From sequence record OR670491.1: 64,000 nucleotides of DNA; one strand, written 5' to 3'. A program made the translations under genes and the position numbers. Below, piece by piece: positions 1 to 64,000 of this stretch. A model generated the notes under the pieces. The model was not told the DNA's origin and did not search any database. It saw only the letters and a list, made by a program, of their open reading frames with translations. The first letter of the stretch is position 1; each line of letters opens with the position of its first letter.

Positions 1-62
1 TAATTAAAAAGGATACACTACTCTTAAGGGACATTGATTCAAAAAACCGCATTCGTGCTAAT

Positions 63-365
63 ATGTTTATTGCCCAGAATACTGAAGAAGAATTATCAGT
101 AAGTGATAACACCGAAAAGACAGAGACAGGTGCATATACTATTGACACCTTCAGTGAAGAATGGTATTTTCAAAACAGCCTTCTTCATCATTTACGCCCG
201 TATCAGGATACAAAATCGTTATGGGATATCTATCAAGTACTGAAATGTTGGGACGGGGGTTCTATTGATATGTTATCAGAGATGACTTCAAACTATTCCA
301 ACAGCACTATTGACACAGATGTAGTACTGAAAAAACTATGGAGCATGGTTGCTACTATAGATTAA
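63..365 (+). CDS. hypothetical protein, FQxS-motif family
   Basis: ORF; contains FSEEWYFQNSLL. Confidence 0.7.
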   Translation: MFIAQNTEEELSVSDNTEKTETGAYTIDTFSEEWYFQNSLLHHLRPYQDTKSLWDIYQVLKCWDGGSIDMLSEMTSNYSNSTIDTDVVLKKLWSMVATID

Positions 366-373
366 AAAAAAAC

Positions 374-401
374 GAGCCGGAGTGTTGACTTCGGCTTTTT
401 T
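374..401 (+). terminator. intrinsic terminator overlapping a promoter
   Basis: agccggag/cttcggct stem followed by a T-run. Confidence 0.75.
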
Positions 402-413
402 GTTTGGTACTAT
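385..413 (+). promoter_or_regulatory. sigma70-type promoter
   Basis: TTGACT-17-TACTAT. Confidence 0.65.
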
Positions 414-433
414 ATCTAAAAATAGGAGGATTT

Positions 434-988
434 ATGAGTTCAAGTTGTGACACCTTGTTTGAGCTATGCACCGATTCGCAGTTTGAAGGATGGGTGGATA
501 AAGTTAATGAATTAAGCGAACGTTATGCACGTTTCGTACAACTCGGTGAGTCTCTAAGTAACTTGCCGTTTACTGAGACTGGGGAAAGAGGAAGTTTAAG
601 TTATAAATGTGATGCATTGCGTTTAATTTTATCATATGATGGTTACCCATTTCTAAGATTATATCCACGTTCAAGAAATTCCAATAACTTGAATAATATA
701 ATTACACCACTATTTTTAACTTATAATACTCACAGTACTACACGAATTAAAATCAATAATGATATGCTACCGGACGATATATTAACAGTGTATGACCTCA
801 TGTACAGTCCTGATGAGCATTTTCAGTGCAGTACTCTATATAGTGTTCCTACCTATGAGAACGCTATTAAAACATTGGAGTTGATGCACAGTATTCAAGT
901 CCAAAGTGAACTATCATTAACGATGGAGTATTGTTTCTTCAATCATGATATTCTTAATAATCTAGATACAATTTTATACGGGTACTAA
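434..988 (+). CDS. hypothetical protein, FQxS-motif family
   Basis: ATG at 434 follows AGGAGG (track start 404 lies in the promoter); SPDEHFQCSTL. Confidence 0.75.
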   Translation: MSSSCDTLFELCTDSQFEGWVDKVNELSERYARFVQLGESLSNLPFTETGERGSLSYKCDALRLILSYDGYPFLRLYPRSRNSNNLNNIITPLFLTYNTHSTTRIKINNDMLPDDILTVYDLMYSPDEHFQCSTLYSVPTYENAIKTLELMHSIQVQSELSLTMEYCFFNHDILNNLDTILYGY

Positions 989-989
989 T

Positions 990-1604
990 ATGCGTAAAGA
1001 ATATGTTCAATCTTTTGCTATGTTGCAGCATTTAGAAGAAATACTACCACAGTGTATCAATTTTCAAAAAAGTATATACAAGAAGTACAGTATTTGTTCT
1101 CATATGACACTCCAACATAAGAAGTCAAATTTCTATACAGTGTATGATGATTATAATATCTTCTTAAAAAAGAACGGGTGTGACCTTCTTCATATTGAAA
1201 AGTGCAGTCCTAACAAAAATGACTACAGTGATGAATATGTGTTTATGCCTGAATATGATGAAGTGTATATTAATCCATGTTCGGATTTCACATTTGTTTT
1301 GCACAGCGATGACGATGACTCTGTTTACGATGTTTATGGCGTGTATAATGCAAAGTCTAAGATCATGTCATATGATGGCATTGACTTTAAAATTAAATCT
1401 AAAGATGATTGCGAAGCAGCACTTGCACAAATATTGACATTAGCTAATGTAACTATCAGTACAGACGAAGTGTGGAGTATGATTTCAGTACTTACTTCTT
1501 TGTACAGAAATAAAGATATACGTAATTTTAATATATCTTTTACTGAAACGTTTGATATTAAAAATAAATTGGTAACTGGAAATGAACTATTCGAATCTAA
1601 TTGA
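990..1604 (+). CDS. hypothetical protein
   Basis: 204-aa ORF abutting its neighbours. Confidence 0.7.
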   Translation: MRKEYVQSFAMLQHLEEILPQCINFQKSIYKKYSICSHMTLQHKKSNFYTVYDDYNIFLKKNGCDLLHIEKCSPNKNDYSDEYVFMPEYDEVYINPCSDFTFVLHSDDDDSVYDVYGVYNAKSKIMSYDGIDFKIKSKDDCEAALAQILTLANVTISTDEVWSMISVLTSLYRNKDIRNFNISFTETFDIKNKLVTGNELFESN

Positions 1605-2178
1605 AAATGCAAGAAACCTGAAAGGAATCAAAAACCTTTGGAGTACCTATGAATTTAATTTTCCCAAAAGTTCAGGTCTAGAAAGTTTAAATGTAGATAT
1701 CAAATTCCGTTATAATAATGGCATGACTGGAAAGATTAGGCTACATAAACTGGGTGTTACGTTCTATGATGACTGCGACCACAGTGTAGGTTTGGTAGAG
1801 TTCATTGACAACATGCAACAGGGTGAAAATTATATATGCAGTAGGATTGGTTCTGATGATTCTGAATTTATCATCGGTAATGGTTTACAATTCCATCTCA
1901 CTGAAGACTGGGATGAAGATTATTATGTGTATGATTATGAAAGTAAAAACATTTTTGATGAGAGTGATTCTCTTGTCACAGACCTCAACGAGCGTATCTT
2001 CCAGAAGAGTACTATCCAAGATAATGTGAGAACTCCAGAAGAAATTGTTGACATGTGCAATGCGTATGATACACTTATGGATATTATGAAAACTGATGGT
2101 ATCCAGTACATTTATCTTTGCGATGATGTATACGTGAACCAAATTCTGAAACGACTTGAGACATTTACTAAGAGGTAG
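1582..2178 (+). CDS. hypothetical protein, FQxS-motif family
   Basis: 198-aa ORF; NERIFQKSTI. Confidence 0.7.
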   Translation: MNYSNLIENARNLKGIKNLWSTYEFNFPKSSGLESLNVDIKFRYNNGMTGKIRLHKLGVTFYDDCDHSVGLVEFIDNMQQGENYICSRIGSDDSEFIIGNGLQFHLTEDWDEDYYVYDYESKNIFDESDSLVTDLNERIFQKSTIQDNVRTPEEIVDMCNAYDTLMDIMKTDGIQYIYLCDDVYVNQILKRLETFTKR

Positions 2179-2180
2179 TT

Positions 2181-2597
2181 ATGTTACTGTATCATGCCAG
2201 CCCAGTTAAAATTGAAAACTTTTACATTCCATTCGGTGGTTTGCATCTGGGCGGCAAGAACAGTGCACTGGAAGCAGCCCTACGCAAGCTGAGAAGCCCT
2301 CTGAACGTCGTAGACGCTAATACGGTACATCTGCATACCTGTGAGGTTAACGTCGCTAACGTGTATTTCAGTGATGATTTGGGTAGTGATGATTCATGGC
2401 GTGAGCTTATTGAGTACTGCCAAGCTAATGGCTATGATGCAGTACAGTACAAGAATGAGTTCGAGCCTGATGCTGTTCCTAGCTACATGATTTGGGATGT
2501 ATCTAACATTCGCATCGTTGAAGTTGATCCTATGCATATGGATGATGCAGAAATGATTTTGGAGGATTTCTATGCAGAGTATGAAGGACAATCTTGA
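2181..2597 (+). CDS. putative ADP-ribosyltransferase-fold protein
   Basis: N-terminal LYHAS strand, GLHLGG..SA and GYDAVQYKNEFE resemble small phage ART-fold domains. Confidence 0.4.
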   Translation: MLLYHASPVKIENFYIPFGGLHLGGKNSALEAALRKLRSPLNVVDANTVHLHTCEVNVANVYFSDDLGSDDSWRELIEYCQANGYDAVQYKNEFEPDAVPSYMIWDVSNIRIVEVDPMHMDDAEMILEDFYAEYEGQS

Positions 2598-3105
2598 GTG
2601 CACTAAGGTAATCTTGAAGATTGCTGAAATTTTCAGTACTTTATTGAGCGATGGAAAGATTACAGATGATCTGGTTCTTCCATACCCGTGGAAATTTTCT
2701 AAATTTTCTATATTTTATAAATTAGAATACAAAGAACATGCAGTACTGGAGTTTAATCCTAAAGCTGATTTCATTGAGAATAGTACACTGTTCGGAAAGA
2801 GTGGGTGCTATACATCGGACTTCAAAAAGATTACTACGCATATTCGTCCTTCTCCAGAAGAAAACGAGTTCCATTCATTTCTGTATCCTGAATTTAAGTT
2901 AACTGAAGAACTACTATTTCAGTACTCATTATTGTTCGAAGATGTACAAGATTTAGAGTTCTATAAAGAGTTAGTAGAAACTTTTAAGAATGTGAACCTT
3001 AAAAAAGATATTCTTATATTCTGGTTCATGGAGTATATTTCGAAGGATTTGCTAGATGAGTTTCTTCTAAATATGACAGCAATTAAGGAGAAGTTATATG
3101 CTTGA
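2572..3105 (+). CDS. hypothetical protein, FQxS-motif family
   Basis: LTEELLFQYSLLF. Confidence 0.7.
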   Translation: MQSMKDNLECTKVILKIAEIFSTLLSDGKITDDLVLPYPWKFSKFSIFYKLEYKEHAVLEFNPKADFIENSTLFGKSGCYTSDFKKITTHIRPSPEENEFHSFLYPEFKLTEELLFQYSLLFEDVQDLEFYKELVETFKNVNLKKDILIFWFMEYISKDLLDEFLLNMTAIKEKLYA

Positions 3106-3571
3106 CATTTTAGGTAATATTGATACAGTAAACTATTTCGTACAAGATGCATTGGTTGGGATTACGTCTAAGCCATTGCAGGTTCGCAACAATTTCCATC
3201 AGGGTGATGGATACATTGTGGACATTACTGAACCGAAAAAGAATGTATTCAATGTTAACATTGCAACAACAGGTCGTAACAATATCGCACGAATTATCAT
3301 TGACAAGAATGAAATTGTTCTTCGTTACAATGCTAAGTTCATGATGTTCTTCAAGAGTAAGACTGACATGTTCAGTACTAATCTCTTTGATGAACCATTT
3401 AAATTAGAAGATATCGAAGCAGTATTCTTTACTCAGAGTACGTGCTTTAAGTTCAGAGATGTAGAATTCAGTCCAGATGTAATGACTGAAACTTTACAAA
3501 TGCTAAGGATTATCTATTATGGGTTTAATGAGTTTGCACAAGAACGAAACCAGGTTAACAACTGTAGATGA
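3098..3571 (+). CDS. hypothetical protein, FQxS-motif variant
   Basis: RBS AAGGAG; EDIEAVFFTQST. Confidence 0.7.
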   Translation: MLDILGNIDTVNYFVQDALVGITSKPLQVRNNFHQGDGYIVDITEPKKNVFNVNIATTGRNNIARIIIDKNEIVLRYNAKFMMFFKSKTDMFSTNLFDEPFKLEDIEAVFFTQSTCFKFRDVEFSPDVMTETLQMLRIIYYGFNEFAQERNQVNNCR

Positions 3572-3977
3572 AACAATCGAGGCAGTACTGGCGAATCTTA
3601 GCTCCAAAAGGGATTACTGGTACAAAGGTATCCGTCTGTATCGTTTAACTGATCGTCACAATCAGGTTACGAATCAGTACGGTACACAGCAAGTCAAGTT
3701 CACTGCCTCAAAACGTAACACAGGGTTTGAAATTTCATGTGTAGTGTTAAATCTAAGTAAAAAACTTCTTGAATGCAATGAAGATTGTGCTATAATGTAT
3801 GCATCTGGTAACGAAGAGATCAAGATCGATTACAGTACACTAGATGAAATTGACTTCTTTCAGTACGAATGCATTGGCATTCAGACTCTAGGAGTTTCTC
3901 ATGATAAACTGAAGAAACTAATTCATACATTAAAAGGTATAATTGAACATGCAAGTAACTCCGCGTCTAAAGCTTAA
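3519..3977 (+). CDS. hypothetical protein, FQxS-motif family
   Basis: LDEIDFFQYECI; start uncertain. Confidence 0.65.
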   Translation: MGLMSLHKNETRLTTVDETIEAVLANLSSKRDYWYKGIRLYRLTDRHNQVTNQYGTQQVKFTASKRNTGFEISCVVLNLSKKLLECNEDCAIMYASGNEEIKIDYSTLDEIDFFQYECIGIQTLGVSHDKLKKLIHTLKGIIEHASNSASKA

Positions 3978-4452
3978 TTTAGAAAAAATTGCTGATTATC
4001 TTCGTACTAACAATATGGAACATAGTCTTTCGATTACAAGTGACCATATCCAATGTAGTACTAATGATTATACTGTACTGTTCGGGTTTCATAGCCTACG
4101 TTTGTCAGTAGTAAATAATCATGATGATACAGCAATTGTCATTACACCTTGTGATGTACTGAACAATGATGGTGAAGTACTTCACAAGAAACAAACCGTA
4201 TTCCATATCTTCAGGGGTGATGAGCCACAAGCATTGGAATACGATACACTGAACGTTGATAGTGGTGAATTGTTCCAGTTGGGTTTAGTACATGATTGTA
4301 CTTTCATGGATAACCGAGTAATTCTTCCTTTGTTGTTGAATATTCTGGTTAACCTTACAACATCTTCAATCCGACACTTCAACGATTCTATTTTAGTACA
4401 GGCGATGATAAACGTTTCAGAGGCAATCGAGGAATACAAAGTCGCCAGTTAA
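3943..4452 (+). CDS. hypothetical protein, FQxS-motif family
   Basis: DSGELFQLGLVHD. Confidence 0.7.
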   Translation: MNMQVTPRLKLNLEKIADYLRTNNMEHSLSITSDHIQCSTNDYTVLFGFHSLRLSVVNNHDDTAIVITPCDVLNNDGEVLHKKQTVFHIFRGDEPQALEYDTLNVDSGELFQLGLVHDCTFMDNRVILPLLLNILVNLTTSSIRHFNDSILVQAMINVSEAIEEYKVAS

Positions 4453-4492
4453 CCAATGCACAGGGAGTGCGATAAAGGATCAAGGATAGATC

Positions 4493-4966
4493 ATGGAGAC
4501 GAAAACTGTTGAGAACGGAAAGATAGATGACATTTTAGAATTGGACGCATTTAAAGTTCATGATATAATGTTCAATGTTAAAGACATTATTCAGTGTCTT
4601 TTCTTATGTAGCAAAACTATGCATGACTACTTTCACAACCCAAATACTAACATCTTTATACTTACTATTAGTACTGAAAACTCTTTCATCATGGGTATGC
4701 CTATGAGTACTAATGAAAAGTACATTGATAGTGTAATCCGTAATAATGAGAACATAACCCCACAATCTGAAGTGCATAAGAAGAAAAATACTTATACCAT
4801 TAAAGATGATAAAATTATGTTATGTTGTACTAAGGGATTTATTTTGGATAATTTTAAAGTGAAAGATAGTTATCATGATTTCAAAATATCTGAAAAGCAA
4901 ACTAATGTAGTTTTATATGCCACCGATATTGAAAGCCTAACAGTTAAAGATCCTGATTTGGAGTAA
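4493..4966 (+). CDS. hypothetical protein
   Basis: 157-aa ORF with AAGGA RBS. Confidence 0.65.
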   Translation: METKTVENGKIDDILELDAFKVHDIMFNVKDIIQCLFLCSKTMHDYFHNPNTNIFILTISTENSFIMGMPMSTNEKYIDSVIRNNENITPQSEVHKKKNTYTIKDDKIMLCCTKGFILDNFKVKDSYHDFKISEKQTNVVLYATDIESLTVKDPDLE

Positions 4967-4968
4967 TT

Positions 4969-5100
4969 ATGGCTAAAAATGTAAACAACTTCGTTCAGAA
5001 ACACATGAATGAGTTTAACAAACCTCAAACCCATGTGGATCGCAAAAAAGCGATGAAGAATGGAAAAACAAAACACAAGTCGAGATATATTCTCGACTAA
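4969..5100 (+). CDS. small basic protein (not in ORF track)
   Basis: GGAG RBS; translates as MAKNVNNFVQKHMNEFNKPQTHVDRKKAMKNGKTKHKSRYILD; resembles small basic proteins of T4-like phages. Confidence 0.65.
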   Translation: MAKNVNNFVQKHMNEFNKPQTHVDRKKAMKNGKTKHKSRYILD

Positions 5101-5119
5101 TTTTTTGCCTGGAGAAAGT

Positions 5120-5953
5120 ATGAAAGAATTTGATTACAAAAGTAAGTCAGTACTGGAATACATTGAATTACTAAATTCTAAAAATATTCCATTCGATGAT
5201 ACCAAGCTCCTTGGAAATGGAGATGAAAATTCATATAGTACTGAAAACTATGTAATCATTATTTCAAATGCAGCACCAGATATTGACATTACAGTACATA
5301 AGAAAAATAATGCCGCAGTGTTTATGTATACTCAAGATAGTAAATCAGAGTACTTACATTTCAGGGATATGAATTACTACAAAGAGAATGGTGAATTTAT
5401 ATTAAAATACAATATACTAAAGAATATCGAATTAAAAAAAGCACGATACTTTGATGGTGCTTATGACGTTAAAAGTTCAGATAAGCTTTGTATATTCACC
5501 ATGCATAAAAATATAGAAAAAGACAATGGATGGACTGAATTTGAAACTAAGTTCGATGAACAGAAAGTTTCTAATTTGTCAATACAAGAACGTTATGAAG
5601 GTTCAGATGTAGTGTGCAGTGCTGCTTACTTTCGTGCATTTGATAACACAACGAAACGTATGCAAATGCAAAACATTGACATTACGTTCAATGAAGGGTA
5701 TAGTACTGTTACTATTTCTTCAGGATATCGAAACAAGTTTACATTTGAGGTAGCAGTTCCAGACGGGTCAATTCTACACATATTTGACCCTGAATATATG
5801 TTCCAAGTTGAATTAACACTTGACACAGAGCAGTATGATAAATTACAATTTATTAGAAATTCAATCCAAGAAAAATTGGAATTATACCACTTACTAGGTG
5901 GAAAGAATCACAAAGCAACAATAGCATTACAAAATATCAAAAGTAAAAGGTAG
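5120..5953 (+). CDS. hypothetical protein, FQxS-motif family
   Basis: ATG at 5120 after GGAG; DPEYMFQVEL. Confidence 0.7.
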   Translation: MKEFDYKSKSVLEYIELLNSKNIPFDDTKLLGNGDENSYSTENYVIIISNAAPDIDITVHKKNNAAVFMYTQDSKSEYLHFRDMNYYKENGEFILKYNILKNIELKKARYFDGAYDVKSSDKLCIFTMHKNIEKDNGWTEFETKFDEQKVSNLSIQERYEGSDVVCSAAYFRAFDNTTKRMQMQNIDITFNEGYSTVTISSGYRNKFTFEVAVPDGSILHIFDPEYMFQVELTLDTEQYDKLQFIRNSIQEKLELYHLLGGKNHKATIALQNIKSKR

Positions 5954-5972
5954 TTCAAGGAGAGGATTTAGT

Positions 5973-6266
5973 ATGGATACTAAATTTACAATAAAGTTTC
6001 TAGATGAGCCATGTATTCCATATATTGGTGACAGGTTCAAGCCTTATGGTGCGAAGGAAGTTACGCATCCTGATGGCAAAACAATATATTTGGCCCCAGC
6101 GTCTTATGAGCGAGCAGTTGAAATGCTTATCATGAATTCTAAGTATTGCAAAGACAAATATATTAGTTACTTATACAATGAACATGTGTTAGACTTCAAT
6201 GACGAAAACATGTTTGTACTGGTAGTTTCAGATTTTAGTACTTGGCACGAACATCTGTTGTACTAA
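5973..6266 (+). CDS. hypothetical protein
   Basis: GGAGAGG RBS; NDENMFVL motif variant. Confidence 0.65.
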   Translation: MDTKFTIKFLDEPCIPYIGDRFKPYGAKEVTHPDGKTIYLAPASYERAVEMLIMNSKYCKDKYISYLYNEHVLDFNDENMFVLVVSDFSTWHEHLLY

Positions 6267-6275
6267 AATAAATTG

Positions 6276-6303
6276 TGGACATTTAAATTCCTTATGATAT
6301 AAT
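6276..6303 (+). promoter_or_regulatory. early promoter
   Basis: TGGACA-16-TATAAT with TGn extended -10. Confidence 0.65.
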
Positions 6304-6335
6304 GTTCGCATCTTTTTTGATAAACGGAGATATAC

Positions 6336-6722
6336 ATGAATACAAGTTCAGTTCTAAAAGCGATTGGCGGTGTCCTTCTAATTGAAGTTCTAGGTGAGTC
6401 AAAACTCTGCTGCGTAGAAGACATGAAGAGTACTAAATTCTTCAGTACTGGTCAAATCTTCAATGCGATTCGCGTACTGAATGATAAGACTGTTGAAGAC
6501 TACGGCAAGGTTTGGCCTCAATACCGAAACCAAGATGGTGAAATCAGTACTGATTGGAAAACCTTAGAAGCAGTTCGTGAAAGCTGTAATAGCGATTGGG
6601 AATTCGTTATTGAAGTATGTGACCAACTACAAGAAGACGTTCCTGATGTTATCGAACGTAAAGAAGTACAAGCACAACTTGAAAAGTTCCGTCATGGTAC
6701 ACTACCATACGATCTTATCTAA
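6336..6722 (+). CDS. hypothetical protein
   Basis: GGAG RBS, 128 aa. Confidence 0.75.
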   Translation: MNTSSVLKAIGGVLLIEVLGESKLCCVEDMKSTKFFSTGQIFNAIRVLNDKTVEDYGKVWPQYRNQDGEISTDWKTLEAVRESCNSDWEFVIEVCDQLQEDVPDVIERKEVQAQLEKFRHGTLPYDLI

Positions 6723-6774
6723 TCTGCGATTTATCAAAAACATCTAATTAACATTATATAAAAAGGAATTTAAA

Positions 6775-7077
6775 ATGGAAGACAACGGAATGAAATTTGA
6801 CATGTTTGAAGGTGTACCAGAGTACGATTTCACTCGAATTGAAGAAGGTGAACAATCTGAAGTAGTTAGTGTTACACTAAAAGCTGATTCCAAAAAGAAA
6901 CCAGCAGAGCGTCGTGCTCGTTCTCAAGAAGAATATGAAACCTTCATCGAGAGCGTACACTATGAAACGTTCTATACTAAAGATGGTGCACCATATGAAG
7001 TTCGCGTTACAGTACTGAAGCCTGAAGTGAATCCACTTGAGAACCTTAAACCAGTTTACTGTTGGGCTAGTCATTAA
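6775..7077 (+). CDS. hypothetical protein
   Basis: AAGGA RBS, 100 aa. Confidence 0.75.
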   Translation: MEDNGMKFDMFEGVPEYDFTRIEEGEQSEVVSVTLKADSKKKPAERRARSQEEYETFIESVHYETFYTKDGAPYEVRVTVLKPEVNPLENLKPVYCWASH

Positions 7078-7085
7078 TAGTCAAG

Positions 7086-7113
7086 AGGCTGGGAGATAAT
7101 CCTGGCCTTTTTT
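7086..7113 (+). terminator. intrinsic terminator
   Basis: aggctggga/tcctggcct stem + T-run. Confidence 0.75.
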
Positions 7114-7128
7114 ATTCAGAGGATTTAA

Positions 7129-8082
7129 ATGAAATTATACCTAATTCCATGTTATGATATTGAAGATTACAATTACGCGGAAGATAGCGAAGGTGGTAAT
7201 CACGCTTCCGATATGAATGTATTCAGCGTAAGTACTCATAAGCATGAACGTTATACTAACTTTAGTACATTTCTTCAATATAATACTTTTGAAAATTTGA
7301 CATTTCGCCAGCGTTACAATGCTTACGAATACCAACTAATTGATATTTCAGATGATCTAACTTTTCAATTCATGCTATTAGGTCTAAAGGATTTCGATTT
7401 CATTGCGTATAATCATAAAACTAAGAAGATCTATGTAGGTAATAATTCATATCGTATTGCAGGATTAGCATCTGATCCTAGTGAAGAAGAACCAGATCAA
7501 GCTAATGCTTCAAGTTCGACTTCATTAGCGGGTCGTCGTCGTGCACAATCAAAACATAATTCTTCGTATGGTGGTCGTAGTAATAGACCATCACAGCGTA
7601 TGTTTACGTTCAATTCACCACAAGAAGAACCAGTACCATACGATGAAGAAGATCAAGAAGAAGTTCAGATTCGTATTGACAGTACTAATGGATACGATGA
7701 AATTAAAAAAGAATTAATGGTTTACATGGAAGATATCTACTACAAGATGTTCACTAAAACTGCCATCCATTTACGTAGTTCAGGTAGACATATCATCGGT
7801 GAACAGTCTAATAGTCTGTTTAGTGATGATGGATATTCGTCTGTGTATGACCCAAATGCAGTGCGTAACGCAAATCCAGTAGGTTACAAACGTACTAATT
7901 CCTCTTATGATGAAGCACTACAATTGACCACTGAAGAGTTTGGTTTTTTGTTTGAATCATACTTGAACGATGATGAATTGTGGATTAATACACAAAAGAA
8001 AATCCATCATAGACACAAAGAATGCATTCGTGCTTATACTTGTGATGCATGGAAAAAGTTCACAGAATGTGAGACAAAATAA
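7129..8082 (+). CDS. hypothetical protein, FQxS-motif variant with low-complexity middle
   Basis: GAGGA RBS; ISDDLTFQFMLL. Confidence 0.75.
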   Translation: MKLYLIPCYDIEDYNYAEDSEGGNHASDMNVFSVSTHKHERYTNFSTFLQYNTFENLTFRQRYNAYEYQLIDISDDLTFQFMLLGLKDFDFIAYNHKTKKIYVGNNSYRIAGLASDPSEEEPDQANASSSTSLAGRRRAQSKHNSSYGGRSNRPSQRMFTFNSPQEEPVPYDEEDQEEVQIRIDSTNGYDEIKKELMVYMEDIYYKMFTKTAIHLRSSGRHIIGEQSNSLFSDDGYSSVYDPNAVRNANPVGYKRTNSSYDEALQLTTEEFGFLFESYLNDDELWINTQKKIHHRHKECIRAYTCDAWKKFTECETK

Positions 8083-8098
8083 AAATTAGTGATATAAT
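8071..8098 (+). promoter_or_regulatory. early promoter
   Basis: GAGACA-16-TATAAT with TGn. Confidence 0.5.
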
Positions 8099-8100
8099 TT

Positions 8101-8134
8101 AAGGTGATAGCAGAGTTGTTATCACCTTTTTTTT
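8101..8134 (+). terminator. intrinsic terminator
   Basis: aaggtgatagc/gttatcacctt stem + T-run. Confidence 0.8.
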
Positions 8135-8750
8135 AATCCTGAAAGGTTCCATAAGGAAATGATTAAGACCTAATCCACTCGAAAAGTAGAGGGTAGTTGA
8201 GTAGTCCTTTCAGTACGAACAGCAGAAGAAACCCGTTAGATGTTGGCATAGTTTGAACCACTCACGGCAATGCGGCTGTATAAAGAACTCCGATAAGCAC
8301 ACAGAGAGTTCCTAGATAGACATATAAGGATCGCACCTTACGAGATTTGCTAAGGGAGATTTCACTTTGAAACGCGGTCGTAATTTATACAATATAGTTG
8401 CGTCCAAAATTTGTGAAATCAAATACAAGTACTGTTCATATGGTATTTGTATTATGTGTCGGGATGTTTAAGACCGACGACCGTTGCTACAAGAACCGCA
8501 ATAGAGAGAAACAGAGCAACCCGCTTTCGCCCCAGTACTGGGAATTTGTGATATGAATATGTGAAGACCATCAGCGTCAAACTTTTTGTTCTTTCCCCTG
8601 CGGGGGGATGAAATATGTTCAAACAAATCCCGTCAATATTAATTAAACTACTAATAAAGCTGAATTAGACATGCGAAGCGTGTATAATTCTACCGATTTT
8701 TATTGAGTGCTAACGAAATAAAAGTCGTGTACATTCATTGATGTTTCCAT
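8135..8750. ncRNA. candidate large structured ncRNA (or replication origin)
   Basis: ~620 nt with no ORF of 60 aa or more on either strand; at least 9 complementary helices including long-range pairings. Confidence 0.45.
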
Positions 8751-8757
8751 AGGAATA

Positions 8758-9300
8758 ATGATGTCTTCAAGAAAATCAAGTGTAAGTATTGTGTATAAGT
8801 CAAGTAATTTTTTGGATTGTAATGAACCTCAAGACTTTGAGAGTTTTAGTGGTTTTCAAATTATCAGAGAACGAGGTAAGCTCTCTTATATCAGAGAACT
8901 ACAAGACGGAATTGAGATTACATCTATTAAATTCAGACCTACACAAATACCCACAATCCTCAAAGCACAATATGGTAATTACTTCGAAGAGAGATACAAC
9001 GGGAACACTATTAGTTCTAAGTGTCACTTAATCAACGGAGATTTAGAAGGAGAGTACAGAAAGTATAGCCCCGATGGAACGTGCATTGGCGTTAAATATT
9101 TCTGTTCAGGAGTCGATGTAACCCAGGAGATCATTGACTTTTTGAAATTAAATTGCACAGTACTGACAATACATGAGTATAAGTTCACGGAAGAAGAAGA
9201 GTTTGTACTTATGGTCAGATACGGTTCACATTTTAAGTTTTACTATGAATATAACATTGACAGTAGTACTTTTGATAATATAGTACTTAACTGTCTATAA
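8758..9300 (+). CDS. hypothetical protein (MORN-like repeat segment, acidic-F motif variant)
   Basis: NGDLEGEYRKYSPDG resembles MORN-variant repeats; FTEEEEFVL. Confidence 0.6.
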   Translation: MMSSRKSSVSIVYKSSNFLDCNEPQDFESFSGFQIIRERGKLSYIRELQDGIEITSIKFRPTQIPTILKAQYGNYFEERYNGNTISSKCHLINGDLEGEYRKYSPDGTCIGVKYFCSGVDVTQEIIDFLKLNCTVLTIHEYKFTEEEEFVLMVRYGSHFKFYYEYNIDSSTFDNIVLNCL

Positions 9301-9316
9301 TCAAAGGATTGATAAA

Positions 9317-9844
9317 ATGAGTGAAAAGGATTCTACTCAAACAAATAAACATTCAGTACACTTCAGTACTGGAAAGGATAACTGGACTACACCGAAGGAA
9401 TTATTTGAAGATTTGGATGAAATCTGGGGATTTACATTAGATGCTGCTTGTGTTAAAGAAACAGCACTATGTGAGAAGTACTTCACACCAGAAGATGATG
9501 CACTTTCACAGGATTGGGGTAAGAATATTTGCTGGCTCAACCCACCCTATAGTGATTTGAAAACTTGGTTATCTAAGGCGGTGGATGCATACAATAATGG
9601 TGCAACAGTAATGATACTAGTACCTTCAAGAACTGATACTATTGCATTTCAACAGTACGCAGCTAAGGTATGTGATTGTGTATGTTTCATTAAAGGTAGA
9701 TTGCGTTTTGGTATTCCTGAAGAACCTGAAAAGAAAACTGATTCAGCCCCCTTCCCTAGTTGCTTGATAGTACTGGATAAGTACTTGACTCCCGCTAAAC
9801 TAAATTATCTTAAATCTCTTGGATTGGTGATGAAGAACGTATGA
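9317..9844 (+). CDS. dam: phage DNA N6-adenine methyltransferase (T1/HP1-type Dam family)
   Basis: WTTP..LF..L...WGFTLDAA, WLNPPYS catalytic motif, LVPSRTDT, FIKGRLRF, SAPFPS. Confidence 0.9.
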   Translation: MSEKDSTQTNKHSVHFSTGKDNWTTPKELFEDLDEIWGFTLDAACVKETALCEKYFTPEDDALSQDWGKNICWLNPPYSDLKTWLSKAVDAYNNGATVMILVPSRTDTIAFQQYAAKVCDCVCFIKGRLRFGIPEEPEKKTDSAPFPSCLIVLDKYLTPAKLNYLKSLGLVMKNV

Positions 9845-10380
9845 AAGAAGCTTGTGTAGTAACATTCGGGAGAGTTAACCCGATACATAAAGGACATGGA
9901 TTAGTGTTTGAAAAGGCACAATCCCTACAAGAACAGTACGATGCGGACTTAAAGATCTTCCTAAGTACCAGTACTGATAATGTTAAAAACCCCTTACCAC
10001 CTGAATTGAAAATGTATTACACAGAGGGATTCTATCCTAATGTGCAAGAAAACATTTGCATTGAGGACAATTTATTTGATATAATGAGAGAGTTAGATGG
10101 GAAGTACATGGATGTGTTGTTCATCTGTGGCTCTGACAGGATTAACTCTTTCCAAAAAACTCTTGACAGCTACAATGGTAAGCTGTATAATTTCTGTAAT
10201 ATTAAGGCAATCCAAGCAGGTATTGACCGTAATGTTAGTAAGTACAGTTCAACACAAATGCGTTCCTTTGCTAAGAATGATGACTTCGAAAGCTTCAGTT
10301 CATTTTTACCAGGGAATGATATCGACTTAAAACAAAAACTCTTTGAAGATGTAGTAAAATACATGAGGAAAGAATTATGA
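9841..10380 (+). CDS. cytidyltransferase-like (HIGH-superfamily) nucleotidyltransferase
   Basis: VVTFGRVNPIHKGH, ICGSDR, SSTQMR motifs. Confidence 0.8.
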   Translation: MKEACVVTFGRVNPIHKGHGLVFEKAQSLQEQYDADLKIFLSTSTDNVKNPLPPELKMYYTEGFYPNVQENICIEDNLFDIMRELDGKYMDVLFICGSDRINSFQKTLDSYNGKLYNFCNIKAIQAGIDRNVSKYSSTQMRSFAKNDDFESFSSFLPGNDIDLKQKLFEDVVKYMRKEL

Positions 10381-10667
10381 CAGTACTGTTCAAAACAAGC
10401 CCATTACTATGGGAACAAAATGAAGCAGCAGGATATCGTAAAGTTCATGTAGAGTACGAGGGTAACACTATCCTTGCTTTCGTTGCGAATCGTACTTTCG
10501 GTAAATGGACTTCACTGCTTATCCCAATGGGGTACACTTACAATCGTTCTGAAGTAACTGCTATCTCTAAGCTGTACAATAATGCTCCGGTAATTATGGA
10601 TCTACTTAGTAAAGACGATTTGACACATGAAGATGTGATTAAATTTCTGGCAACCCTGAATGCATGA
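10377..10667 (+). CDS. hypothetical protein
   Basis: ORF with ATGA overlap. Confidence 0.7.
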   Translation: MTVLFKTSPLLWEQNEAAGYRKVHVEYEGNTILAFVANRTFGKWTSLLIPMGYTYNRSEVTAISKLYNNAPVIMDLLSKDDLTHEDVIKFLATLNA

Positions 10668-10938
10668 GATTGAACTAACAGGATACTTTATGCAAGAATC
10701 CATGATAGAAACTTTCCACAATTTCGAGGCACTTGAGAGTACTCAAATGTGGCAGGTAAAATCAATTTTTGGCGTTTTCAGTACAGAACACCAAGAACTA
10801 TTGAATAAGTTATCGAGTACTGGTATACTGTGTACAATAAAGATTGGTGTTCATGTCCACAAAGGGTATGTCATTTATTTTGACAAATCCAGATATTTTT
10901 ATATTGTAAAGGAGCAATACATTGACAAATACAAATAG
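10660..10938 (+). CDS. hypothetical protein
   Basis: 92-aa ORF in operon. Confidence 0.55.
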   Translation: MHEIELTGYFMQESMIETFHNFEALESTQMWQVKSIFGVFSTEHQELLNKLSSTGILCTIKIGVHVHKGYVIYFDKSRYFYIVKEQYIDKYK

Positions 10939-11539
10939 TAATACTTATTTCCGCTACCTACGTCTCGGCCTGTCTCTACGTCCAATTCGTGGTAAATGTG
11001 ATTCTTTAGCGGACTTAGATTACGCTTATGCATTGCATTGTGATGGTGTACAATATGTCCTGGGTGACTTCGGTACGTTTGAAGAAACCAATGACAGTAC
11101 TGAACTAAAGACTGGTATTGATAATCTCAATCTCATTACCAACAGTTCACGTCATGATATTGTTCTTGAAATTCAAAACTTCATTGAACAAAATACTGGT
11201 AAGCGTACTTGGTCATATGTCGGTACTGATACCCAACTCTCTGTAGCGTTCGGTAATGACGAGGGTTATGTAGCCCAACTTATTATGGACTTTGAGAACG
11301 AAGAGAAGTTCCTTGAGTTCAAGGATAAGATTATGCAATCCTTGATTCATATGGGTATTCAAGAAGAGAATATGCCAGAGATTAAAGATATTGAAGAGTT
11401 TGTTTTAATCCCATCTGATGAGAAGTATGATGCGATGTTTACCAATCTCAAAGTTCCAGGAGTTATCGTGGAGTTCTTTGATGATGGTGATGACAGCATT
11501 TACATCGACCTAGATGACGATGGTGACGATGACGAATAA
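10922..11539 (+). CDS. hypothetical protein with acidic tail
   Basis: AAGGAG RBS; ends DLDDDGDDDE. Confidence 0.75.
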   Translation: MTNTNSNTYFRYLRLGLSLRPIRGKCDSLADLDYAYALHCDGVQYVLGDFGTFEETNDSTELKTGIDNLNLITNSSRHDIVLEIQNFIEQNTGKRTWSYVGTDTQLSVAFGNDEGYVAQLIMDFENEEKFLEFKDKIMQSLIHMGIQEENMPEIKDIEEFVLIPSDEKYDAMFTNLKVPGVIVEFFDDGDDSIYIDLDDDGDDDE

Positions 11540-11547
11540 TTTTTATT

Positions 11548-11571
11548 GCCCGATGTATGTCGGGCTTTTTT
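11548..11571 (+). terminator. intrinsic terminator
   Basis: gcccga/tcgggc + T6. Confidence 0.75.
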
Positions 11572-11585
11572 GTAAGGAATGATAT

Positions 11586-11870
11586 ATGAAATCAGAAGAT
11601 ATAGAATTTACATATAGAGTTCTTTATAAAATGTATGCAAATCCAGTTGAAAATGATTTCACTTACTATGAAACACTTAGAACAATATGGATAATTTACT
11701 TACAAAATATTAAAGATTATTTCATAGGAAAACATATAACAATTAATAACATAAAATATAAATGTACTGATGTTACTAGTTATAGTGGGAAACTATCTAT
11801 TGAATTTTATCATCAAAATTCTTTTTATAGAAGATATCTTTCGGAGGTTAATTTGAATGATATTCAGTGA
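11586..11870 (+). CDS. small hypothetical protein (YxGKxV family)
   Basis: EDIEFTY...YFIGKHI. Confidence 0.65.
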   Translation: MKSEDIEFTYRVLYKMYANPVENDFTYYETLRTIWIIYLQNIKDYFIGKHITINNIKYKCTDVTSYSGKLSIEFYHQNSFYRRYLSEVNLNDIQ

Positions 11871-12129
11871 TTTACAATTCACGTATAAATGTATATTCGA
11901 TATTAAAGAGTCAGATAAATTACTTGACAATTTGTGGAGAATGTATCTAGAAGAAATACGTGAATATTTTTCGAAAGATGGTGGCTACACTATTCTTTAC
12001 AATAACGTAAAGATGGAGTACCAATACCTCCATAGTTACAATGGTAGAATTGAGGTTAGATTCTTTTCTAGTCAAATTGGTGGAAGGGACTTTATTTTGG
12101 AAGAATTAGATGAATACGAAACAGTATAA
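11857..12129 (+). CDS. small hypothetical protein (paralog of 11586)
   Basis: SDLQFTYK, SYNGRIE motifs. Confidence 0.65.
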   Translation: MIFSDLQFTYKCIFDIKESDKLLDNLWRMYLEEIREYFSKDGGYTILYNNVKMEYQYLHSYNGRIEVRFFSSQIGGRDFILEELDEYETV

Positions 12130-12415
12130 AGACTGGCAATTCATATACAGATATTTGTACCGCCAGCACATCGATAGTATAGTTGAGAATGACGCATTTC
12201 GAATATTATGGCGTAGGGAGTTAGAAAAGCTTCGTTCACATTTCGTGGATTCTATATTCACACAAGATGGTCACATTTTCAAATGCGTTAGTGAGTACAA
12301 CATTCACTCATATGATGGTAACGTTGCTATAAGTTTTCATAAAATAACTGACGTTGATGATGGAAGAACATATACATACGAGATGACAAAATTACCGGAG
12401 AATCTTAAAACATGA
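12110..12415 (+). CDS. small hypothetical protein (paralog of 11586)
   Basis: KDWQFIYR, SYDGNVAI motifs. Confidence 0.65.
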   Translation: MNTKQYKDWQFIYRYLYRQHIDSIVENDAFRILWRRELEKLRSHFVDSIFTQDGHIFKCVSEYNIHSYDGNVAISFHKITDVDDGRTYTYEMTKLPENLKT

Positions 12416-12612
12416 TACACTGTCCACATTGTAACAGTACTCAAATCGCTCGCTTCCGTCTTGATTCAGACTGGGCTAGTGGTGCTGGTGATTTCTTTCC
12501 CGTCAATGATGATGCGGAATATACTGAAGAACAACATAAAGATTTTGATAAATCATGGCGACCTGATATTGAATGCTTTTACTGCCTAGCGTGTGGTCGT
12601 ATCCATGACTAG
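12412..12612 (+). CDS. small zinc-ribbon protein
   Basis: CPHC...CLAC. Confidence 0.65.
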   Translation: MIHCPHCNSTQIARFRLDSDWASGAGDFFPVNDDAEYTEEQHKDFDKSWRPDIECFYCLACGRIHD

Positions 12613-12838
12613 AGGTGAATTAGCCAGACGTACATTATCTATGCTTAAAGACTTCAACCACCAAAAAACAACTGAATATTACATTTCAACTTTACTTGAT
12701 TATTACTACCAGAGAAAAGTAATCCTGGGTCGTCATGAATTCACAGTGCTACACATGTACAGCAATGGTTTAGTATCTGTTAAAAATGAAACTTATGGTA
12801 CACAAATTTTAGCATTAAACATTCTTGGAGATATATAA
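12605..12838 (+). CDS. small hypothetical protein
   Basis: ATG at 12605 overlaps the upstream stop. Confidence 0.55.
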   Translation: MTRGELARRTLSMLKDFNHQKTTEYYISTLLDYYYQRKVILGRHEFTVLHMYSNGLVSVKNETYGTQILALNILGDI

Positions 12839-13015
12839 ATGAGTAATAAACTATTCTTTTTCCTATGGAGTCTGTTCTCTCTTACAGTACTGTCAATTGC
12901 AGGTGCTTATTTGTTTTTAAGCATGGATACATGGTATATCAATTTACTATGTCCATTTGTTGCAGTTGGATTTGGATTTACTTTACATAGTGTAATTAAA
13001 GACTTTAAAGAATGA
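12839..13015 (+). CDS. small membrane protein (not in ORF track)
   Basis: GGAG RBS; MSNKLFFFLWSLFSLTVLSIAGAYLFL..., two hydrophobic stretches. Confidence 0.6.
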   Translation: MSNKLFFFLWSLFSLTVLSIAGAYLFLSMDTWYINLLCPFVAVGFGFTLHSVIKDFKE

Positions 13016-13302
13016 ATACAGAATCCAGTACTAAACTGCTACTAAAAGACATAGAATTCACTACAAAGGTTTTATATGAGTACTGGTCAGACAAAATTTT
13101 AGTTCAGTGTAATTCTGCTATGACAGATTTATATTTCAATACAGTTGATATTTTTAGAAATGAATTAATGCACAAACCTGTATTGTACAGGAATGAAGAG
13201 TACCAAATAGCTGCTGTTTCAACCAGTGCAGGAATGCTATTCTTGGATATTGAAAATTATAATTCATTTAGACCTGATGTACATTGGAAAACTTTAAGAT
13301 GA
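13012..13302 (+). CDS. small hypothetical protein
   Basis: KDIEFTTK motif shared with 11586. Confidence 0.6.
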   Translation: MNTESSTKLLLKDIEFTTKVLYEYWSDKILVQCNSAMTDLYFNTVDIFRNELMHKPVLYRNEEYQIAAVSTSAGMLFLDIENYNSFRPDVHWKTLR

Positions 13303-13553
13303 ATCACAAACTAATTAATAATACAGCTACTATGCTTGCAGATAGTACGTATGAAATGGGGTTTGTCTCTAGGGCAATAGTAAAGCGTGAATTTCGAGAG
13401 AATATTCAGACATTGTATCAAGAAAAATATCCAAATGTTATTGACATATTGTTCACCTTTGATATACGTGTTTGCTTTACTAATTGCAGAAATCACCGTG
13501 AGCACTGCCCTTTGGATAAATTTGATATCTATTTCTCTACACCAGAGGTTTAA
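13299..13553 (+). CDS. small hypothetical protein
   Basis: ATGA overlap; similar to 13554. Confidence 0.55.
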   Translation: MNHKLINNTATMLADSTYEMGFVSRAIVKREFRENIQTLYQEKYPNVIDILFTFDIRVCFTNCRNHREHCPLDKFDIYFSTPEV

Positions 13554-13832
13554 ATGACTCAACTTATTAACTGCAATCTTACCCAGCATACTATGAGTAT
13601 GCTTCATAAAAGCCTCCATGAAGAAAATATGAACATACAGAATGATTTGAGAATGAAGATAAAAAATGATCTCAATCGAATAATCAATATGTATTACAAG
13701 ACTAAACACAGTTCTATAATTAGTACATATTATGATTATGACCGCATTCGTGTTTCATACATCAACCGTAGCGGTAGTTTATGTGAGTCATACCTTGATA
13801 CTGTTATTGTTGAAAATATCCGTACAATTTAG
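13554..13832 (+). CDS. small hypothetical protein
   Basis: GAGG RBS; LINCNLT echoes LINNTAT of 13299. Confidence 0.6.
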   Translation: MTQLINCNLTQHTMSMLHKSLHEENMNIQNDLRMKIKNDLNRIINMYYKTKHSSIISTYYDYDRIRVSYINRSGSLCESYLDTVIVENIRTI

Positions 13833-13834
13833 TC

Positions 13835-13862
13835 TGAACAAAATCTCAAGAAGTGATATAAT
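13835..13862 (+). promoter_or_regulatory. early promoter
   Basis: TGAACA-16-TATAAT with TGn. Confidence 0.55.
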
Positions 13863-13893
13863 AGTTGGTATGGAATAATAACTAACACAAGGA

Positions 13894-14631
13894 GTGTGTA
13901 AAGTGCTTGACCGTATCCGTTTTGCGACAGAGATCGCTAATCAAATGAATATTGCAAATTTTCAAATGCTCACATCTGTTATGGCTGAACATGCAACAGC
14001 GTATTCAGTAAGTGGTGTTCAGTGTGGACAAGAAAACCTTTTGGCTGATGTTTACAGTGAAGTCCAAAGTAAACAGTACAGCGTTAAAACATTCAGAGAT
14101 AAGTTTGTTAGTCTCTATATGAATGAAGATATTAAAGAAGACCGTAAATTCACGGACTTTATTATCGAACGAAGAGTGTCGGGAGTATCAAATCCTAATG
14201 CAGATAGTGATTCTGTATTTGCTGAAGTACTGAAAGATATATACGAAAATGAAGCTAAAAGTCTTAATCATTACAATGTACGTGAAACTAACACAGTGCT
14301 CTTGGGATATGATGAAGATGACCAGTACTACTATTTTCGTATGACCGAAGTACCATTTGAGTACCCTACACCACAAAGCACTTCAATTAAAGAGTTCACC
14401 GAGAAAAGTAAAAACTTCAAAATGCACGAAGGAAATCGTTGCAGTGTAGAAGGTTATGATGAAAACGGCACACATGTCTATAGCTGGGTCCACCCTAACT
14501 GTCAGACATATACTCGTTGCTTAAAGAAACGTTATAATCTTGAAGAACATGAATCTTTTTACTTTAAAGTTAAAAAACAAGAATACAATCGCCCTGCTGA
14601 CTCTGAGCTAATGGGAATGATTTACTTCTAA
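13894..14631 (+). CDS. hypothetical protein
   Basis: AAGGAG RBS, GTG start, 245 aa. Confidence 0.75.
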   Translation: MCKVLDRIRFATEIANQMNIANFQMLTSVMAEHATAYSVSGVQCGQENLLADVYSEVQSKQYSVKTFRDKFVSLYMNEDIKEDRKFTDFIIERRVSGVSNPNADSDSVFAEVLKDIYENEAKSLNHYNVRETNTVLLGYDEDDQYYYFRMTEVPFEYPTPQSTSIKEFTEKSKNFKMHEGNRCSVEGYDENGTHVYSWVHPNCQTYTRCLKKRYNLEEHESFYFKVKKQEYNRPADSELMGMIYF

Positions 14632-14641
14632 GGACTATAGT

Positions 14642-14914
14642 ATGATAAATGATGAATTGAAGCGTGATTTATGGACGTATGATTATCTGGTTGATTTGGA
14701 TTGTGGTTGGAAATATAACTATGTAACACATGCTATACTATCTGATCACAGTATTAAGATATATAACACGTACCATAAGAAGCCAATTCATCACTATGGA
14801 ATGAATAAGTCTGGAATAATTGATGACATTGAATTTGACGTATTTGGTGTATACATACACGTTTCCTTCCTTGATGGTACACAGGGTTTATACACTATAG
14901 ATGAAATGAATTAA
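14642..14914 (+). CDS. hypothetical protein
   Basis: AAGGA RBS. Confidence 0.6.
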   Translation: MINDELKRDLWTYDYLVDLDCGWKYNYVTHAILSDHSIKIYNTYHKKPIHHYGMNKSGIIDDIEFDVFGVYIHVSFLDGTQGLYTIDEMN

Positions 14915-14915
14915 T

Positions 14916-14940
14916 GACCAGCACTGTGCTGGTCTTTTTT
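14916..14940 (+). terminator. intrinsic terminator
   Basis: gaccagca/tgctggtc + T6. Confidence 0.75.
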
Positions 14941-14953
14941 GTAGGAATACATA

Positions 14954-15643
14954 ATGATTAAAGATATAGATAAAGTACTGTTTGTACTAAAAGGTATAGT
15001 CACTTTGTATCGTGATATTACAAATATGCAATCCACCTTTGGATTAAAAGACATGGAAACTGAATATACACATTTGGAATACCTTAAATCGTCCCTATGT
15101 ACCGAGGATTCGGAGTACTCAATTCATCCAGTACTGGTAGAGCCATTTCAGGGTACTGGGTTCGGTATTTTCGATAAGAACATGGAACTAATTTCGATGT
15201 TCAGAGTTATGGACGGTCTTATCAACAGAACAGTACTATACAGTACGTGGGCTAACATAAATCCAAAATATCCAACGATTAAAGCCTTTGATGGTTCCCA
15301 AAAAGAAATAACCGTCGATGTTGATGAGAACATGACAGAGGAAGAACACTTCCAGACTTTAATGTTCAGGCAAATGCCAGAGTATAAACATATGATTGAT
15401 GCAATCAATTATACTAAAGAGATACTTCCTGCACTTGAAGTAAACAAATTCATGCACCCTGTTGATTACAATCACTTGAACTTAGATTTATCTAATACAC
15501 ACTTCTCTGAAAAGGTATTACAGTGTATTCAAAATGATACTAAGTTTGATTTCCTAAAAATACTAAAAGAAAATCCAAGAACAGATTTCTTTAAAGAATA
15601 TAATAATTCGTTCAGTACTGGCGATACTTCATGGTGGAAATAA
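14954..15643 (+). CDS. hypothetical protein, FQxS-motif family
   Basis: MTEEEHFQTLM. Confidence 0.7.
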   Translation: MIKDIDKVLFVLKGIVTLYRDITNMQSTFGLKDMETEYTHLEYLKSSLCTEDSEYSIHPVLVEPFQGTGFGIFDKNMELISMFRVMDGLINRTVLYSTWANINPKYPTIKAFDGSQKEITVDVDENMTEEEHFQTLMFRQMPEYKHMIDAINYTKEILPALEVNKFMHPVDYNHLNLDLSNTHFSEKVLQCIQNDTKFDFLKILKENPRTDFFKEYNNSFSTGDTSWWK

Positions 15644-15906
15644 TGGACATACAATCTCAATTACAATTGTTAACAGTACTTGAAGATGCGGCGTTTCAGG
15701 TTGTATCAGATATAAACAAATTACTCCCACCTGGAACTAAAGTACGTGTTAGAGAGAAGAGTTATAATACTTTCGAAATAGTTGAACAGGAATTAACTGT
15801 AAAAAAAGTAACTTATTATGACTCAACATTATGTATTCAGTGCGAAGATAAAGACGAGATGTTATTGTATTATAATCAACACACAGATATAGAGGTAATA
15901 TCATGA
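15631..15906 (+). CDS. small hypothetical protein
   Basis: ORF in operon; start may be 15643. Confidence 0.6.
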   Translation: MVEIMDIQSQLQLLTVLEDAAFQVVSDINKLLPPGTKVRVREKSYNTFEIVEQELTVKKVTYYDSTLCIQCEDKDEMLLYYNQHTDIEVIS

Positions 15907-17045
15907 CACATTTACAAATATACGAAGACCTAATGCACTTGTGCAAAACAAATGAAGCATTTTTTTATGTTGATCATAAAAGTCCGGCTGGTGGTACATA
16001 CCGTGTATTCACCTATCGTCTGGCTTCTTACACAGATTTCAGTCTTCCTAATGCACTGGAAACACGTGGTTCTATGTGGGAGATTGATGAAGATGGTGAA
16101 ATGATTCGTTGTGCTTCGCGTGCAATGAAAAAGTTCTTCAATGCTTACGAGAACCCATTTACAATGTTCAGTCCAGATACAACATGCGATGATATTGCTA
16201 TCGTGATGCCTAAACTGGATGGTTCAATCATCAGTACATTTCGTGATAATGATGGTGAAATCCGTTGTAAATCACATACTTCCTTGTCATCTGACCACGC
16301 AATTAACAGTACTCGACTATTGAACGAGAACCGTAATTTGTATGATTATGTAGACGAAGCTGAACGTTTAGGTTATACTGTGAATCTGGAGTATACAAGT
16401 CCAGAGTACCGAATAGTATTACCATATCAAGTAGAACAGTTATTTGTACTTAATGTTCGTCATCGATTGAGTGGTGAGTTGTTATGCGGTGCTGCATTAC
16501 GTTCGAAGTTCCCTTGTTTAGCACAATACAGTACTAACATGACAGGTAATAACATCTGTTCATCGTTTCCGGTGCGTTCTACCTTCAAAGAAAGTGTAGA
16601 TGAAGTACGTAAAATGGTTGACATTGAAGGATTTGTGTGTATCCTAAATAATGGTACAATGTGCAAATTGAAAACTGATTGGTATTGTTCATTGCATCTT
16701 ACAAAAGACAGTATTCTTATACCGTCACATTTGTACGAAACTGTACTCAATGATGCCAGTGATGACCTGAAACAATTGTTCAGTACTGATGAATATGCAA
16801 TGCAGTTGATATTAAAAATGGAACAGCGTGTCTTTTCATGCTATAATGCTTTACAAGATGAAGTAGAGAGCTTCGTCCAACAATACAAGCACTTGGAGCG
16901 AAAGGAATTCGCAATGAAGGTTCAGGAATGTCTTAAGAATGAACTGAACCGTCAGGGCTTGGCCTTTGCGTTGTACAACGGTAAAGTGGTGAATTATAAA
17001 GAAACTTTATTGAAGTACTACAAAGATGTACTAAAGGATTTTTAG
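15903..17045 (+). CDS. rnlA: RNA ligase 1 (T4 Rnl1/gp63-like)
   Basis: ETRG, KKFFN, adenylation motif PKLDGS, NLEYTSP, EGFV, KLKTDWY. Confidence 0.92.
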   Translation: MTHLQIYEDLMHLCKTNEAFFYVDHKSPAGGTYRVFTYRLASYTDFSLPNALETRGSMWEIDEDGEMIRCASRAMKKFFNAYENPFTMFSPDTTCDDIAIVMPKLDGSIISTFRDNDGEIRCKSHTSLSSDHAINSTRLLNENRNLYDYVDEAERLGYTVNLEYTSPEYRIVLPYQVEQLFVLNVRHRLSGELLCGAALRSKFPCLAQYSTNMTGNNICSSFPVRSTFKESVDEVRKMVDIEGFVCILNNGTMCKLKTDWYCSLHLTKDSILIPSHLYETVLNDASDDLKQLFSTDEYAMQLILKMEQRVFSCYNALQDEVESFVQQYKHLERKEFAMKVQECLKNELNRQGLAFALYNGKVVNYKETLLKYYKDVLKDF

Positions 17046-17071
17046 TACTAACTAGCCTAGCACAAGGAGAA

Positions 17072-17329
17072 GTGATGGCTAAACCTAAGTATAAAAATGA
17101 CGGTTCCCTTTCTCCGACCGAGTTCAGGAAAATACAACAAGATATCGATGAATTACAGCACAAACGCTCAAAGAAAGGTGTGAAGATTAGTAAGAAAAGA
17201 ATCGAGAATACTTTTGGGTGTAGTAGTACTGAATACAAGAAGAAGAGGAAACCAAAAGACGTGAAACCGAGAATACATGATGTGTCTCGACATACGTCTA
17301 AACGTGAAAACAAATTCGATCCACTATAA
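17072..17329 (+). CDS. small basic hypothetical protein
   Basis: AAGGAG RBS; Lys/Arg-rich. Confidence 0.65.
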   Translation: MMAKPKYKNDGSLSPTEFRKIQQDIDELQHKRSKKGVKISKKRIENTFGCSSTEYKKKRKPKDVKPRIHDVSRHTSKRENKFDPL

Positions 17330-17338
17330 GGAGTTCAT

Positions 17339-17569
17339 ATGAAAGTTGAAGTTCAGCATAGTATTGTACAAGATATGTCCGTTGTGAAATTTCTATCATT
17401 GAAAGATTATTTCAGATGCATCAAGTTCCTAGAAGAATCGAAACTACAGTGGACACCGTTGAAGTACAGTTCATCCAATGATACAGCCAGTATTCGTTGT
17501 GATGAATCTGTGCTTGTGAAAATCTCTAAGAGATTTGGGGTAGGTAAAGTTAATGAGCACAGTAAGTGA
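17339..17569 (+). CDS. hypothetical protein
   Basis: AAGGAG RBS. Confidence 0.6.
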   Translation: MKVEVQHSIVQDMSVVKFLSLKDYFRCIKFLEESKLQWTPLKYSSSNDTASIRCDESVLVKISKRFGVGKVNEHSK

Positions 17570-17807
17570 TCTAAAATACTACAACAAAACTGCGGATACG
17601 TTTATTACTCATTTATATGAAGAATTTAGTCGTATCCGCACGGAATATACAGGTAAATGTATTTTTTATTGTTCTTATCATAGTGGCGAAATTGAACGTG
17701 CTTACATTACTAAAGTGAAGTTCAGTGATGACTATCAATTACTCTTTGAATTAGATAATTGTTTCGTTATTGAAGCTAGTTTGATAATGGATGTACTGGA
17801 TAATTGA
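17553..17807 (+). CDS. small hypothetical protein (YxGK family)
   Basis: SDLKYY...EYTGKCIF. Confidence 0.6.
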   Translation: MSTVSDLKYYNKTADTFITHLYEEFSRIRTEYTGKCIFYCSYHSGEIERAYITKVKFSDDYQLLFELDNCFVIEASLIMDVLDN

Positions 17808-17813
17808 GGACAT

Positions 17814-18128
17814 ATGAATAAAGAACTTGCACATGAAGGTATCGAAAAGTTAAAGTACATTGAAAGGGAACTAATAGAATCCGTCGAATCTTTGATAGAA
17901 GATTACGTTTTCGATTTTAAGAAAACATTGATTGGATGTAAAGTAAAATGCTGGGATCATACAATCAGAGAATGGTTCAGTACTATTATTCTTGATGTTA
18001 AAGTATCTCGTACTGCTATTGGTAACTTAGTAAATGGTGAATGCTTTGTATACACTGAATACAATAACGGAACACGTCACCTTTCAAGAGGATGGCACAG
18101 ACTCGAAGATGTAAAATTTATCGAGTAA
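17814..18128 (+). CDS. small hypothetical protein
   Basis: GAGGA RBS; LIGCKVKC. Confidence 0.65.
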   Translation: MNKELAHEGIEKLKYIERELIESVESLIEDYVFDFKKTLIGCKVKCWDHTIREWFSTIILDVKVSRTAIGNLVNGECFVYTEYNNGTRHLSRGWHRLEDVKFIE

Positions 18129-18140
18129 TAAGGAGTAATA

Positions 18141-19085
18141 ATGCCGACTATTACATTAACAGTTGGTTTGCCAGGATGTGGTAAAACTACATGGGCTGTT
18201 GAAGCAATTCGAAAAGCAAAGTCAAAGACTGTCAATATCAACCGTGATGACATTCGTGAGTCAATGGCTGGTTCACATGATGCATACAAATTCAACGACG
18301 CTAATGAGCAGTACGTAACTACATTACAGTTCAGTGCAGCCGATTTAGCAGCTAAGAATTCGTGGAACATCATCGTTTCTGACACGAACCTTAAACAAGG
18401 TTTTCGTGATAAATGGAAAATGTGGGCTTCAGACAATGGGTACGACTACAAAGAAAAAGACTTCTATCAGGATTTTGAACCTAAAGAAGACCGTGGTGCT
18501 GATGTACATGAATTCTTTAAGATTAAAGAATATGTAAAACTTTGTAAGACTCGTAACCTAAAACGCGAACGTTCAGTACAGGACAGTATCATTGATACTA
18601 TGGCACATACGTACTATTACAGTAAAATGCGTATGTTCAATGCGTATGAGCTTCAGAATTATGACTCATTACCGCATTGTATTATTGTTGATATCGATGG
18701 TACACTAGCTCATAAAGGGGGTCGTAATCCATTCGATGAAAGTACTGTCCTACAGGATACTCCAGACGAGGAAGTAATTCTTTCAGTAATTGCAGAAGCA
18801 CAGTTCTTTAAACGCAAGATTATCGTTATGTCCGGCAGGACTGAAGGGTGCAGAGAAGATACTGAGAAGTGGTTACTGACTTGGGGTGTGCCTTATGATG
18901 AACTATATATGCGAGCAATTGATGATAAACGTCCTGATGATGTAGTTAAGTACGAGTTACTATCTAAACACGTTGCTGGGAAGTACACGGTCAAGAAGGT
19001 TTATGATGACCGTGAGGCAGTAACATTTATGTGGCGTAACCTAGTAGGATTGAAAGTATTCCAAGTCGAACCTGGATTATTTTGA
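18141..19085 (+). CDS. pseT: polynucleotide 5'-kinase/3'-phosphatase (T4 PseT-like)
   Basis: GLPGCGKT P-loop, RDDIR, HAD motif DIDGT, YDDR. Confidence 0.93.
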   Translation: MPTITLTVGLPGCGKTTWAVEAIRKAKSKTVNINRDDIRESMAGSHDAYKFNDANEQYVTTLQFSAADLAAKNSWNIIVSDTNLKQGFRDKWKMWASDNGYDYKEKDFYQDFEPKEDRGADVHEFFKIKEYVKLCKTRNLKRERSVQDSIIDTMAHTYYYSKMRMFNAYELQNYDSLPHCIIVDIDGTLAHKGGRNPFDESTVLQDTPDEEVILSVIAEAQFFKRKIIVMSGRTEGCREDTEKWLLTWGVPYDELYMRAIDDKRPDDVVKYELLSKHVAGKYTVKKVYDDREAVTFMWRNLVGLKVFQVEPGLF

Positions 19086-19098
19086 TACAATAAAATAT

Positions 19099-19129
19099 AT
19101 GAGCGGATCATTTGATTCCGCTCATTTTT
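19099..19129 (+). terminator. intrinsic terminator
   Basis: atgagcgga/tccgctcat + T-run. Confidence 0.75.
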
Positions 19130-19147
19130 ATCTAAGGATAAAGTACT

Positions 19148-19405
19148 ATGGATATGTTACAAGTGCAATTAAAACAAAGTACTGACTTGATACTTTCTAT
19201 TATTGAAGATCTAAATCAACAGTACTTAGGAAAACGTGTCATAACTCATACAAAGATTAAAGGGTTTGTTTCGTTAATTTATTTTAATTCATATGAAAAT
19301 AAACTATGCGTTCGAATTAGAACCATAGATGAAGAAACTGGGTATGAGGATGGTGGATTAGCATCTATACCTTTTCAAAATTTAAGGTTATTAGAAGATG
19401 ATTAA
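19148..19405 (+). CDS. small hypothetical protein (YxGKxV family)
   Basis: QQYLGKRVI. Confidence 0.65.
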   Translation: MDMLQVQLKQSTDLILSIIEDLNQQYLGKRVITHTKIKGFVSLIYFNSYENKLCVRIRTIDEETGYEDGGLASIPFQNLRLLEDD

Positions 19406-19649
19406 AACAGAATTAGCATTAGTAAAACTGCATGTAGACTACGCAACAGTACTCGTAGAAGATCTATCAAAAAAGTACGTTGGTAAACGTGTGCGTTGCT
19501 ATTATAGTGAATATGATTATAAACATGATTTCCGTGTACAAGAGATTTTTCTGTTCGACGGGGTTATTAATATTCGTGTAATCAATGAACATAACCATAC
19601 CTATACATATGGCCTAAATGCAACTATAGAGGAATTGCCAGATGAATAG
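19398..19649 (+). CDS. small hypothetical protein (YxGKxV family)
   Basis: KKYVGKRVR. Confidence 0.65.
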   Translation: MIKTELALVKLHVDYATVLVEDLSKKYVGKRVRCYYSEYDYKHDFRVQEIFLFDGVINIRVINEHNHTYTYGLNATIEELPDE

Positions 19650-19938
19650 TGTTTTGTCAAAATTAAAAGAATTGAATTTCTATACTTACCTGTGGCTTGA
19701 TGAACAGGAACAGGTTGTAAGCAGATCTTATTCCCATATAATGATTGAGTTATCAAAGGATATACTAAAAACAGAAGTAAAAGTATTTTGTCCAGAAGCT
19801 AATATGGGTGGGAAGATTGTTGATTTTACTTTCGCTGGATTTATCAACTATAATTACGAACGTTCACTTGGTATTAAGGTTGAAATTGGGGAAGACGATT
19901 ATTGTACCTTTCAGTTGCCCGATTTGGTGATACAATGA
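19642..19938 (+). CDS. small hypothetical protein
   Basis: GAGGA RBS; overlapping-stop operon. Confidence 0.6.
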   Translation: MNSVLSKLKELNFYTYLWLDEQEQVVSRSYSHIMIELSKDILKTEVKVFCPEANMGGKIVDFTFAGFINYNYERSLGIKVEIGEDDYCTFQLPDLVIQ

Positions 19939-20234
19939 ATGAGGAAGATTTAAGAATATTAACCTACTATAGTAATCATTCGATAATTTTATATGAGATG
20001 GTTTATGAATACAAATACAGCGAGTATCCTTTATTTGATTTAGTACTGAATTTTTATAACGAAGTACGTGACAAATATTACGGTAAACCCATTGTAATAT
20101 TAGATGATACATTTTATATAGCAGCAGTGCATGGTTCATTAAATGGTATATTCTTTGATTTGAAATCGGATCTTAAATCAAAACATGTTGATGATAGTTT
20201 GTATATTTCGGAGATACCAAAATGTCAAATTTAA
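19935..20234 (+). CDS. small hypothetical protein (YxGK family)
   Basis: EEDLRIL...KYYGKPIV. Confidence 0.6.
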   Translation: MNEEDLRILTYYSNHSIILYEMVYEYKYSEYPLFDLVLNFYNEVRDKYYGKPIVILDDTFYIAAVHGSLNGIFFDLKSDLKSKHVDDSLYISEIPKCQI

Positions 20235-20548
20235 CAGAAGAAGATTTAAAGTATCTTCTGTACGTAGAAAAATCTACCATATTAATTTCGTCGGTTTGTG
20301 AAGAGTTTGACGATACCAGATGGAAAGGATGTGTGCCAACATACATCTTCGACACTATGGAAATATTGGAAAATAAGTTCTATAATAAATTAGTATATGA
20401 AAAGGAATATCCTAAAGTCAAACTTTATATTAAAGAATGCTTTTTCGCTGGACGCAGTGGTTTTATGTTTGATACAGGACGAAACGAAAAAGAAAAGTAC
20501 ACTTTTACTAGTGTTTATCTTGATGAGATTTTGTTAGCAAAAGATTGA
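20222..20548 (+). CDS. small hypothetical protein
   Basis: GGAG RBS; EEDLKYLL. Confidence 0.6.
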   Translation: MSNLTEEDLKYLLYVEKSTILISSVCEEFDDTRWKGCVPTYIFDTMEILENKFYNKLVYEKEYPKVKLYIKECFFAGRSGFMFDTGRNEKEKYTFTSVYLDEILLAKD

Positions 20549-20573
20549 CATTGAACTGGAATTGAACTATAAT
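20545..20573 (+). promoter_or_regulatory. perfect sigma70 consensus promoter
   Basis: TTGACA-17-TATAAT. Confidence 0.7.
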
Positions 20574-20886
20574 GGACGAACTATTAAAAGAAATACTACA
20601 ATGGGAAAAGGATTTTGTTTTCATCAGTGAACAAAGAAACAATGCACCAAAGAGTGTTCGATCTGCCATTGAGTACTACATTGATGAAATGTGTGAATAC
20701 CTGACTAAAAAGTACTGTCCATTTAGTTCAGGATATTCCACCAACAGTTTTGTAACCAAACGAGATGTAGGTGAAATTCATATTGTAAAACGCATCACAC
20801 CTGGATTTGGTAACTGGTTTGTATTCAATACTGAACAATCTGAATACCTATACATCGAAGATTTAAGAAATATTATCAAAAAATAA
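20572..20886 (+). CDS. hypothetical protein
   Basis: 104-aa ORF; its ATG overlaps the -10 box. Confidence 0.55.
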   Translation: MDELLKEILQWEKDFVFISEQRNNAPKSVRSAIEYYIDEMCEYLTKKYCPFSSGYSTNSFVTKRDVGEIHIVKRITPGFGNWFVFNTEQSEYLYIEDLRNIIKK

Positions 20887-20897
20887 GGAGAGTACAT

Positions 20898-21518
20898 ATG
20901 TTAACAACACTAGCAATTATTTGGGTTCTTGGTGTAATCATCACTGCTATGCTTGCATACAATCACAATCGCAATATCATTGGGTATTCTGTACTCGGTG
21001 TAGTACTGTCACCTGTGATTTCAATCGGTGTTCTCCTAATGCTAGGTGAACGCAACCCCAATCTATTCATCAATGACAACCGTGATAAGGTTACACCAGT
21101 ACCAGAAACTGTTATTCCTGAAGAACTAGCACCTGCACCGGAAGTTGTTGAAGTAATAGAAGAAGTCGTGGAACCTGTCAAACCAGTACCGCCAGTATTC
21201 CCTGAAGTGCAGGTTGTTCCTGAAGTTAAAAAGCATAAGTCCAATAAGTCCTCAAAGAAAGCACGATATACTAAAGGCAAGAACAAAGGTAAGAAACCAG
21301 ATACCCAAAGCACTTCCACTTCCACCACAACCACCACCAATACCCCTGATAACGCAGCAGGCATCGCTACAGCAGCCGTAATGACTGCCCTGTACGTTGG
21401 TGACGATTACAGTGATTACACCACTACAACGACGTATAGCTCGTCCTCTGACACTTCTTCATATGACAGTTCCAGTTCATGTGATAGCAGCAGTTCTTCT
21501 TCTGGTAGTTGTGATTAA
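20898..21518 (+). CDS. membrane protein with low-complexity tail
   Basis: AAGGAG RBS; two N-terminal TM segments; Pro/Glu, Lys, Thr and Ser/Asp tracts. Confidence 0.75.
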   Translation: MLTTLAIIWVLGVIITAMLAYNHNRNIIGYSVLGVVLSPVISIGVLLMLGERNPNLFINDNRDKVTPVPETVIPEELAPAPEVVEVIEEVVEPVKPVPPVFPEVQVVPEVKKHKSNKSSKKARYTKGKNKGKKPDTQSTSTSTTTTTNTPDNAAGIATAAVMTALYVGDDYSDYTTTTTYSSSSDTSSYDSSSSCDSSSSSSGSCD

Positions 21519-21519
21519 T

Positions 21520-21885
21520 ATGAAAGACCTGAAATACGTTTCAATGTATTACGAGGTACTCACTAATCAAATCCTAGAATACATCGATTCGGTCAGAAAG
21601 GATCTTACGGGTAAAACCGTAAGATTCACCGACGAATACATTGAACAACAGAACAGGGTTGAATCTTATACCTTCATTGATGACGATGGTACAATTTTTG
21701 AAGATGCAGAGGATATCACACATATCAGTACTGATATTAAGATGGAAGTCATTACTATTGTTAGTAAGAACACAACCAGACTATACGCAGTAGTTGAATG
21801 TCTATCATGTCCAGATGACACTGTGTATGATTTTGACCAATACATAGATCTTAAAAATTTAGTACTTATGGGAGTGGAGGAATAA
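21520..21885 (+). CDS. hypothetical protein (GKxV family)
   Basis: MKDLKYVSMYY...DLTGKTVRF. Confidence 0.6.
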   Translation: MKDLKYVSMYYEVLTNQILEYIDSVRKDLTGKTVRFTDEYIEQQNRVESYTFIDDDGTIFEDAEDITHISTDIKMEVITIVSKNTTRLYAVVECLSCPDDTVYDFDQYIDLKNLVLMGVEE

Positions 21886-21887
21886 TT

Positions 21888-22124
21888 ATGATGACATTTT
21901 TTGGAATTTATGGTTTCGTTGCTATATGTTCATTTGTATGCAACTTTATAGTACTAAATTGGGGTTGTTTCAAAGATGAACTAATCACCATAATTAGTCT
22001 ACAATCCGCAGCACTTATGGCTATTATATGGCCTGTAACATTGGTATATCTTCTTATCTCATTGGTGCGAGATGTAAAAGATAAGTACGTTAAGAACTCT
22101 AAAAAAGGTGAGAAACATGACTAA
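21888..22124 (+). CDS. membrane protein
   Basis: two hydrophobic segments, IIWPV. Confidence 0.65.
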   Translation: MMTFFGIYGFVAICSFVCNFIVLNWGCFKDELITIISLQSAALMAIIWPVTLVYLLISLVRDVKDKYVKNSKKGEKHD

Positions 22125-22374
22125 TGTAGATAAATCTCATATTCGTTATTTGTTTTCTTTAGTTGATGATTTCTTACAAGATATCAAGCCCAAGTACATT
22201 GGGAAAGAAGTCCGTTTGACACATACCAGAGGTTACTATAAACATATCATTGAAGATGTTATTCTTCGTAAGGGTGAGTTGTGCTTTAAAGTTTGCAATT
22301 ACCTTGAAGATGGTACGTATGCTGGTTCTCAAATGGTACATGATGATAAGATTATTTGGATGAATATTGAATGA
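22117..22374 (+). CDS. small hypothetical protein (YxGKxV family)
   Basis: PKYIGKEVRL. Confidence 0.65.
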   Translation: MTNVDKSHIRYLFSLVDDFLQDIKPKYIGKEVRLTHTRGYYKHIIEDVILRKGELCFKVCNYLEDGTYAGSQMVHDDKIIWMNIE

Positions 22375-23114
22375 AACATTTTTTAGAAGTAACTGTTCCA
22401 GATGATAAAGAACTATATATTGTAGGCGACATTCATGGTAATGCTAAACTATGGGATATAACTAAAACAGAATTTGGCATTACTTCTGATGATTATGTTT
22501 TTAGCTTAGGTGATCTAATAGACCGAGGAACTCAAAGTGCTAAGTTACTTTTTGAGTTCCTTTTTTCTGATAACCGTTTTATGATTCTCGGCAATCATGA
22601 ACAGCTATGTGTTGATTCAGAAAAGTACAGAGACTGGCATCACTGTTGGTTATCGAATGGTGGAGATAAGTTCATCGAGGAAATCGGTGATACTGGTATT
22701 CAGTTCTTTAGACAGTACTTAAATCAGTTGCCTACAATCATCCAAATCAATCACAGAGGTCTGAAGATTGGACTCGTTCATGCTGGTGTTGATCTGAAGT
22801 ATCAAAACTGGGATCAGTTTATTTCTGGAACAAAGTCGCTTAGTACTGATATAATTGAGTCATTGCTATGGGAACGTAAGACATTTGATTTCTGCAAAGG
22901 AAACAATGTATACAATGCACCACGCATTCAGGGTGTTGACTACGTTCTTAGTGGTCATACTGGTGTGGTTGACCCATTGATTTATGGCAATCGCGTATGG
23001 ATAGACAGTCAATTCATGAGTGGTGATTTAACCGTTGCCACCCCACAAAGTGGCAAGATGCGTTACTTGCGTCGAGAAAAGGACGATTATTCTTTTAATC
23101 GTTTTAAAAGGTAA
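22371..23114 (+). CDS. Ser/Thr protein phosphatase (lambda NinI/PphA-like)
   Basis: GDIHG, GDLIDRG, LGNHE, VHAG, SGHT motifs. Confidence 0.9.
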   Translation: MKHFLEVTVPDDKELYIVGDIHGNAKLWDITKTEFGITSDDYVFSLGDLIDRGTQSAKLLFEFLFSDNRFMILGNHEQLCVDSEKYRDWHHCWLSNGGDKFIEEIGDTGIQFFRQYLNQLPTIIQINHRGLKIGLVHAGVDLKYQNWDQFISGTKSLSTDIIESLLWERKTFDFCKGNNVYNAPRIQGVDYVLSGHTGVVDPLIYGNRVWIDSQFMSGDLTVATPQSGKMRYLRREKDDYSFNRFKR

Positions 23115-23117
23115 ATT

Positions 23118-23381
23118 ATGCACGAAGAGATACAACAAATCATCAAAACTCGCATCAATTTTGAAAGTACAGTTTCGTCGATGGTCCATGATTATCGAAA
23201 CGATGTTCAAGCGTATCTATCTGACAAAGTTGTTGGGAAACGTGTGTGGTTTGAAGACATGTACCCAGAAGGTATTATCACGCGTATTGTAACAATGGGT
23301 ACAAACACTATATACGTAGAAATACAGTACAGTGGAAATAGATTATATCAAACGGATATTAAGTACGTTACGTTTTTATAA
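23118..23381 (+). CDS. small hypothetical protein (GKxV family)
   Basis: DKVVGKRVWF. Confidence 0.6.
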   Translation: MHEEIQQIIKTRINFESTVSSMVHDYRNDVQAYLSDKVVGKRVWFEDMYPEGIITRIVTMGTNTIYVEIQYSGNRLYQTDIKYVTFL

Positions 23382-23391
23382 GGAAATAAAA

Positions 23392-23619
23392 ATGAAAGAA
23401 ATTCTGGTCCAAGTAAAGAAATATCAAACTGAAGATGGTAAGATTTTTGATTCAGCCCGTGAAGCAGAACACCATGAACGTATCATTTGTGGGGTAAGAA
23501 AGACATGTCCACATTGTAATGGTACACAGCAAGTTCCTGATGAAGAATTTCGTCGTTTCTATGCGTGTCCAACATGTGATGGTCGCGGATGGGTAGAAAA
23601 ACAAGAGGTATGGAAATGA
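23392..23619 (+). CDS. DnaJ-type zinc-finger small protein
   Basis: CPHCNGT..V and CPTCDGRG repeats; AAGGA RBS. Confidence 0.7.
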   Translation: MKEILVQVKKYQTEDGKIFDSAREAEHHERIICGVRKTCPHCNGTQQVPDEEFRRFYACPTCDGRGWVEKQEVWK

Positions 23620-24029
23620 AATTATATTGCTTAACAAATATGTACTGTCAGGGAACGCAAGCTGGGATTCAGGCATTTCATGCTGGTGTAAGACTAATCA
23701 AAGAGTATGAAGGTTCACACTTCAGTACTATGATTGATGAGTGGTACTATGACCATGAAACGGTTGTAGTACTGAATGCTGGCTCTCACACTGCACTTGA
23801 AAAATACATGCAAGACTTAAAACAGCAAGGGAAGGTTCCATATGCTGAGTTCAAAGAGATCGGCTTAAATGATGCACTAACTAGTATTGCAGTACTATGC
23901 ACATCTGAAATGGTTGAAGACATGGCAGTACTGCGTATGAATCTACCTGCGGGTGAACAGCTAATGGAAGTTAAATATGGCAAGCTATATCCAGTACTGA
24001 AAGCTATTAGTACCATGAGGACATTGTAA
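23616..24029 (+). CDS. peptidyl-tRNA hydrolase 2-like protein
   Basis: QAGIQAFHA, W...ETVVVL, F.E.GLNDALTSIAV pattern resembles the PTH2 fold. Confidence 0.5.
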   Translation: MKLYCLTNMYCQGTQAGIQAFHAGVRLIKEYEGSHFSTMIDEWYYDHETVVVLNAGSHTALEKYMQDLKQQGKVPYAEFKEIGLNDALTSIAVLCTSEMVEDMAVLRMNLPAGEQLMEVKYGKLYPVLKAISTMRTL

Positions 24030-25237
24030 TGAAGTTTCCTGAACAACTCTATGTAGCAAGAAAATATGTATCATCCGAGCGTGTAGAAGCAATGGTAACT
24101 GATGCTACAAAAACACACACAAAAGCATTCGAAACTAAAAAAGAACGACTGGATAGTTGGGCTAGTAAAGCAGGTAGCAAAGAACTACCATCTATTTTCA
24201 TCGAAAACAAACCAACTATCGGTTTTAGTATTGTAAAAATGGTTTATTCCTACAACCGCGACACTTTCTTCACAGTTCGACACCCTGAAGGTTTTGAGTT
24301 CTATATTCCTGCAAGCAATATGAATGATCTTATTGCCAACAATGATATCATTAAAGGTGTTTTCCAAGCCCCATTGTACTTCAATGACAAAATGGAACTA
24401 ATCAATGAAAGTACTTCATTATTTGAAAAAATGAAAAAAGAGGAAGAGAAACAAAGTGAACGTAAAGATTTTGTGCAAACTCTTAAAGTAGGTGATGGTT
24501 TTACTTACAAAGATAATGACTATTATTATTGTGGTCGTGTTCACGCAATTTGTATGATGAAGTCAAAAGAATATAGTATTCCAGAAAAGAGTTCTCTGTA
24601 TCATTTAGTTTATAATATTAGTAAGCAGCATTATGTACTGAACACTAAACTGGATAAGTACACCTTAGCTCCTAAAGCATTGCTTAATGCCAAAACTACA
24701 ATTGATAAAGAAATTTCCAAAGCAAATGCCGAAATATATGAATCAAAAGATAAATTGAGTGATCATTTGAGTGATAGTCTCAAGCCTATCATTATGGCAG
24801 AGAAACCATTCAAAAAGACTAGTTTAAAAATCCGTTATGAGAAAATTGATGTAAAAGATATTTTCAACAAGACTAAACGCTTCAATAGTGATTTGATTTA
24901 CAAAGTACACAAAGATGGTCAAGACTATCGTGTGTTTGTTGGGTTAAAGGCTACTGCGTATGATCGCTATTCATATAACAGAAATGATTACAGTTTGATT
25001 TATTACGGGGAATTTGATGTATTTGCTGGTACTGAAGTTGATATTGATGAAAATGGTATCATGACATTAGATGTTGACCTAGATAAACATACATCATTCG
25101 GTTCATGGAATGGTTATCAATCTCCGTTCTATCCCCCTACTAAAAAATATTCATCATCTAACAGTTATGCTGACAGAAAACAAATGGTTCAACTATCAAC
25201 TGACCTTGAATTGTTTGTAAGCCATTACTACCTGTAA
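24029..25237 (+). CDS. hypothetical protein
   Basis: 402-aa ORF with GAGGA RBS. Confidence 0.8.
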   Translation: MKFPEQLYVARKYVSSERVEAMVTDATKTHTKAFETKKERLDSWASKAGSKELPSIFIENKPTIGFSIVKMVYSYNRDTFFTVRHPEGFEFYIPASNMNDLIANNDIIKGVFQAPLYFNDKMELINESTSLFEKMKKEEEKQSERKDFVQTLKVGDGFTYKDNDYYYCGRVHAICMMKSKEYSIPEKSSLYHLVYNISKQHYVLNTKLDKYTLAPKALLNAKTTIDKEISKANAEIYESKDKLSDHLSDSLKPIIMAEKPFKKTSLKIRYEKIDVKDIFNKTKRFNSDLIYKVHKDGQDYRVFVGLKATAYDRYSYNRNDYSLIYYGEFDVFAGTEVDIDENGIMTLDVDLDKHTSFGSWNGYQSPFYPPTKKYSSSNSYADRKQMVQLSTDLELFVSHYYL

Positions 25238-25265
25238 ACGGAATTTATATAAAAAGGATTTTACA

Positions 25266-26684
25266 ATGAGCATTCTATCTATTATCGAAAACATTAAAAG
25301 TGTTAGCAGTACCCTTGGCAAGAAAGCTATCCTGGAAGAGAACAAAGATAATGAAACTCTCAAGAAAGTACTGAAATATACACTAGACCCTAGTATTGTA
25401 AGTGGCTATAAGAAGCTACCAGAAGCCCATGACGCATCTCAACATATGTCATTGGATGAAGCTATAGATAAGCTGGAATGCATCTATAAGCGTGATGTGA
25501 CGGGCCATGCAGGGCGTGATTTCATTGCTTCAGTACTGGGTAGTGTAAGTCCAGATGATGCTGAAGTTATTCGTAAGATGCTTACCAAGAACCTAGATTG
25601 TGGTATTCAAGAGAAGAACTGTAACGATGTATTCGGTAAAGGTTTCATCAAAGATGAACCATATATGCGTTGTTCTTTGCTTGATAAAAAGACTGTTAAG
25701 AACATCAACTTCAAAGGTCATGGTTATGCTGTCTCCGAGGTCAAAATGGATGGCACTTACCTGAACCACGTAGTTATCAATGGTTCTCTTACTTCTTCCT
25801 CCCGTAATGGTAAACTATATGACTTCTTAGGTTGTCGTGATGGTGAGATGGCAGGTCTTGCACATCAAATCCAAATGAATGATGATCGTTTTAGTAGTGG
25901 CGTAGTCTTTATGGGCGAAGGTCTAGTACTTGATAATGACGGTGAAACTATTCTCCCACGCACAACTGGTAATGGTATCATCCAGAAAGCTGGGAAAGAC
26001 AGTATCAACCAAAATGAAGCAATGCGTACTGTATTTGTCCTGTGGGATGTTGTTCCTTATGATGCATTCTGCGACGGTACATGGAACGTAAAACGTAAAG
26101 AACGTCGTGAACTGCTTGAAAATGCAATCAATGCATTGGGTAGTGAATTTGTCCGTATGGTGAAATACCGTAAGGTTAAAAACATCAAAGAAGCATTTGA
26201 GTACAATAACGAACTCATGGAACAGGGTGAAGAAGGTTCAGTACTGAAATGTGAAGATGGTGTCTGGAAATCACATACGTCTCCTAAGCAGTTGAAAGTA
26301 AAACTAAAAATGCAATTGGATTTGCGTATTGTTGGCTTCAACGAAGGTGAAGGTAAACGTAAAGGTTCACTTGGTTCTTTACAACTCGAAAGTGCATGTG
26401 GTACACTAAAAGTAAATGTAGGAACAGGTATCAAAGAGAAAGATGCAGAGTGGACATTCAAAACCATTTGGGAACGAATGCAAGAACTAATTGGTAAAGT
26501 CGTTACCGTTGAGTGTAATGAAATAGTTATTGACAGTAAAACTGGTGAACCATCACTATTTTTACCAGTGTTTATTGAATTTAGATTTGACAAAAACACG
26601 TGTGACGATTATACTCGTATCTTAGAAATTCGTGATAGTGCTGTTGAGGTGTTCTCTAACAGTATCATTGAATCAATAGCTTAA
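25266..26684 (+). CDS. lig: ATP-dependent DNA ligase (T4 gp30-like)
   Basis: EVKMDG adenylation motif, SRNGK, GEGL, WDVV, EEGSVLK, KVKLK, OB domain. Confidence 0.93.
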   Translation: MSILSIIENIKSVSSTLGKKAILEENKDNETLKKVLKYTLDPSIVSGYKKLPEAHDASQHMSLDEAIDKLECIYKRDVTGHAGRDFIASVLGSVSPDDAEVIRKMLTKNLDCGIQEKNCNDVFGKGFIKDEPYMRCSLLDKKTVKNINFKGHGYAVSEVKMDGTYLNHVVINGSLTSSSRNGKLYDFLGCRDGEMAGLAHQIQMNDDRFSSGVVFMGEGLVLDNDGETILPRTTGNGIIQKAGKDSINQNEAMRTVFVLWDVVPYDAFCDGTWNVKRKERRELLENAINALGSEFVRMVKYRKVKNIKEAFEYNNELMEQGEEGSVLKCEDGVWKSHTSPKQLKVKLKMQLDLRIVGFNEGEGKRKGSLGSLQLESACGTLKVNVGTGIKEKDAEWTFKTIWERMQELIGKVVTVECNEIVIDSKTGEPSLFLPVFIEFRFDKNTCDDYTRILEIRDSAVEVFSNSIIESIA

Positions 26685-26702
26685 CCTTATCTGGAGGTAA
26701 TT

Positions 26703-27494
26703 ATGAAATTTGTTGTAACATCTGACGTACACGGTGGAACTAATTACCTCCATAGCGGTGATTACAGTGACGTAGTACTGATCATTGCTGGTGACTTTGA
26801 CGAAGTAAAGCGTAGTCGTTATCGTACCGGAATCGAAGAACTGTGTAAGCAGTTCTATAAGGTAGTACTGGTTCCTGGGAATCACGAATACTACGGTTCC
26901 AATATCCAAAAGACGCATCAAGTACTGTCCACTATGCAGGATGAGATTCCTAATTTCATCTTCCTACAAAACAAGTTCCAGTTCATTGGTGATGTACTGC
27001 TCGTTGGTAGTACTCTGTGGACTGACTTTGATAAAGGTAATTCACTGGTTAAGTTTGATGCTAAGATGAAGATGAATGATTACAAACACATTCGTCATGG
27101 CACTACGTCTGAACCTTGGCGTAAGAAGCTGACCCCTGAAGATACTGAGTTCATGCACCATCAGGATAAACAATTCATCAAGAATGCGATTTGTAGTGCT
27201 CGTTTGATGAGTGGTGATGATATTAAAGTACTGGTAGTTACTCACCACGCACCGAGTTACCAAAGTGTATCTCCACGATATAAGAATGATTCACTGAATG
27301 GCTGTTACTGTTCTGATATGGATCAGTTCATCGAAGATGTAGGAGCAGATGTATGGGTACATGGTCACGTACATAGCAGCTTTGACTACAATATCGGAAA
27401 GACACGTATTATTTGTAACCCAAAAGGTTATGAGTCATTTAGTGGTGCATCTGAGAACTTCGACTACAATCCACAATTTGTATTTGAAATCTAG
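26703..27494 (+). CDS. calcineurin-like metallophosphoesterase
   Basis: SDVH, AGD, PGNHEYY, THHAP, WVHGHVH. Confidence 0.9.
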   Translation: MKFVVTSDVHGGTNYLHSGDYSDVVLIIAGDFDEVKRSRYRTGIEELCKQFYKVVLVPGNHEYYGSNIQKTHQVLSTMQDEIPNFIFLQNKFQFIGDVLLVGSTLWTDFDKGNSLVKFDAKMKMNDYKHIRHGTTSEPWRKKLTPEDTEFMHHQDKQFIKNAICSARLMSGDDIKVLVVTHHAPSYQSVSPRYKNDSLNGCYCSDMDQFIEDVGADVWVHGHVHSSFDYNIGKTRIICNPKGYESFSGASENFDYNPQFVFEI

Positions 27495-27502
27495 GAGTCA
27501 AA

Positions 27503-27901
27503 ATGTCCATAACTTGCTTTACTTTTTCACCTGATGTCAGCGAGATTGTTCGTGTGTATCAGGTTAATTACCAGGTTAATTACCAGGGACGACCCACTAC
27601 TGATTCGTTTTTGGTAATGTCGGCTAACAAGGTAACTACTTTTTATCGTCATCAAGACCCATTTGTTATAAAAGACCGATATGGTATACGTGGAAATAAA
27701 GAACCGCCTATCAGTACTCATACTGGTATTGTACTGGTATGTGTACCGACTAGAGACTATATGTTCAGTACTGAAACTATTCAACAGCAAACATTAAACA
27801 TGGCAGCTTCACGTTCACGTGGAATGTATATTCGTGTAAATTTAGATGACATTGACCCTGGTTTGCGTTATGATTATATTAATGCGTTAGGGAGATTGTG
27901 A
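27503..27901 (+). CDS. hypothetical protein
   Basis: AGGAG RBS; in-frame YQVN duplication. Confidence 0.6.
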   Translation: MSITCFTFSPDVSEIVRVYQVNYQVNYQGRPTTDSFLVMSANKVTTFYRHQDPFVIKDRYGIRGNKEPPISTHTGIVLVCVPTRDYMFSTETIQQQTLNMAASRSRGMYIRVNLDDIDPGLRYDYINALGRL

Positions 27902-28308
27902 TAGTGATTAAATTAGATATGGATATCACACAACTAACACTACGCAAGGATAAGAAGATTTCATATGTTATGATGTTTGATGAAGTCTTTGCTAACAAGT
28001 TGACTGGGTGTGCAATAGAAATTCAAACTTTCTTCATTAATGATGACAGCGTTTATGTTAGTCAAGGTGGTCAGCGTGGATGGTTTGATGAGGTATTCAT
28101 GCAACCATATGATATTCAACCAAGTTATGACTACTACTTTTTAGTACCTGGTGATTATGGAACTGTTATGATTGATGATATCACTGACAGTTGTTATACA
28201 GATTCATTAAAACGCTTGACATTTATGAAGTTTGATCCTACAATGTTTAACAAGTTCACAGTTTACTATCTAGCCGAAGTATTTGATGAAATGATGAAAA
28301 AAGGCTAG
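27898..28308 (+). CDS. hypothetical protein
   Basis: GGGAG RBS, GTG start. Confidence 0.6.
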   Translation: MIVIKLDMDITQLTLRKDKKISYVMMFDEVFANKLTGCAIEIQTFFINDDSVYVSQGGQRGWFDEVFMQPYDIQPSYDYYFLVPGDYGTVMIDDITDSCYTDSLKRLTFMKFDPTMFNKFTVYYLAEVFDEMMKKG

Positions 28309-28333
28309 ACAAACCAAATCAACGTGATATAAT
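28306..28333 (+). promoter_or_regulatory. early promoter
   Basis: TAGACA-16-TATAAT with TGn. Confidence 0.65.
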
Positions 28334-28364
28334 ACTCACACATTAACAGCAGAGGAAATTAACA

Positions 28365-29060
28365 ATGGTTGAACAATTTATGTTTGGTGGTTATGCAAAT
28401 GGTGAAGTACGTAACATTTCTATTCCTTATGTTGTAGAAAAAGTTAACGGTTCAGAACGCACATATGACTTGGCATCTCGTATGATGCAAGACCGTATCC
28501 TATTCTTGGATACCGATTTCAACGACCAGATGGCACACATTATCAAACAACAATTGGTATGGCTTGATTCACAAGGTGATTCTCCAATCACTATGTATAT
28601 CTCGTCCCCAGGCGGTTCAGTTCACGCTGGTTTGGGTATTGCTGATGTTGCAAAATCCTGTATCTCTCCAATTCGTACTGTTGTTATGGGTTATGCTGCT
28701 TCTATGGGTTGCTATACTCAATCAGTACTGGGTACTAAGGGTTATCGTCTAGGTGGTAAGCGTTCATTCTTCATGTGTCACCAAGTAAGTTCTGGTACAC
28801 AGGGTTTGATTACTGACCAGAAGATTTCTTTGAGGCATTCTGACTCTCTGAACACGCTTCTAACGAAAGAAATCGCTGAAGCAGTAGGTGTGTCTCATGA
28901 ACAACTTCTGAAAGACGCAGACCGTGATTTGTGGCTAAATGCAGAAGAAGCACTTGAGTACGGCGAACATGGTTTCATTGATGGTATCATCCTTGGGCCA
29001 CGTGATGAAGCTGGTAAGTACCTTGTTAAGCGTCGTGGCGGCGTGGAAGAGTGGGTGTAA
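28365..29060 (+). CDS. clpP: ClpP-family protease
   Basis: DRILFL, YISSPGGSV, AASMG (Ser), CHQ (His), DRD (Asp): catalytic triad intact. Confidence 0.92.
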   Translation: MVEQFMFGGYANGEVRNISIPYVVEKVNGSERTYDLASRMMQDRILFLDTDFNDQMAHIIKQQLVWLDSQGDSPITMYISSPGGSVHAGLGIADVAKSCISPIRTVVMGYAASMGCYTQSVLGTKGYRLGGKRSFFMCHQVSSGTQGLITDQKISLRHSDSLNTLLTKEIAEAVGVSHEQLLKDADRDLWLNAEEALEYGEHGFIDGIILGPRDEAGKYLVKRRGGVEEWV

Positions 29061-29122
29061 TTGGTTGAGTATTGTGCCTCGAATTGAGGCACATTATTGA
29101 TATTTTATTGAGGTAATTTCAA

Positions 29123-29407
29123 ATGACAAAAGTACTCGTTCGTAATAACAGTACTGAAGAAGTTCAAGTACTCGATGATTCAGAATTCATTGATGTAGCA
29201 CTAACTCAAATGTCCGAAGCTGCATTGTCAGTTAAAGGATGTACACAGTCTGAAGAACTGCTTGATGGTTTAGCTGTAGTTCTTGAACTAATGCAAGAAG
29301 TACTTGCAAAAAATAACATCAATCCAATTAACGTTGTGACACATGCAACCAATCTACGTAATGAGTTTGGTTCATTCAGTGACAAAAAAGCATCCACTAA
29401 AGAATAA
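29123..29407 (+). CDS. degenerate MazG-like NTP pyrophosphohydrolase homolog
   Basis: KVLVR start, EELLD..AVVLE and C-terminal R.EFGSF follow the COG4997-type layout. Confidence 0.4.
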   Translation: MTKVLVRNNSTEEVQVLDDSEFIDVALTQMSEAALSVKGCTQSEELLDGLAVVLELMQEVLAKNNINPINVVTHATNLRNEFGSFSDKKASTKE

Positions 29408-29421
29408 GGAATAATAAGACA

Positions 29422-29865
29422 ATGGCTAATGATCAATACAAAGATGGACTAGAAGCATTCAAAGCAAAAGTAGTTCTAACTAATGAACAACTAAAAATGC
29501 AGCATCCACGATTCCGTCAGGGTTATCGTTCTGCACAAGAAGCAGCGATGAAGAAAAACAATCCAACGTTCCCTACAGCATTGTTTGATATTCCTAAACG
29601 TCCTGAAGTGTTTAAGGTCGAATGGACAGACATTATGGCTGCGACCAAACGACCTCGTTTTGCAAAACTTCATACCGATGAAGGTCGCTGGATGCTCATG
29701 GAAATCATGAAAGCAGTAGAAAAACAAGCCGACAAAATCGTTCGTTATAAAGATGTAGTGAATATGGTAGACAAAGCGTTTAACATTATCCTACAGTACG
29801 GTTACGATGAAGGTGTACTGACCGTAACTGATTGCGAACAGTACGATTTCGTACCAGTACAATAA
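29422..29865 (+). CDS. hypothetical protein
   Basis: AAGGA RBS, 147 aa. Confidence 0.75.
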   Translation: MANDQYKDGLEAFKAKVVLTNEQLKMQHPRFRQGYRSAQEAAMKKNNPTFPTALFDIPKRPEVFKVEWTDIMAATKRPRFAKLHTDEGRWMLMEIMKAVEKQADKIVRYKDVVNMVDKAFNIILQYGYDEGVLTVTDCEQYDFVPVQ

Positions 29866-29872
29866 TCTTTTA

Positions 29873-29898
29873 AGGGAGTCTTTATGGCTCCCTATTCT
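29873..29898 (+). terminator. probable terminator
   Basis: agggagtc/ggctccct stem. Confidence 0.55.
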
Positions 29899-30013
29899 CA
29901 TATGAGGAATATATGGAACTTTTAGTGCGGATATACATAAATCATTGTACAAAAATTGTCACTTTTGGGGTAAATACCGAAGGGTAACAGTTTTATAACA
30001 AGGTAGGTGGCAT

Positions 30014-30529
30014 ATGCAACACAAACTAAGTGAAGATCAAAGTGATGTTTTCTTACACCATATGTTTATAATTGATAAGTTTTTTGAGGGATTAAATGCG
30101 GAAGCAACTGCAATAATTAAGAAGTGGTATAAAGCTTATAAAAGAAATAAGAAATGGTATTGGTTGAATCGTGATATGGATTCTTTTATCCGAAAAATCA
30201 CATACAAAGACACCATAGAATTGAAACGTAGTTCTATGGGTTATAGCTATCTTTCTAAAACTCACGAAGAATCATGGAATATTGGGGTTAAAGTATCCGT
30301 TGTAGTTGATATGACCGGATTACCACAATCTGTTATCCAGGAAGAAACTGAGAAGTTATGGAAGATAGTAGAGTTCATGCACGATAACATTTCATTCGTT
30401 TATAAGAATTTCGATGCTTTTACTGACATAAAAGCGTACAATAGAAGCCCATATGTTCTTAGTGATAAACTTTATCATCACATGGAACTATGTAAGGCTT
30501 ATGTGAAGGAATGGAATCTAGAGGAATAA
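30014..30529 (+). CDS. hypothetical protein
   Basis: 171-aa ORF. Confidence 0.7.
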   Translation: MQHKLSEDQSDVFLHHMFIIDKFFEGLNAEATAIIKKWYKAYKRNKKWYWLNRDMDSFIRKITYKDTIELKRSSMGYSYLSKTHEESWNIGVKVSVVVDMTGLPQSVIQEETEKLWKIVEFMHDNISFVYKNFDAFTDIKAYNRSPYVLSDKLYHHMELCKAYVKEWNLEE

Positions 30530-30530
30530 A

Positions 30531-31055
30531 ATGAAATATACAGTACTGTCAGCACAAGACACAGAGATATGGCTTGGTAACGTATTAAAAACACTGATGG
30601 TTATAAAGAAGTTGATTTCATCTATCGGTGCTATTGAGACTAATCTCAAGCAAGATATCTTAAATGACTTCCACCGAAACGCGTACATGAAGTTCTACTC
30701 CAATATGTTCTATGGACTTTATGATTCTGATGATATCTGCATTTTTCCAAGTGGGAAAGCATGGTCATTAAACAGTGCATGTTTCAGTGATCTAAGGTAC
30801 AGTTTAACCCAAGAACAAGTGGATGCAAGAAAATACTTGGAACAAATCATGGATGATGGTACAATTACTTTCGTATCGGAAATCAGTCATTGCTGGAATG
30901 TCTATGCAGACAAACCATTCAATATTTCAGAAGAAGATATCATCAATTACACCCGCATCATGAGAATTCATGAATGTGTTAAAATGGCATTAAAAGATAT
31001 AGGACTATACGATGAAGCATGTAACTTGGATGAAGATAGCAGAAGTAGTAGCTGA
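30531..31055 (+). CDS. hypothetical protein
   Basis: GAGGA RBS. Confidence 0.7.
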   Translation: MKYTVLSAQDTEIWLGNVLKTLMVIKKLISSIGAIETNLKQDILNDFHRNAYMKFYSNMFYGLYDSDDICIFPSGKAWSLNSACFSDLRYSLTQEQVDARKYLEQIMDDGTITFVSEISHCWNVYADKPFNISEEDIINYTRIMRIHECVKMALKDIGLYDEACNLDEDSRSSS

Positions 31056-31488
31056 GGAAAGTAAGTGTCTTTCCCAGCACGTAGGTTGTGTAATCGTCAA
31101 GAATGACCGAGTGTTAAGTACTGGATACAATGGTACTCCATCTAAGCAGGTAAACTGTTGTGATGCGAATGCAAATTTGGTTCACGATGGTAAGTTTCAA
31201 GATTGGGTATCTGAGGATGCAAAACATGAACACCATGAGTGGAGTAATCTCCATGAGATTCATGCTGAGATGAATGCAATTCTTTACAGTTCTCCTACAG
31301 AACGTCAAGGTGCAACACTTTACAGTACTCTCCAACCGTGTTATACTTGTTCTAAGTTAATCGCTGGAAGTGGTATTAAGCGTGTTATCTATATGAAAAG
31401 CTACCCAAGAACTCCAGCAGAAGCCATCAAAGTACTGGAAGATGCTGGGATTGAAGTTAACTGTATTTTTGACATGGGATTAAAATAA
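31012..31488 (+). CDS. dCMP deaminase
   Basis: VGCVIVK, STGYNGTP, HAEMNAI, PCYTC. Confidence 0.92.
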   Translation: MKHVTWMKIAEVVAEESKCLSQHVGCVIVKNDRVLSTGYNGTPSKQVNCCDANANLVHDGKFQDWVSEDAKHEHHEWSNLHEIHAEMNAILYSSPTERQGATLYSTLQPCYTCSKLIAGSGIKRVIYMKSYPRTPAEAIKVLEDAGIEVNCIFDMGLK

Positions 31489-31787
31489 TGATTCAAGCTT
31501 TTGTTTTTCTTGGTCTGGGGTCGTTCTTACTAATCGTGTGGGTTATTGTTTGTTCTATCATATCAGTAACTGACAGTCCACATAAGATTAAAAAATATGA
31601 GGTTCGTTATGAACCAAAAAACAATAAGTACTATATCGTTCGAACATTCTGCTACTTAGATAAAGAAGAACGCATTCGTGGACGTTTGAGACTAACGATT
31701 TATTATAAAGATATCTCGAAAGCATCATATGTGTGTGAATTACTGAATAAAGATTACAGTGCGATTTCTGGTAATACTGAACTATAA
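31488..31787 (+). CDS. N-terminally anchored membrane protein
   Basis: hydrophobic N-terminal helix. Confidence 0.6.
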   Translation: MIQAFVFLGLGSFLLIVWVIVCSIISVTDSPHKIKKYEVRYEPKNNKYYIVRTFCYLDKEERIRGRLRLTIYYKDISKASYVCELLNKDYSAISGNTEL

Positions 31788-31790
31788 AAG

Positions 31791-31817
31791 AAAAAGGAGC
31801 CATAAGGCTCCTTTTTT
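31791..31817 (+). terminator. intrinsic terminator
   Basis: aaaaaggagc/gctccttttt. Confidence 0.8.
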
Positions 31818-31939
31818 GTTATTTAAAAACTATGAATGTAAATGTTAATAGAATGGTCTATTTGTGAAAAATTGGTACATTAGAAGTACTGTAATGTAGT
31901 TATATCTCACCCTGTTCGTTAAGAGATAATAAATTTAGT

Positions 31940-31968
31940 TTGACTTAAGGGAAACTTCCATGTATCAT
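31940..31968 (+). promoter_or_regulatory. sigma70-type promoter
   Basis: TTGACT-17-TATCAT. Confidence 0.55.
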
Positions 31969-32022
31969 TACTTCATCGTCTTAGAAACACATGGCGATTG
32001 ATGCACAAGTGAACTATAAGTG

Positions 32023-32051
32023 TTGACTTATGGCAAATCTAGTGATACAAT
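32023..32051 (+). promoter_or_regulatory. sigma70-type promoter
   Basis: TTGACT-17-TACAAT with TGn. Confidence 0.65.
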
Positions 32052-32080
32052 GCAAGAAACAACATAAAGAGGGCAAAAAA

Positions 32081-32692
32081 GTGTATCGATTCATGAAGGA
32101 AGTGTTTCAAGCAGTTATCGTTATGATGCTTATCAATTTCCCATGCAGTGCAGGTGTGGAACGAACAAGTGTCATGCGATATTATGAGGAACCTAATGCT
32201 CTGGTGGTTATATCAGAGTTAACGGATGGTTCTGCTGACCGTATAATCAATTTTTACGATAAGACCCCATTCAAAACATTAATCATTACATCTCCAGGTG
32301 GGAGTGTAGATGCAGGTCTGAAATTGGGTTCTTTAGTGAAAGAAAATGGAATTCAAGTGATTGTTGTAAAGTACTGCAACTCTGCATGTTCCCTCGTGTA
32401 CTTCAGTTCACCGAAGGATAAGAGACTAATGGAAGATGATTCAGTACTTGGACTACATAACGTTTCAATTGAAAGCAAAGGGGGTGATGGTGATAACACT
32501 TATGTGACTATTCGACAGTTGAAGCAGTTCACAGAGGAATTGTCATCTAAAGTAGGTTTTATGTTTACGTTGTACGCCAGTAATGGTATTCCTACAAACG
32601 TACTAATGCGTATCGCAACTGCACGTGGTGATGATGTAATTGTTGTCACTAAAAAAGAATTAGAAGTTTGGGAAGCATCAATCCCTGACTGA
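32081..32692 (+). CDS. exported ClpP/crotonase-like protein
   Basis: GTG at 32081 after AGAGGG; signal-like N-terminus; ITSPGGSV, CNSAC, LGLH. Confidence 0.65.
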   Translation: MYRFMKEVFQAVIVMMLINFPCSAGVERTSVMRYYEEPNALVVISELTDGSADRIINFYDKTPFKTLIITSPGGSVDAGLKLGSLVKENGIQVIVVKYCNSACSLVYFSSPKDKRLMEDDSVLGLHNVSIESKGGDGDNTYVTIRQLKQFTEELSSKVGFMFTLYASNGIPTNVLMRIATARGDDVIVVTKKELEVWEASIPD

Positions 32693-32765
32693 TTATAATT
32701 ACAAGAGGATGATATGTGTTGTACTCCCCTTGTAAAAAACATATAAAATACACTGGGATATTAAT

Positions 32766-33026
32766 ATGAGCACATTGCTTGATTGGATTTCAATCCTTTA
32801 TTATTCAATTTTAGTTTTATACAGTTTCACTATTCTACTTTCCGTTGGAATGTATAAAGAATTTCGTAATGGTTTTTTGAATGAAAAAACTAATAAGTTT
32901 GCTTCTAAATTCGAAGCAGTACTTTATTATTGTTTAGCTTCTGGATACATTACCTGTTTAGTACTAATGGGTATTCTTATGTATTTTATGGGAACCATTT
33001 TACAAGTTCTTCCATCTCTAAGTTAA
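32766..33026 (+). CDS. membrane protein
   Basis: two TM segments. Confidence 0.6.
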   Translation: MSTLLDWISILYYSILVLYSFTILLSVGMYKEFRNGFLNEKTNKFASKFEAVLYYCLASGYITCLVLMGILMYFMGTILQVLPSLS

Positions 33027-33032
33027 GTGAAT

Positions 33033-33060
33033 AAAAAAGGGAGCATAAGCTCCCTTTTCT
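33033..33060. terminator. bidirectional terminator between convergent genes
   Basis: aaaagggagc ataa gctccctttt. Confidence 0.8.
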
Positions 33061-33063
33061 AAT

Positions 33064-33972
33064 TTAAGCTGCACTTACAACATAAGTACATTCAGCAGTA
33101 TGTGAACCATCAACTGTAGTTACGATAACACTAGCATTACCTTCACCAACTAATGTCACTAAACCTGCATTTGATACAGTAAGAACTTCATCGTTAGTAC
33201 TTGACCATACAACATCTTTGTTAGCTGCATTTACTGGGAGTACAGTTGCAATTAGTGTTTCGGTTCCACCAATTGGGCCATTACTTGATGTTTTACTTAA
33301 AGTAACACCAGTAACTGGGGTATTGACAACATATGCACAAGATGCTACTTTAGAACCATCAACTGTTGTTGCGTTGACTGTTGCTGAACCGTTACCAACT
33401 AGAGTTACTAATCCAGAATTAGACACGGTGAGTACTGCGTCATTAGTACTTGACCATACAACTGATTTATTTGTTGCATTTTCAGGTAATACAGTTGCAA
33501 CTAGTGTTTCAGAACCACCAATCTGACCATTACTAGAATTTTTATTCAATGAAATACTTTCGACTGGAACAACAACTGCGACATACTTAGTCGCGTACTT
33601 ACCAGTTTGTACTTCATTGCCATTAGTAAGAATTACTTTATGGGTGAAAAATTTATATGCAAAACCGAGTGCTTCCATAGTTGTTGCATCATAAACTTTA
33701 ACAGCGAATTCATCACGACCAAGTGCACTTGCAATTTCTTGGGCAGTGGCTGATAAATCAAGTAGGTTACGATTTTTATCTCGACCAACCATTGATACTC
33801 TTTGATAAACAGTAGTTGAATCACTATCAACTAAGTCAAACATGCGAGTACTACACTCGTTGATAATGTATAGTTCTTTATCAATTTCTTGAGCACTGTG
33901 ATCAGTTGCTGCAAAAACACAGATACCACCAACGTTGAATGGCAATTCACCAAATTTAGCTATAGGCTTCAT
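33064..33972 (-). CDS. virion protein with two tandem Ig-like (Big_2) domains
   Basis: two ~83-aa repeats (ETLVATVLPENATNKSVVWSS / ETLIATVLPVNAANKDVVWSS); AGGAG RBS; late promoter upstream. Confidence 0.85.
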   Translation of the reverse strand: MKPIAKFGELPFNVGGICVFAATDHSAQEIDKELYIINECSTRMFDLVDSDSTTVYQRVSMVGRDKNRNLLDLSATAQEIASALGRDEFAVKVYDATTMEALGFAYKFFTHKVILTNGNEVQTGKYATKYVAVVVPVESISLNKNSSNGQIGGSETLVATVLPENATNKSVVWSSTNDAVLTVSNSGLVTLVGNGSATVNATTVDGSKVASCAYVVNTPVTGVTLSKTSSNGPIGGTETLIATVLPVNAANKDVVWSSTNDEVLTVSNAGLVTLVGEGNASVIVTTVDGSHTAECTYVVSAA

Positions 33973-34003
33973 TTGCTTCTCCTATCAATAGAATTATTTT
34001 AAT

Positions 34004-34011
34004 TATTTATA
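34004..34011 (-). promoter_or_regulatory. T4-type late promoter
   Basis: TATAAATA on the - strand, ~30 nt upstream of the Ig-protein start. Confidence 0.7.
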
Positions 34012-34020
34012 AAATTCAGG

Positions 34021-34049
34021 TTGACAAACATCAACAATCCTAATACAAT
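34021..34049 (+). promoter_or_regulatory. sigma70-type promoter
   Basis: TTGACA-17-TACAAT. Confidence 0.75.
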
Positions 34050-34080
34050 AGTACTAAATCCAACCGAATAGGAATAAGAC

Positions 34081-34683
34081 ATGACTTGCATCATCGCTCA
34101 CGCAACACGTACTTCATCGTTTATTGCTGCTGACAAGTTAGGTAGCAATAACTTTACAAAAGCAATCCAATCTGAGCCAAAGATCTTTGAGAAAGAGTTC
34201 GATTCTCGTGTATTGGAAGAAGGGTTTATCCCAACAATTCACAAAGATACCATGACAATCGGATACACTACATCGTTCCGTATGGGACAGTTGTTGGAAC
34301 ATTGTCTTGTTCTACCAGAGAAGCAACCAACCCAATCGTTCAAGGAATATCTAGTACAATCAGTAGTTCCAGCTATCCGCACTTTATTCCGTGAAGAATG
34401 GGGTTCTCGTGCCGATAATCAAGATGTAGGTGGTGGTCAGTTCATCATCCTTCATAAGCACAAGATCTATGAAATTCATGAAGACTTCTGTGTACTTGAA
34501 CCAAAAAACAACATCAGTGCAGTTGGTAGTGGTGCATATCATGCAATTGCAGCAATGGCAGCTTATCTAACAGTTGAAACTGAAACTGAAGTTCCATTGG
34601 TTGACCGTATTGGTTCGATCTTTGATATCGTCAGCGATCATGTTGTTAGCGTGAGTTTTGAGCATGACATTCTAAAATACTAA
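34081..34683 (+). CDS. Ntn-hydrolase, HslV/proteasome-beta-like peptidase
   Basis: MTCII (Thr nucleophile), AAD, KIF, AVGSGA motifs. Confidence 0.7.
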   Translation: MTCIIAHATRTSSFIAADKLGSNNFTKAIQSEPKIFEKEFDSRVLEEGFIPTIHKDTMTIGYTTSFRMGQLLEHCLVLPEKQPTQSFKEYLVQSVVPAIRTLFREEWGSRADNQDVGGGQFIILHKHKIYEIHEDFCVLEPKNNISAVGSGAYHAIAAMAAYLTVETETEVPLVDRIGSIFDIVSDHVVSVSFEHDILKY

Positions 34684-34711
34684 TAGGTGCACTAATATAA
34701 TAAGAGAGTAC

Positions 34712-34906
34712 ATGATGACATGGGATATTCTTGACATTGTTTTGCAGTTCTTGATGATTTTGATTGCAGTTGTTTGGTACAATCACATTGTTCTGTTATA
34801 TAATGAAGTTCGTAGTACTAAAGCAGATAAACATTTGACGTACCACATTTCAATCATCGTAAGTGCTTCAATTGTTCTTCTAACGAACTATTTGTTTGCA
34901 CGTTGA
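34712..34906 (+). CDS. small membrane protein
   Basis: two hydrophobic segments. Confidence 0.55.
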   Translation: MMTWDILDIVLQFLMILIAVVWYNHIVLLYNEVRSTKADKHLTYHISIIVSASIVLLTNYLFAR

Positions 34907-34917
34907 AAGGTCAACAT

Positions 34918-35670
34918 ATGTCTACACAATCCTTTTTAGAAAAAGCAGGGGAAAAACGTTTACTGATAATCAGCGGGGCTGGGTTATCGGTTGAAAGTGG
35001 GATGGAGCCATTTCGTTTTGATGATGGCTTATGGGATAACTTTCAAATCAATGACGTGTGTAATATTGCACGTCTTAGTTCCAAATATCATATAGTACAT
35101 GCATTCTATAATACTCTAAGAGTAAAATTAGGTTCGTGTGAACCAAATGCAATGCACTATTACATCAAATCATTAGAGGATCAGTACAAAGATAATTTCT
35201 TACACATGACCTCCAATATGGATGATTTGTACACTCGAATCGGTGGAACCGAGTTGAAGCTTCATGGTAATCTACGAGAAGTTATTAAAAACTACTCAAT
35301 CAATAGTGATGACTATGAAGTAATTGACTGTGGTTATGAACCGTTCATTCCAGAGACTGATGTGTTCTCTAAACCAAATGTTGTTATGATTGGTGAATAT
35401 CATCGTTATGTGGATGGGAACCGTCTTCCTATCTACGAAGAACGAAATGAAGTGTTGCGTAGTCTTACTGAAAATGATACAGTAATTGTTATTGGGAGCA
35501 GTGATACAGTACTGGTATGGTCCAGACTAGCTGGGGCGTTACCTTGTTATAGTGTTACTGTTAACGTCAGAAAGAATGACAATGACTTCCTATTCAATGA
35601 ACGTATCATTAAGCCAGCAACTAAAGCAATTCCAGTACTGGAGCCAATCATTAAGGAAAGAATGAAATGA
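34918..35670 (+). CDS. Sir2/CobB-like NAD-dependent enzyme
   Basis: SGAGLSVESG, FR..DGLW, TSNMDDL, LHGNL, KPNVVMIGE, VIGSS. Confidence 0.85.
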   Translation: MSTQSFLEKAGEKRLLIISGAGLSVESGMEPFRFDDGLWDNFQINDVCNIARLSSKYHIVHAFYNTLRVKLGSCEPNAMHYYIKSLEDQYKDNFLHMTSNMDDLYTRIGGTELKLHGNLREVIKNYSINSDDYEVIDCGYEPFIPETDVFSKPNVVMIGEYHRYVDGNRLPIYEERNEVLRSLTENDTVIVIGSSDTVLVWSRLAGALPCYSVTVNVRKNDNDFLFNERIIKPATKAIPVLEPIIKERMK

Positions 35671-36224
35671 GTTTGAGAGAAGTACCACTCGGAGAATTTG
35701 GCAAACAAGCAAACTTTGTATTCTGTTACTTCTTTGCACGAAATTGTAATCCATATGAGAATTACGAGTTGAATGATATTCCAGTAGTTAATCTGGTACT
35801 CCTTCAACTCCGTTGGGATGGGTTGATGGGTGGATGTGGAGGAACAGTTGAAGATTCTGATACTTCACTTGAAGCTGCGTTGAAGCGTGAAATCCAAGAA
35901 GAAATGGATTATAATATTTCCATTGAACAGTTGAAACCTCTAAAGACGTTTGAATTGTTCCCTGGTGCTAACACTCATAGCTTCAGTTATGAAGTCACAT
36001 ATGATGAGTTGAAAGCGATTCGTGACGGGTACAGTACTGCTAAACATGCCAGTGCTGAAGTAGCGGGTGTAAATTTATGTCACATTTCTCGATATTCTAA
36101 GGGAAAAAATCGAGAAGCAGGATATAATAATCTCATGACACAAAACTTCATTGGAACAGCTAAGGAAGAATTGCAGTACTTAGTTGAAAATGAAAACTTA
36201 CTTATCAGTTACTTACAAGGGTAG
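35667..36224 (+). CDS. NUDT16-like Nudix hydrolase
   Basis: LQLRWDG, GG.VE..D.SLE.AL.REI.EE Nudix box, AKH..AEV.G, NFIGTAKEEL parallel NUDT16 (MQMRFDG...SFIGSAREQL). Confidence 0.8.
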   Translation: MSLREVPLGEFGKQANFVFCYFFARNCNPYENYELNDIPVVNLVLLQLRWDGLMGGCGGTVEDSDTSLEAALKREIQEEMDYNISIEQLKPLKTFELFPGANTHSFSYEVTYDELKAIRDGYSTAKHASAEVAGVNLCHISRYSKGKNREAGYNNLMTQNFIGTAKEELQYLVENENLLISYLQG

Positions 36225-36230
36225 AACAAA

Positions 36231-36551
36231 ATGTCATATGAAATGTTCCTCGATGATATTCGTAACCCAGGATACTATTATCCAGGTCGTTCGATGGTTG
36301 TATGTCGTGATTTTAAAAGTGCATGTAAACAAGTTGAAAAATTTGGTATTCCATCATTTATTTCATTCGATCACGATTTGGGCGACATGAATTATGATGA
36401 AAAAACTGGGTATTCCTTCGCTAAATGGATTATTGATTATATGTTTGAGCACGAAATCAAAACACCTTTTGCATTTCATGTTCACAGTAGTAATCCAGTT
36501 GGTAAAGTGAATATCGAACATTACCTTAACAATGCATTCGAAAATTTATGA
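36231..36551 (+). CDS. cyclic-phosphate-processing receiver-like protein
   Basis: FLDDIR, ISFDHDLG, TGY, HSSNPVG. Confidence 0.8.
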   Translation: MSYEMFLDDIRNPGYYYPGRSMVVCRDFKSACKQVEKFGIPSFISFDHDLGDMNYDEKTGYSFAKWIIDYMFEHEIKTPFAFHVHSSNPVGKVNIEHYLNNAFENL

Positions 36552-36838
36552 AACAGTTAATTATAAGTGCATTAATAACAATAGCGTTATGTACGGTGTG
36601 TATTCTAATTTTGAATTATATTGACCAAAATTCAAAACAGAATGAACACTTTCAGTCCGCTGTAGTAATTTCATTAGGTCAGTGCAGTAAAAGTGCATGT
36701 TCTTTCACTTACAAAACCGAAGATGGTTATGTAATGTCTGGACTGTCAGAAAAACCAGTATCGATTGGTCAGATTGTTTACCAAAAGTGCTGGGAAACTA
36801 AAGTGCGAGGTCATGCTTGTAGTGATTTCGTGCAATAA
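36548..36838 (+). CDS. membrane-anchored Cys-rich protein
   Basis: N-terminal TM segment. Confidence 0.65.
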   Translation: MKQLIISALITIALCTVCILILNYIDQNSKQNEHFQSAVVISLGQCSKSACSFTYKTEDGYVMSGLSEKPVSIGQIVYQKCWETKVRGHACSDFVQ

Positions 36839-36888
36839 GTAATCTACCAATCGAGTACAAGGATGTACTCATAACTCAAGGATGTTTT

Positions 36889-38328
36889 ATGAAAAAATAT
36901 ACAATTGACACAAACGTACTACTATCTGATCCAAATGCTACCATTGCTTTTGATGGAGCAGCTATCATTCTACCGTTCACAGTACTTGAAGAATTGGATT
37001 CAATCAAAAGTCGTAATGTGGATGTTTCCCGTGATGCTCGTGTTGCAATCCGTAATATTGAAGCAATCCTTTCTGATGCATCACATGAAGAAATTAGTAG
37101 TACTGGTGTTAATATTGCTGATGTTCATACTAATATGAGTCCTGAAAGCAAATTGTTTGTTATTACAAGCGAAGAAGCTGAAGCACTAATTCGCACTGCT
37201 GGTAACGAAGAGAAAGTTCAAACTCTTCTAAAAAGCACAGTACCAGATGATAAAATCATTTTAGTAGCATTAGCAACTGATTCAGTACTGGTTACCCGTG
37301 ATATCAATATGCGTATCAAGGCTCTAAGCTACGGGGTGGAAGTTCAAGATTACCGTCATGATATCGTGATTGGTGATAGTGATTTGATTCACATTGGTCA
37401 ACATCACCTTGACCTACATTTCTGGGATGTGTATAGTAATCTGACTGATGTATCTATTCAGTCTGAACAAGTTGGTCGTCGTTTGTACCACTACATTCCA
37501 AAAAGCTTGATTGAACATATCATGCCACAAAATATTTGCATCGGTGATTACCTATATGATAATGCTGATGTTCTATTTGTGTACGAAGGCCAATCTGCAA
37601 TTGAAGAAGATGATGGTACTTTAACACCAGAAGATATTCTTGTATTCCAAGATATTGGACAATCTGTTGCTCTACGTGCTAAAGTGTGGGATATTAAGGC
37701 TAAGAATATTCAACAAGCACTAGCAATCAACAGTATCCTAGATCCTGATGTTCATCTAACAGTACTGTTGGGTTCCGCAGGTACTGGTAAAACGCTAATT
37801 ACCATTGCGACTGCACTTGAATTGGTTCTTGAGAAGAAGAAATATGACCGTATTATGTTCTCAAAACCACAAGATTCACAATGGGCCGAAATCGGTTTCT
37901 TACCAGGCACTGAAATGGAAAAAATGCTACCACATTGTGGCCCTGCATTGGATGCTTTGGAATTCTTACATAAAGATGATGCATCACCACAAGGTAGTAT
38001 TGAGGAAATAATCAAGCGTAATGTTATTCAGTTCAAAGCATTGAACTTCATTCGCGGTCGTTCATTTACCAACACTATTCTGGTTGTGGATGAGTTTCAG
38101 AACATCACACCTGCTCAGGCTAAGACAATCCTTACCCGTGCTGGCATGAACTGCAAAGTGATTATTCTTGGGAACTTGGCACAGATTGATAGTAAATTCA
38201 TTAGCCCAGTTAACAGCGGCTTAACATATGTTGTTGAGAAATTTAAAAACTGGGATGGTTGTCGAGTAATCGAACTCGAAGGTGTTGTTCGTTCACCACT
38301 GGCAGAATTTGCTGAAGAAAATATGTAA
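36889..38328 (+). CDS. phoH: PIN-PhoH family ATPase
   Basis: DTNVLL PIN domain, GSAGTGKT, IGFLPG, RGRS, DEFQN, GNLAQID, VRSPLA. Confidence 0.93.
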   Translation: MKKYTIDTNVLLSDPNATIAFDGAAIILPFTVLEELDSIKSRNVDVSRDARVAIRNIEAILSDASHEEISSTGVNIADVHTNMSPESKLFVITSEEAEALIRTAGNEEKVQTLLKSTVPDDKIILVALATDSVLVTRDINMRIKALSYGVEVQDYRHDIVIGDSDLIHIGQHHLDLHFWDVYSNLTDVSIQSEQVGRRLYHYIPKSLIEHIMPQNICIGDYLYDNADVLFVYEGQSAIEEDDGTLTPEDILVFQDIGQSVALRAKVWDIKAKNIQQALAINSILDPDVHLTVLLGSAGTGKTLITIATALELVLEKKKYDRIMFSKPQDSQWAEIGFLPGTEMEKMLPHCGPALDALEFLHKDDASPQGSIEEIIKRNVIQFKALNFIRGRSFTNTILVVDEFQNITPAQAKTILTRAGMNCKVIILGNLAQIDSKFISPVNSGLTYVVEKFKNWDGCRVIELEGVVRSPLAEFAEENM

Positions 38329-38337
38329 TAATACGTC

Positions 38338-38361
38338 GGAGTGCTTTTTATAGCACTCCTT
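38338..38361 (+). terminator. probable terminator
   Basis: ggagtgct/agcactcc stem. Confidence 0.6.
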
Positions 38362-38374
38362 CTAAGGAATTATA

Positions 38375-39655
38375 GTGATAATAAAACATCTGTATTATAT
38401 TGACTCAAATTTCAGAAAATACGATAAAGTTTCAAAACTTAATCCAAAATACATTACAGATGTTATTTTCCAAGAAAAATACAACATAGATCGAAACAGT
38501 ACTGAAATACTACAGGATGATATATCATCATATACACCAAACGTAACGGGTTTTTATTATATAAAATACCCAACTGGTGTTAGAAAAGTTTATGCTTTAA
38601 AATGTAATGAGTGCTCTAAAAACTCAGTATTACATGGCGAAGGAATATATCTGGTTCACTTGTCACACATCAAAAACGGAATCATTTCGTGTGGGTGTGC
38701 AAAACGCACAAACTGGACACCATATCAATATTACATAAAAATGATATCAGAATGTAAAAATCGTAATTGCATTTTTTTAGGTTACGATAAAAAACACTTA
38801 CGTTTATATTGTCTCGAACATGGTTACTGGAATACCACATCCAAAGCACACTTCTTTAATGGGAAAGGATGTAGTAAATGTGGGGACACCAATTCAAGAG
38901 TGTTGAGAACAAAAGACAGTTATTTTCATATATCTAAATTTAAAATCTTAAATGCGTATAATTATCGACGTTCCGACAAGATTGATAGTAGTGGTCGCTT
39001 GCGTTATTGGGAATATATGTGTAAGAAATGTTCACATGATGAGTATGTTAGGCTCGGTTTGTGTAATGGGATTTTTACATCATTTAATAGTGATTTAGTA
39101 AAGGGTAAGAAATCATGTCGTTGTTCAAGTAACTATAGATGGACAGAAAAACAGCGTGAATATCAAATCACCAAACTCCTAAAATCCAATTTTCCTCACA
39201 TTAGCTTTAAAGGTTGGGTAAATAGTTATAAAAATATCCATAGTAAGGCGATTTTAAATTGTAATATTCATAATAATTATACGCAAAAAGTAAACTACAT
39301 ACTTAATAATAATTGTGGTTGTCCACAATGTGCTGGGATGACACAGACAGAATGTTATATAAATGTAATATATGATGTGTTTCCAATTGCTATAAAATAT
39401 GGAATTTCAACACATACAAAAAACCGCGTTTGTAGTCAAAATAATAAATCACCATTTGACGTTATTAATCATGGAATTTGGGATTTTGAAAATCCATATT
39501 TATGCAAAATGGCAGAAAATGAATGCAAGCGAACGGTAAGTCGTGTTCTATCAGAACGCGAGCTACCTGACGGATTTACTGAAACCGCTGAAGTGAAATA
39601 TATTGATGATATAATTAAAATATATGAAAGCTGGGGTGGTATCAAACGAAAATAG
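38375..39655 (+). mobile_element. free-standing homing endonuclease (Cys-rich repeats + C-terminal GIY-YIG/T5orf172-like domain)
   Basis: repeated CxxC/CxxH units (KGCSKCG, CGCPQCAG); IKYGIS...R...E...DGFTET; AT-rich. Confidence 0.7.
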
Positions 39656-39665
39656 TAGTTTTTTG

Positions 39666-39693
39666 TAGACAAAACGAAAAATAGTGATATAAT
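39666..39693 (+). promoter_or_regulatory. early promoter
   Basis: TAGACA-16-TATAAT with TGn. Confidence 0.7.
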
Positions 39694-39726
39694 AATGTTA
39701 TTAACAACAAAGAAGGAGAATCAATC

Positions 39727-39924
39727 ATGGCTAAACAACCTAAGAAAAAAGAACCTGAAGTTAAAGTTAAGAAAGTTAAAGTTATTCAATCTAAAGAACA
39801 ACGTAATTACGAACTACGTAAAGCAGAAACCCTATCAGGTCTTCAAGCTCTACGTAAACAAGGTGTTCTAACTCGTGCTCAATACCGTGAGATAGTAGCA
39901 CAAAAAGGTTATTGGTCCATTTGA
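39727..39924 (+). CDS. small basic protein
   Basis: AAGGAG RBS; Lys-rich. Confidence 0.75.
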   Translation: MAKQPKKKEPEVKVKKVKVIQSKEQRNYELRKAETLSGLQALRKQGVLTRAQYREIVAQKGYWSI

Positions 39925-40019
39925 AGCAATAAACTGGAGTTCTTCATAAATACTTTCATAAGAATAATAATACTTTTTATGAAAATTAAAAAGAACTCCA
40001 TGTGTTATTTCAGTTTTTC

Positions 40020-40046
40020 ATCCCTGTCTTTTGGCAGGGATTTTTT
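40020..40046 (+). terminator. intrinsic terminator
   Basis: atccctgtc/ggcagggat + T-run. Confidence 0.75.
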
Positions 40047-40065
40047 CTATCCATAGGAAAGTGAG

Positions 40066-40800
40066 ATGAGCATAACTGATATATCCAATAAAGTTATTAA
40101 TGAATTGGTACAGAGAGGTTTTGCATCACCTATGATATATGGTTCGTGGTGCTACTATGAAAAGTACAAATTCGATGACAAGTATCCTAATGACATTGAT
40201 GTGATTAACATAGTACATGAAGAGTCGGAGGAAGGTGAATTTACTTTGGAGTTGAATTGTATTGACATTCCAGTTAATGTCGAATGCATGACTCTTCAGC
40301 ATTTTAGACAAGATTACAAGACTCCACAAATTAAGTACTTGGGTATAGGTCTTGCAGGTTCCAACAATTCATCAATCAATCACATCTTTTTATATCTAGG
40401 TGCAGTTCACAGTTACTATGCTGAACTTCCCAAAAATGTTGTTCGAACTATGTGCAGTTCATCATCGTCTAAGGCATTTAACAAAGGTGTTAAGAAACTG
40501 ACACTTGACGATGACTACGATAAAGATTTGGGTCTAAAAAACATCTGGCATAGCATTCATTTCATTTCTATAGTAGATTCATATTACAAGTCCTACGATG
40601 ATAGTCTTAATGTTGCAGAATATGCGTTGTATACTGAATATAACATGTTGCGTTGTATCCCGATGCGTGATATGATATATAAAATTTACGAGGAAACTGA
40701 AGGTTCTCTTCAGGATAAGGCTCAAGCAGTCATAGACTATGCAAAGCCTTTACGTAACAAATTAATGACAGAATTTCGTGCCTTATACCCAAAGGAGTGA
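40066..40800 (+). CDS. Pol-beta-type nucleotidyltransferase-like protein
   Basis: IYGSW...DIDVI motif; helical C-terminus with KNIWHSI. Confidence 0.55.
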   Translation: MSITDISNKVINELVQRGFASPMIYGSWCYYEKYKFDDKYPNDIDVINIVHEESEEGEFTLELNCIDIPVNVECMTLQHFRQDYKTPQIKYLGIGLAGSNNSSINHIFLYLGAVHSYYAELPKNVVRTMCSSSSSKAFNKGVKKLTLDDDYDKDLGLKNIWHSIHFISIVDSYYKSYDDSLNVAEYALYTEYNMLRCIPMRDMIYKIYEETEGSLQDKAQAVIDYAKPLRNKLMTEFRALYPKE

Positions 40801-40867
40801 TATAATGAAAAAACATACAGGAAAACAGCCGTTCCATTAGGTTAATTTAACTTAAAGGAGACTATAT

Positions 40868-41392
40868 ATGTTTTTTGAACAATCTTTTATTCTGTACTAC
40901 GATTCTGGTAAAGTTGAATACACTGATAACCTTTTTGAAGTTATCAACCGAATGGGTGGAGTTGATAGTTTTCATGCTGCAATGAAATTCAATCTAGGTG
41001 AATTCAACAAACGTAACGGTAAACTGTATAATATCAGTACTGGATTTTTCTTGTGCAATGCTAAAGGCTTGATGATTTCCCCTGATCTGTTATACGATGA
41101 GTATCAGATTGCATGGGATGAATTTTGGAAGAATAAGCGTAAAGCTATTGATGACAAATTCAAACACAACAGGTCTTGGCGTTTTAAACACAGTCAAGTT
41201 CGTTACAAACACCCACATACTCAACAAGAACGTCGCATGGCATGTGCAGTTCAAAAAGATGAGGGTGAACCTAGTATTCGTGGTAAACGCAAAATGCGTT
41301 CTATCCCTTCTTTATGGGATGATAAAAAGACAAGACACAGTACTGGATGGAAAACTAGTACTAAGCGTAAACATCAATACAAAGGGAGCTAA
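40868..41392 (+). CDS. conserved phage protein with basic C-terminus
   Basis: AAGGAG RBS; R.KR...IPSLWDD...GWK...KRKHQY. Confidence 0.75.
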   Translation: MFFEQSFILYYDSGKVEYTDNLFEVINRMGGVDSFHAAMKFNLGEFNKRNGKLYNISTGFFLCNAKGLMISPDLLYDEYQIAWDEFWKNKRKAIDDKFKHNRSWRFKHSQVRYKHPHTQQERRMACAVQKDEGEPSIRGKRKMRSIPSLWDDKKTRHSTGWKTSTKRKHQYKGS

Positions 41393-41406
41393 TGCTCCCT
41401 ATTTTT
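41383..41406 (+). terminator. intrinsic terminator
   Basis: agggagc taat gctccct + T-run. Confidence 0.65.
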
Positions 41407-41420
41407 ATGGATACAATAAA

Positions 41421-41759
41421 ATGAATACCAATGACCGACACACAATTATAGTAGAACTAGGCTACATTGAAATTGAAAATTGTAGTATTGATAAAATGAT
41501 TGAAGTACTACAAAAGTATCGTTCGGAATATGACGGATACATGTCACTCGTCCCTGAAGGTGGGTATAGTGGTTTTGACGGTTATAAAATCCTTTTATCA
41601 CGAGATGAAACTGATGAAGAAATTATTGCTCGTCATGCAGCAGAAAAGAAACGTAAAGAGGATGCTGAACGTACTGAAATGAATCGTTTAATGCAAAAGA
41701 AATCATTGAATGCTTCTCAAAAAGAAACTCTTATTAAATATATCCAGGAATATATGTAA
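41421..41759 (+). CDS. hypothetical protein
   Basis: likely start 41421; the longer track ORF overlaps the upstream gene and terminator. Confidence 0.65.
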   Translation: MNTNDRHTIIVELGYIEIENCSIDKMIEVLQKYRSEYDGYMSLVPEGGYSGFDGYKILLSRDETDEEIIARHAAEKKRKEDAERTEMNRLMQKKSLNASQKETLIKYIQEYM

Positions 41760-42415
41760 TGAAAAATATCACACAAGAGAAGATCCTGTACCTCGCAAAA
41801 TATAATGGTGGTTTTAATATCCAAAGCTGTGAGTACACTGGAAATATGGCTAAAATACTTGACTCTCTATTAAGTCTAGGATTGATTCGTTGGGATACTA
41901 ATGAACTTTGGTATGAATATGCTGGACAGCAATGGGAAAGTGATTATGACCATGCAATCCATTCATATACCATTACTAAAGCAGGTGAAGTTCGTTTAGC
42001 CATTATGCGTTGTGCCTATACCTATAAAAACTTCAAAGGTGAAGAGAAACATATCCGACGTAATCAAGAACTCATTCATCTCATGGGTGAAGCTGGTATC
42101 AAGATGGATGTTTTGTTGAATGAACCACGTTGGGTTAACAATCTCACCAAAGCAGAGTCGAAAGCACTACGATACATTACAGAACAAGAAGTTCAACCTT
42201 CTAAACCGGAAAAAGTACTACAAGGTGATGGTGAGTTAAGTCTTCAAAATGTGTTCGAAAGTACCAGTACTGAAAGTATTTCTGATATATCAGTCCAGAT
42301 GGCAATCAAAGCTATGGAGCTTTTTAAGACCCAATACGAAGGTACAAGTGCAGATGAAGTAGAACGTGAGTTCATTACTCGTGTACAAATTGCGTTACAT
42401 AAAAATAAAAAGTAG
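41759..42415 (+). CDS. hypothetical protein
   Basis: AGGA RBS, 218 aa. Confidence 0.75.
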   Translation: MKNITQEKILYLAKYNGGFNIQSCEYTGNMAKILDSLLSLGLIRWDTNELWYEYAGQQWESDYDHAIHSYTITKAGEVRLAIMRCAYTYKNFKGEEKHIRRNQELIHLMGEAGIKMDVLLNEPRWVNNLTKAESKALRYITEQEVQPSKPEKVLQGDGELSLQNVFESTSTESISDISVQMAIKAMELFKTQYEGTSADEVEREFITRVQIALHKNKK

Positions 42416-42421
42416 GTTCAT

Positions 42422-42601
42422 ATGAAAATTTTACTTGTACTAATAGCCGTAGTTATGGTATTATCTTGTTCAGTTAGTAATGGTAAGTACATTTACATGT
42501 CTGCGTTCGAGGAAGCACCGACAAACTGTGTACAAACTCATTCAGGTCTTATGCTAGTTAATGGCAGACCTTCAATTGAATACTTATGTATAGGTGATTA
42601 A
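42422..42601 (+). CDS. small exported or lipoprotein-like protein (not in ORF track)
   Basis: MKILLVLIAVVMVLSC. Confidence 0.55.
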   Translation: MKILLVLIAVVMVLSCSVSNGKYIYMSAFEEAPTNCVQTHSGLMLVNGRPSIEYLCIGD

Positions 42602-42604
42602 ATT

Positions 42605-42835
42605 ATGAAATTATTGTGTATTGCTATTGTTTCTTCTATTGTATTTCTAAGTGGGTGTGCACCTAAAGTTAATGAGATGGATGCTGAACTCATCCGTCTT
42701 GGATTGACTAAACTCAATCACGATGGTACACTGTATGCATGTCATGAAATGCGTCACGGTCAAGATCTGAACTTAATGTGCAGAAAGATTGTGAATCGTA
42801 AACGTATTAATACAATCCCAAGGGATGTACAATGA
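42605..42835 (+). CDS. lipoprotein
   Basis: lipobox FLSGC. Confidence 0.7.
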   Translation: MKLLCIAIVSSIVFLSGCAPKVNEMDAELIRLGLTKLNHDGTLYACHEMRHGQDLNLMCRKIVNRKRINTIPRDVQ

Positions 42836-43053
42836 AAGCAAAAGAATTAGCAGAATTACTGTTACAACATCCTGACGCAGAAGTTATTGTTTGTGATGAA
42901 GAAATGTTTTTAGTTAATGCGTCTAAAGTAACGGTTTATGAAAAAGATGAGATGATAAAAGAAGGTGATGGTAGTACCAAATCGGAAGACCTTACTTCTC
43001 TTGGAATCTACGATTATCCAATTTGTAATACACAAGTTATTTTTATTTCATGA
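42832..43053 (+). CDS. hypothetical protein
   Basis: MKAKELAELL..HPDAEV, a common phage N-terminus. Confidence 0.7.
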   Translation: MKAKELAELLLQHPDAEVIVCDEEMFLVNASKVTVYEKDEMIKEGDGSTKSEDLTSLGIYDYPICNTQVIFIS

Positions 43054-43060
43054 GGAAACT

Positions 43061-43420
43061 ATGAGTGATTATGTTGGATTCCTATACCGCTTTGGTGTTG
43101 CACAAGAAAAACACATCATCCGTATGCCAGCATATGGTGAGAAAGGATGGTATAAGAGTATTATCAGTGTAGGTGCATTTCGTGACCGTGAAGCAGTATA
43201 CTTCCTTAAGAGTCTCAGTGATGAACCTATTCGCTTCTCACTTCAGCGTTTATCAGAATGGGAGGAAAGTAATAAAATCACAGCAGAATCAATGCAAGCC
43301 GTATGTGGTATTCAAAATTATGTCCATCCATATGACAATCTTCCTTGTACTGTGCATAATTCAGTGTTTGACTTTTATGCAGCAGTAGGGTATGATTATA
43401 AAAAGAAACGTTACATTTGA
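43061..43420 (+). CDS. hypothetical protein
   Basis: ATG at 43061 after GAGGA. Confidence 0.7.
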   Translation: MSDYVGFLYRFGVAQEKHIIRMPAYGEKGWYKSIISVGAFRDREAVYFLKSLSDEPIRFSLQRLSEWEESNKITAESMQAVCGIQNYVHPYDNLPCTVHNSVFDFYAAVGYDYKKKRYI

Positions 43421-43439
43421 ATTTCAATGGGGATTTAAA

Positions 43440-44057
43440 ATGACAGCAGCCGACAAGTACTGGTGGATTTACAACCACGCCTCATTCGTCAACAAAGATT
43501 TAGTATATCCAAAGATTGAGATTGAACCACATAACGTATGCCCTGATACCAATCGCATTGAAGACCATGAATATCTAAATACAAAGGTTCAGTACTGGGT
43601 AGAGTTGATGACCCCTGAATTCGATGAAGATTCACAAAACTGGATTCTTTCACACGATTATCAGTTAGATTGTGGTGGTGATACCTTTGAAGAAGCAATT
43701 GATGCAGTGTACAATAAGGTTTTGGAACGTTACGGTACATACAAACAAGAAGATGCAGATGCGTTATTTGATTCATTGTTTAAAAAATCATCACAACCAA
43801 ATCCAGCATACCAGCAATTTAGCAATCCACATGAACGATTATACAGTGCTACGTTTCTGTTGTTGAATTACGATGACAAGTTCTCGCTGATTGATAGCAT
43901 AGATACTCGTAAAAATACAATAAAGTCCTTGCAGAAGTACATTGCTTCTTGTACAATAGAGCAATCAGAGAAAGCAAAGATTGCATTAGAAGATGAAGAA
44001 TGTTTGCTTTGGTTGCAAGAACTATCACTTAAAACAGGCGTGGATTTATTACTATGA
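43440..44057 (+). CDS. hypothetical protein
   Basis: ATG at 43440; DCGGDTFEEAI. Confidence 0.7.
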   Translation: MTAADKYWWIYNHASFVNKDLVYPKIEIEPHNVCPDTNRIEDHEYLNTKVQYWVELMTPEFDEDSQNWILSHDYQLDCGGDTFEEAIDAVYNKVLERYGTYKQEDADALFDSLFKKSSQPNPAYQQFSNPHERLYSATFLLLNYDDKFSLIDSIDTRKNTIKSLQKYIASCTIEQSEKAKIALEDEECLLWLQELSLKTGVDLLL

Positions 44058-44422
44058 ACAGTAAACTGGAAAAACTAATTGAAGAACTTCGACGGATGCC
44101 GCCAATTGAGCAAGTTGGCAATTACAAGCGTTATCGCGTTATAGCACGAGCACTGGATAAGAAAGGTCGAGTACTGGCAACTCGTACCAACTCTTATACA
44201 CAAACTCATCCTAAACAGAAAGGGTTTGCGATTCGTGCTGGACGTCCACAAGGTGAGTTTCTTCATGCTGAAATTTCATGTTTACTGGCTGCACGGGCTG
44301 AAGTTCATACTCTGTTGATTGCACGAGTCAGTAAAGATGGCATTCCAGTTCCAGCTAAACCATGCGAGATTTGCACTTTAGCTATCCAAGAATATGGAGT
44401 AAAAGAAATTATTCACACATGA
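44054..44422 (+). CDS. cytidine/dCMP deaminase-like zinc protein
   Basis: HAEI and PAKPCEIC. Confidence 0.8.
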   Translation: MNSKLEKLIEELRRMPPIEQVGNYKRYRVIARALDKKGRVLATRTNSYTQTHPKQKGFAIRAGRPQGEFLHAEISCLLAARAEVHTLLIARVSKDGIPVPAKPCEICTLAIQEYGVKEIIHT

Positions 44423-44643
44423 AAACTGAATACTACGATAAACATACTGTATTCTATACTAAATCCACTATACTGTATTATTACATATTTGAACCTAATT
44501 ACTGTTTACAGATAACAACCTACGCAAATGGTAGATTTAAAGATGTAAACTTCCCATTAACCGATTTAGCAAAACATATCAGTACTGAACATTTCATTAA
44601 TTTAGTACAAGTATATTGTAAACCAAACCCTAACAACACTTAA
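44419..44643 (+). CDS. hypothetical protein
   Basis: ATGA overlap. Confidence 0.5.
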   Translation: MKTEYYDKHTVFYTKSTILYYYIFEPNYCLQITTYANGRFKDVNFPLTDLAKHISTEHFINLVQVYCKPNPNNT

Positions 44644-44658
44644 ACTAAGGAGTCAATA

Positions 44659-45021
44659 ATGGCTAAAACAATTTCAATGAAAGACGATACCGTTGGTATT
44701 CGCAAAGATGGTTTCTATGGTTTCTCATGGACTACCCTATTCTTCGGTCCAATCCCTGCACTATTCCGTGGTGATTTCCTAACATTCCTTGGTGTAGTAG
44801 CTGTGTACGTAGTTCTTAACGTATTCACTATGGGTATTCTCGGAACCCTAGCTATGGTAGTATGGGCGTTCATGTACAACAAATATTACACCCAAAGCCT
44901 ACTCAAGAAAGGTTTTAAATTCAATGGCAGTGATGAAGACAACAAAGAAGCAGCAATGTATTTGCATGTGGAATTGAACTCTCATAACACGGTTGATAAA
45001 AACAAAGGTCCAGAGGTCTAA
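44659..45021 (+). CDS. membrane protein (DUF2628/HrgC-like)
   Basis: GFSWTTLFFGPIPALFRGD, YNK.Y...LLKKG. Confidence 0.75.
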   Translation: MAKTISMKDDTVGIRKDGFYGFSWTTLFFGPIPALFRGDFLTFLGVVAVYVVLNVFTMGILGTLAMVVWAFMYNKYYTQSLLKKGFKFNGSDEDNKEAAMYLHVELNSHNTVDKNKGPEV

Positions 45022-45200
45022 TGGAAATCTTTAAAAAAGATTATGATGGGGAAAGTCTTTATGATATGCAGCGTGACGTACACGAAGCGTTTGATTCAAG
45101 ATTTAACCCATTAGCCGACCAGATTCCACAAGATGAATTTGGTTTTCAAGAAGGTACATTCACAGTAACTATTACCTGGACACCGGATGAGAATAATTAA
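45021..45200 (+). CDS. small acidic hypothetical protein (not in ORF track)
   Basis: GAGG RBS; MEIFKKDYDGESLYDMQRDVHEAFD... Confidence 0.65.
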   Translation: MEIFKKDYDGESLYDMQRDVHEAFDSRFNPLADQIPQDEFGFQEGTFTVTITWTPDENN

Positions 45201-45301
45201 ACTTTTGATTGGCTTATTAGCAATGATATTGTTTTTTATATGTTCCGCTCCAATTAATACTATGGTGTTGATTTGGGCAGTTGTAATTTTAGCAGTACTT
45301 T

Positions 45302-45326
45302 AAAAGCACCCTAGTGGTGCTTTTTT
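45302..45326 (+). terminator. intrinsic terminator
   Basis: aaaagcacc ctagt ggtgctttt. Confidence 0.8.
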
Positions 45327-45360
45327 CATTTGTACAAATAAAAACCTATCTACCCTTTCA

Positions 45361-45402
45361 TTGATTCAGGTCAAAAGAAACATAGCGTTCTGGAGCTATA
45401 AT
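45361..45402 (+). promoter_or_regulatory. FNR-type class II promoter of nrdD
   Basis: TTGAT-tcag-GTCAA (9/10 match to the FNR consensus) centred at -41.5 relative to TATAAT 45397-45402; no -35. Confidence 0.65.
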
Positions 45403-45464
45403 GTTGTCTTGTGGAGTTAAATAACTTCACCCCAGATGAATTATAGAATACAAGGAAGAATTAA

Positions 45465-47267
45465 ATGCAACTAGATAAACTTTACACGGACGTGACTAAT
45501 TTCCTCAATCAGAACAATTCTGACCTAACCAACGAAAACGCGAATAAGGATGCTAAATGTGTCAATACCCATAGAGACTTGCTTGCAGGTATTCTTTCTA
45601 AACACTATTCACAAGATGTTATTGCACCCGACCTGATGCAATGGCATAATGATGGATATGGTCATATTCATGATTTGGACTACTATATTAGCCCGTTAAC
45701 TAACTGTTGCTTAGTAAATTACCCTGATATGCTCAAGAACGGTTTTACTATTGGCTGTGCCAAAATTGAAGAACCAAAGAGTTTCAGTGTAGCGTGTACA
45801 GTACTGACACAGATTGTTCAAGCTGTTGCTAGTTCCCAGTACGGTGGTCAATCACTGGCACATATTGATGTTGGTTTAGAACCATACGTCGAAAAGTCAT
45901 GGAATAAGCTATTAGCTAAACAAAAGAAATACAATCTAAGTACTGAATATATTGAAGAAGAATTACGTAAAGAAGTATATGATGGTTGTCAAACTCTCCT
46001 GTACCAGACTAACTCTATGATTAGTACCAATGGTCAGGCTGCATTCATTTCTTTAAGCTTAGGACTGAATACTTCCAAATTTGGCAAACTAATCACTGAA
46101 CAGTACTTAAAAGTACATGAAAATGGTTTAGGTGTTAATAAGATCACTCCGGTGTTCCCTAAAGTGATTTTCTTTTTACAAGATGGCATTAACATGAATC
46201 CAAAGGATATTAGCTACGATATGAAGCAATTGGCTATGCGTTGTGCTTCTAAGCGTATATACCCTGATTTCGTTAGTGTTCCACTAAATCACAAGGTTAC
46301 TGGGGCATCAAGTGCTGTTACTCCTATGGGATGCCGAAGCTTCTTAGGTAAATGGGAAGATGCTAATGGAAACGAACAGTACAATGGTCGCTTCAACTTA
46401 GGTGTAGTGTCTATCAACTTACCGCTAATTGCTCTTGAAAGCACTTCAGATGGTGATTTCTTTGATAAGATAGACGAGCACATGAATATTGCGTACAGAG
46501 CACAGATGAACCGTGTAGAGCGTTTAAAAGGTACTAAGGCTAAACAGAACCCTATCCTGTTCATGGAAGGTGCTCTTGCTCGTCTTGGTGCAGAAGAAAC
46601 TATTGACAAACTCTTCTACGATGGTTATGCTAGTATCAGTATTGGATATGTAGGATTAGTTGAATGTTCAGAGATTTTGACTGGTTCAATCAGTAAAGAG
46701 TTCTGCATGTCAGTACTGAATTATATGAAAGTGAAATGTGATGAATTCAAGAATGAGAGCAATATAGCCTTTAGTCTATATGGAACTCCTGCTGAATCAT
46801 TATGTTACAAGTTTGCTCGTTGTATCGAGGTAAAACACCCATCAGTACTTAAACGTGACTACATTACAAACTCATTCCATCAACCTGTATGGGTTGAGAG
46901 TACTCCATTCGAGAAGTGGGTTTATGAAGAAGGATTTGCATATTTGAGTGCAGGTGGTAACATTAGCTACGTCGAGTCACCAAATCTTTCAAACAACATA
47001 CAAGCACTAGAAACACTAATAAACTACGCATATACTAAGATTCCTTACTTTGGTATCAACCAACCAGTGGATCGTTGTTATGAGTGTAATTTTGAAGGTG
47101 AGTTCAGTGTTGATAAGCACGGGTTCCATTGTCCAGTTTGTGATAACAGAAATGAGAAAACCATCTCTGTAATTCGTCGTGTATCTGGATACTTAGGAAA
47201 TCCGTCTTCCCGTGGTTTTAACAAGGGTAAACAGCAAGAATGTTGTGAGAGAGTACAACACAAATAA
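45465..47267 (+). CDS. nrdD: anaerobic ribonucleoside-triphosphate reductase (no ATP-cone)
   Basis: HIHDLD, NCCL, GCRSFL, YGTPAE, CYEC..CPVC, glycyl-radical motif RRVSGYLG. Confidence 0.96.
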   Translation: MQLDKLYTDVTNFLNQNNSDLTNENANKDAKCVNTHRDLLAGILSKHYSQDVIAPDLMQWHNDGYGHIHDLDYYISPLTNCCLVNYPDMLKNGFTIGCAKIEEPKSFSVACTVLTQIVQAVASSQYGGQSLAHIDVGLEPYVEKSWNKLLAKQKKYNLSTEYIEEELRKEVYDGCQTLLYQTNSMISTNGQAAFISLSLGLNTSKFGKLITEQYLKVHENGLGVNKITPVFPKVIFFLQDGINMNPKDISYDMKQLAMRCASKRIYPDFVSVPLNHKVTGASSAVTPMGCRSFLGKWEDANGNEQYNGRFNLGVVSINLPLIALESTSDGDFFDKIDEHMNIAYRAQMNRVERLKGTKAKQNPILFMEGALARLGAEETIDKLFYDGYASISIGYVGLVECSEILTGSISKEFCMSVLNYMKVKCDEFKNESNIAFSLYGTPAESLCYKFARCIEVKHPSVLKRDYITNSFHQPVWVESTPFEKWVYEEGFAYLSAGGNISYVESPNLSNNIQALETLINYAYTKIPYFGINQPVDRCYECNFEGEFSVDKHGFHCPVCDNRNEKTISVIRRVSGYLGNPSSRGFNKGKQQECCERVQHK

Positions 47268-47274
47268 GGTACAT

Positions 47275-47604
47275 ATGTGCGATTTAAAACCAATAGTTGT
47301 TAACAAATACAAAGAACAGTATGATGTGTACATTGGTCGTGGGTCGAAATGGGGAAATCCATTCACCCACATTAAAGACAAGGAAACTAAAGCAGAATTC
47401 ATTGTTGCGACCCGCGAAGAGTCAATTGAGAAGTTCAGAGACTATATTCTGGAACGTATCGAAAAGGGTGAAGTTCAAATTGATGAACTCCTTGAACTCG
47501 CTGGGAAACGTCTTGGTTGCTTTTGTAAGCCCAAATCATGTCATGGTGATGTTCTTGTGGAAATAGTGAGTGCTATACTAGATGAACTATCAGACGATAA
47601 TTAA
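47275..47604 (+). CDS. DUF4326-family protein
   Basis: YDVYIGRGSKWGNPF, LGCFCKPKSCHGDVL. Confidence 0.85.
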   Translation: MCDLKPIVVNKYKEQYDVYIGRGSKWGNPFTHIKDKETKAEFIVATREESIEKFRDYILERIEKGEVQIDELLELAGKRLGCFCKPKSCHGDVLVEIVSAILDELSDDN

Positions 47605-48052
47605 AGACGATTTAGTTAACGGGGAGGGAGTACGATGCTCTCTCTTCGTGAGTGGTTGTAGCCACGGATGTGATGGGTGTTTCAATGAAGAAGCATGGGA
47701 TTACAGAAGTGGATCAAAATTCAGTACTGCTGAAGTTGAAGTTATTCTTAAAGAGTTAGATAAGCCATATGTTACCGGATTATCTTTACTTGGGGGAGAT
47801 CCTCTTATGCCAAAGAATATCAGTACTGTTATTGATTTATGTAAAACTGTAAAAGAATTACATCCTACCAAAACAATTTGGTGCTGGAGTGGCTATACTT
47901 TAGAAGAGATTAAACTAAATCATTCTAAGGATATTCTTCAGTACTTAGATGTTTTAGTAGATGGTAAGTTTATTGAATCCGAAAAGAATCTAAGATTACC
48001 TTTTAGGGGTTCTAATAACCAACGTATTCTTCACAAAGACAAAGATTTTTAA
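47582..48052 (+). CDS. nrdG: anaerobic RNR activating enzyme (radical SAM)
   Basis: NGEGVRCSLFVSGCSHGCDGCFN, LLGGDP, FRGSNNQR. Confidence 0.95.
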   Translation: MNYQTIIKDDLVNGEGVRCSLFVSGCSHGCDGCFNEEAWDYRSGSKFSTAEVEVILKELDKPYVTGLSLLGGDPLMPKNISTVIDLCKTVKELHPTKTIWCWSGYTLEEIKLNHSKDILQYLDVLVDGKFIESEKNLRLPFRGSNNQRILHKDKDF

Positions 48053-48057
48053 AATGT

Positions 48058-48081
48058 GGCTTCCCTAGTGGAAGCCTTTTT
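48058..48081 (+). terminator. intrinsic terminator
   Basis: ggcttcc ctagt ggaagcc + T5. Confidence 0.75.
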
Positions 48082-48115
48082 GCGTTCAAAGGAACTGTAG
48101 GTACGCGAATATGTG

Positions 48116-48123
48116 CATAAATA
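48116..48123 (+). promoter_or_regulatory. late promoter candidate
   Basis: CATAAATA ~35 nt before the tail-gene start. Confidence 0.55.
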
Positions 48124-48156
48124 CATGAACAAATATCTATAATAAAAGGGATATAT

Positions 48157-50856
48157 ATGTCAAAGAAAATATATGGTGGCTTAGATGTCACACATAATGT
48201 TACAGTGAAAGGGAAACGTACTGTTCAAGGTATCAATGATCAAGTTTTTGATTCCAATGGTAACATGGAACTTGATACTTATACTAAAGAAGAAATTCTT
48301 GACGTAATTAGTATGATGCCTTTGTCACATTATGGTACACATAACTATCTACCTGCTGGTGTAAGTGGTGACTTCAACGGAGCATCAGAAAACACATCAC
48401 AGCGTAGAAACAAAATTCTATTAGAAGATGACGGAACATTAGTAATGTTGCGTGCTGGTACAAACGGTAGTGTGGAAGGTCTATTCTACTCTTACCTAGC
48501 GAACGCATTAACTATTGAAGATATGGGTCGTACCGTGAATACTGGTAAGCAGTATCAACCAGGGTTTTTGGGTTCCACAAAAGTTGCTTTCGGTTTATAT
48601 AACACTGATAGTAATATAATGATTGGTCAATATAAAGATACAACTAATAGCACTACTGGTTATTTTGTATCTATTACAAACAATACACTTGATGATACTC
48701 AGCACTCAGGATTTATCATTAATCAGTACACTGACCTTTCACCACAAGGTAACATTGAATATGCAATGATGGCAGAAGATGGTTCAATCTATGTGTTTAG
48801 TTTAGATGTTGCAGATAATAAAATGCACATGATTGTACAGCGTATTGTGTTTAATATTAGTGCTGGTACATACACTACATCACGTATATCTGGATGGACT
48901 ACAAAAACATTCTACAATACAACTATCAGTGCTAATACTAATATAGTATTAACCAACAGAACTTATTCAACTGATATTGTAGATAAACCATATGCTCTTG
49001 TACCAACTAACCTACGTGGTATTGGTATATACATGACTTCATATGATTTATATGTTGCACAACAGCCTGGTACTCAGAACTTCCGTTTCCGTTTAAATGG
49101 GGACTTATGGGCGACAATGGCAGACTATAATACACGTCCACAACATAGTTTTAGTTTCAATTTCAATATGAGTACTAAACAATGTACGTTAGATACTGGC
49201 AATGACATTGGTTCATTCCAAGCACCTATCGTTATTACAAATACTGGGACTCAATTAGTTGCTACTGGTAATGCTCTAAACAAAGATGATTTTTATAACC
49301 ACAGTGGTGCACGTAACATTTATAGTGGATATTACTATTCAGTAGAAGGTGTTGCTTTCTGTACAATATGTCCAAACCTAGCAGAACCATTACACATGGA
49401 AAAAGGTCATTACCCAGCACAATCTGTTTATAGCATGATAAATGTTAGAGCAGTGAGTTGTACAGATTTTCGTGATGGAAGAGTTGGTCCGACATTTGGT
49501 TCAGCAGTAGGGTCATATATCAACGGTGTTGAATTGTTACCTGATAACAGTACTAAACAGTTCTCTCGTGCTTCCGGTACAGGTTCTTACCAACCATCAT
49601 ATGCAGTGCATAAGAGTACTCCTAACTTTACGTTCAAATCACTTTCAATGGGGACTATTCAGGGTTATGAGCCAACAGCAGAACGTGCAAACGTAGCTGA
49701 TACGACCAACAACCGAGTATTCATTAGTTCAATTTCAGGAAGTACAGTTACAACTAATGGTGGTGTACTAATATGTGGTCAACGTTACTCACAGTCGTTA
49801 TCATATGATAAGTACATGAATGGTACTAACGTAATTAGTGTTACTCAATCAGTACTTGACAACTTCAGAACAGCAGAGTATGCTAAAGTTGCTAGTTCAT
49901 GGAACCTATCAAGTGCATCGGGTAAAGACATGTCGTTGTTTGTTCCACAGCAATCTGACATTCCAGCGTTTGTGTTTCTCAGTTCAGTGACGAACAATAA
50001 CCAGAACTATATTCGTGTTGCAGAAGTTAATGTTAATACAAGAGTAGGGAACATTACTAGTATTACATTTAAACGTTTAGTTTATGAAAACGTTCATGGT
50101 GATAACTTCGTTTCGAATACATCAGGTTCATTCTCTTCTTCATCTGTTGGTATGACAATTTATGATGGTGGTTCATTCTATTTCTTAGGTGGTTCTGATC
50201 CATTAACACATAATACTATCGGTAACACAAATACACATATGTTCCGTGCTTATGTTACTAAATCCACTGCAACTATTGATAGCTTCATTATTGCGGGTGG
50301 TCACGCCAGTTATGAACAAGGTGCTCAACCAGCAGCGTTGCCTGGATTGGGTTTTGGTATTTTTGCTGCAATTGACTATTCTAACAAAATGACATTCGTA
50401 CCTTTTGGAACAACTATTGCTGATTATAACGCATGGACACAGAAAGCGACTGCAATAAACTTAGTATCACAAGACGTTGCACAAGGTTTTATCGTGTACT
50501 TCACCGAAGAAACACCAGTAATACTATCAGGTAAATCATTTACTCTACCTATTTCGAATATTGATTTAACAACTGTAAAAGCTAATCCAGCCAATACGAC
50601 GTTTTATCTTTATATTAAAATGGAGCAAGGTAATGTTAAATACCACATAACTACTGAAGTTATTTCAGAAGCTGGTACTTCTGCATATAACGTATTTTGG
50701 ATTGGAACAATTAAAACTAACTCTCTTCAAATTGAAACAGTAAATGTTGAAAAACGTTCTCGTTTGGATATATTTGGTGCATCACTAGAAGCAGCAGGTT
50801 CTTCATTCCCAGTAAGTTATGGTTTACCATCACAAACAGGAACTATCAACTGGTAA
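48157..50856 (+). CDS. large beta-rich virion/tail protein (paralog A)
   Basis: 899 aa, Thr/Ser/Gly/Asn-rich; late promoter; termini shared with 50869 and 51473. Confidence 0.7.
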   Translation: MSKKIYGGLDVTHNVTVKGKRTVQGINDQVFDSNGNMELDTYTKEEILDVISMMPLSHYGTHNYLPAGVSGDFNGASENTSQRRNKILLEDDGTLVMLRAGTNGSVEGLFYSYLANALTIEDMGRTVNTGKQYQPGFLGSTKVAFGLYNTDSNIMIGQYKDTTNSTTGYFVSITNNTLDDTQHSGFIINQYTDLSPQGNIEYAMMAEDGSIYVFSLDVADNKMHMIVQRIVFNISAGTYTTSRISGWTTKTFYNTTISANTNIVLTNRTYSTDIVDKPYALVPTNLRGIGIYMTSYDLYVAQQPGTQNFRFRLNGDLWATMADYNTRPQHSFSFNFNMSTKQCTLDTGNDIGSFQAPIVITNTGTQLVATGNALNKDDFYNHSGARNIYSGYYYSVEGVAFCTICPNLAEPLHMEKGHYPAQSVYSMINVRAVSCTDFRDGRVGPTFGSAVGSYINGVELLPDNSTKQFSRASGTGSYQPSYAVHKSTPNFTFKSLSMGTIQGYEPTAERANVADTTNNRVFISSISGSTVTTNGGVLICGQRYSQSLSYDKYMNGTNVISVTQSVLDNFRTAEYAKVASSWNLSSASGKDMSLFVPQQSDIPAFVFLSSVTNNNQNYIRVAEVNVNTRVGNITSITFKRLVYENVHGDNFVSNTSGSFSSSSVGMTIYDGGSFYFLGGSDPLTHNTIGNTNTHMFRAYVTKSTATIDSFIIAGGHASYEQGAQPAALPGLGFGIFAAIDYSNKMTFVPFGTTIADYNAWTQKATAINLVSQDVAQGFIVYFTEETPVILSGKSFTLPISNIDLTTVKANPANTTFYLYIKMEQGNVKYHITTEVISEAGTSAYNVFWIGTIKTNSLQIETVNVEKRSRLDIFGASLEAAGSSFPVSYGLPSQTGTINW

Positions 50857-50868
50857 GGGATTACAATT

Positions 50869-51456
50869 ATGGCTTATATTATAAGATCAGATATTGAAGC
50901 AATGACAACAATTAAGTCCAGGGGATTAGACACTGGACTTTCATTAACAGACATTGATGACGTATCTTATTCAACTGATGTTAACGGGGAATGTACGTTC
51001 CCTGTATTAACCTCAGATGAAATCGACTACATTATGAATGGTTTACCACTGTCACAGTACGGTGAACTATATGATTCAACCAGTCTAGGTGTTACATTTT
51101 CTGGTTATGATTTGAAATTTGGACGAATTGTTCCGGCGTTTATTGGTGGACATTTATATGATTACCCAGTCAGTACTGTTAAAGCTAAAACAGTAACGTC
51201 AGGTACACACACACAATATGTGTATGCTACGTTAGTACTGGGTGTACCATTATATGAAATTTCAGCGACCGCCATTGCTGAAACACAAATTCAAATGTTC
51301 ATTGGTACAATAACAGTTGGTACAGCAGGAATAACAGCAGCAAACATAGAACGCGTTTCAAGGTTCAGTACATATAGACCTAGTACTACTCAGAAAGGTT
51401 CGTCCTTCCCAGTCAGTACAGGAAATCCGGCACAAACTGGTTCTATAGGCTGGTAA
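50869..51456 (+). CDS. short virion/tail paralog
   Basis: LPLSQYG and C-terminal FPVSTGNPAQTGSIGW shared with both long paralogs. Confidence 0.7.
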   Translation: MAYIIRSDIEAMTTIKSRGLDTGLSLTDIDDVSYSTDVNGECTFPVLTSDEIDYIMNGLPLSQYGELYDSTSLGVTFSGYDLKFGRIVPAFIGGHLYDYPVSTVKAKTVTSGTHTQYVYATLVLGVPLYEISATAIAETQIQMFIGTITVGTAGITAANIERVSRFSTYRPSTTQKGSSFPVSTGNPAQTGSIGW

Positions 51457-51472
51457 TTAAAGGGAAATTAAC

Positions 51473-54199
51473 ATGTCATCACAAAGAATTATTGGTAACG
51501 CCAGTATATTAGGCAACTTGGCAATTGCTGGAAAAAATGCAATGCGTACTTTTAATGGAGTCTCACCAGACTCCAATACTGGTATTGTCGATTACCCAAT
51601 ATACAAACGTTCAGAAGTACAGAAAATTCTTGATATGATGCCTATTTCGCGTATAGGGGAGATGGACTATCTCCCTTTGAACGTAAATGGTTCATATGAA
51701 GGTGCAACTTCAAACTCAGCTACATATCGTATTCAGCCAACTATCATTGAAGATGATGGTACTGGTGTAGTAATACGTGCAGGCACAAACGGAAGTAAAA
51801 ATGGTTACTATTACTCGTTTATACGAGATTTAAGAAACATTACTTCTTTTACTCAGGATATGGTTATATCAACTACAACTGAATATAAACCATCTATTCT
51901 AAGTACTGGTGAAAATATTATTCGTTTCATCGGCACAAATGGTTATGAACTTTTAGTTTCATATACCTCCGGCTCTAATTATGTTTTCACATTAACAAAC
52001 GGTACATTCAACGAAGTATCACATATTCATGCTAAGTTAGCTGAATCAAGATTCGGTACTGACAAACCATTATATGCTCATGTGGTTGGTTCGAATATTT
52101 TTGTTTGGTGCAAAGACACCACGGTAGCAAACGGTGGATTAGCATATACATTGTATACAGTTTCCAGAAGTAATATAGTTGATGGTACTATGACTTCTTT
52201 TGCTAAAGTGACTGGTTTTTCTGGTCAAACAGTAAGGAATACAAACTATAGTGCATCAAATAATATTAGAGTTTTTGACCGTTACTGGTCTACAACTACT
52301 GGTACTGATTCACTATATGATATTGTTAGTCCAGTGAACAGTGTTGAATATATTGATTATAATGATTATAATATCCAAGCAAATGCCAGTACTGACAACT
52401 CTAAAATACGAGTTACTTTATACATAACTCCACGTTTCAAGACTCCATTAGCAATTTCAACTGTTCAGCCAACTGGTATTAGTTTTGTTTATAATATTAG
52501 TTCAAAGGTTATGACATTAGATGGGTCAGCAAGAGCACCAGCAACAGCAGCATACACTAATAATAATTTTGTTGTTACCAACCCATTCTCAATTTCAATG
52601 AGTAACTTTACTGGTTCAACTAATAGTTCATCTTCATTAGGTGACTGCGGTTCAATCTGTCAAACATCAGATGGTCTTGTTTTTACATCAAAATCAAGAT
52701 GGATATCAGATGAAACCTATGGTTTACAACTATATAAAGTACAAGGTACTCCATACGATAGTTGGGTCGCTAGTACTCGTAAGTCCAGTGATTTAACTAA
52801 CGTAAATGTTAAACCAACATATGGTTCTGCTGTAGGGGAAAACTTACTTGGTGTTAGATTTATTGATAAAAGAAAAGTACTTCTTGCATGTTCCAGTACT
52901 AGCGATGGTGTTACTTATGGCTATGACAGTACTGTATCCTCTGATATAGGAGACTCTCCAGTATACACATATAATAGTGTTGTAACTGGGTCTACAATTG
53001 AAGGTTTTGCTCCTGAAGCTGGACGTGAATATCATGGAAATAGTTATGATTATACCGCTATGGTTTCTTTGATTGCGGCTGATGGAACAGTAAAAACATA
53101 TGGTTCTTCATTTATAGAAGGAATAGCCAAAGATGCAAATGGATTATTAGATCCAGATACAATGACATTCTCAGGAAAATACACAATGAGTAATACTGCT
53201 TTGATGAATCTCAAACAATCGATCATTGATAGTGCAGATATTACTGGGACCAGTACTTCTAGGATTTGTTTTTATTATGTACCTGATAATACATTCTCAA
53301 GATCTATGGCAGTTGTTTGTACATACAATCCAACTAACAACCAAGGTTATGCTATTTTTGCAGAAGTAAATGCTGTTCTAAGTGGTTCAGAAATTACAAG
53401 TGCATCAGTATATACAACCAGATATGAAGTACTTGGTAGTATATCAGGAATCCAAAGTAATGCTCTAATGAAGCGTTGTACTGGATTAACAGTTGCAAAA
53501 TACTCTGGATTCAATTATCTTGGTATTGATACTATCCATCAGTTCACAGTTCCTGGTGATGTTAGTCAGAAAATGATGATAGCTAAAGTTAAAAATGGTG
53601 ATATCAGTACTAACCGTTATTTTACAACCTATCATGTTAGCAACGGTTCAGCTTTCCAGAGTGGTGCTATCCCTGGTGGTGGATTCGGTTATTATAACTT
53701 CAGTAATTCCGACTTACAGACAAAAGCAGTTCTTTCAGTATTCGGGACAACAGAAGCCCAGATGGATGGTTTGATTGCTGGTACTGGTGCAGTACTGAAC
53801 AATTATGTTGTAGTTTCTCAAGATGTAGCTGCTGGTTTCAACGTGTACTTCACCCGTGAAGTTCCGGTGTTCCTTGCTGGTATGTTCGACCGTCTGGTAG
53901 TTCAGACACTTGACCTAACAACCATCAAGAGTAATCCAGCTAACAGTACTTTCTACATTTACATAGAAATGAACCGAAGTACTGGTAAGGCTTCTTATGT
54001 TGTGAGTACTATACTCCTTGATGAAACGTTGACACGAGCCTTCATAGGAACTATAATTACTGGTGCTACTAACATATCATCAATTGAAACAGAAAAAGTG
54101 ACAAGGTTCTTGACCTATCGCCCAAGTACAACAAAACGTGGTTCTGCAATCCCGTCTAGTACTGGCGTACCGTCAGGCACTGGTACACGTTGGAAATAA
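51473..54199 (+). CDS. large beta-rich virion/tail protein (paralog B)
   Basis: 908 aa; MMPISRIG, IEDDGT.V.IRAGTNGS and SQDVAAGF.VYFT.E.PV shared with 48157. Confidence 0.7.
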   Translation: MSSQRIIGNASILGNLAIAGKNAMRTFNGVSPDSNTGIVDYPIYKRSEVQKILDMMPISRIGEMDYLPLNVNGSYEGATSNSATYRIQPTIIEDDGTGVVIRAGTNGSKNGYYYSFIRDLRNITSFTQDMVISTTTEYKPSILSTGENIIRFIGTNGYELLVSYTSGSNYVFTLTNGTFNEVSHIHAKLAESRFGTDKPLYAHVVGSNIFVWCKDTTVANGGLAYTLYTVSRSNIVDGTMTSFAKVTGFSGQTVRNTNYSASNNIRVFDRYWSTTTGTDSLYDIVSPVNSVEYIDYNDYNIQANASTDNSKIRVTLYITPRFKTPLAISTVQPTGISFVYNISSKVMTLDGSARAPATAAYTNNNFVVTNPFSISMSNFTGSTNSSSSLGDCGSICQTSDGLVFTSKSRWISDETYGLQLYKVQGTPYDSWVASTRKSSDLTNVNVKPTYGSAVGENLLGVRFIDKRKVLLACSSTSDGVTYGYDSTVSSDIGDSPVYTYNSVVTGSTIEGFAPEAGREYHGNSYDYTAMVSLIAADGTVKTYGSSFIEGIAKDANGLLDPDTMTFSGKYTMSNTALMNLKQSIIDSADITGTSTSRICFYYVPDNTFSRSMAVVCTYNPTNNQGYAIFAEVNAVLSGSEITSASVYTTRYEVLGSISGIQSNALMKRCTGLTVAKYSGFNYLGIDTIHQFTVPGDVSQKMMIAKVKNGDISTNRYFTTYHVSNGSAFQSGAIPGGGFGYYNFSNSDLQTKAVLSVFGTTEAQMDGLIAGTGAVLNNYVVVSQDVAAGFNVYFTREVPVFLAGMFDRLVVQTLDLTTIKSNPANSTFYIYIEMNRSTGKASYVVSTILLDETLTRAFIGTIITGATNISSIETEKVTRFLTYRPSTTKRGSAIPSSTGVPSGTGTRWK

Positions 54200-54204
54200 A
54201 TTTT

Positions 54205-54233
54205 AAGCTCGTCTATTGACGGGCTTTTCTTTT
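54205..54233 (+). terminator. intrinsic terminator overlapping a promoter
   Basis: aagctcgtc tatt gacgggctt + T-rich tail. Confidence 0.75.
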
Positions 54234-54244
54234 ATGTGTATACT
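54216..54244 (+). promoter_or_regulatory. sigma70-type promoter
   Basis: TTGACG-17-TATACT. Confidence 0.7.
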
Positions 54245-54269
54245 GTATGAAAACTGGGAGGTATTTTGT

Positions 54270-54812
54270 ATGAAATTCTTTAAGAAGAAAGACGATTTAG
54301 ATTGGTGTGCGTATGTCCAAGAACGTAAGATTAATAAATGTATTTTTAAATTAATTACTAAAAGTATCTTACTCAAAGAAAGTATCAAAACGGATCAAGA
54401 CCGTAGAGATTTAATCAATTTAAAGTACAAAGTAAGTTCATTTTTCTTTTACAATCTAATGAAAGAAATTGCCACGAGTACAGATCCTGATCGTTGGGAT
54501 GTTGATGTTGACCGATATTACGGTGGGGACATTAGTTTCACTATTCGTGATAGAAAGAAGAATGTATCCATCAACGCGGATTATGATACTGCTGATAATG
54601 TTCAGTTTGATGATCCCAATTTACGAATTAAAGATGAAGAAGTCAGAGTGAGTATTCGCAAAGATTTTGTTAAAACACATTTAGAAAGTCCAGAGAAATT
54701 CATTATGATTTACTTTGTAATGGAGTACGTTAGTGTTACAGAAAATCTAAAGAATTTAAGAAGACTACAAAATGAGCACGAGCTAAAACTATCAGTCAGA
54801 GATTGGTACTAG
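54270..54812 (+). CDS. hypothetical protein (tandem paralog 1)
   Basis: GGGAGG RBS; MKFFKKK, KS..LK....D.DRR..I..KYK. Confidence 0.7.
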   Translation: MKFFKKKDDLDWCAYVQERKINKCIFKLITKSILLKESIKTDQDRRDLINLKYKVSSFFFYNLMKEIATSTDPDRWDVDVDRYYGGDISFTIRDRKKNVSINADYDTADNVQFDDPNLRIKDEEVRVSIRKDFVKTHLESPEKFIMIYFVMEYVSVTENLKNLRRLQNEHELKLSVRDWY

Positions 54813-54820
54813 GAGAGAAC

Positions 54821-55339
54821 ATGTTTTTCAAAAAAGACAAAGTGGAAAAAGAAGAGAAGAATTTAAACTTTCTTAATGACATTATCCAAGTCCTTATGAA
54901 AAGTTATCAACTCAAAGATAAAGTACTGAATGATGACGACCGCCGATTGGTTATCGATATTAAGTACAAATTGAGTAAACATCCTTTACTAACTCTAATC
55001 ACAGAGATTGTTAAAGATCCACACGACAGCCGATGGAGATGGATTGAACAGTGTGCTTCCGTTTATTCCACTACTCGTTATGAATTACTTGACACAGTAA
55101 CTGACGTTCAAGTGGGTGTGCGATGCTTTGATATAAAAAACGCAACACGACACAAAAACATCCGAAGTTCTGTTGATTTTAATAGTGATGTATTAGTAGA
55201 AGACGAATCCATCTTTTTATTCTGTTTCTTGCACGGTTTGAATCAAATGTACACTACGATTTCAGTACTGAACCAGCAGCAGAAAAATCTACAAAAACGT
55301 AATGAAATTAAGGATTTATATCAATGTTCAAAATCTTAA
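54821..55339 (+). CDS. hypothetical protein (tandem paralog 2)
   Basis: AGGAG RBS; MFFKKDK, KSYQLK...DDDRRLVIDIKYK. Confidence 0.7.
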   Translation: MFFKKDKVEKEEKNLNFLNDIIQVLMKSYQLKDKVLNDDDRRLVIDIKYKLSKHPLLTLITEIVKDPHDSRWRWIEQCASVYSTTRYELLDTVTDVQVGVRCFDIKNATRHKNIRSSVDFNSDVLVEDESIFLFCFLHGLNQMYTTISVLNQQQKNLQKRNEIKDLYQCSKS

Positions 55340-55824
55340 AGAAGCAACAAGCAAATACAAATCCTCTTACTGAGTTCATTGGTTCACTTATTCTAAGCAA
55401 AAGTCCATTACTTGTTCAGCACTGCAAGGATGATTATGAACGTGAAATTATCATTAACAGAAAATACATTCATTCAAAATGTGACTCTATGATTTACAGC
55501 TTCGTAAAGTACTGCTTAGTGAATCGTAATTACGTCAGTGTTCATTGTGAAGATGAACCGTGTTATGATGGATGGGCGAAAGAATGGTTTATTTTTGAAA
55601 ATGGTCGTGGGTTCAAATTCTTTTCATTACCTGATGGTTCAGTTAGTATCTTCATCGCTAACAGAAATGAATGGGTAGAGTATTCCACATCAAAATATGA
55701 TTATGATGTTCTCGCTGATTTATATCGTTGTATTAAGAATTTTCAAGTAATTGAAGCCAATTTAGAAAAACAACGAAGAAATCTTAAATGCGTCGAACAA
55801 TACAATGAAATGTACAGGTGCTAA
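55324..55824 (+). CDS. hypothetical protein (tandem paralog 3)
   Basis: MFKILKK, KSPLL...DDYEREIIINRKY. Confidence 0.7.
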   Translation: MFKILKKQQANTNPLTEFIGSLILSKSPLLVQHCKDDYEREIIINRKYIHSKCDSMIYSFVKYCLVNRNYVSVHCEDEPCYDGWAKEWFIFENGRGFKFFSLPDGSVSIFIANRNEWVEYSTSKYDYDVLADLYRCIKNFQVIEANLEKQRRNLKCVEQYNEMYRC

Positions 55825-55826
55825 TT

Positions 55827-56225
55827 ATGGATATTAACGATATCTATAGTACTATACGTTCTATGGGTGATAGTCGAAAAGTATATGGTGATAGTAATCG
55901 CCAAAAGATATATGGCATTAACTCATACGATGTAATATCGTTTGAGTATGATGAAGGTGGACATAGTTCAATAAACATTGTTTGTCCACGTGACTCTGAA
56001 AATAACTTCATGTACGTTGAAATTAATAATGAAGGAATCAATTTCATTAAGATTCACAAAGGTGGAAAGACACATGAAGTACTGGATTTATCAGAAGAAG
56101 ATCGTTTCTTCCAGGAAGATACAGTGATTGATTTAGGCTTTAGTCTAAGTGATTATCACATTCTCCAAGAAGATTTCCTGAAATATTACAATGGCTTTCT
56201 AAAGGAGTTAACAATACACTTATGA
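55827..56225 (+). CDS. hypothetical protein, FQxS-motif family
   Basis: LSEEDRFFQEDTV. Confidence 0.7.
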   Translation: MDINDIYSTIRSMGDSRKVYGDSNRQKIYGINSYDVISFEYDEGGHSSINIVCPRDSENNFMYVEINNEGINFIKIHKGGKTHEVLDLSEEDRFFQEDTVIDLGFSLSDYHILQEDFLKYYNGFLKELTIHL

Positions 56226-56671
56226 ACCTAAATGTATCTAAAGAGTTTTTCGATGATGTCAAAGAATCTTTCTTACAATTAAACGAGAATAGTCGTTTAG
56301 ATCCTGAAATCAAAGAGGTTGTTCTTCGTTGGCAGAAGAGTCCTTTATTAGATAAAATTGTTCCTAGATGGAGTTGTCAGGGTCACAGTGATACACATAG
56401 TGATTCTGATTATTACATTATTTTCTGTACACAAGACGATGGTGCTGATATTCTATATGATATTTTTGACGAGTTTTGTAGTCTTGAACATAACTGTGCA
56501 GGGTGGAACTACAGTGTTATTAAGTTGATTCACCAGAATCACAAAAAGGCAGAACCGCACATTGAAATTGGGAGATACTCCGAAGGTCACCAAGAGACTA
56601 TAAACTATATGAAGGCTTTATGGCTCGCCAAATTACAGGAGATTGAGGATAATCATGAGCAATACAAATAA
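56222..56671 (+). CDS. TYW3-like fold protein (tentative)
   Basis: LDPEIKEVV...WSCQGH resembles the ID..I...SC.G pattern. Confidence 0.4.
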   Translation: MNLNVSKEFFDDVKESFLQLNENSRLDPEIKEVVLRWQKSPLLDKIVPRWSCQGHSDTHSDSDYYIIFCTQDDGADILYDIFDEFCSLEHNCAGWNYSVIKLIHQNHKKAEPHIEIGRYSEGHQETINYMKALWLAKLQEIEDNHEQYK

Positions 56672-57896
56672 ATTTCTTGAACAAACAATCGTCAAGCACT
56701 TGGCTGGCTCACAGGCATACGGAACCAGTACACCACAAAGTGATACCGATTATCGTGGTATCTTTTTGGCAAACAAAGAGTTCATTATGACTCCTTTTTA
56801 TCGAGTCAAGGAAGTATCTGATGTAAATGAAGAAGATACGAAATTCTATGAACTAAATCAGTACTTACAATTGTATACTGAAGCTAACCCGAACATTCTG
56901 GAATCACTGTGGGTTGACCCTGAACACATCGTAGAAAGTACTGAGATTTATGATTATCTCCGTAGCTTCAACCGTGATCTTCTTAGTTCTAAGATTGCAT
57001 TCTCTTACACTGGTTATGCATACAATCAGGTAAAACGCATGTCAAACCATCACGGTTGGATTGGTAAAGAACAAGTGGCAGAACGACGCTTACGTGAAAT
57101 CTTCACAGAGCACCCAACTAATGAAGTTGTGGATTGGATGTACGCGTATTTCCCTGATTATGTTGTGGAGCGTGTTGTAGAAGAAGATAAGGTACAAGAC
57201 CGTAAAGATGTAGTTGATTTCGACAAATACATGCGAGATACTTCCTTACAACTTATCAGTACTGTTCCTTTGGCACAACATCACTTTGTTCGTTTAGTTC
57301 ATAACTATCTACCACAAAAAGTACTGGACCGTGACTTTAGTCTAGCTAACTTCAATCATGGATACGAGTTAATTCACTACGGTGATAATATCTTTGCAGT
57401 TATTCCTAACGTTAATACTAAAACTATTAGTGTAAACAATGATCTAGTATGGGATAGTACAAAAGAACGTACACCAGAAGAACTAAAGATTACTCCTGCA
57501 CTAATTGTTAAATTCAATCGTAAAGAGTATGAAGAAAACAATGAAGGTCGCAAGAACTATCACAAGTGGAAAGAGAACCGTAATGCGAAGCGTGCAATTT
57601 TAGAATCAAAACACGGATACGACAGTAAACATGCTATGCATACAATTCGTCTTTTGAATACAGCAGAAGAAGCATTACTTACTGGTGAAGTTCTTGTAAA
57701 ACGTCCTGATGCTGATATGCTTATGGATATTCGCAACGGTAAGTGGACTTATGAAGAAGTTATGGAGTACTTCAACGATAAGGTTGACTATATTCGTAAT
57801 GTGGTTTACAAGAAGTCAGTACTACCGAAGAAGCCAAATATTGAATTAGCATCTAAAGTACTAATCGATATTCGAGAAATGCAGTGGTATAAGTAA
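56655..57896 (+). CDS. RlaP-like Pol-beta nucleotidyltransferase with central insertion
   Basis: AGSQAYGTSTPQSDTDYRGIF, NPNILESL, YD.KHAMHTIRLL, IRNGK..YEE. Confidence 0.85.
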   Translation: MSNTNKFLEQTIVKHLAGSQAYGTSTPQSDTDYRGIFLANKEFIMTPFYRVKEVSDVNEEDTKFYELNQYLQLYTEANPNILESLWVDPEHIVESTEIYDYLRSFNRDLLSSKIAFSYTGYAYNQVKRMSNHHGWIGKEQVAERRLREIFTEHPTNEVVDWMYAYFPDYVVERVVEEDKVQDRKDVVDFDKYMRDTSLQLISTVPLAQHHFVRLVHNYLPQKVLDRDFSLANFNHGYELIHYGDNIFAVIPNVNTKTISVNNDLVWDSTKERTPEELKITPALIVKFNRKEYEENNEGRKNYHKWKENRNAKRAILESKHGYDSKHAMHTIRLLNTAEEALLTGEVLVKRPDADMLMDIRNGKWTYEEVMEYFNDKVDYIRNVVYKKSVLPKKPNIELASKVLIDIREMQWYK

Positions 57897-57900
57897 TAGT

Positions 57901-57945
57901 TTTATTGGTCACAATGCACCTAAAAATGGCACTGTGACCAATAAA
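57901..57945. terminator. long inverted repeat / terminator with overlapping late-promoter-like AATAAATA
   Basis: tttattggtcaca ... tgtgaccaataaa, 13-bp perfect inverted repeat. Confidence 0.6.
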
Positions 57946-57985
57946 TATCCAATATAAACGTAATTAAACTTAAGGATATCCCTTT

Positions 57986-58613
57986 ATGTCAAGAAAATTA
58001 TATGCAGATTTACAAACATCTGGTGTTATTAAATTCAGTAAATCCGTATCTGGTAATACTGATGTTAATATCAAGACAGATTCCTTCAATATTACCGAAA
58101 CTCGGATCAATTGAAGGTAACGATAGTCACTTAAGTGATTCAGTCATTACATCTTTAGGTACTGAAAATAATAAATCATTAATCATTTCCGCATGGACTG
58201 GATTAAATGAGCATGAAAACAACGTTAACATTAAAGTGAAAACTACTAACCAAACTCATGAATCTGAATGGGTTACTTTATACAATTCTTTGGGTGAAAA
58301 ACTATATCAAGTTCCAAGTAATAGTAACATACTTATTGATGCATTGAAAGGTAGTAAAGTATTCAATCTTAATTTATCAGACCGCACTACCAAACTGGAA
58401 ATTAGTGCTGCTCCTGCTGAAATCTATGCCATTACTATAATTCTAGAACAAGGTACTGGTTCAAATTTAGTTAACTGGAGTCCTAATGTAAAATGGTCTT
58501 ATAATCGTCCGGTAGTTCTTTCTTATGAACTTGGCGAAAAAGATATTATTTCATTGGAAACATATGATAGTGGAGTTACATGGTACGGTGCATTAATCAG
58601 AGCAGGAGTATGA
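57986..58613 (+). pseudogene. tail-associated protein split by a +1 frameshift near 58090
   Basis: TAAGGA RBS + MSRKLYADL (like MSKKIYGGL of 48157) stops at TGA 58112-58114; the +1 frame carries the tail-protein C-terminal domain LEQGTGSNLVNWSPNVKW...TYDSGVTWYG. Confidence 0.65.
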
Positions 58614-58614
58614 T

Positions 58615-61410
58615 ATGTTAAACAATAATCCTAATATTGATAATATCGTACAGTTAATTTATGGTCATCACAAATTTCTTGAAAGAAACACTGGTGATAC
58701 AATTGACCCTACTGTACAGCACTATGTAATTAATGAACAAGGCGTATTGGCTAACAACCGTCATTTCATCAATCACTCCGCAATGGAAGGACAACCAAAT
58801 GGTGACGGCACAACAGAAGGTCAAAGTCTCCTTATTCTTGGATACATTTATGCGTATTTGGCAACCAACGACAATTTATTTCTTGAAAAAGCTAAATGGT
58901 ACTGGGATGCATATCATCAGTACTTCTATAATGGTAGAGAATTTCCTGATCCACCAACTCCGTTACAATGCAACTGGATTGTGAACGCAAAGGAACCAAT
59001 TCTAGCAAACTGGCCTTTGGCTGACGACGGATGGCCTACTCACGGTGGATTTAAAGGTATCGAGTTTCCTTTCGTTAATGGTCAATGCAAAGTGCCTCAT
59101 GGTGCTCCATATTATGGTGAGTATATTGATAAAGTTACGTTTGCATTCAAAGGTGCATTGGCATGGAATCAAATAAATGCATCAGTAAAAGCAATATTAC
59201 CTGATGGAAGTACAGATTGGGATAACCCTGGTGAGCAGTATGATGTTGATTGGGTTATAGATTTCTTAGGTCGTAAAGTTGATTGGGATGGAAACATTCT
59301 GGCTGAAGGTTTTGATGAATCTGAAAAAGGTACTGTCCAATTAAAAGACACTACACTCAATGGAACTTATAAACTAAACTTTGCCAACAGACAACCTATT
59401 GAATTTGGTGGTGTTTATATTGAACGTAACCAAATGCAACATAACCGTCCATTACACGTTCCAATTAGTTTAGAGTTTGCTGATAACGCGAGTGATGCCG
59501 AATTATGGTTCAGTGATGCTTCTTACTTGTTATATAAAATAACCAAAGAAAGAAAACATTATCTTGGCTGGAAATGTTCACTACTTACATGTTATGCATA
59601 CGGAGATATTGACGCAAAAGATAAATTCTTCCGTCAAAGTACAATTGTTACTACCCCATTTACTGATGGTATTTCATATGAATATTTCTATCCAAGTACT
59701 GCAATTGCTGAATTTGGAAGAAACTCACTTGGATATATTACAATTAAGCAACAAGAAAGTGCACAAAGTACACTTGAGCAACAGGCTATTTGGTTCAGAT
59801 TGAATACATCGTCCAGCTTAGTTGTTGATTACGGTGGTGTTTGTGTTGATGGGAAACCTTTATCATTTAAACCAGTACTGGAATTATCGAAAACAAAGAA
59901 TGAGCATGATACTGTTCGCTATCGCTGCGGTCTTCCAGAAAGTACCAATAGAGATATCAAACATTCAATAACACCGCTGAGTGCATTTGTTCGTGAGAAA
60001 AAAGATGATGGTTCCCCTTACATTATTGCAGATAGTAGAATTGTAGTTCCGTATGGTTCAGGTACATCAGAAATGTTATATAGTACTGATATTTTAGAAA
60101 CAAGACGAGACACTATTAACCAATTAGTTTGTGGTGAAGATGATGGTGCAGTTATTGGTTTCTGGTTACTTGATTCCGGTAAATCTGAAGTGAAAGCTTT
60201 TACTTATCGTTCATATGAAGATGATTATAACATCCGTATCGTTGATGATAATGGCTGGCGTTGGTGGTGGATGATTCCTGCAACCCACGGTGAATGGAGT
60301 ACAATAGAATTAACTGCTGATACTTTACATTTATCTGGATGGCAACCAAATCACCCTGATGACCCTGATCCTGCTGCTCCGGTATATACAGAATTAGAAG
60401 ATATTACAATTCTCCCTGATACGACTCCAGTAAATGGAGTTGCAGTACTGGATTGGTATTGTTTAAACGAGCTACCAGAACTGTACAACAACGAAGATGG
60501 CGATGACTACACTATGGCATTCGCCATTACAATTGCTGGTGAGAGTGCTTATACGGCTCTTTTAGGGGATTGTGTAATCAAAGATTATTTGCTAAACTCA
60601 TTACATTATACACCAGGAACTATCCCGTTCTCTAACATTACCGACCCATATGCTAGTCAGTACTCTGGATGGCGTGGATTACCATATCCTGGGTATCAGT
60701 ATCCTGTAATCTACTGTTTCGAAGATGTACCAGTTGACCATACACGCCTTGGTAATATGGTTGATTTCATGAAAGATTCTCAAGAGTGGTTTACTTCACA
60801 ATTCGGTACTGTTGGTCCTTGTGCTCAAGCATATGTATGGAACCGTTGGGATAACCTGAAATATGGGGAACCCGATACGTTTACTATGTTACACTGGGGT
60901 GATCAAGCGTGGAGTGGTTATGAACCTCGTGCATTCTTTGGTGCTTGTAGAGCATGGCAAGAACTACATGACCGTGGTGAGGAAGTTCCACAAACAATCA
61001 TTGATTTCTGTGAGAACTGGATTCATTTCTTGATTAAGTTTCAGAAAGACAATGATGGTCGCTCCCCGACGATTTTCAACAAAGATGGTACAGTTGAAGG
61101 TCCAGATTGGGACTTCACCGGACATATGTGTGGATTGTGGTTGGCAGGTGCATGTTGTGCTGGTCTTGCTGGATGTACCATTGAGGGATTAGATGAACTC
61201 GCTGATGGTTTAGTACTGGAACTTCAGAACAACTATGTGGTAGTTTCTCCTGGCTCTGTTATGAACGGTTCATGGAGTCCTGGTGTTCGTGAAGGTACTG
61301 ATAATGGTATGTTCTTCGGATTCTGGGCTGGTGAGATTATGCGTGGTTTAGGATTGTACTCAATGTACCGCCTTAACACACCTAACCGTTATGCTGCATT
61401 TCCTGGTTGA
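58615..61410 (+). CDS. GH8-like (alpha/alpha)6 glycoside hydrolase with internal CBM-like insertion; probable virion depolymerase
   Basis: TTEGQS and NASDAELW match the GH8 TSEGQS and ASDAD catalytic motifs; Trp-rich beta insert. Confidence 0.65.
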   Translation: MLNNNPNIDNIVQLIYGHHKFLERNTGDTIDPTVQHYVINEQGVLANNRHFINHSAMEGQPNGDGTTEGQSLLILGYIYAYLATNDNLFLEKAKWYWDAYHQYFYNGREFPDPPTPLQCNWIVNAKEPILANWPLADDGWPTHGGFKGIEFPFVNGQCKVPHGAPYYGEYIDKVTFAFKGALAWNQINASVKAILPDGSTDWDNPGEQYDVDWVIDFLGRKVDWDGNILAEGFDESEKGTVQLKDTTLNGTYKLNFANRQPIEFGGVYIERNQMQHNRPLHVPISLEFADNASDAELWFSDASYLLYKITKERKHYLGWKCSLLTCYAYGDIDAKDKFFRQSTIVTTPFTDGISYEYFYPSTAIAEFGRNSLGYITIKQQESAQSTLEQQAIWFRLNTSSSLVVDYGGVCVDGKPLSFKPVLELSKTKNEHDTVRYRCGLPESTNRDIKHSITPLSAFVREKKDDGSPYIIADSRIVVPYGSGTSEMLYSTDILETRRDTINQLVCGEDDGAVIGFWLLDSGKSEVKAFTYRSYEDDYNIRIVDDNGWRWWWMIPATHGEWSTIELTADTLHLSGWQPNHPDDPDPAAPVYTELEDITILPDTTPVNGVAVLDWYCLNELPELYNNEDGDDYTMAFAITIAGESAYTALLGDCVIKDYLLNSLHYTPGTIPFSNITDPYASQYSGWRGLPYPGYQYPVIYCFEDVPVDHTRLGNMVDFMKDSQEWFTSQFGTVGPCAQAYVWNRWDNLKYGEPDTFTMLHWGDQAWSGYEPRAFFGACRAWQELHDRGEEVPQTIIDFCENWIHFLIKFQKDNDGRSPTIFNKDGTVEGPDWDFTGHMCGLWLAGACCAGLAGCTIEGLDELADGLVLELQNNYVVVSPGSVMNGSWSPGVREGTDNGMFFGFWAGEIMRGLGLYSMYRLNTPNRYAAFPG

Positions 61411-61434
61411 CAACAAAATTTAAACTGATATAAT
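61407..61434 (+). promoter_or_regulatory. early promoter overlapping a terminator
   Basis: TTGACA-16-TATAAT with TGn. Confidence 0.7.
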
Positions 61435-61465
61435 GAGAACTTCAATATGAGGTTCTCATTTTTTT
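61432..61465 (+). terminator. intrinsic terminator
   Basis: aatgagaac/gttctcatt + T-run. Confidence 0.75.
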
Positions 61466-61477
61466 AAGGTGAATATA

Positions 61478-61873
61478 ATGCTAAATCAAAATATCATGAA
61501 AGCTCTGAAAATCATCCAACACGAAGTTAGTCTGGTACAGAAAAGTACTGATCGTTATTGCCTGATGGAAGATATCCAAGAGCAAATTGAACTTATTCGT
61601 AAAAATAAGGCTGTTGTTTCTCAATCTGAATCGTTAGAGGCAATTGCTGATATCATTTCATCCAAAACTGGAACAGCACGTGAAAATATTCTCGGTGCAC
61701 GCGACCTCGAACAAAGCGAGATTGAACATTTATATAAGTTCGATAACTGCGATTGGATTGAGATGATTATGGAACTAGAAGATAAGTTCGATTTAGAGAT
61801 CCCTACACACTTTGAAAGCAGAGACACTACACTTGGTTCTTTAGTTAATTTTATTGATCTAAAATATAATTAA
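61478..61873 (+). CDS. acyl-carrier-protein-like protein lacking the Ppant serine
   Basis: FDNCDWIEMIMELEDKFDLEIP aligns to [22 protein letters not shown] of E. coli AcpP; ~50-aa N-terminal extension. Confidence 0.75.
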   Translation: MLNQNIMKALKIIQHEVSLVQKSTDRYCLMEDIQEQIELIRKNKAVVSQSESLEAIADIISSKTGTARENILGARDLEQSEIEHLYKFDNCDWIEMIMELEDKFDLEIPTHFESRDTTLGSLVNFIDLKYN

Positions 61874-61882
61874 TAATGTACT

Positions 61883-61889
61883 CTAAATA
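61883..61889 (+). promoter_or_regulatory. late promoter candidate
   Basis: CTAAATA ~28 nt before the spanin start. Confidence 0.45.
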
Positions 61890-61916
61890 ATATCATCAAC
61901 TATAGGAGATATTATT

Positions 61917-62291
61917 ATGAGTATGCTAGAACTATTGCTTAAACATGTAATTATACCATATTGGAAACCATTATTAGTTGTTTTAGTAATGTCTGGATGT
62001 GTGTATGGTGGATGGGAAGCAAACAATTACTACACCGGATACAAAGAAAGCATTGATTTGAAAATTGAAAAACAAGTCAATGCTGCTTTGGATCAGATGC
62101 AACAAGAATCGGCTAAAAGTTATATTGAAACTAAGCAAATCATGCAAGATAATGCTAAGGTCATTGAAACTAAAATACCTTACATCGTTGAACGTGAAGT
62201 TTACTACAATGTATGTTTAGACCAAGATGGTGTGAATGTTCTTAAAGAACTAAAAGAAAATTCACGTAAAGCGAGGAATCAGTACAAATGA
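61917..62291 (+). CDS. inner-membrane spanin (Rz-like)
   Basis: N-terminal TM, coiled region, VY..VCLD.DG; overlaps a lipoprotein gene. Confidence 0.75.
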   Translation: MSMLELLLKHVIIPYWKPLLVVLVMSGCVYGGWEANNYYTGYKESIDLKIEKQVNAALDQMQQESAKSYIETKQIMQDNAKVIETKIPYIVEREVYYNVCLDQDGVNVLKELKENSRKARNQYK

Positions 62292-62593
62292 AATATATTC
62301 TGATTTTATCATGTGCACTATTATTTGCTGGATGTGCTCAAAAAGTACAATTACCTGCTGACCGAGTAGTAAAGCAAGAGATTCTACTTGAGCGTTGTTC
62401 GTTTGATACCCCACTCCCTGAACAAATTGTTGTTGACAAACACGGCAATTCAGGATACTCTGGTAAAGAAGTTTTGGATGTACTACGTAAATGGGATTCA
62501 ATCTACAATGATTGTGCTCTAAAGCACGATGCATTAATTGACTTGATTCGTAAACTACAAGGTGAAAACATCACGGTCATTATTAAAGAGTAA
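62288..62593 (+). CDS. outer-membrane spanin lipoprotein (Rz1-like)
   Basis: lipobox LFAGC; LERC..D.PLP; YNDCA.KHDAL. Confidence 0.8.
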   Translation: MKYILILSCALLFAGCAQKVQLPADRVVKQEILLERCSFDTPLPEQIVVDKHGNSGYSGKEVLDVLRKWDSIYNDCALKHDALIDLIRKLQGENITVIIKE

Positions 62594-62603
62594 GGACATT
62601 TGA

Positions 62604-63200
62604 ATGAAGAAATATCAGGTTTACTATAAAACTAATTTAGATTTAATTCATAAACTATCTACTACTGGAGAAGGTACTAAGCGTTATACTTTCAATAAGG
62701 TAACATTCAGATACTTCCCACAAAAAGTACTGACATTTGTTAAAAATTGCAAATGCATTGCTTGTGGTATCGAAGGAACCGAAGTTCGTATTGAACGTTC
62801 TCACAGTAACGATCCAATTTATGGTAAACCTCATCTCAATGTCTATGCAGTGTGTGGATTGTATGAAGTACTCATGACCGTAGATCATAACCATCTGGCT
62901 TCTAAAGGCGGGTCTGATTTAGAAAGTAATTTTAATACCATGTGCGTTCACTGTAATCAAATGCGTTCAAATAAAACTGAAACAGTTCAAGAATTTCTTG
63001 AAAATGTTAAAGGTCGAAATCTATTAGATGAACACATGAAACTTTTTTTCGATAAACAGGAAAAGAAAAAGAACCCTTCTAATAGAAAGCCAGAAACAAT
63101 CGCTTATGAAAAATGGTGGAATGAAGAACATTTATGGCATTACCGTGATTATCTTCGTAAATTGAAAAAAGAAGAAAAAGCTTTACTTAAACAAAAGTAG
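62604..63200 (+). CDS. HNH endonuclease-like protein
   Basis: CIAC, TVDH..LASKGGSD...N...MCVHCN. Confidence 0.8.
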   Translation: MKKYQVYYKTNLDLIHKLSTTGEGTKRYTFNKVTFRYFPQKVLTFVKNCKCIACGIEGTEVRIERSHSNDPIYGKPHLNVYAVCGLYEVLMTVDHNHLASKGGSDLESNFNTMCVHCNQMRSNKTETVQEFLENVKGRNLLDEHMKLFFDKQEKKKNPSNRKPETIAYEKWWNEEHLWHYRDYLRKLKKEEKALLKQK

Positions 63201-63210
63201 TATGTATAAT
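63182..63210 (+). promoter_or_regulatory. promoter overlapping a terminator
   Basis: TTTACT-17-TATAAT. Confidence 0.55.
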
Positions 63211-63238
63211 GGGACTTGAGAAATCAAGTCCTTTTTTT
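63211..63238 (+). terminator. intrinsic terminator
   Basis: gggacttga gaaa tcaagtcct + T-run. Confidence 0.8.
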
Positions 63239-63251
63239 ATAGGTAAAATAT

Positions 63252-63608
63252 ATGAAAACTAAAATCTTTCTACCACAAACCATGATGGAACTGTGTGAAC
63301 ATGATGCAGGAGATGTAGTCACTATTAGTGGTTCCTGGATTGAGAGTACTGAAGACTTTATGCCAGATGAGGTTTATTCTGTTGTTTTAAATGAACAGTA
63401 CAATACAAGCCGTTGGAATGCACAGTACAATCTAGTTTTTCTTGACAAGAACAATGAAAAGTACTATCATTGTACGTATGAACGAGGTCTGACAGAACGT
63501 AACTACACAACTCCTTTCTGTGATGAAATGGATGGTGTAAAGTGCTATGAAGTTTCTGTTCGTCAGGTTCCAGTTGTTACTTACAAAACCGAGTGGGATT
63601 ATCTGTAA
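63252..63608 (+). CDS. hypothetical protein
   Basis: 118-aa acidic ORF; SRW..Y..LVF. Confidence 0.7.
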   Translation: MKTKIFLPQTMMELCEHDAGDVVTISGSWIESTEDFMPDEVYSVVLNEQYNTSRWNAQYNLVFLDKNNEKYYHCTYERGLTERNYTTPFCDEMDGVKCYEVSVRQVPVVTYKTEWDYL

Positions 63609-64000
63609 TGCTTAAAGATTTAGATTTTTCAAATTTAGAGATCATCAGTGCAGTGAAGAACATTACTGATATGGATGATGAAAAAGGTGTAATGGTAACT
63701 ATCACTTTCGTAAAGGAAGAGGATAGCTATAAGCATCTTACTGGAATTGAAGAACTAATCCACAAGACCAATCTCGAAAACGATGGTAAGCTTATCAAGC
63801 TTCAGGCATCCTATTCCCAAAAAACGTCATTTTTTGTAGACCTAAATAATGTAGTCAAGGTGGTATACAATCATCCTGACAACAAATACAGAAGCACAAC
63901 ACGAAACGAAGAAGCAGCCATCGACACTAATATCAAAGATGATGTCGAATTTGTTAATACAGTTTTTGAGCGTTGTGCACCTGAATTGAAAAAAGTATAC
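63608..64000 (+). CDS. hypothetical protein, truncated by the window end (not in ORF track)
   Basis: TAATG overlap; open frame MLKDLDFSNLEIISAVKNITD... runs to 64000. Confidence 0.65.
   Translation, partial: MLKDLDFSNLEIISAVKNITDMDDEKGVMVTITFVKEEDSYKHLTGIEELIHKTNLENDGKLIKLQASYSQKTSFFVDLNNVVKVVYNHPDNKYRSTTRNEEAAIDTNIKDDVEFVNTVFERCAPELKKVY

Follow-up and report, generated by a model that had tools for sequence, protein, structure and literature searches.

The window analysed here, a stretch of 64,000 nt from record OR670491.1, comes from Escherichia phage vB_EcoM_JNE01 (hereafter JNE01), an Asteriusvirus of 355 kb. It contains a gene whose product resembles acyl carrier protein (ACP), together with the following features:

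61407..61434, + strand: sigma-70 consensus promoter (−35 TTGACA at 61407-61412, −10 TATAAT at 61429-61434)
61432..61467, + strand: hairpin (13 pairs) plus T-run, terminator-like for the upstream tail gene, overlapping the −10 box
61478..61873, + strand: ACP look-alike coding sequence, 131 aa plus stop (WOL22691.1, annotated 'hypothetical protein')
61478..61612, + strand: N-terminal extension, residues 1-45, with predicted helices at 4-19 and 23-45 (AF2 pLDDT 80-94)
61613..61870, + strand: carrier-protein (ACP) fold domain as predicted, residues 46-131, with an extra short helix pair in loop I
61742..61756, + strand: motif D89-N90-C91-D92-W93, with Asn at the phosphopantetheine Ser position; Trp93 marks the clade in which Ser is not conserved
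61917..62291, + strand: i-spanin, the next gene downstream, Rz-like with an N-terminal transmembrane helix (phrog_1152, E 2e-25)
62288..62593, + strand: o-spanin, Rz1-like lipoprotein whose signal peptide ends in the lipobox Cys; overlaps the i-spanin stop
62604..63200, + strand: HNH endonuclease (PF01844 and phrog_23285), last gene ahead of the next terminator-like site
63211..63232, + strand: terminator-like hairpin plus T-run, which would end the unit begun at 61407

A ribosome-binding site (AAGGTG) lies 8 nt 5′ of the ATG, and the start MLN is common to all close orthologs. In PHROGs profile comparisons, phrog_18343 covers residues 2-126 (E 9.5e-20). The JNE01 protein is a full-length member of this type, with an N-terminal hairpin plus a carrier domain in about 130-143 aa. 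The gene belongs to the core genes of the Rak2-like jumbo phages.

As originally predicted, the gene has its own promoter, a sigma-70 consensus matching at 12 of 12 positions, with a 16-nt spacer that ends in TG (extended −10). Perfect TTGACA-16-TATAAT sites occur four times in the window, against 0.16 expected. The promoter is conserved in six of six other aligned sequences with an intergenic spacer, while TH47 has neither spacer nor promoter. Relatives in which the upstream gene runs up to the ORF or into it lack the promoter too, so that early expression is not a trait of the family. The upstream hairpin with its T-run is shared by JNE01, the P0002 contig, A4, 121Q, PBECO4, the P0017 contig and UE-S1, and the UE-S1 record annotates a terminator at this position. 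Because the hairpin overlaps the −10 box, transcripts started at the promoter would miss its 5′ arm. Host RNA polymerase probably transcribes the gene from the 61407 promoter, together with both spanin genes and the HNH gene; the timing of this expression is one that we infer. The HNH gene is probably part of the same transcription unit, as no other gene follows it ahead of the next terminator-like site; it is missing at this place in the more distant relatives L022 and L023. Literature searches returned no Asteriusvirus transcriptome. Short contigs identical to 61409-61598 and 61880-62030 occur in the metatranscriptome run X18, from which we draw no conclusion on expression, because contigs cannot show transcription, strand or start.

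A word-based protein search with the single JNE01 sequence returned its own cluster and one relative of 89% identity, but nothing else. Relatives beyond this needed an alignment of orthologs and a full profile search, which yielded about 25 of full length. With the ortholog alignment as query, IMG/VR returned only 121Q itself, and a search of the ESM Atlas gave no usable lead. The longer matches of the profile search were tandem ACP repeats and are not informative as fusions; one protein of 276 aa combined PP-binding with a weak EAD11 match. The best BFVD match has 432 aa and is probably the CMSTMSU ORF of that length found among the cluster members; we did not count it as a real fusion, because this ORF comes from an unverified record.

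A carrier fold with an N-terminal hairpin

The C-terminal part of the protein, about 80 residues in the original prediction and about 85 in our analysis, is ACP-like by profiles, AF2 model and structure matches alike. It is matched by phrog_5934, annotated 'acyl carrier protein' (E 3e-9), and by the NCBIfam AcpP models with E-values of 1e-7 to 2e-5, every one under its curated cut-off (TIGR00517, 29.9 against 70.45; NF002150, 31.7 against 66). The Pfam PP-binding family PF00550 gave 15.3 bits (E 0.025), short of its cut-off of 20.8, so that the protein reaches the curated cut-off of none of these three families (PF00550, TIGR00517, NF002150) for ACPs of type II fatty-acid synthesis (FAS). Comparison of the ortholog profile with solved chains found the ACPs of B. 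subtilis and E. coli (E 3e-7 to 7e-6), with their DSLD opposite the phage motif; the identity of the JNE01 carrier domain to solved ACPs is 26-32% over about 77 residues.

AF2 predicts an ACP-like fold with a pLDDT of 91, in which helix II begins at residue 90. All of the top 50 Foldseek matches of this model were ACPs (TM 0.62-0.79 on target), and the best matches of Foldseek and VIA-align were carrier proteins across residues 46-131 (TM 0.72-0.79 on target, Z up to 10.3). As modelled, the product is an ACP-fold protein of the four-helix carrier type. A weak structural match of the model was to a 'lysis inhibitor' of 411 aa from Aeromonas phage 65.2. Two PHROGs models for RIIB (phrog_609 and phrog_3803) had no match in five Rak2-like genomes, a weak negative, since neither model is validated by the control genomes.

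The N-terminal extension, for which about 50 residues had been proposed, is real: it comprises about 45 residues in two predicted helices and is conserved in the family, with E16, S23, R26 and Y27 as conserved residues (alignments A2 and A3). The VIA-align run that gave the carrier matches gave no structural match over this hairpin, and its placement relative to the ACP domain is uncertain (AF2 pTM 0.63).

The JNE01 protein has the four-helix carrier fold in common with the type II FAS ACPs (E. coli AcpP, B. subtilis ACP), and like them it follows the pattern D-x-L-D-x-x-E-x-x-M-x-x-E-x-x-F in helix II, with E-I-P thereafter. It differs from them in lacking the attachment serine, in a tryptophan at the mouth of the pocket, in a six-residue insertion in loop I that carries an extra helix, and in the 45-aa helical hairpin added at its N-terminus. 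Its carrier domain is acidic (pI 4.25). A further difference is genomic: JNE01 has neither a phosphopantetheinyl transferase (PPTase) nor any of the three families of ACP-using enzymes that we sought. PF01648 PPTases were found in none of eight Rak2-like phage genomes (JNE01, 121Q, A4, fEgEco12, GAP32, CBB, fHe-Yen9-04 and a Klebsiella phage), and a second PP-binding gene in none of JNE01, 121Q, A4 and fEgEco12. In the five genomes searched for ACP-using enzymes (JNE01, GAP32, CBB, fHe-Yen9-04 and the Klebsiella phage), AMP-ligases (PF00501), PlsB/C-type acyltransferases (PF01553) and ketosynthases (PF00109) were all without a match above threshold.

Loss of the attachment serine

The replacement of DSLD by DNCD, from which this study started, is confirmed as D89-N90-C91-D92, with the AAC codon at 61745-61747. 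Profile and family alignments both place Asn90 opposite the phosphopantetheine serine, a residue fully conserved across all ACPs compared in PMC12469350. With Asn in its place, the protein appears non-loadable at the canonical site, as had been proposed; judged by its sequence, phosphopantetheine loading there would be impossible.

AAC is one base away from the serine codon AGC, so that Asn90 could in principle stem from an error in sequencing or from a mutation, peculiar to this strain, in an ordinary Ser-bearing ACP. The data leave this practically no chance. The protein of the independent isolate Turkey5 is identical to that of JNE01; all 13 distinct members of the 90% cluster, from more than 16 contigs, read FDNCDW; and contigs from three independent metagenome studies (chicken-gut, food and wastewater) are identical at the Asn90 codon. 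The closest variant (89% identity) has AGA (Arg) at site 90, and the serine codons found at this site within the family are TCA, not AGC. We consider an error or strain mutation refuted by the isolate, the cluster, the metagenome contigs and the AGA relative: close homologs have Asn or, in the nearest case, Arg where serine would have been expected under this explanation.

Individual lineages are uniform at site 90, with Asn in 13/13 of the JNE01-like sequences. Across 30 family members, the site is occupied by eight residue types, and the Cys of DNCD is found in only two of the 30 rows. The surrounding positions are nearly constant: D89 in 30/30, D92 in 29/30, E95 in 27/30, M98 in 28/30, E101 in 29/30 and F104 in 27/30. 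The acidic recognition helix II is retained, with D89, D92, E95 and E101 equivalent to D35, D38, E41 and E47 of ACP. In E. coli ACP, D35, E41 and E47/E48 form ion pairs with AcpS (bioRxiv 10.1101/2025.01.28.635281), and their equivalents are invariant residues of the phage family.

In the maximum-likelihood tree, a clade with Trp93, in which site 90 is N, R, W, S, T, E, D or K, is separate from a clade with Ser in 14 of 15 rows. JNE01 belongs to the former, where site 90 is Asn in JNE01, Arg in its closest relative and Trp in 121Q and PBECO4, whereas the branch of Mimasvirus and Eneladusvirus retains DSLD. Trp93, three residues past the serine site, was gained once on this tree; the serine site changed at least ten times, nearly all of them inside the Trp clade. 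The serine constraint has been lost across the whole Trp93 clade and is no one-off change from DSL to DNC. Trp93 sits in the N-terminal part of helix II, where the ACP cavity opens; this part of the helix belongs to the cavity entrance (PMC12469350).

The protein might still be a carrier if another residue, Cys91 in JNE01 or Thr in some relatives, were acylated or phosphopantetheinylated. Cys91, put forward originally as an alternative acylation site, adjoins the lost serine, Ser or Thr is present at the site itself in some relatives, and the acidic residues recognised by AcpS are kept. Yet Cys91 is restricted to the JNE01 lineage, 26 of the 30 family rows having Leu at this position, and W, R, D, E or K in close relatives offer nothing loadable. 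Cys91 lies opposite the presumably buried Leu of DSL and is thus, in our view, a substitution for that Leu and not a newly gained site of attachment. The loss of serine was accompanied by a Trp at the pocket mouth, and the phage genomes searched have no gene of the three ACP-using families. We know of no precedent for a direct thioester on a cysteine of a carrier fold. Having rejected Cys91 as a loading site, on its restriction to one lineage and its alignment with the DSL Leu, we judge continued carrier function to be extremely unlikely.

The gene could also be drifting, having lost its function with its cargo and persisting as a spacer or promoter-carrying segment before the spanins. It is the fastest-evolving and most diverged gene of its neighbourhood (identity 34-38%, compared to 53-87% for its neighbours), its key residue is unconstrained, and two Salmonella phage records have copies with an altered C-terminus. 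Its dN/dS, however, is 0.12-0.33 in unsaturated pairs (0.28 against the 89% relative), its reading frame is undisrupted in 34 of 36 phage records and in every metagenome cluster, the motifs of helix II and of the N-terminus are invariant across deep divergence, and the AF2 model is confident. The gene is maintained by purifying selection, and we reject its interpretation as a pseudogene on account of dN/dS, intact frames and invariant motifs; a drifting remnant is very unlikely.

Proposed binding without a cofactor

We propose that the JNE01 protein is a cofactor-independent binding protein with an ACP fold, descended from a phage ACP of the AcpP type and possibly serving as a decoy for the clients of host ACP, a proposal that we hold to be probable, if by no wide measure. 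Most likely, it acts only through binding other proteins. The ancestor would have been a phage-borne AcpP-type ACP with the DSLD serine, as still present in Mimasvirus and Eneladusvirus phages, and, since the Ser-bearing phages encode no PPTase, its loading must have been the work of host AcpS. In the JNE01 branch, a Trp arose where helix II makes its first turn and the acyl pocket opens, after which the serine position was free to vary (Asn, Arg, Trp). With its serine replaced, the JNE01 protein could carry neither phosphopantetheine nor an acyl chain. Selection has retained its fold, an acidic face on helix II (D89, D92, E95, E101, E107) and the two-helix hairpin. The acidic helix would dock on a basic ACP-binding site, most likely that of a host ACP client, so that the phage protein might compete unproductively with host ACP in its holo or acyl form, and the hairpin would add a further contact or a surface for oligomerisation. 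Such a decoy could, as originally suggested, block fatty-acid or lipid A synthesis, SpoT signalling or a defence protein. That binding uses helix II, that the target is a host protein and that the protein acts as a decoy is what we infer.

Several points weigh against this model. In canonical ACP-enzyme complexes, the serine lies at the centre of the interface; that site 90 tolerates W, R, D, K and N therefore argues against a tight canonical docking mode. The conservation of the acidic residues may reflect folding rather than docking, since the same residues bind metal at two sites and thereby stabilise the ACP fold (PMC12469350). Further, the strict linkage to the spanins could mean a role internal to the phage instead of a host target.

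This linkage is the basis for a different view, in which the protein is an accessory of the lysis machinery. Its partners would be the spanins or some other phage factor for lysis or the envelope rather than host ACP clients, the ACP fold serving as no more than a compact acidic adaptor. The genes for i-spanin and o-spanin directly follow the gene in every relative examined, down to 19-30% identity, and in JNE01 no terminator separates them from it, the next terminator-like site being at 63211. Their adjacency to the Ser-bearing homolog of Eneladusvirus has been remarked on before (PMC7760394). Among our fold matches were the entries MmpL5-AcpM and EmbA-EmbB-AcpM2, in which ACPs are subunits of membrane complexes. 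Against this, the protein has neither signal peptide nor membrane segment, the spanins lie almost entirely in the periplasm and leave only some dozen residues in the cytoplasm, and adjacency is weak evidence in phages that keep the gene order of the whole surrounding block. Pfam, PHROGs and NCBIfam gave no lysis-related family match, leaving the spanin adjacency as the only link, and to our knowledge no lysis system uses an ACP-like protein. We consider a lysis accessory unlikely, albeit the most serious of the alternatives. Concerning the virion, the 62 proteins of phAPEC6 particles do not include an ortholog, which favours the binding model; against it, the Eneladusvirus Ser-bearing homolog is listed among the proteins detected by LC-MS/MS in phage particles (PMC7760394).

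A more speculative reading, which we find quite doubtful, combines both settings: the protein might be a sensor or adaptor coupling host ACP and the lipid-synthesis network to the envelope-disruption genes. In the Ser branch, the loading state (apo, holo or acyl) would report on lipid metabolism, whereas the Trp branch, including JNE01, would be locked in one state. The hairpin, with its invariant Arg-Tyr pair, would take the role that LYR proteins have towards mitochondrial ACP. If true, the reading would give the carrier fold a new, regulatory use in viruses.

Relation to other carrier proteins and implications

The closest known proteins are the Ser-bearing 'acyl carrier proteins' of other Rak2-like phages (GAP32_159, CBB_163, Serratia phage BF, fHe-Yen9-04 g153 and the Erwinia pEa_SNUABM phages). 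They are true homologs of equal length, with the same hairpin and its R-Y motif, and are encoded at the same place before the spanins, but they form the sister clade to that of JNE01. Unlike the latter, they keep DSLD and have no Trp93, and are therefore presumably loadable by host AcpS.

A parallel to the proposed cofactor-free binding exists in the mitochondrial ACP (mACP) of apicomplexans, where the serine is replaced by Phe in Plasmodium and by Cys/Gly in Toxoplasma and the binding role is independent of phosphopantetheine (eLife 2021, PMC8547962). There, too, the ACP fold is under selection after the loss of serine, and the Glu residues at +5 and +11 from the lost serine are kept (E95 and E101 in JNE01). 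The Trp at site 90 of 121Q-type phages recalls the Phe of Plasmodium mACP, although JNE01 itself has Asn, which is not aromatic. The apicomplexan protein differs in its independent origin, in its location in a eukaryotic organelle and in having a known partner, the LYR protein Isd11 with Nfs1. As far as the comparison carries, the parallel is an analogy of mechanism, not common descent.

ACP is among the most connected proteins of bacteria, and its clients include the enzymes of fatty-acid and lipid A synthesis, AcpS, SpoT, MukB and IscS. Our literature searches found no described phage-encoded ACP mimic or decoy. A branch of giant enterobacterial phages that retains a non-carrying copy of ACP with its docking helix would be a natural probe for an ACP-binding site relevant to infection. 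Should a host enzyme be the partner, the protein would offer a ready-made inhibitor scaffold and would be the second independent case, after apicomplexan mitochondria, of a carrier fold turned into a cofactor-free binding subunit. The Ser-bearing and Ser-free sister clades provide a built-in experimental comparison.

An ACP-derived fold beside the spanin genes

Over bases 60900-62600 the window agrees at 100% identity with Escherichia phage vB_EcoM_JNE01 (JNE01; OR670491.1), and its numbering is that of the record. The look-alike is encoded in the 355,583 bp genome of JNE01, a phage of the genus Asteriusvirus with E. coli O157:H7 as host, and carries the label 'hypothetical protein' in the record (WOL22691.1). 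The ribosome-binding site AAGGTG precedes its start codon, and the start MLN is common to all close orthologs. A tail protein gene is its upstream neighbour, and on the 3' side follow an Rz/Rz1-type spanin pair and an HNH endonuclease gene:

58615-61410: tail protein, 931 aa (phrog_2871)
61407-61434, + strand: perfect sigma-70 promoter TTGACA-16-TATAAT with extended -10 TG
61432-61467: hairpin of 13 pairs with a T-run
61478-61873, + strand: look-alike, 131 aa (ATG at 61478, stop codon 61871-61873)
62604-63200: HNH endonuclease gene, in Asteriusvirus flanked by the o-spanin gene and the conserved gene that comes next
63211-63232: terminator-like site

The HNH gene is missing at the same place in two more distant relatives (loci L022 and L023), which fits a mobile insertion. 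The tail protein is located between an RlaP-type nucleotidyltransferase block and the look-alike in JNE01, 121Q, A4 and PBECO4, whereas phages of the fEgEco12, UE-S1 and TH47 types have no tail protein there and their nucleotidyltransferase gene abuts the look-alike ORF, which shows module shuffling within Asteriusvirus.

In profile searches, the match of the look-alike to Pfam PP-binding was marginal (E 0.025, 15.3 bits, cut-off 20.8), and the NCBIfam AcpP models matched with E-values of 1e-7 to 2e-5, every one far under its cut-off. Two PHROGs matched: phrog_18343 (unknown function), which spans the full length with E 9.5e-20, and, with E 3e-9, the 'acyl carrier protein' group phrog_5934. 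A profile of nine orthologs found the solved ACPs of B. subtilis and E. coli (E 3e-7 to 7e-6), in an alignment that places the ACP DSLD on the phage motif. The AlphaFold2 model, computed from a 30-sequence alignment (pLDDT 91.1, pTM 0.63), comprises an N-terminal hairpin (helices 4-19 and 23-45) and a carrier part with helices 51-64, 90-104, 110-113 and 119-130 and two short extra ones (68-72, 79-86). Foldseek matched it in the PDB to ACPs only (TM 0.62-0.79, normalised on the target), and a second, independent aligner to carrier proteins only, over residues 46-131 with Z-scores up to 10.3. The original prediction had described the C-terminal part as ACP-like, with an N-terminal extension, and had suggested predicting the structure; PHROGs, NCBIfam, the ortholog profile, the AlphaFold2 model and both structural searches bear out the former, and the extension is real, its 45 residues forming a predicted helical hairpin. 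The look-alike is an ACP-derived fold. Since it lacks two defining marks of AcpP membership, the Ser and the curated score, we do not class it with the ACPs. A 411-aa 'lysis inhibitor' of Aeromonas phage 65.2 was a further, weak structural hit to the model; RIIB was not found in five Rak2-like genomes with the phrog_609 and phrog_3803 models, which were not validated by control genomes.

Residue 90 and the loss of the phosphopantetheine serine

As originally predicted, the attachment motif reads DNCD in place of DSLD, with the Asn codon AAC at 61745-61747. In E. coli ACP, Ser36 of the DSL motif opens helix II (PMC12469350). Judging from helix 90-104 of the AlphaFold2 model, helix II of the look-alike starts at residue 90, which is taken to be the counterpart of Ser36.

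A sequencing error is ruled out as the source of the Asn. Turkey5, an independent isolate whose DNA is 98.8% identical here, encodes the identical protein; all 13 distinct sequences of the 90%-identity cluster, on more than 16 contigs, read FDNCDW; and chicken-gut, food and wastewater contigs from different studies cover the Asn codon with no difference. The Asn is thus conserved within this cluster, a check on homologs that the original prediction had proposed, and the nearest different relative (89% identity, on a Logan contig that also has the spanins) has Arg, encoded by AGA. Other codons at this site are TCA for Ser, TGG for Trp and ACA for Thr.

Across 30 aligned family members, site 90 is occupied by eight residue types (17 Ser, 5 Asp, 2 Trp, 2 Thr and one each of Asn, Arg, Glu and Lys). 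Around it lie the protein's most conserved columns (D89 30/30, L91 26/30, D92 29/30, E95 27/30, M98 28/30, E101 29/30, F104 27/30, E107 26/30). A maximum-likelihood tree, computed without columns 90 and 93, splits into two halves of 15 rows each (starred support 95/82). In one, 14 of 15 rows have Ser at site 90 and position 93 is varied; in the other, which contains JNE01 and all Asteriusvirus, 14 of 15 rows have Trp93, gained once on the tree, and site 90 is N, R, W, S, T, E, D or K. Nearly all of the at least 10 changes at site 90 occurred in the Trp half. Lineage by lineage the residue is fixed: all JNE01-like sequences have Asn, 121Q-, fEgEco12- and TH47-like ones Trp, A4-like ones Ser, and UE-S1-like ones Ser with one Thr; PBECO4 has Trp. 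In this alignment, the pattern is one of constraint lost at depth and not of hypervariability. In E. coli ACP, helix II contributes its N-terminal part to the cavity entrance (PMC12469350), and we infer that Trp93, in the first turn of that helix, would obstruct the acyl pocket. Cys91, which had been put forward as an alternative acylation site, is present in just 2 of the 30 rows, in the column of the DSL Leu; we therefore read it as a Leu-to-Cys swap.

Distribution, selection and expression of the family

Searches with tblastn found an ortholog in 36 records of jumbo phages of E. coli and Salmonella, always in the same place, and a full profile search over 1.8 billion representatives added about 25 relatives that are full-length (122-154 aa) and have both hairpin and carrier domain. 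Members annotated as 'acyl carrier protein' are found in Mimasvirus (Cronobacter phage GAP32, Pectobacterium phage CBB), in Eneladusvirus (Serratia phage BF, the Erwinia pEa_SNUABM phages, Yersinia phage fHe-Yen9-04) and in Erwinia phage Kaldavass, Xanthomonas phage XbC2 and a Klebsiella phage. At every readable locus, down to 19-30% identity, the genes that immediately follow it encode a membrane-anchored i-spanin and a lipobox o-spanin, an adjacency already remarked on (PMC7760394); we therefore consider it a core gene of Rak2-like jumbo phages and not an accessory moron.

Three records deserve comment. For GAP32 (L025:5001-5417), only the 84-aa carrier domain is annotated (GAP32_159, from 5163), but the open frame begins at 5001 and encodes the conserved hairpin, so that the start was mis-called. 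The 432-aa protein P0197, from an unverified record of Escherichia phage CMSTMSU, shares a 90% cluster with the fEgEco12-type look-alikes, which are 138 aa long; given the gene order of that type, it is probably a read-through or frameshift artefact joining nucleotidyltransferase and look-alike and no true fusion. The best BFVD structural match to the look-alike model is likewise 432 aa long. In the metagenomic protein P0075 (276 aa), a PP-binding domain akin to the look-alike family occurs together with a weak hit to Effector-associated domain 11 (PF19964, slightly below cut-off), and this protein may link the carrier fold with conflict systems.

For all sequence pairs with unsaturated dS, dN/dS lies at 0.12-0.33 (JNE01 against its 89% relative: 0.28), and the frame is intact in 34 of 36 records. 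The exceptions, Salmonella phages SD-1_S14 (L007:1501-1935) and SD-6_S16 (L010:1501-1881), have altered C-termini: both are of PBECO4 type up to helix III, after which the former enters unrelated sequence, and the latter lacks 13 residues near the C-terminus. These shorter records (310-320 kb) reflect either assembly error or real C-terminal damage. The look-alike is the fastest-evolving gene of its neighbourhood, with 34-38% identity between JNE01 and the orthologs in other Asteriusvirus phages, whereas the tail protein, spanins, HNH gene and next ORF reach 53-87%.

The promoter reaches into the 5' arm of the hairpin, which would terminate the tail-gene transcript. A transcript starting about 7 nt past the -10 box would be without this arm and would read through the ORF, spanins and HNH gene to the terminator-like site. 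The 64-kb window holds four perfect promoter sites, against 0.16 expected by chance, and these are probably host-polymerase early promoters of JNE01. The other three, TTGACA-N(17)-TATAAT on the + strand, are located at 10163-10191, 20545-20573 and 54029-54057. All 6 other aligned sequences with this intergenic spacer keep the promoter-hairpin pair; phages of the fEgEco12 type and more distant relatives have no room for this pair, their upstream gene directly adjoining or overlapping the ORF. JNE01 thus has the consensus sequence of the early-type promoter originally predicted, as a lineage feature and not a family trait. Short contigs from the wastewater metatranscriptome run X18 are identical to 61409-61598 and 61880-62030, and one starts within the -35 box; such contigs are no evidence of transcription, nor of its start or strand.

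The phAPEC6 ortholog gp313c is absent from 62 virion proteins identified by mass spectrometry, among which its neighbours gp314c and gp315c are present, whereas an Eneladusvirus study lists the ACP, along with lysis proteins, among 89 proteins detected by LC-MS/MS (PMC7760394). Packaging into virions is thus a possibility in the family and unlikely in Asteriusvirus.

Possible partners and function

We found no 4'-phosphopantetheinyl transferase (PF01648) in any of eight Rak2-like genomes (JNE01, 121Q, A4, fEgEco12, GAP32, CBB, fHe-Yen9-04 and the Klebsiella phage), no second PP-binding gene in JNE01, 121Q, A4 and fEgEco12, and no adenylate-forming ligase, PlsB/C-type acyltransferase or ketosynthase in JNE01, GAP32, CBB, fHe-Yen9-04 and the Klebsiella phage; the same enzyme searches give matches in control genomes. 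It follows that the Ser-bearing homologs depend on host AcpS, and that whatever contact the family has with the ACP network is contact with host proteins. D35, E41 and E47/E48 of E. coli ACP form ion pairs with AcpS and are required for modification in vivo (bioRxiv 10.1101/2025.01.28.635281). Their phage equivalents are the invariant D89, E95 and E101.

We firmly conclude that the look-alike has the carrier fold, that its phosphopantetheinylation at the canonical site is impossible, that its ancestor was a Ser-bearing phage ACP, and that purifying selection keeps it for something other than acyl carrying. Of the non-loadable ACP mimic originally predicted, the ACP fold and the loss of the loading site to Asn90 thus stand; Cys91 as a substitute is not supported. 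As fold, acidic helix II face and hairpin stay constant, the look-alike probably acts by binding; since host proteins are the only plausible partners that recognise ACP, it may compete non-productively with host ACP. Three observations count against this reading. The Ser-site residue is central to the canonical enzyme-ACP interface, with which W, R, D, K and N at site 90 are hard to square. The acidic residues in question also form two metal sites that stabilise ACP (PMC12469350), which weighs against reading their conservation as evidence of binding or competition. The unbroken linkage to the spanins, finally, may point to a phage-internal role of the protein instead of a host target.

By descent, the look-alike is closest to the Ser-bearing 'ACPs' of Mimasvirus and Eneladusvirus, with the same architecture and locus. 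By mechanism, its nearest analogue is Plasmodium mitochondrial ACP, in which Phe replaces Ser and Glu at +5 and +11 is retained, and which acts independently of phosphopantetheine as a subunit binding the LYR protein Isd11 (PMC8547962). Toxoplasma copies have Cys or Gly at the Ser site, and serine-less ACPs were found only in apicomplexans and one chromerid (PMC8547962), making the phage clade an independent second case, although the likeness to the apicomplexan one shown here is at the sequence level only. The look-alike is thus a cofactor-free ACP-fold protein, of a known kind, now in a viral setting.
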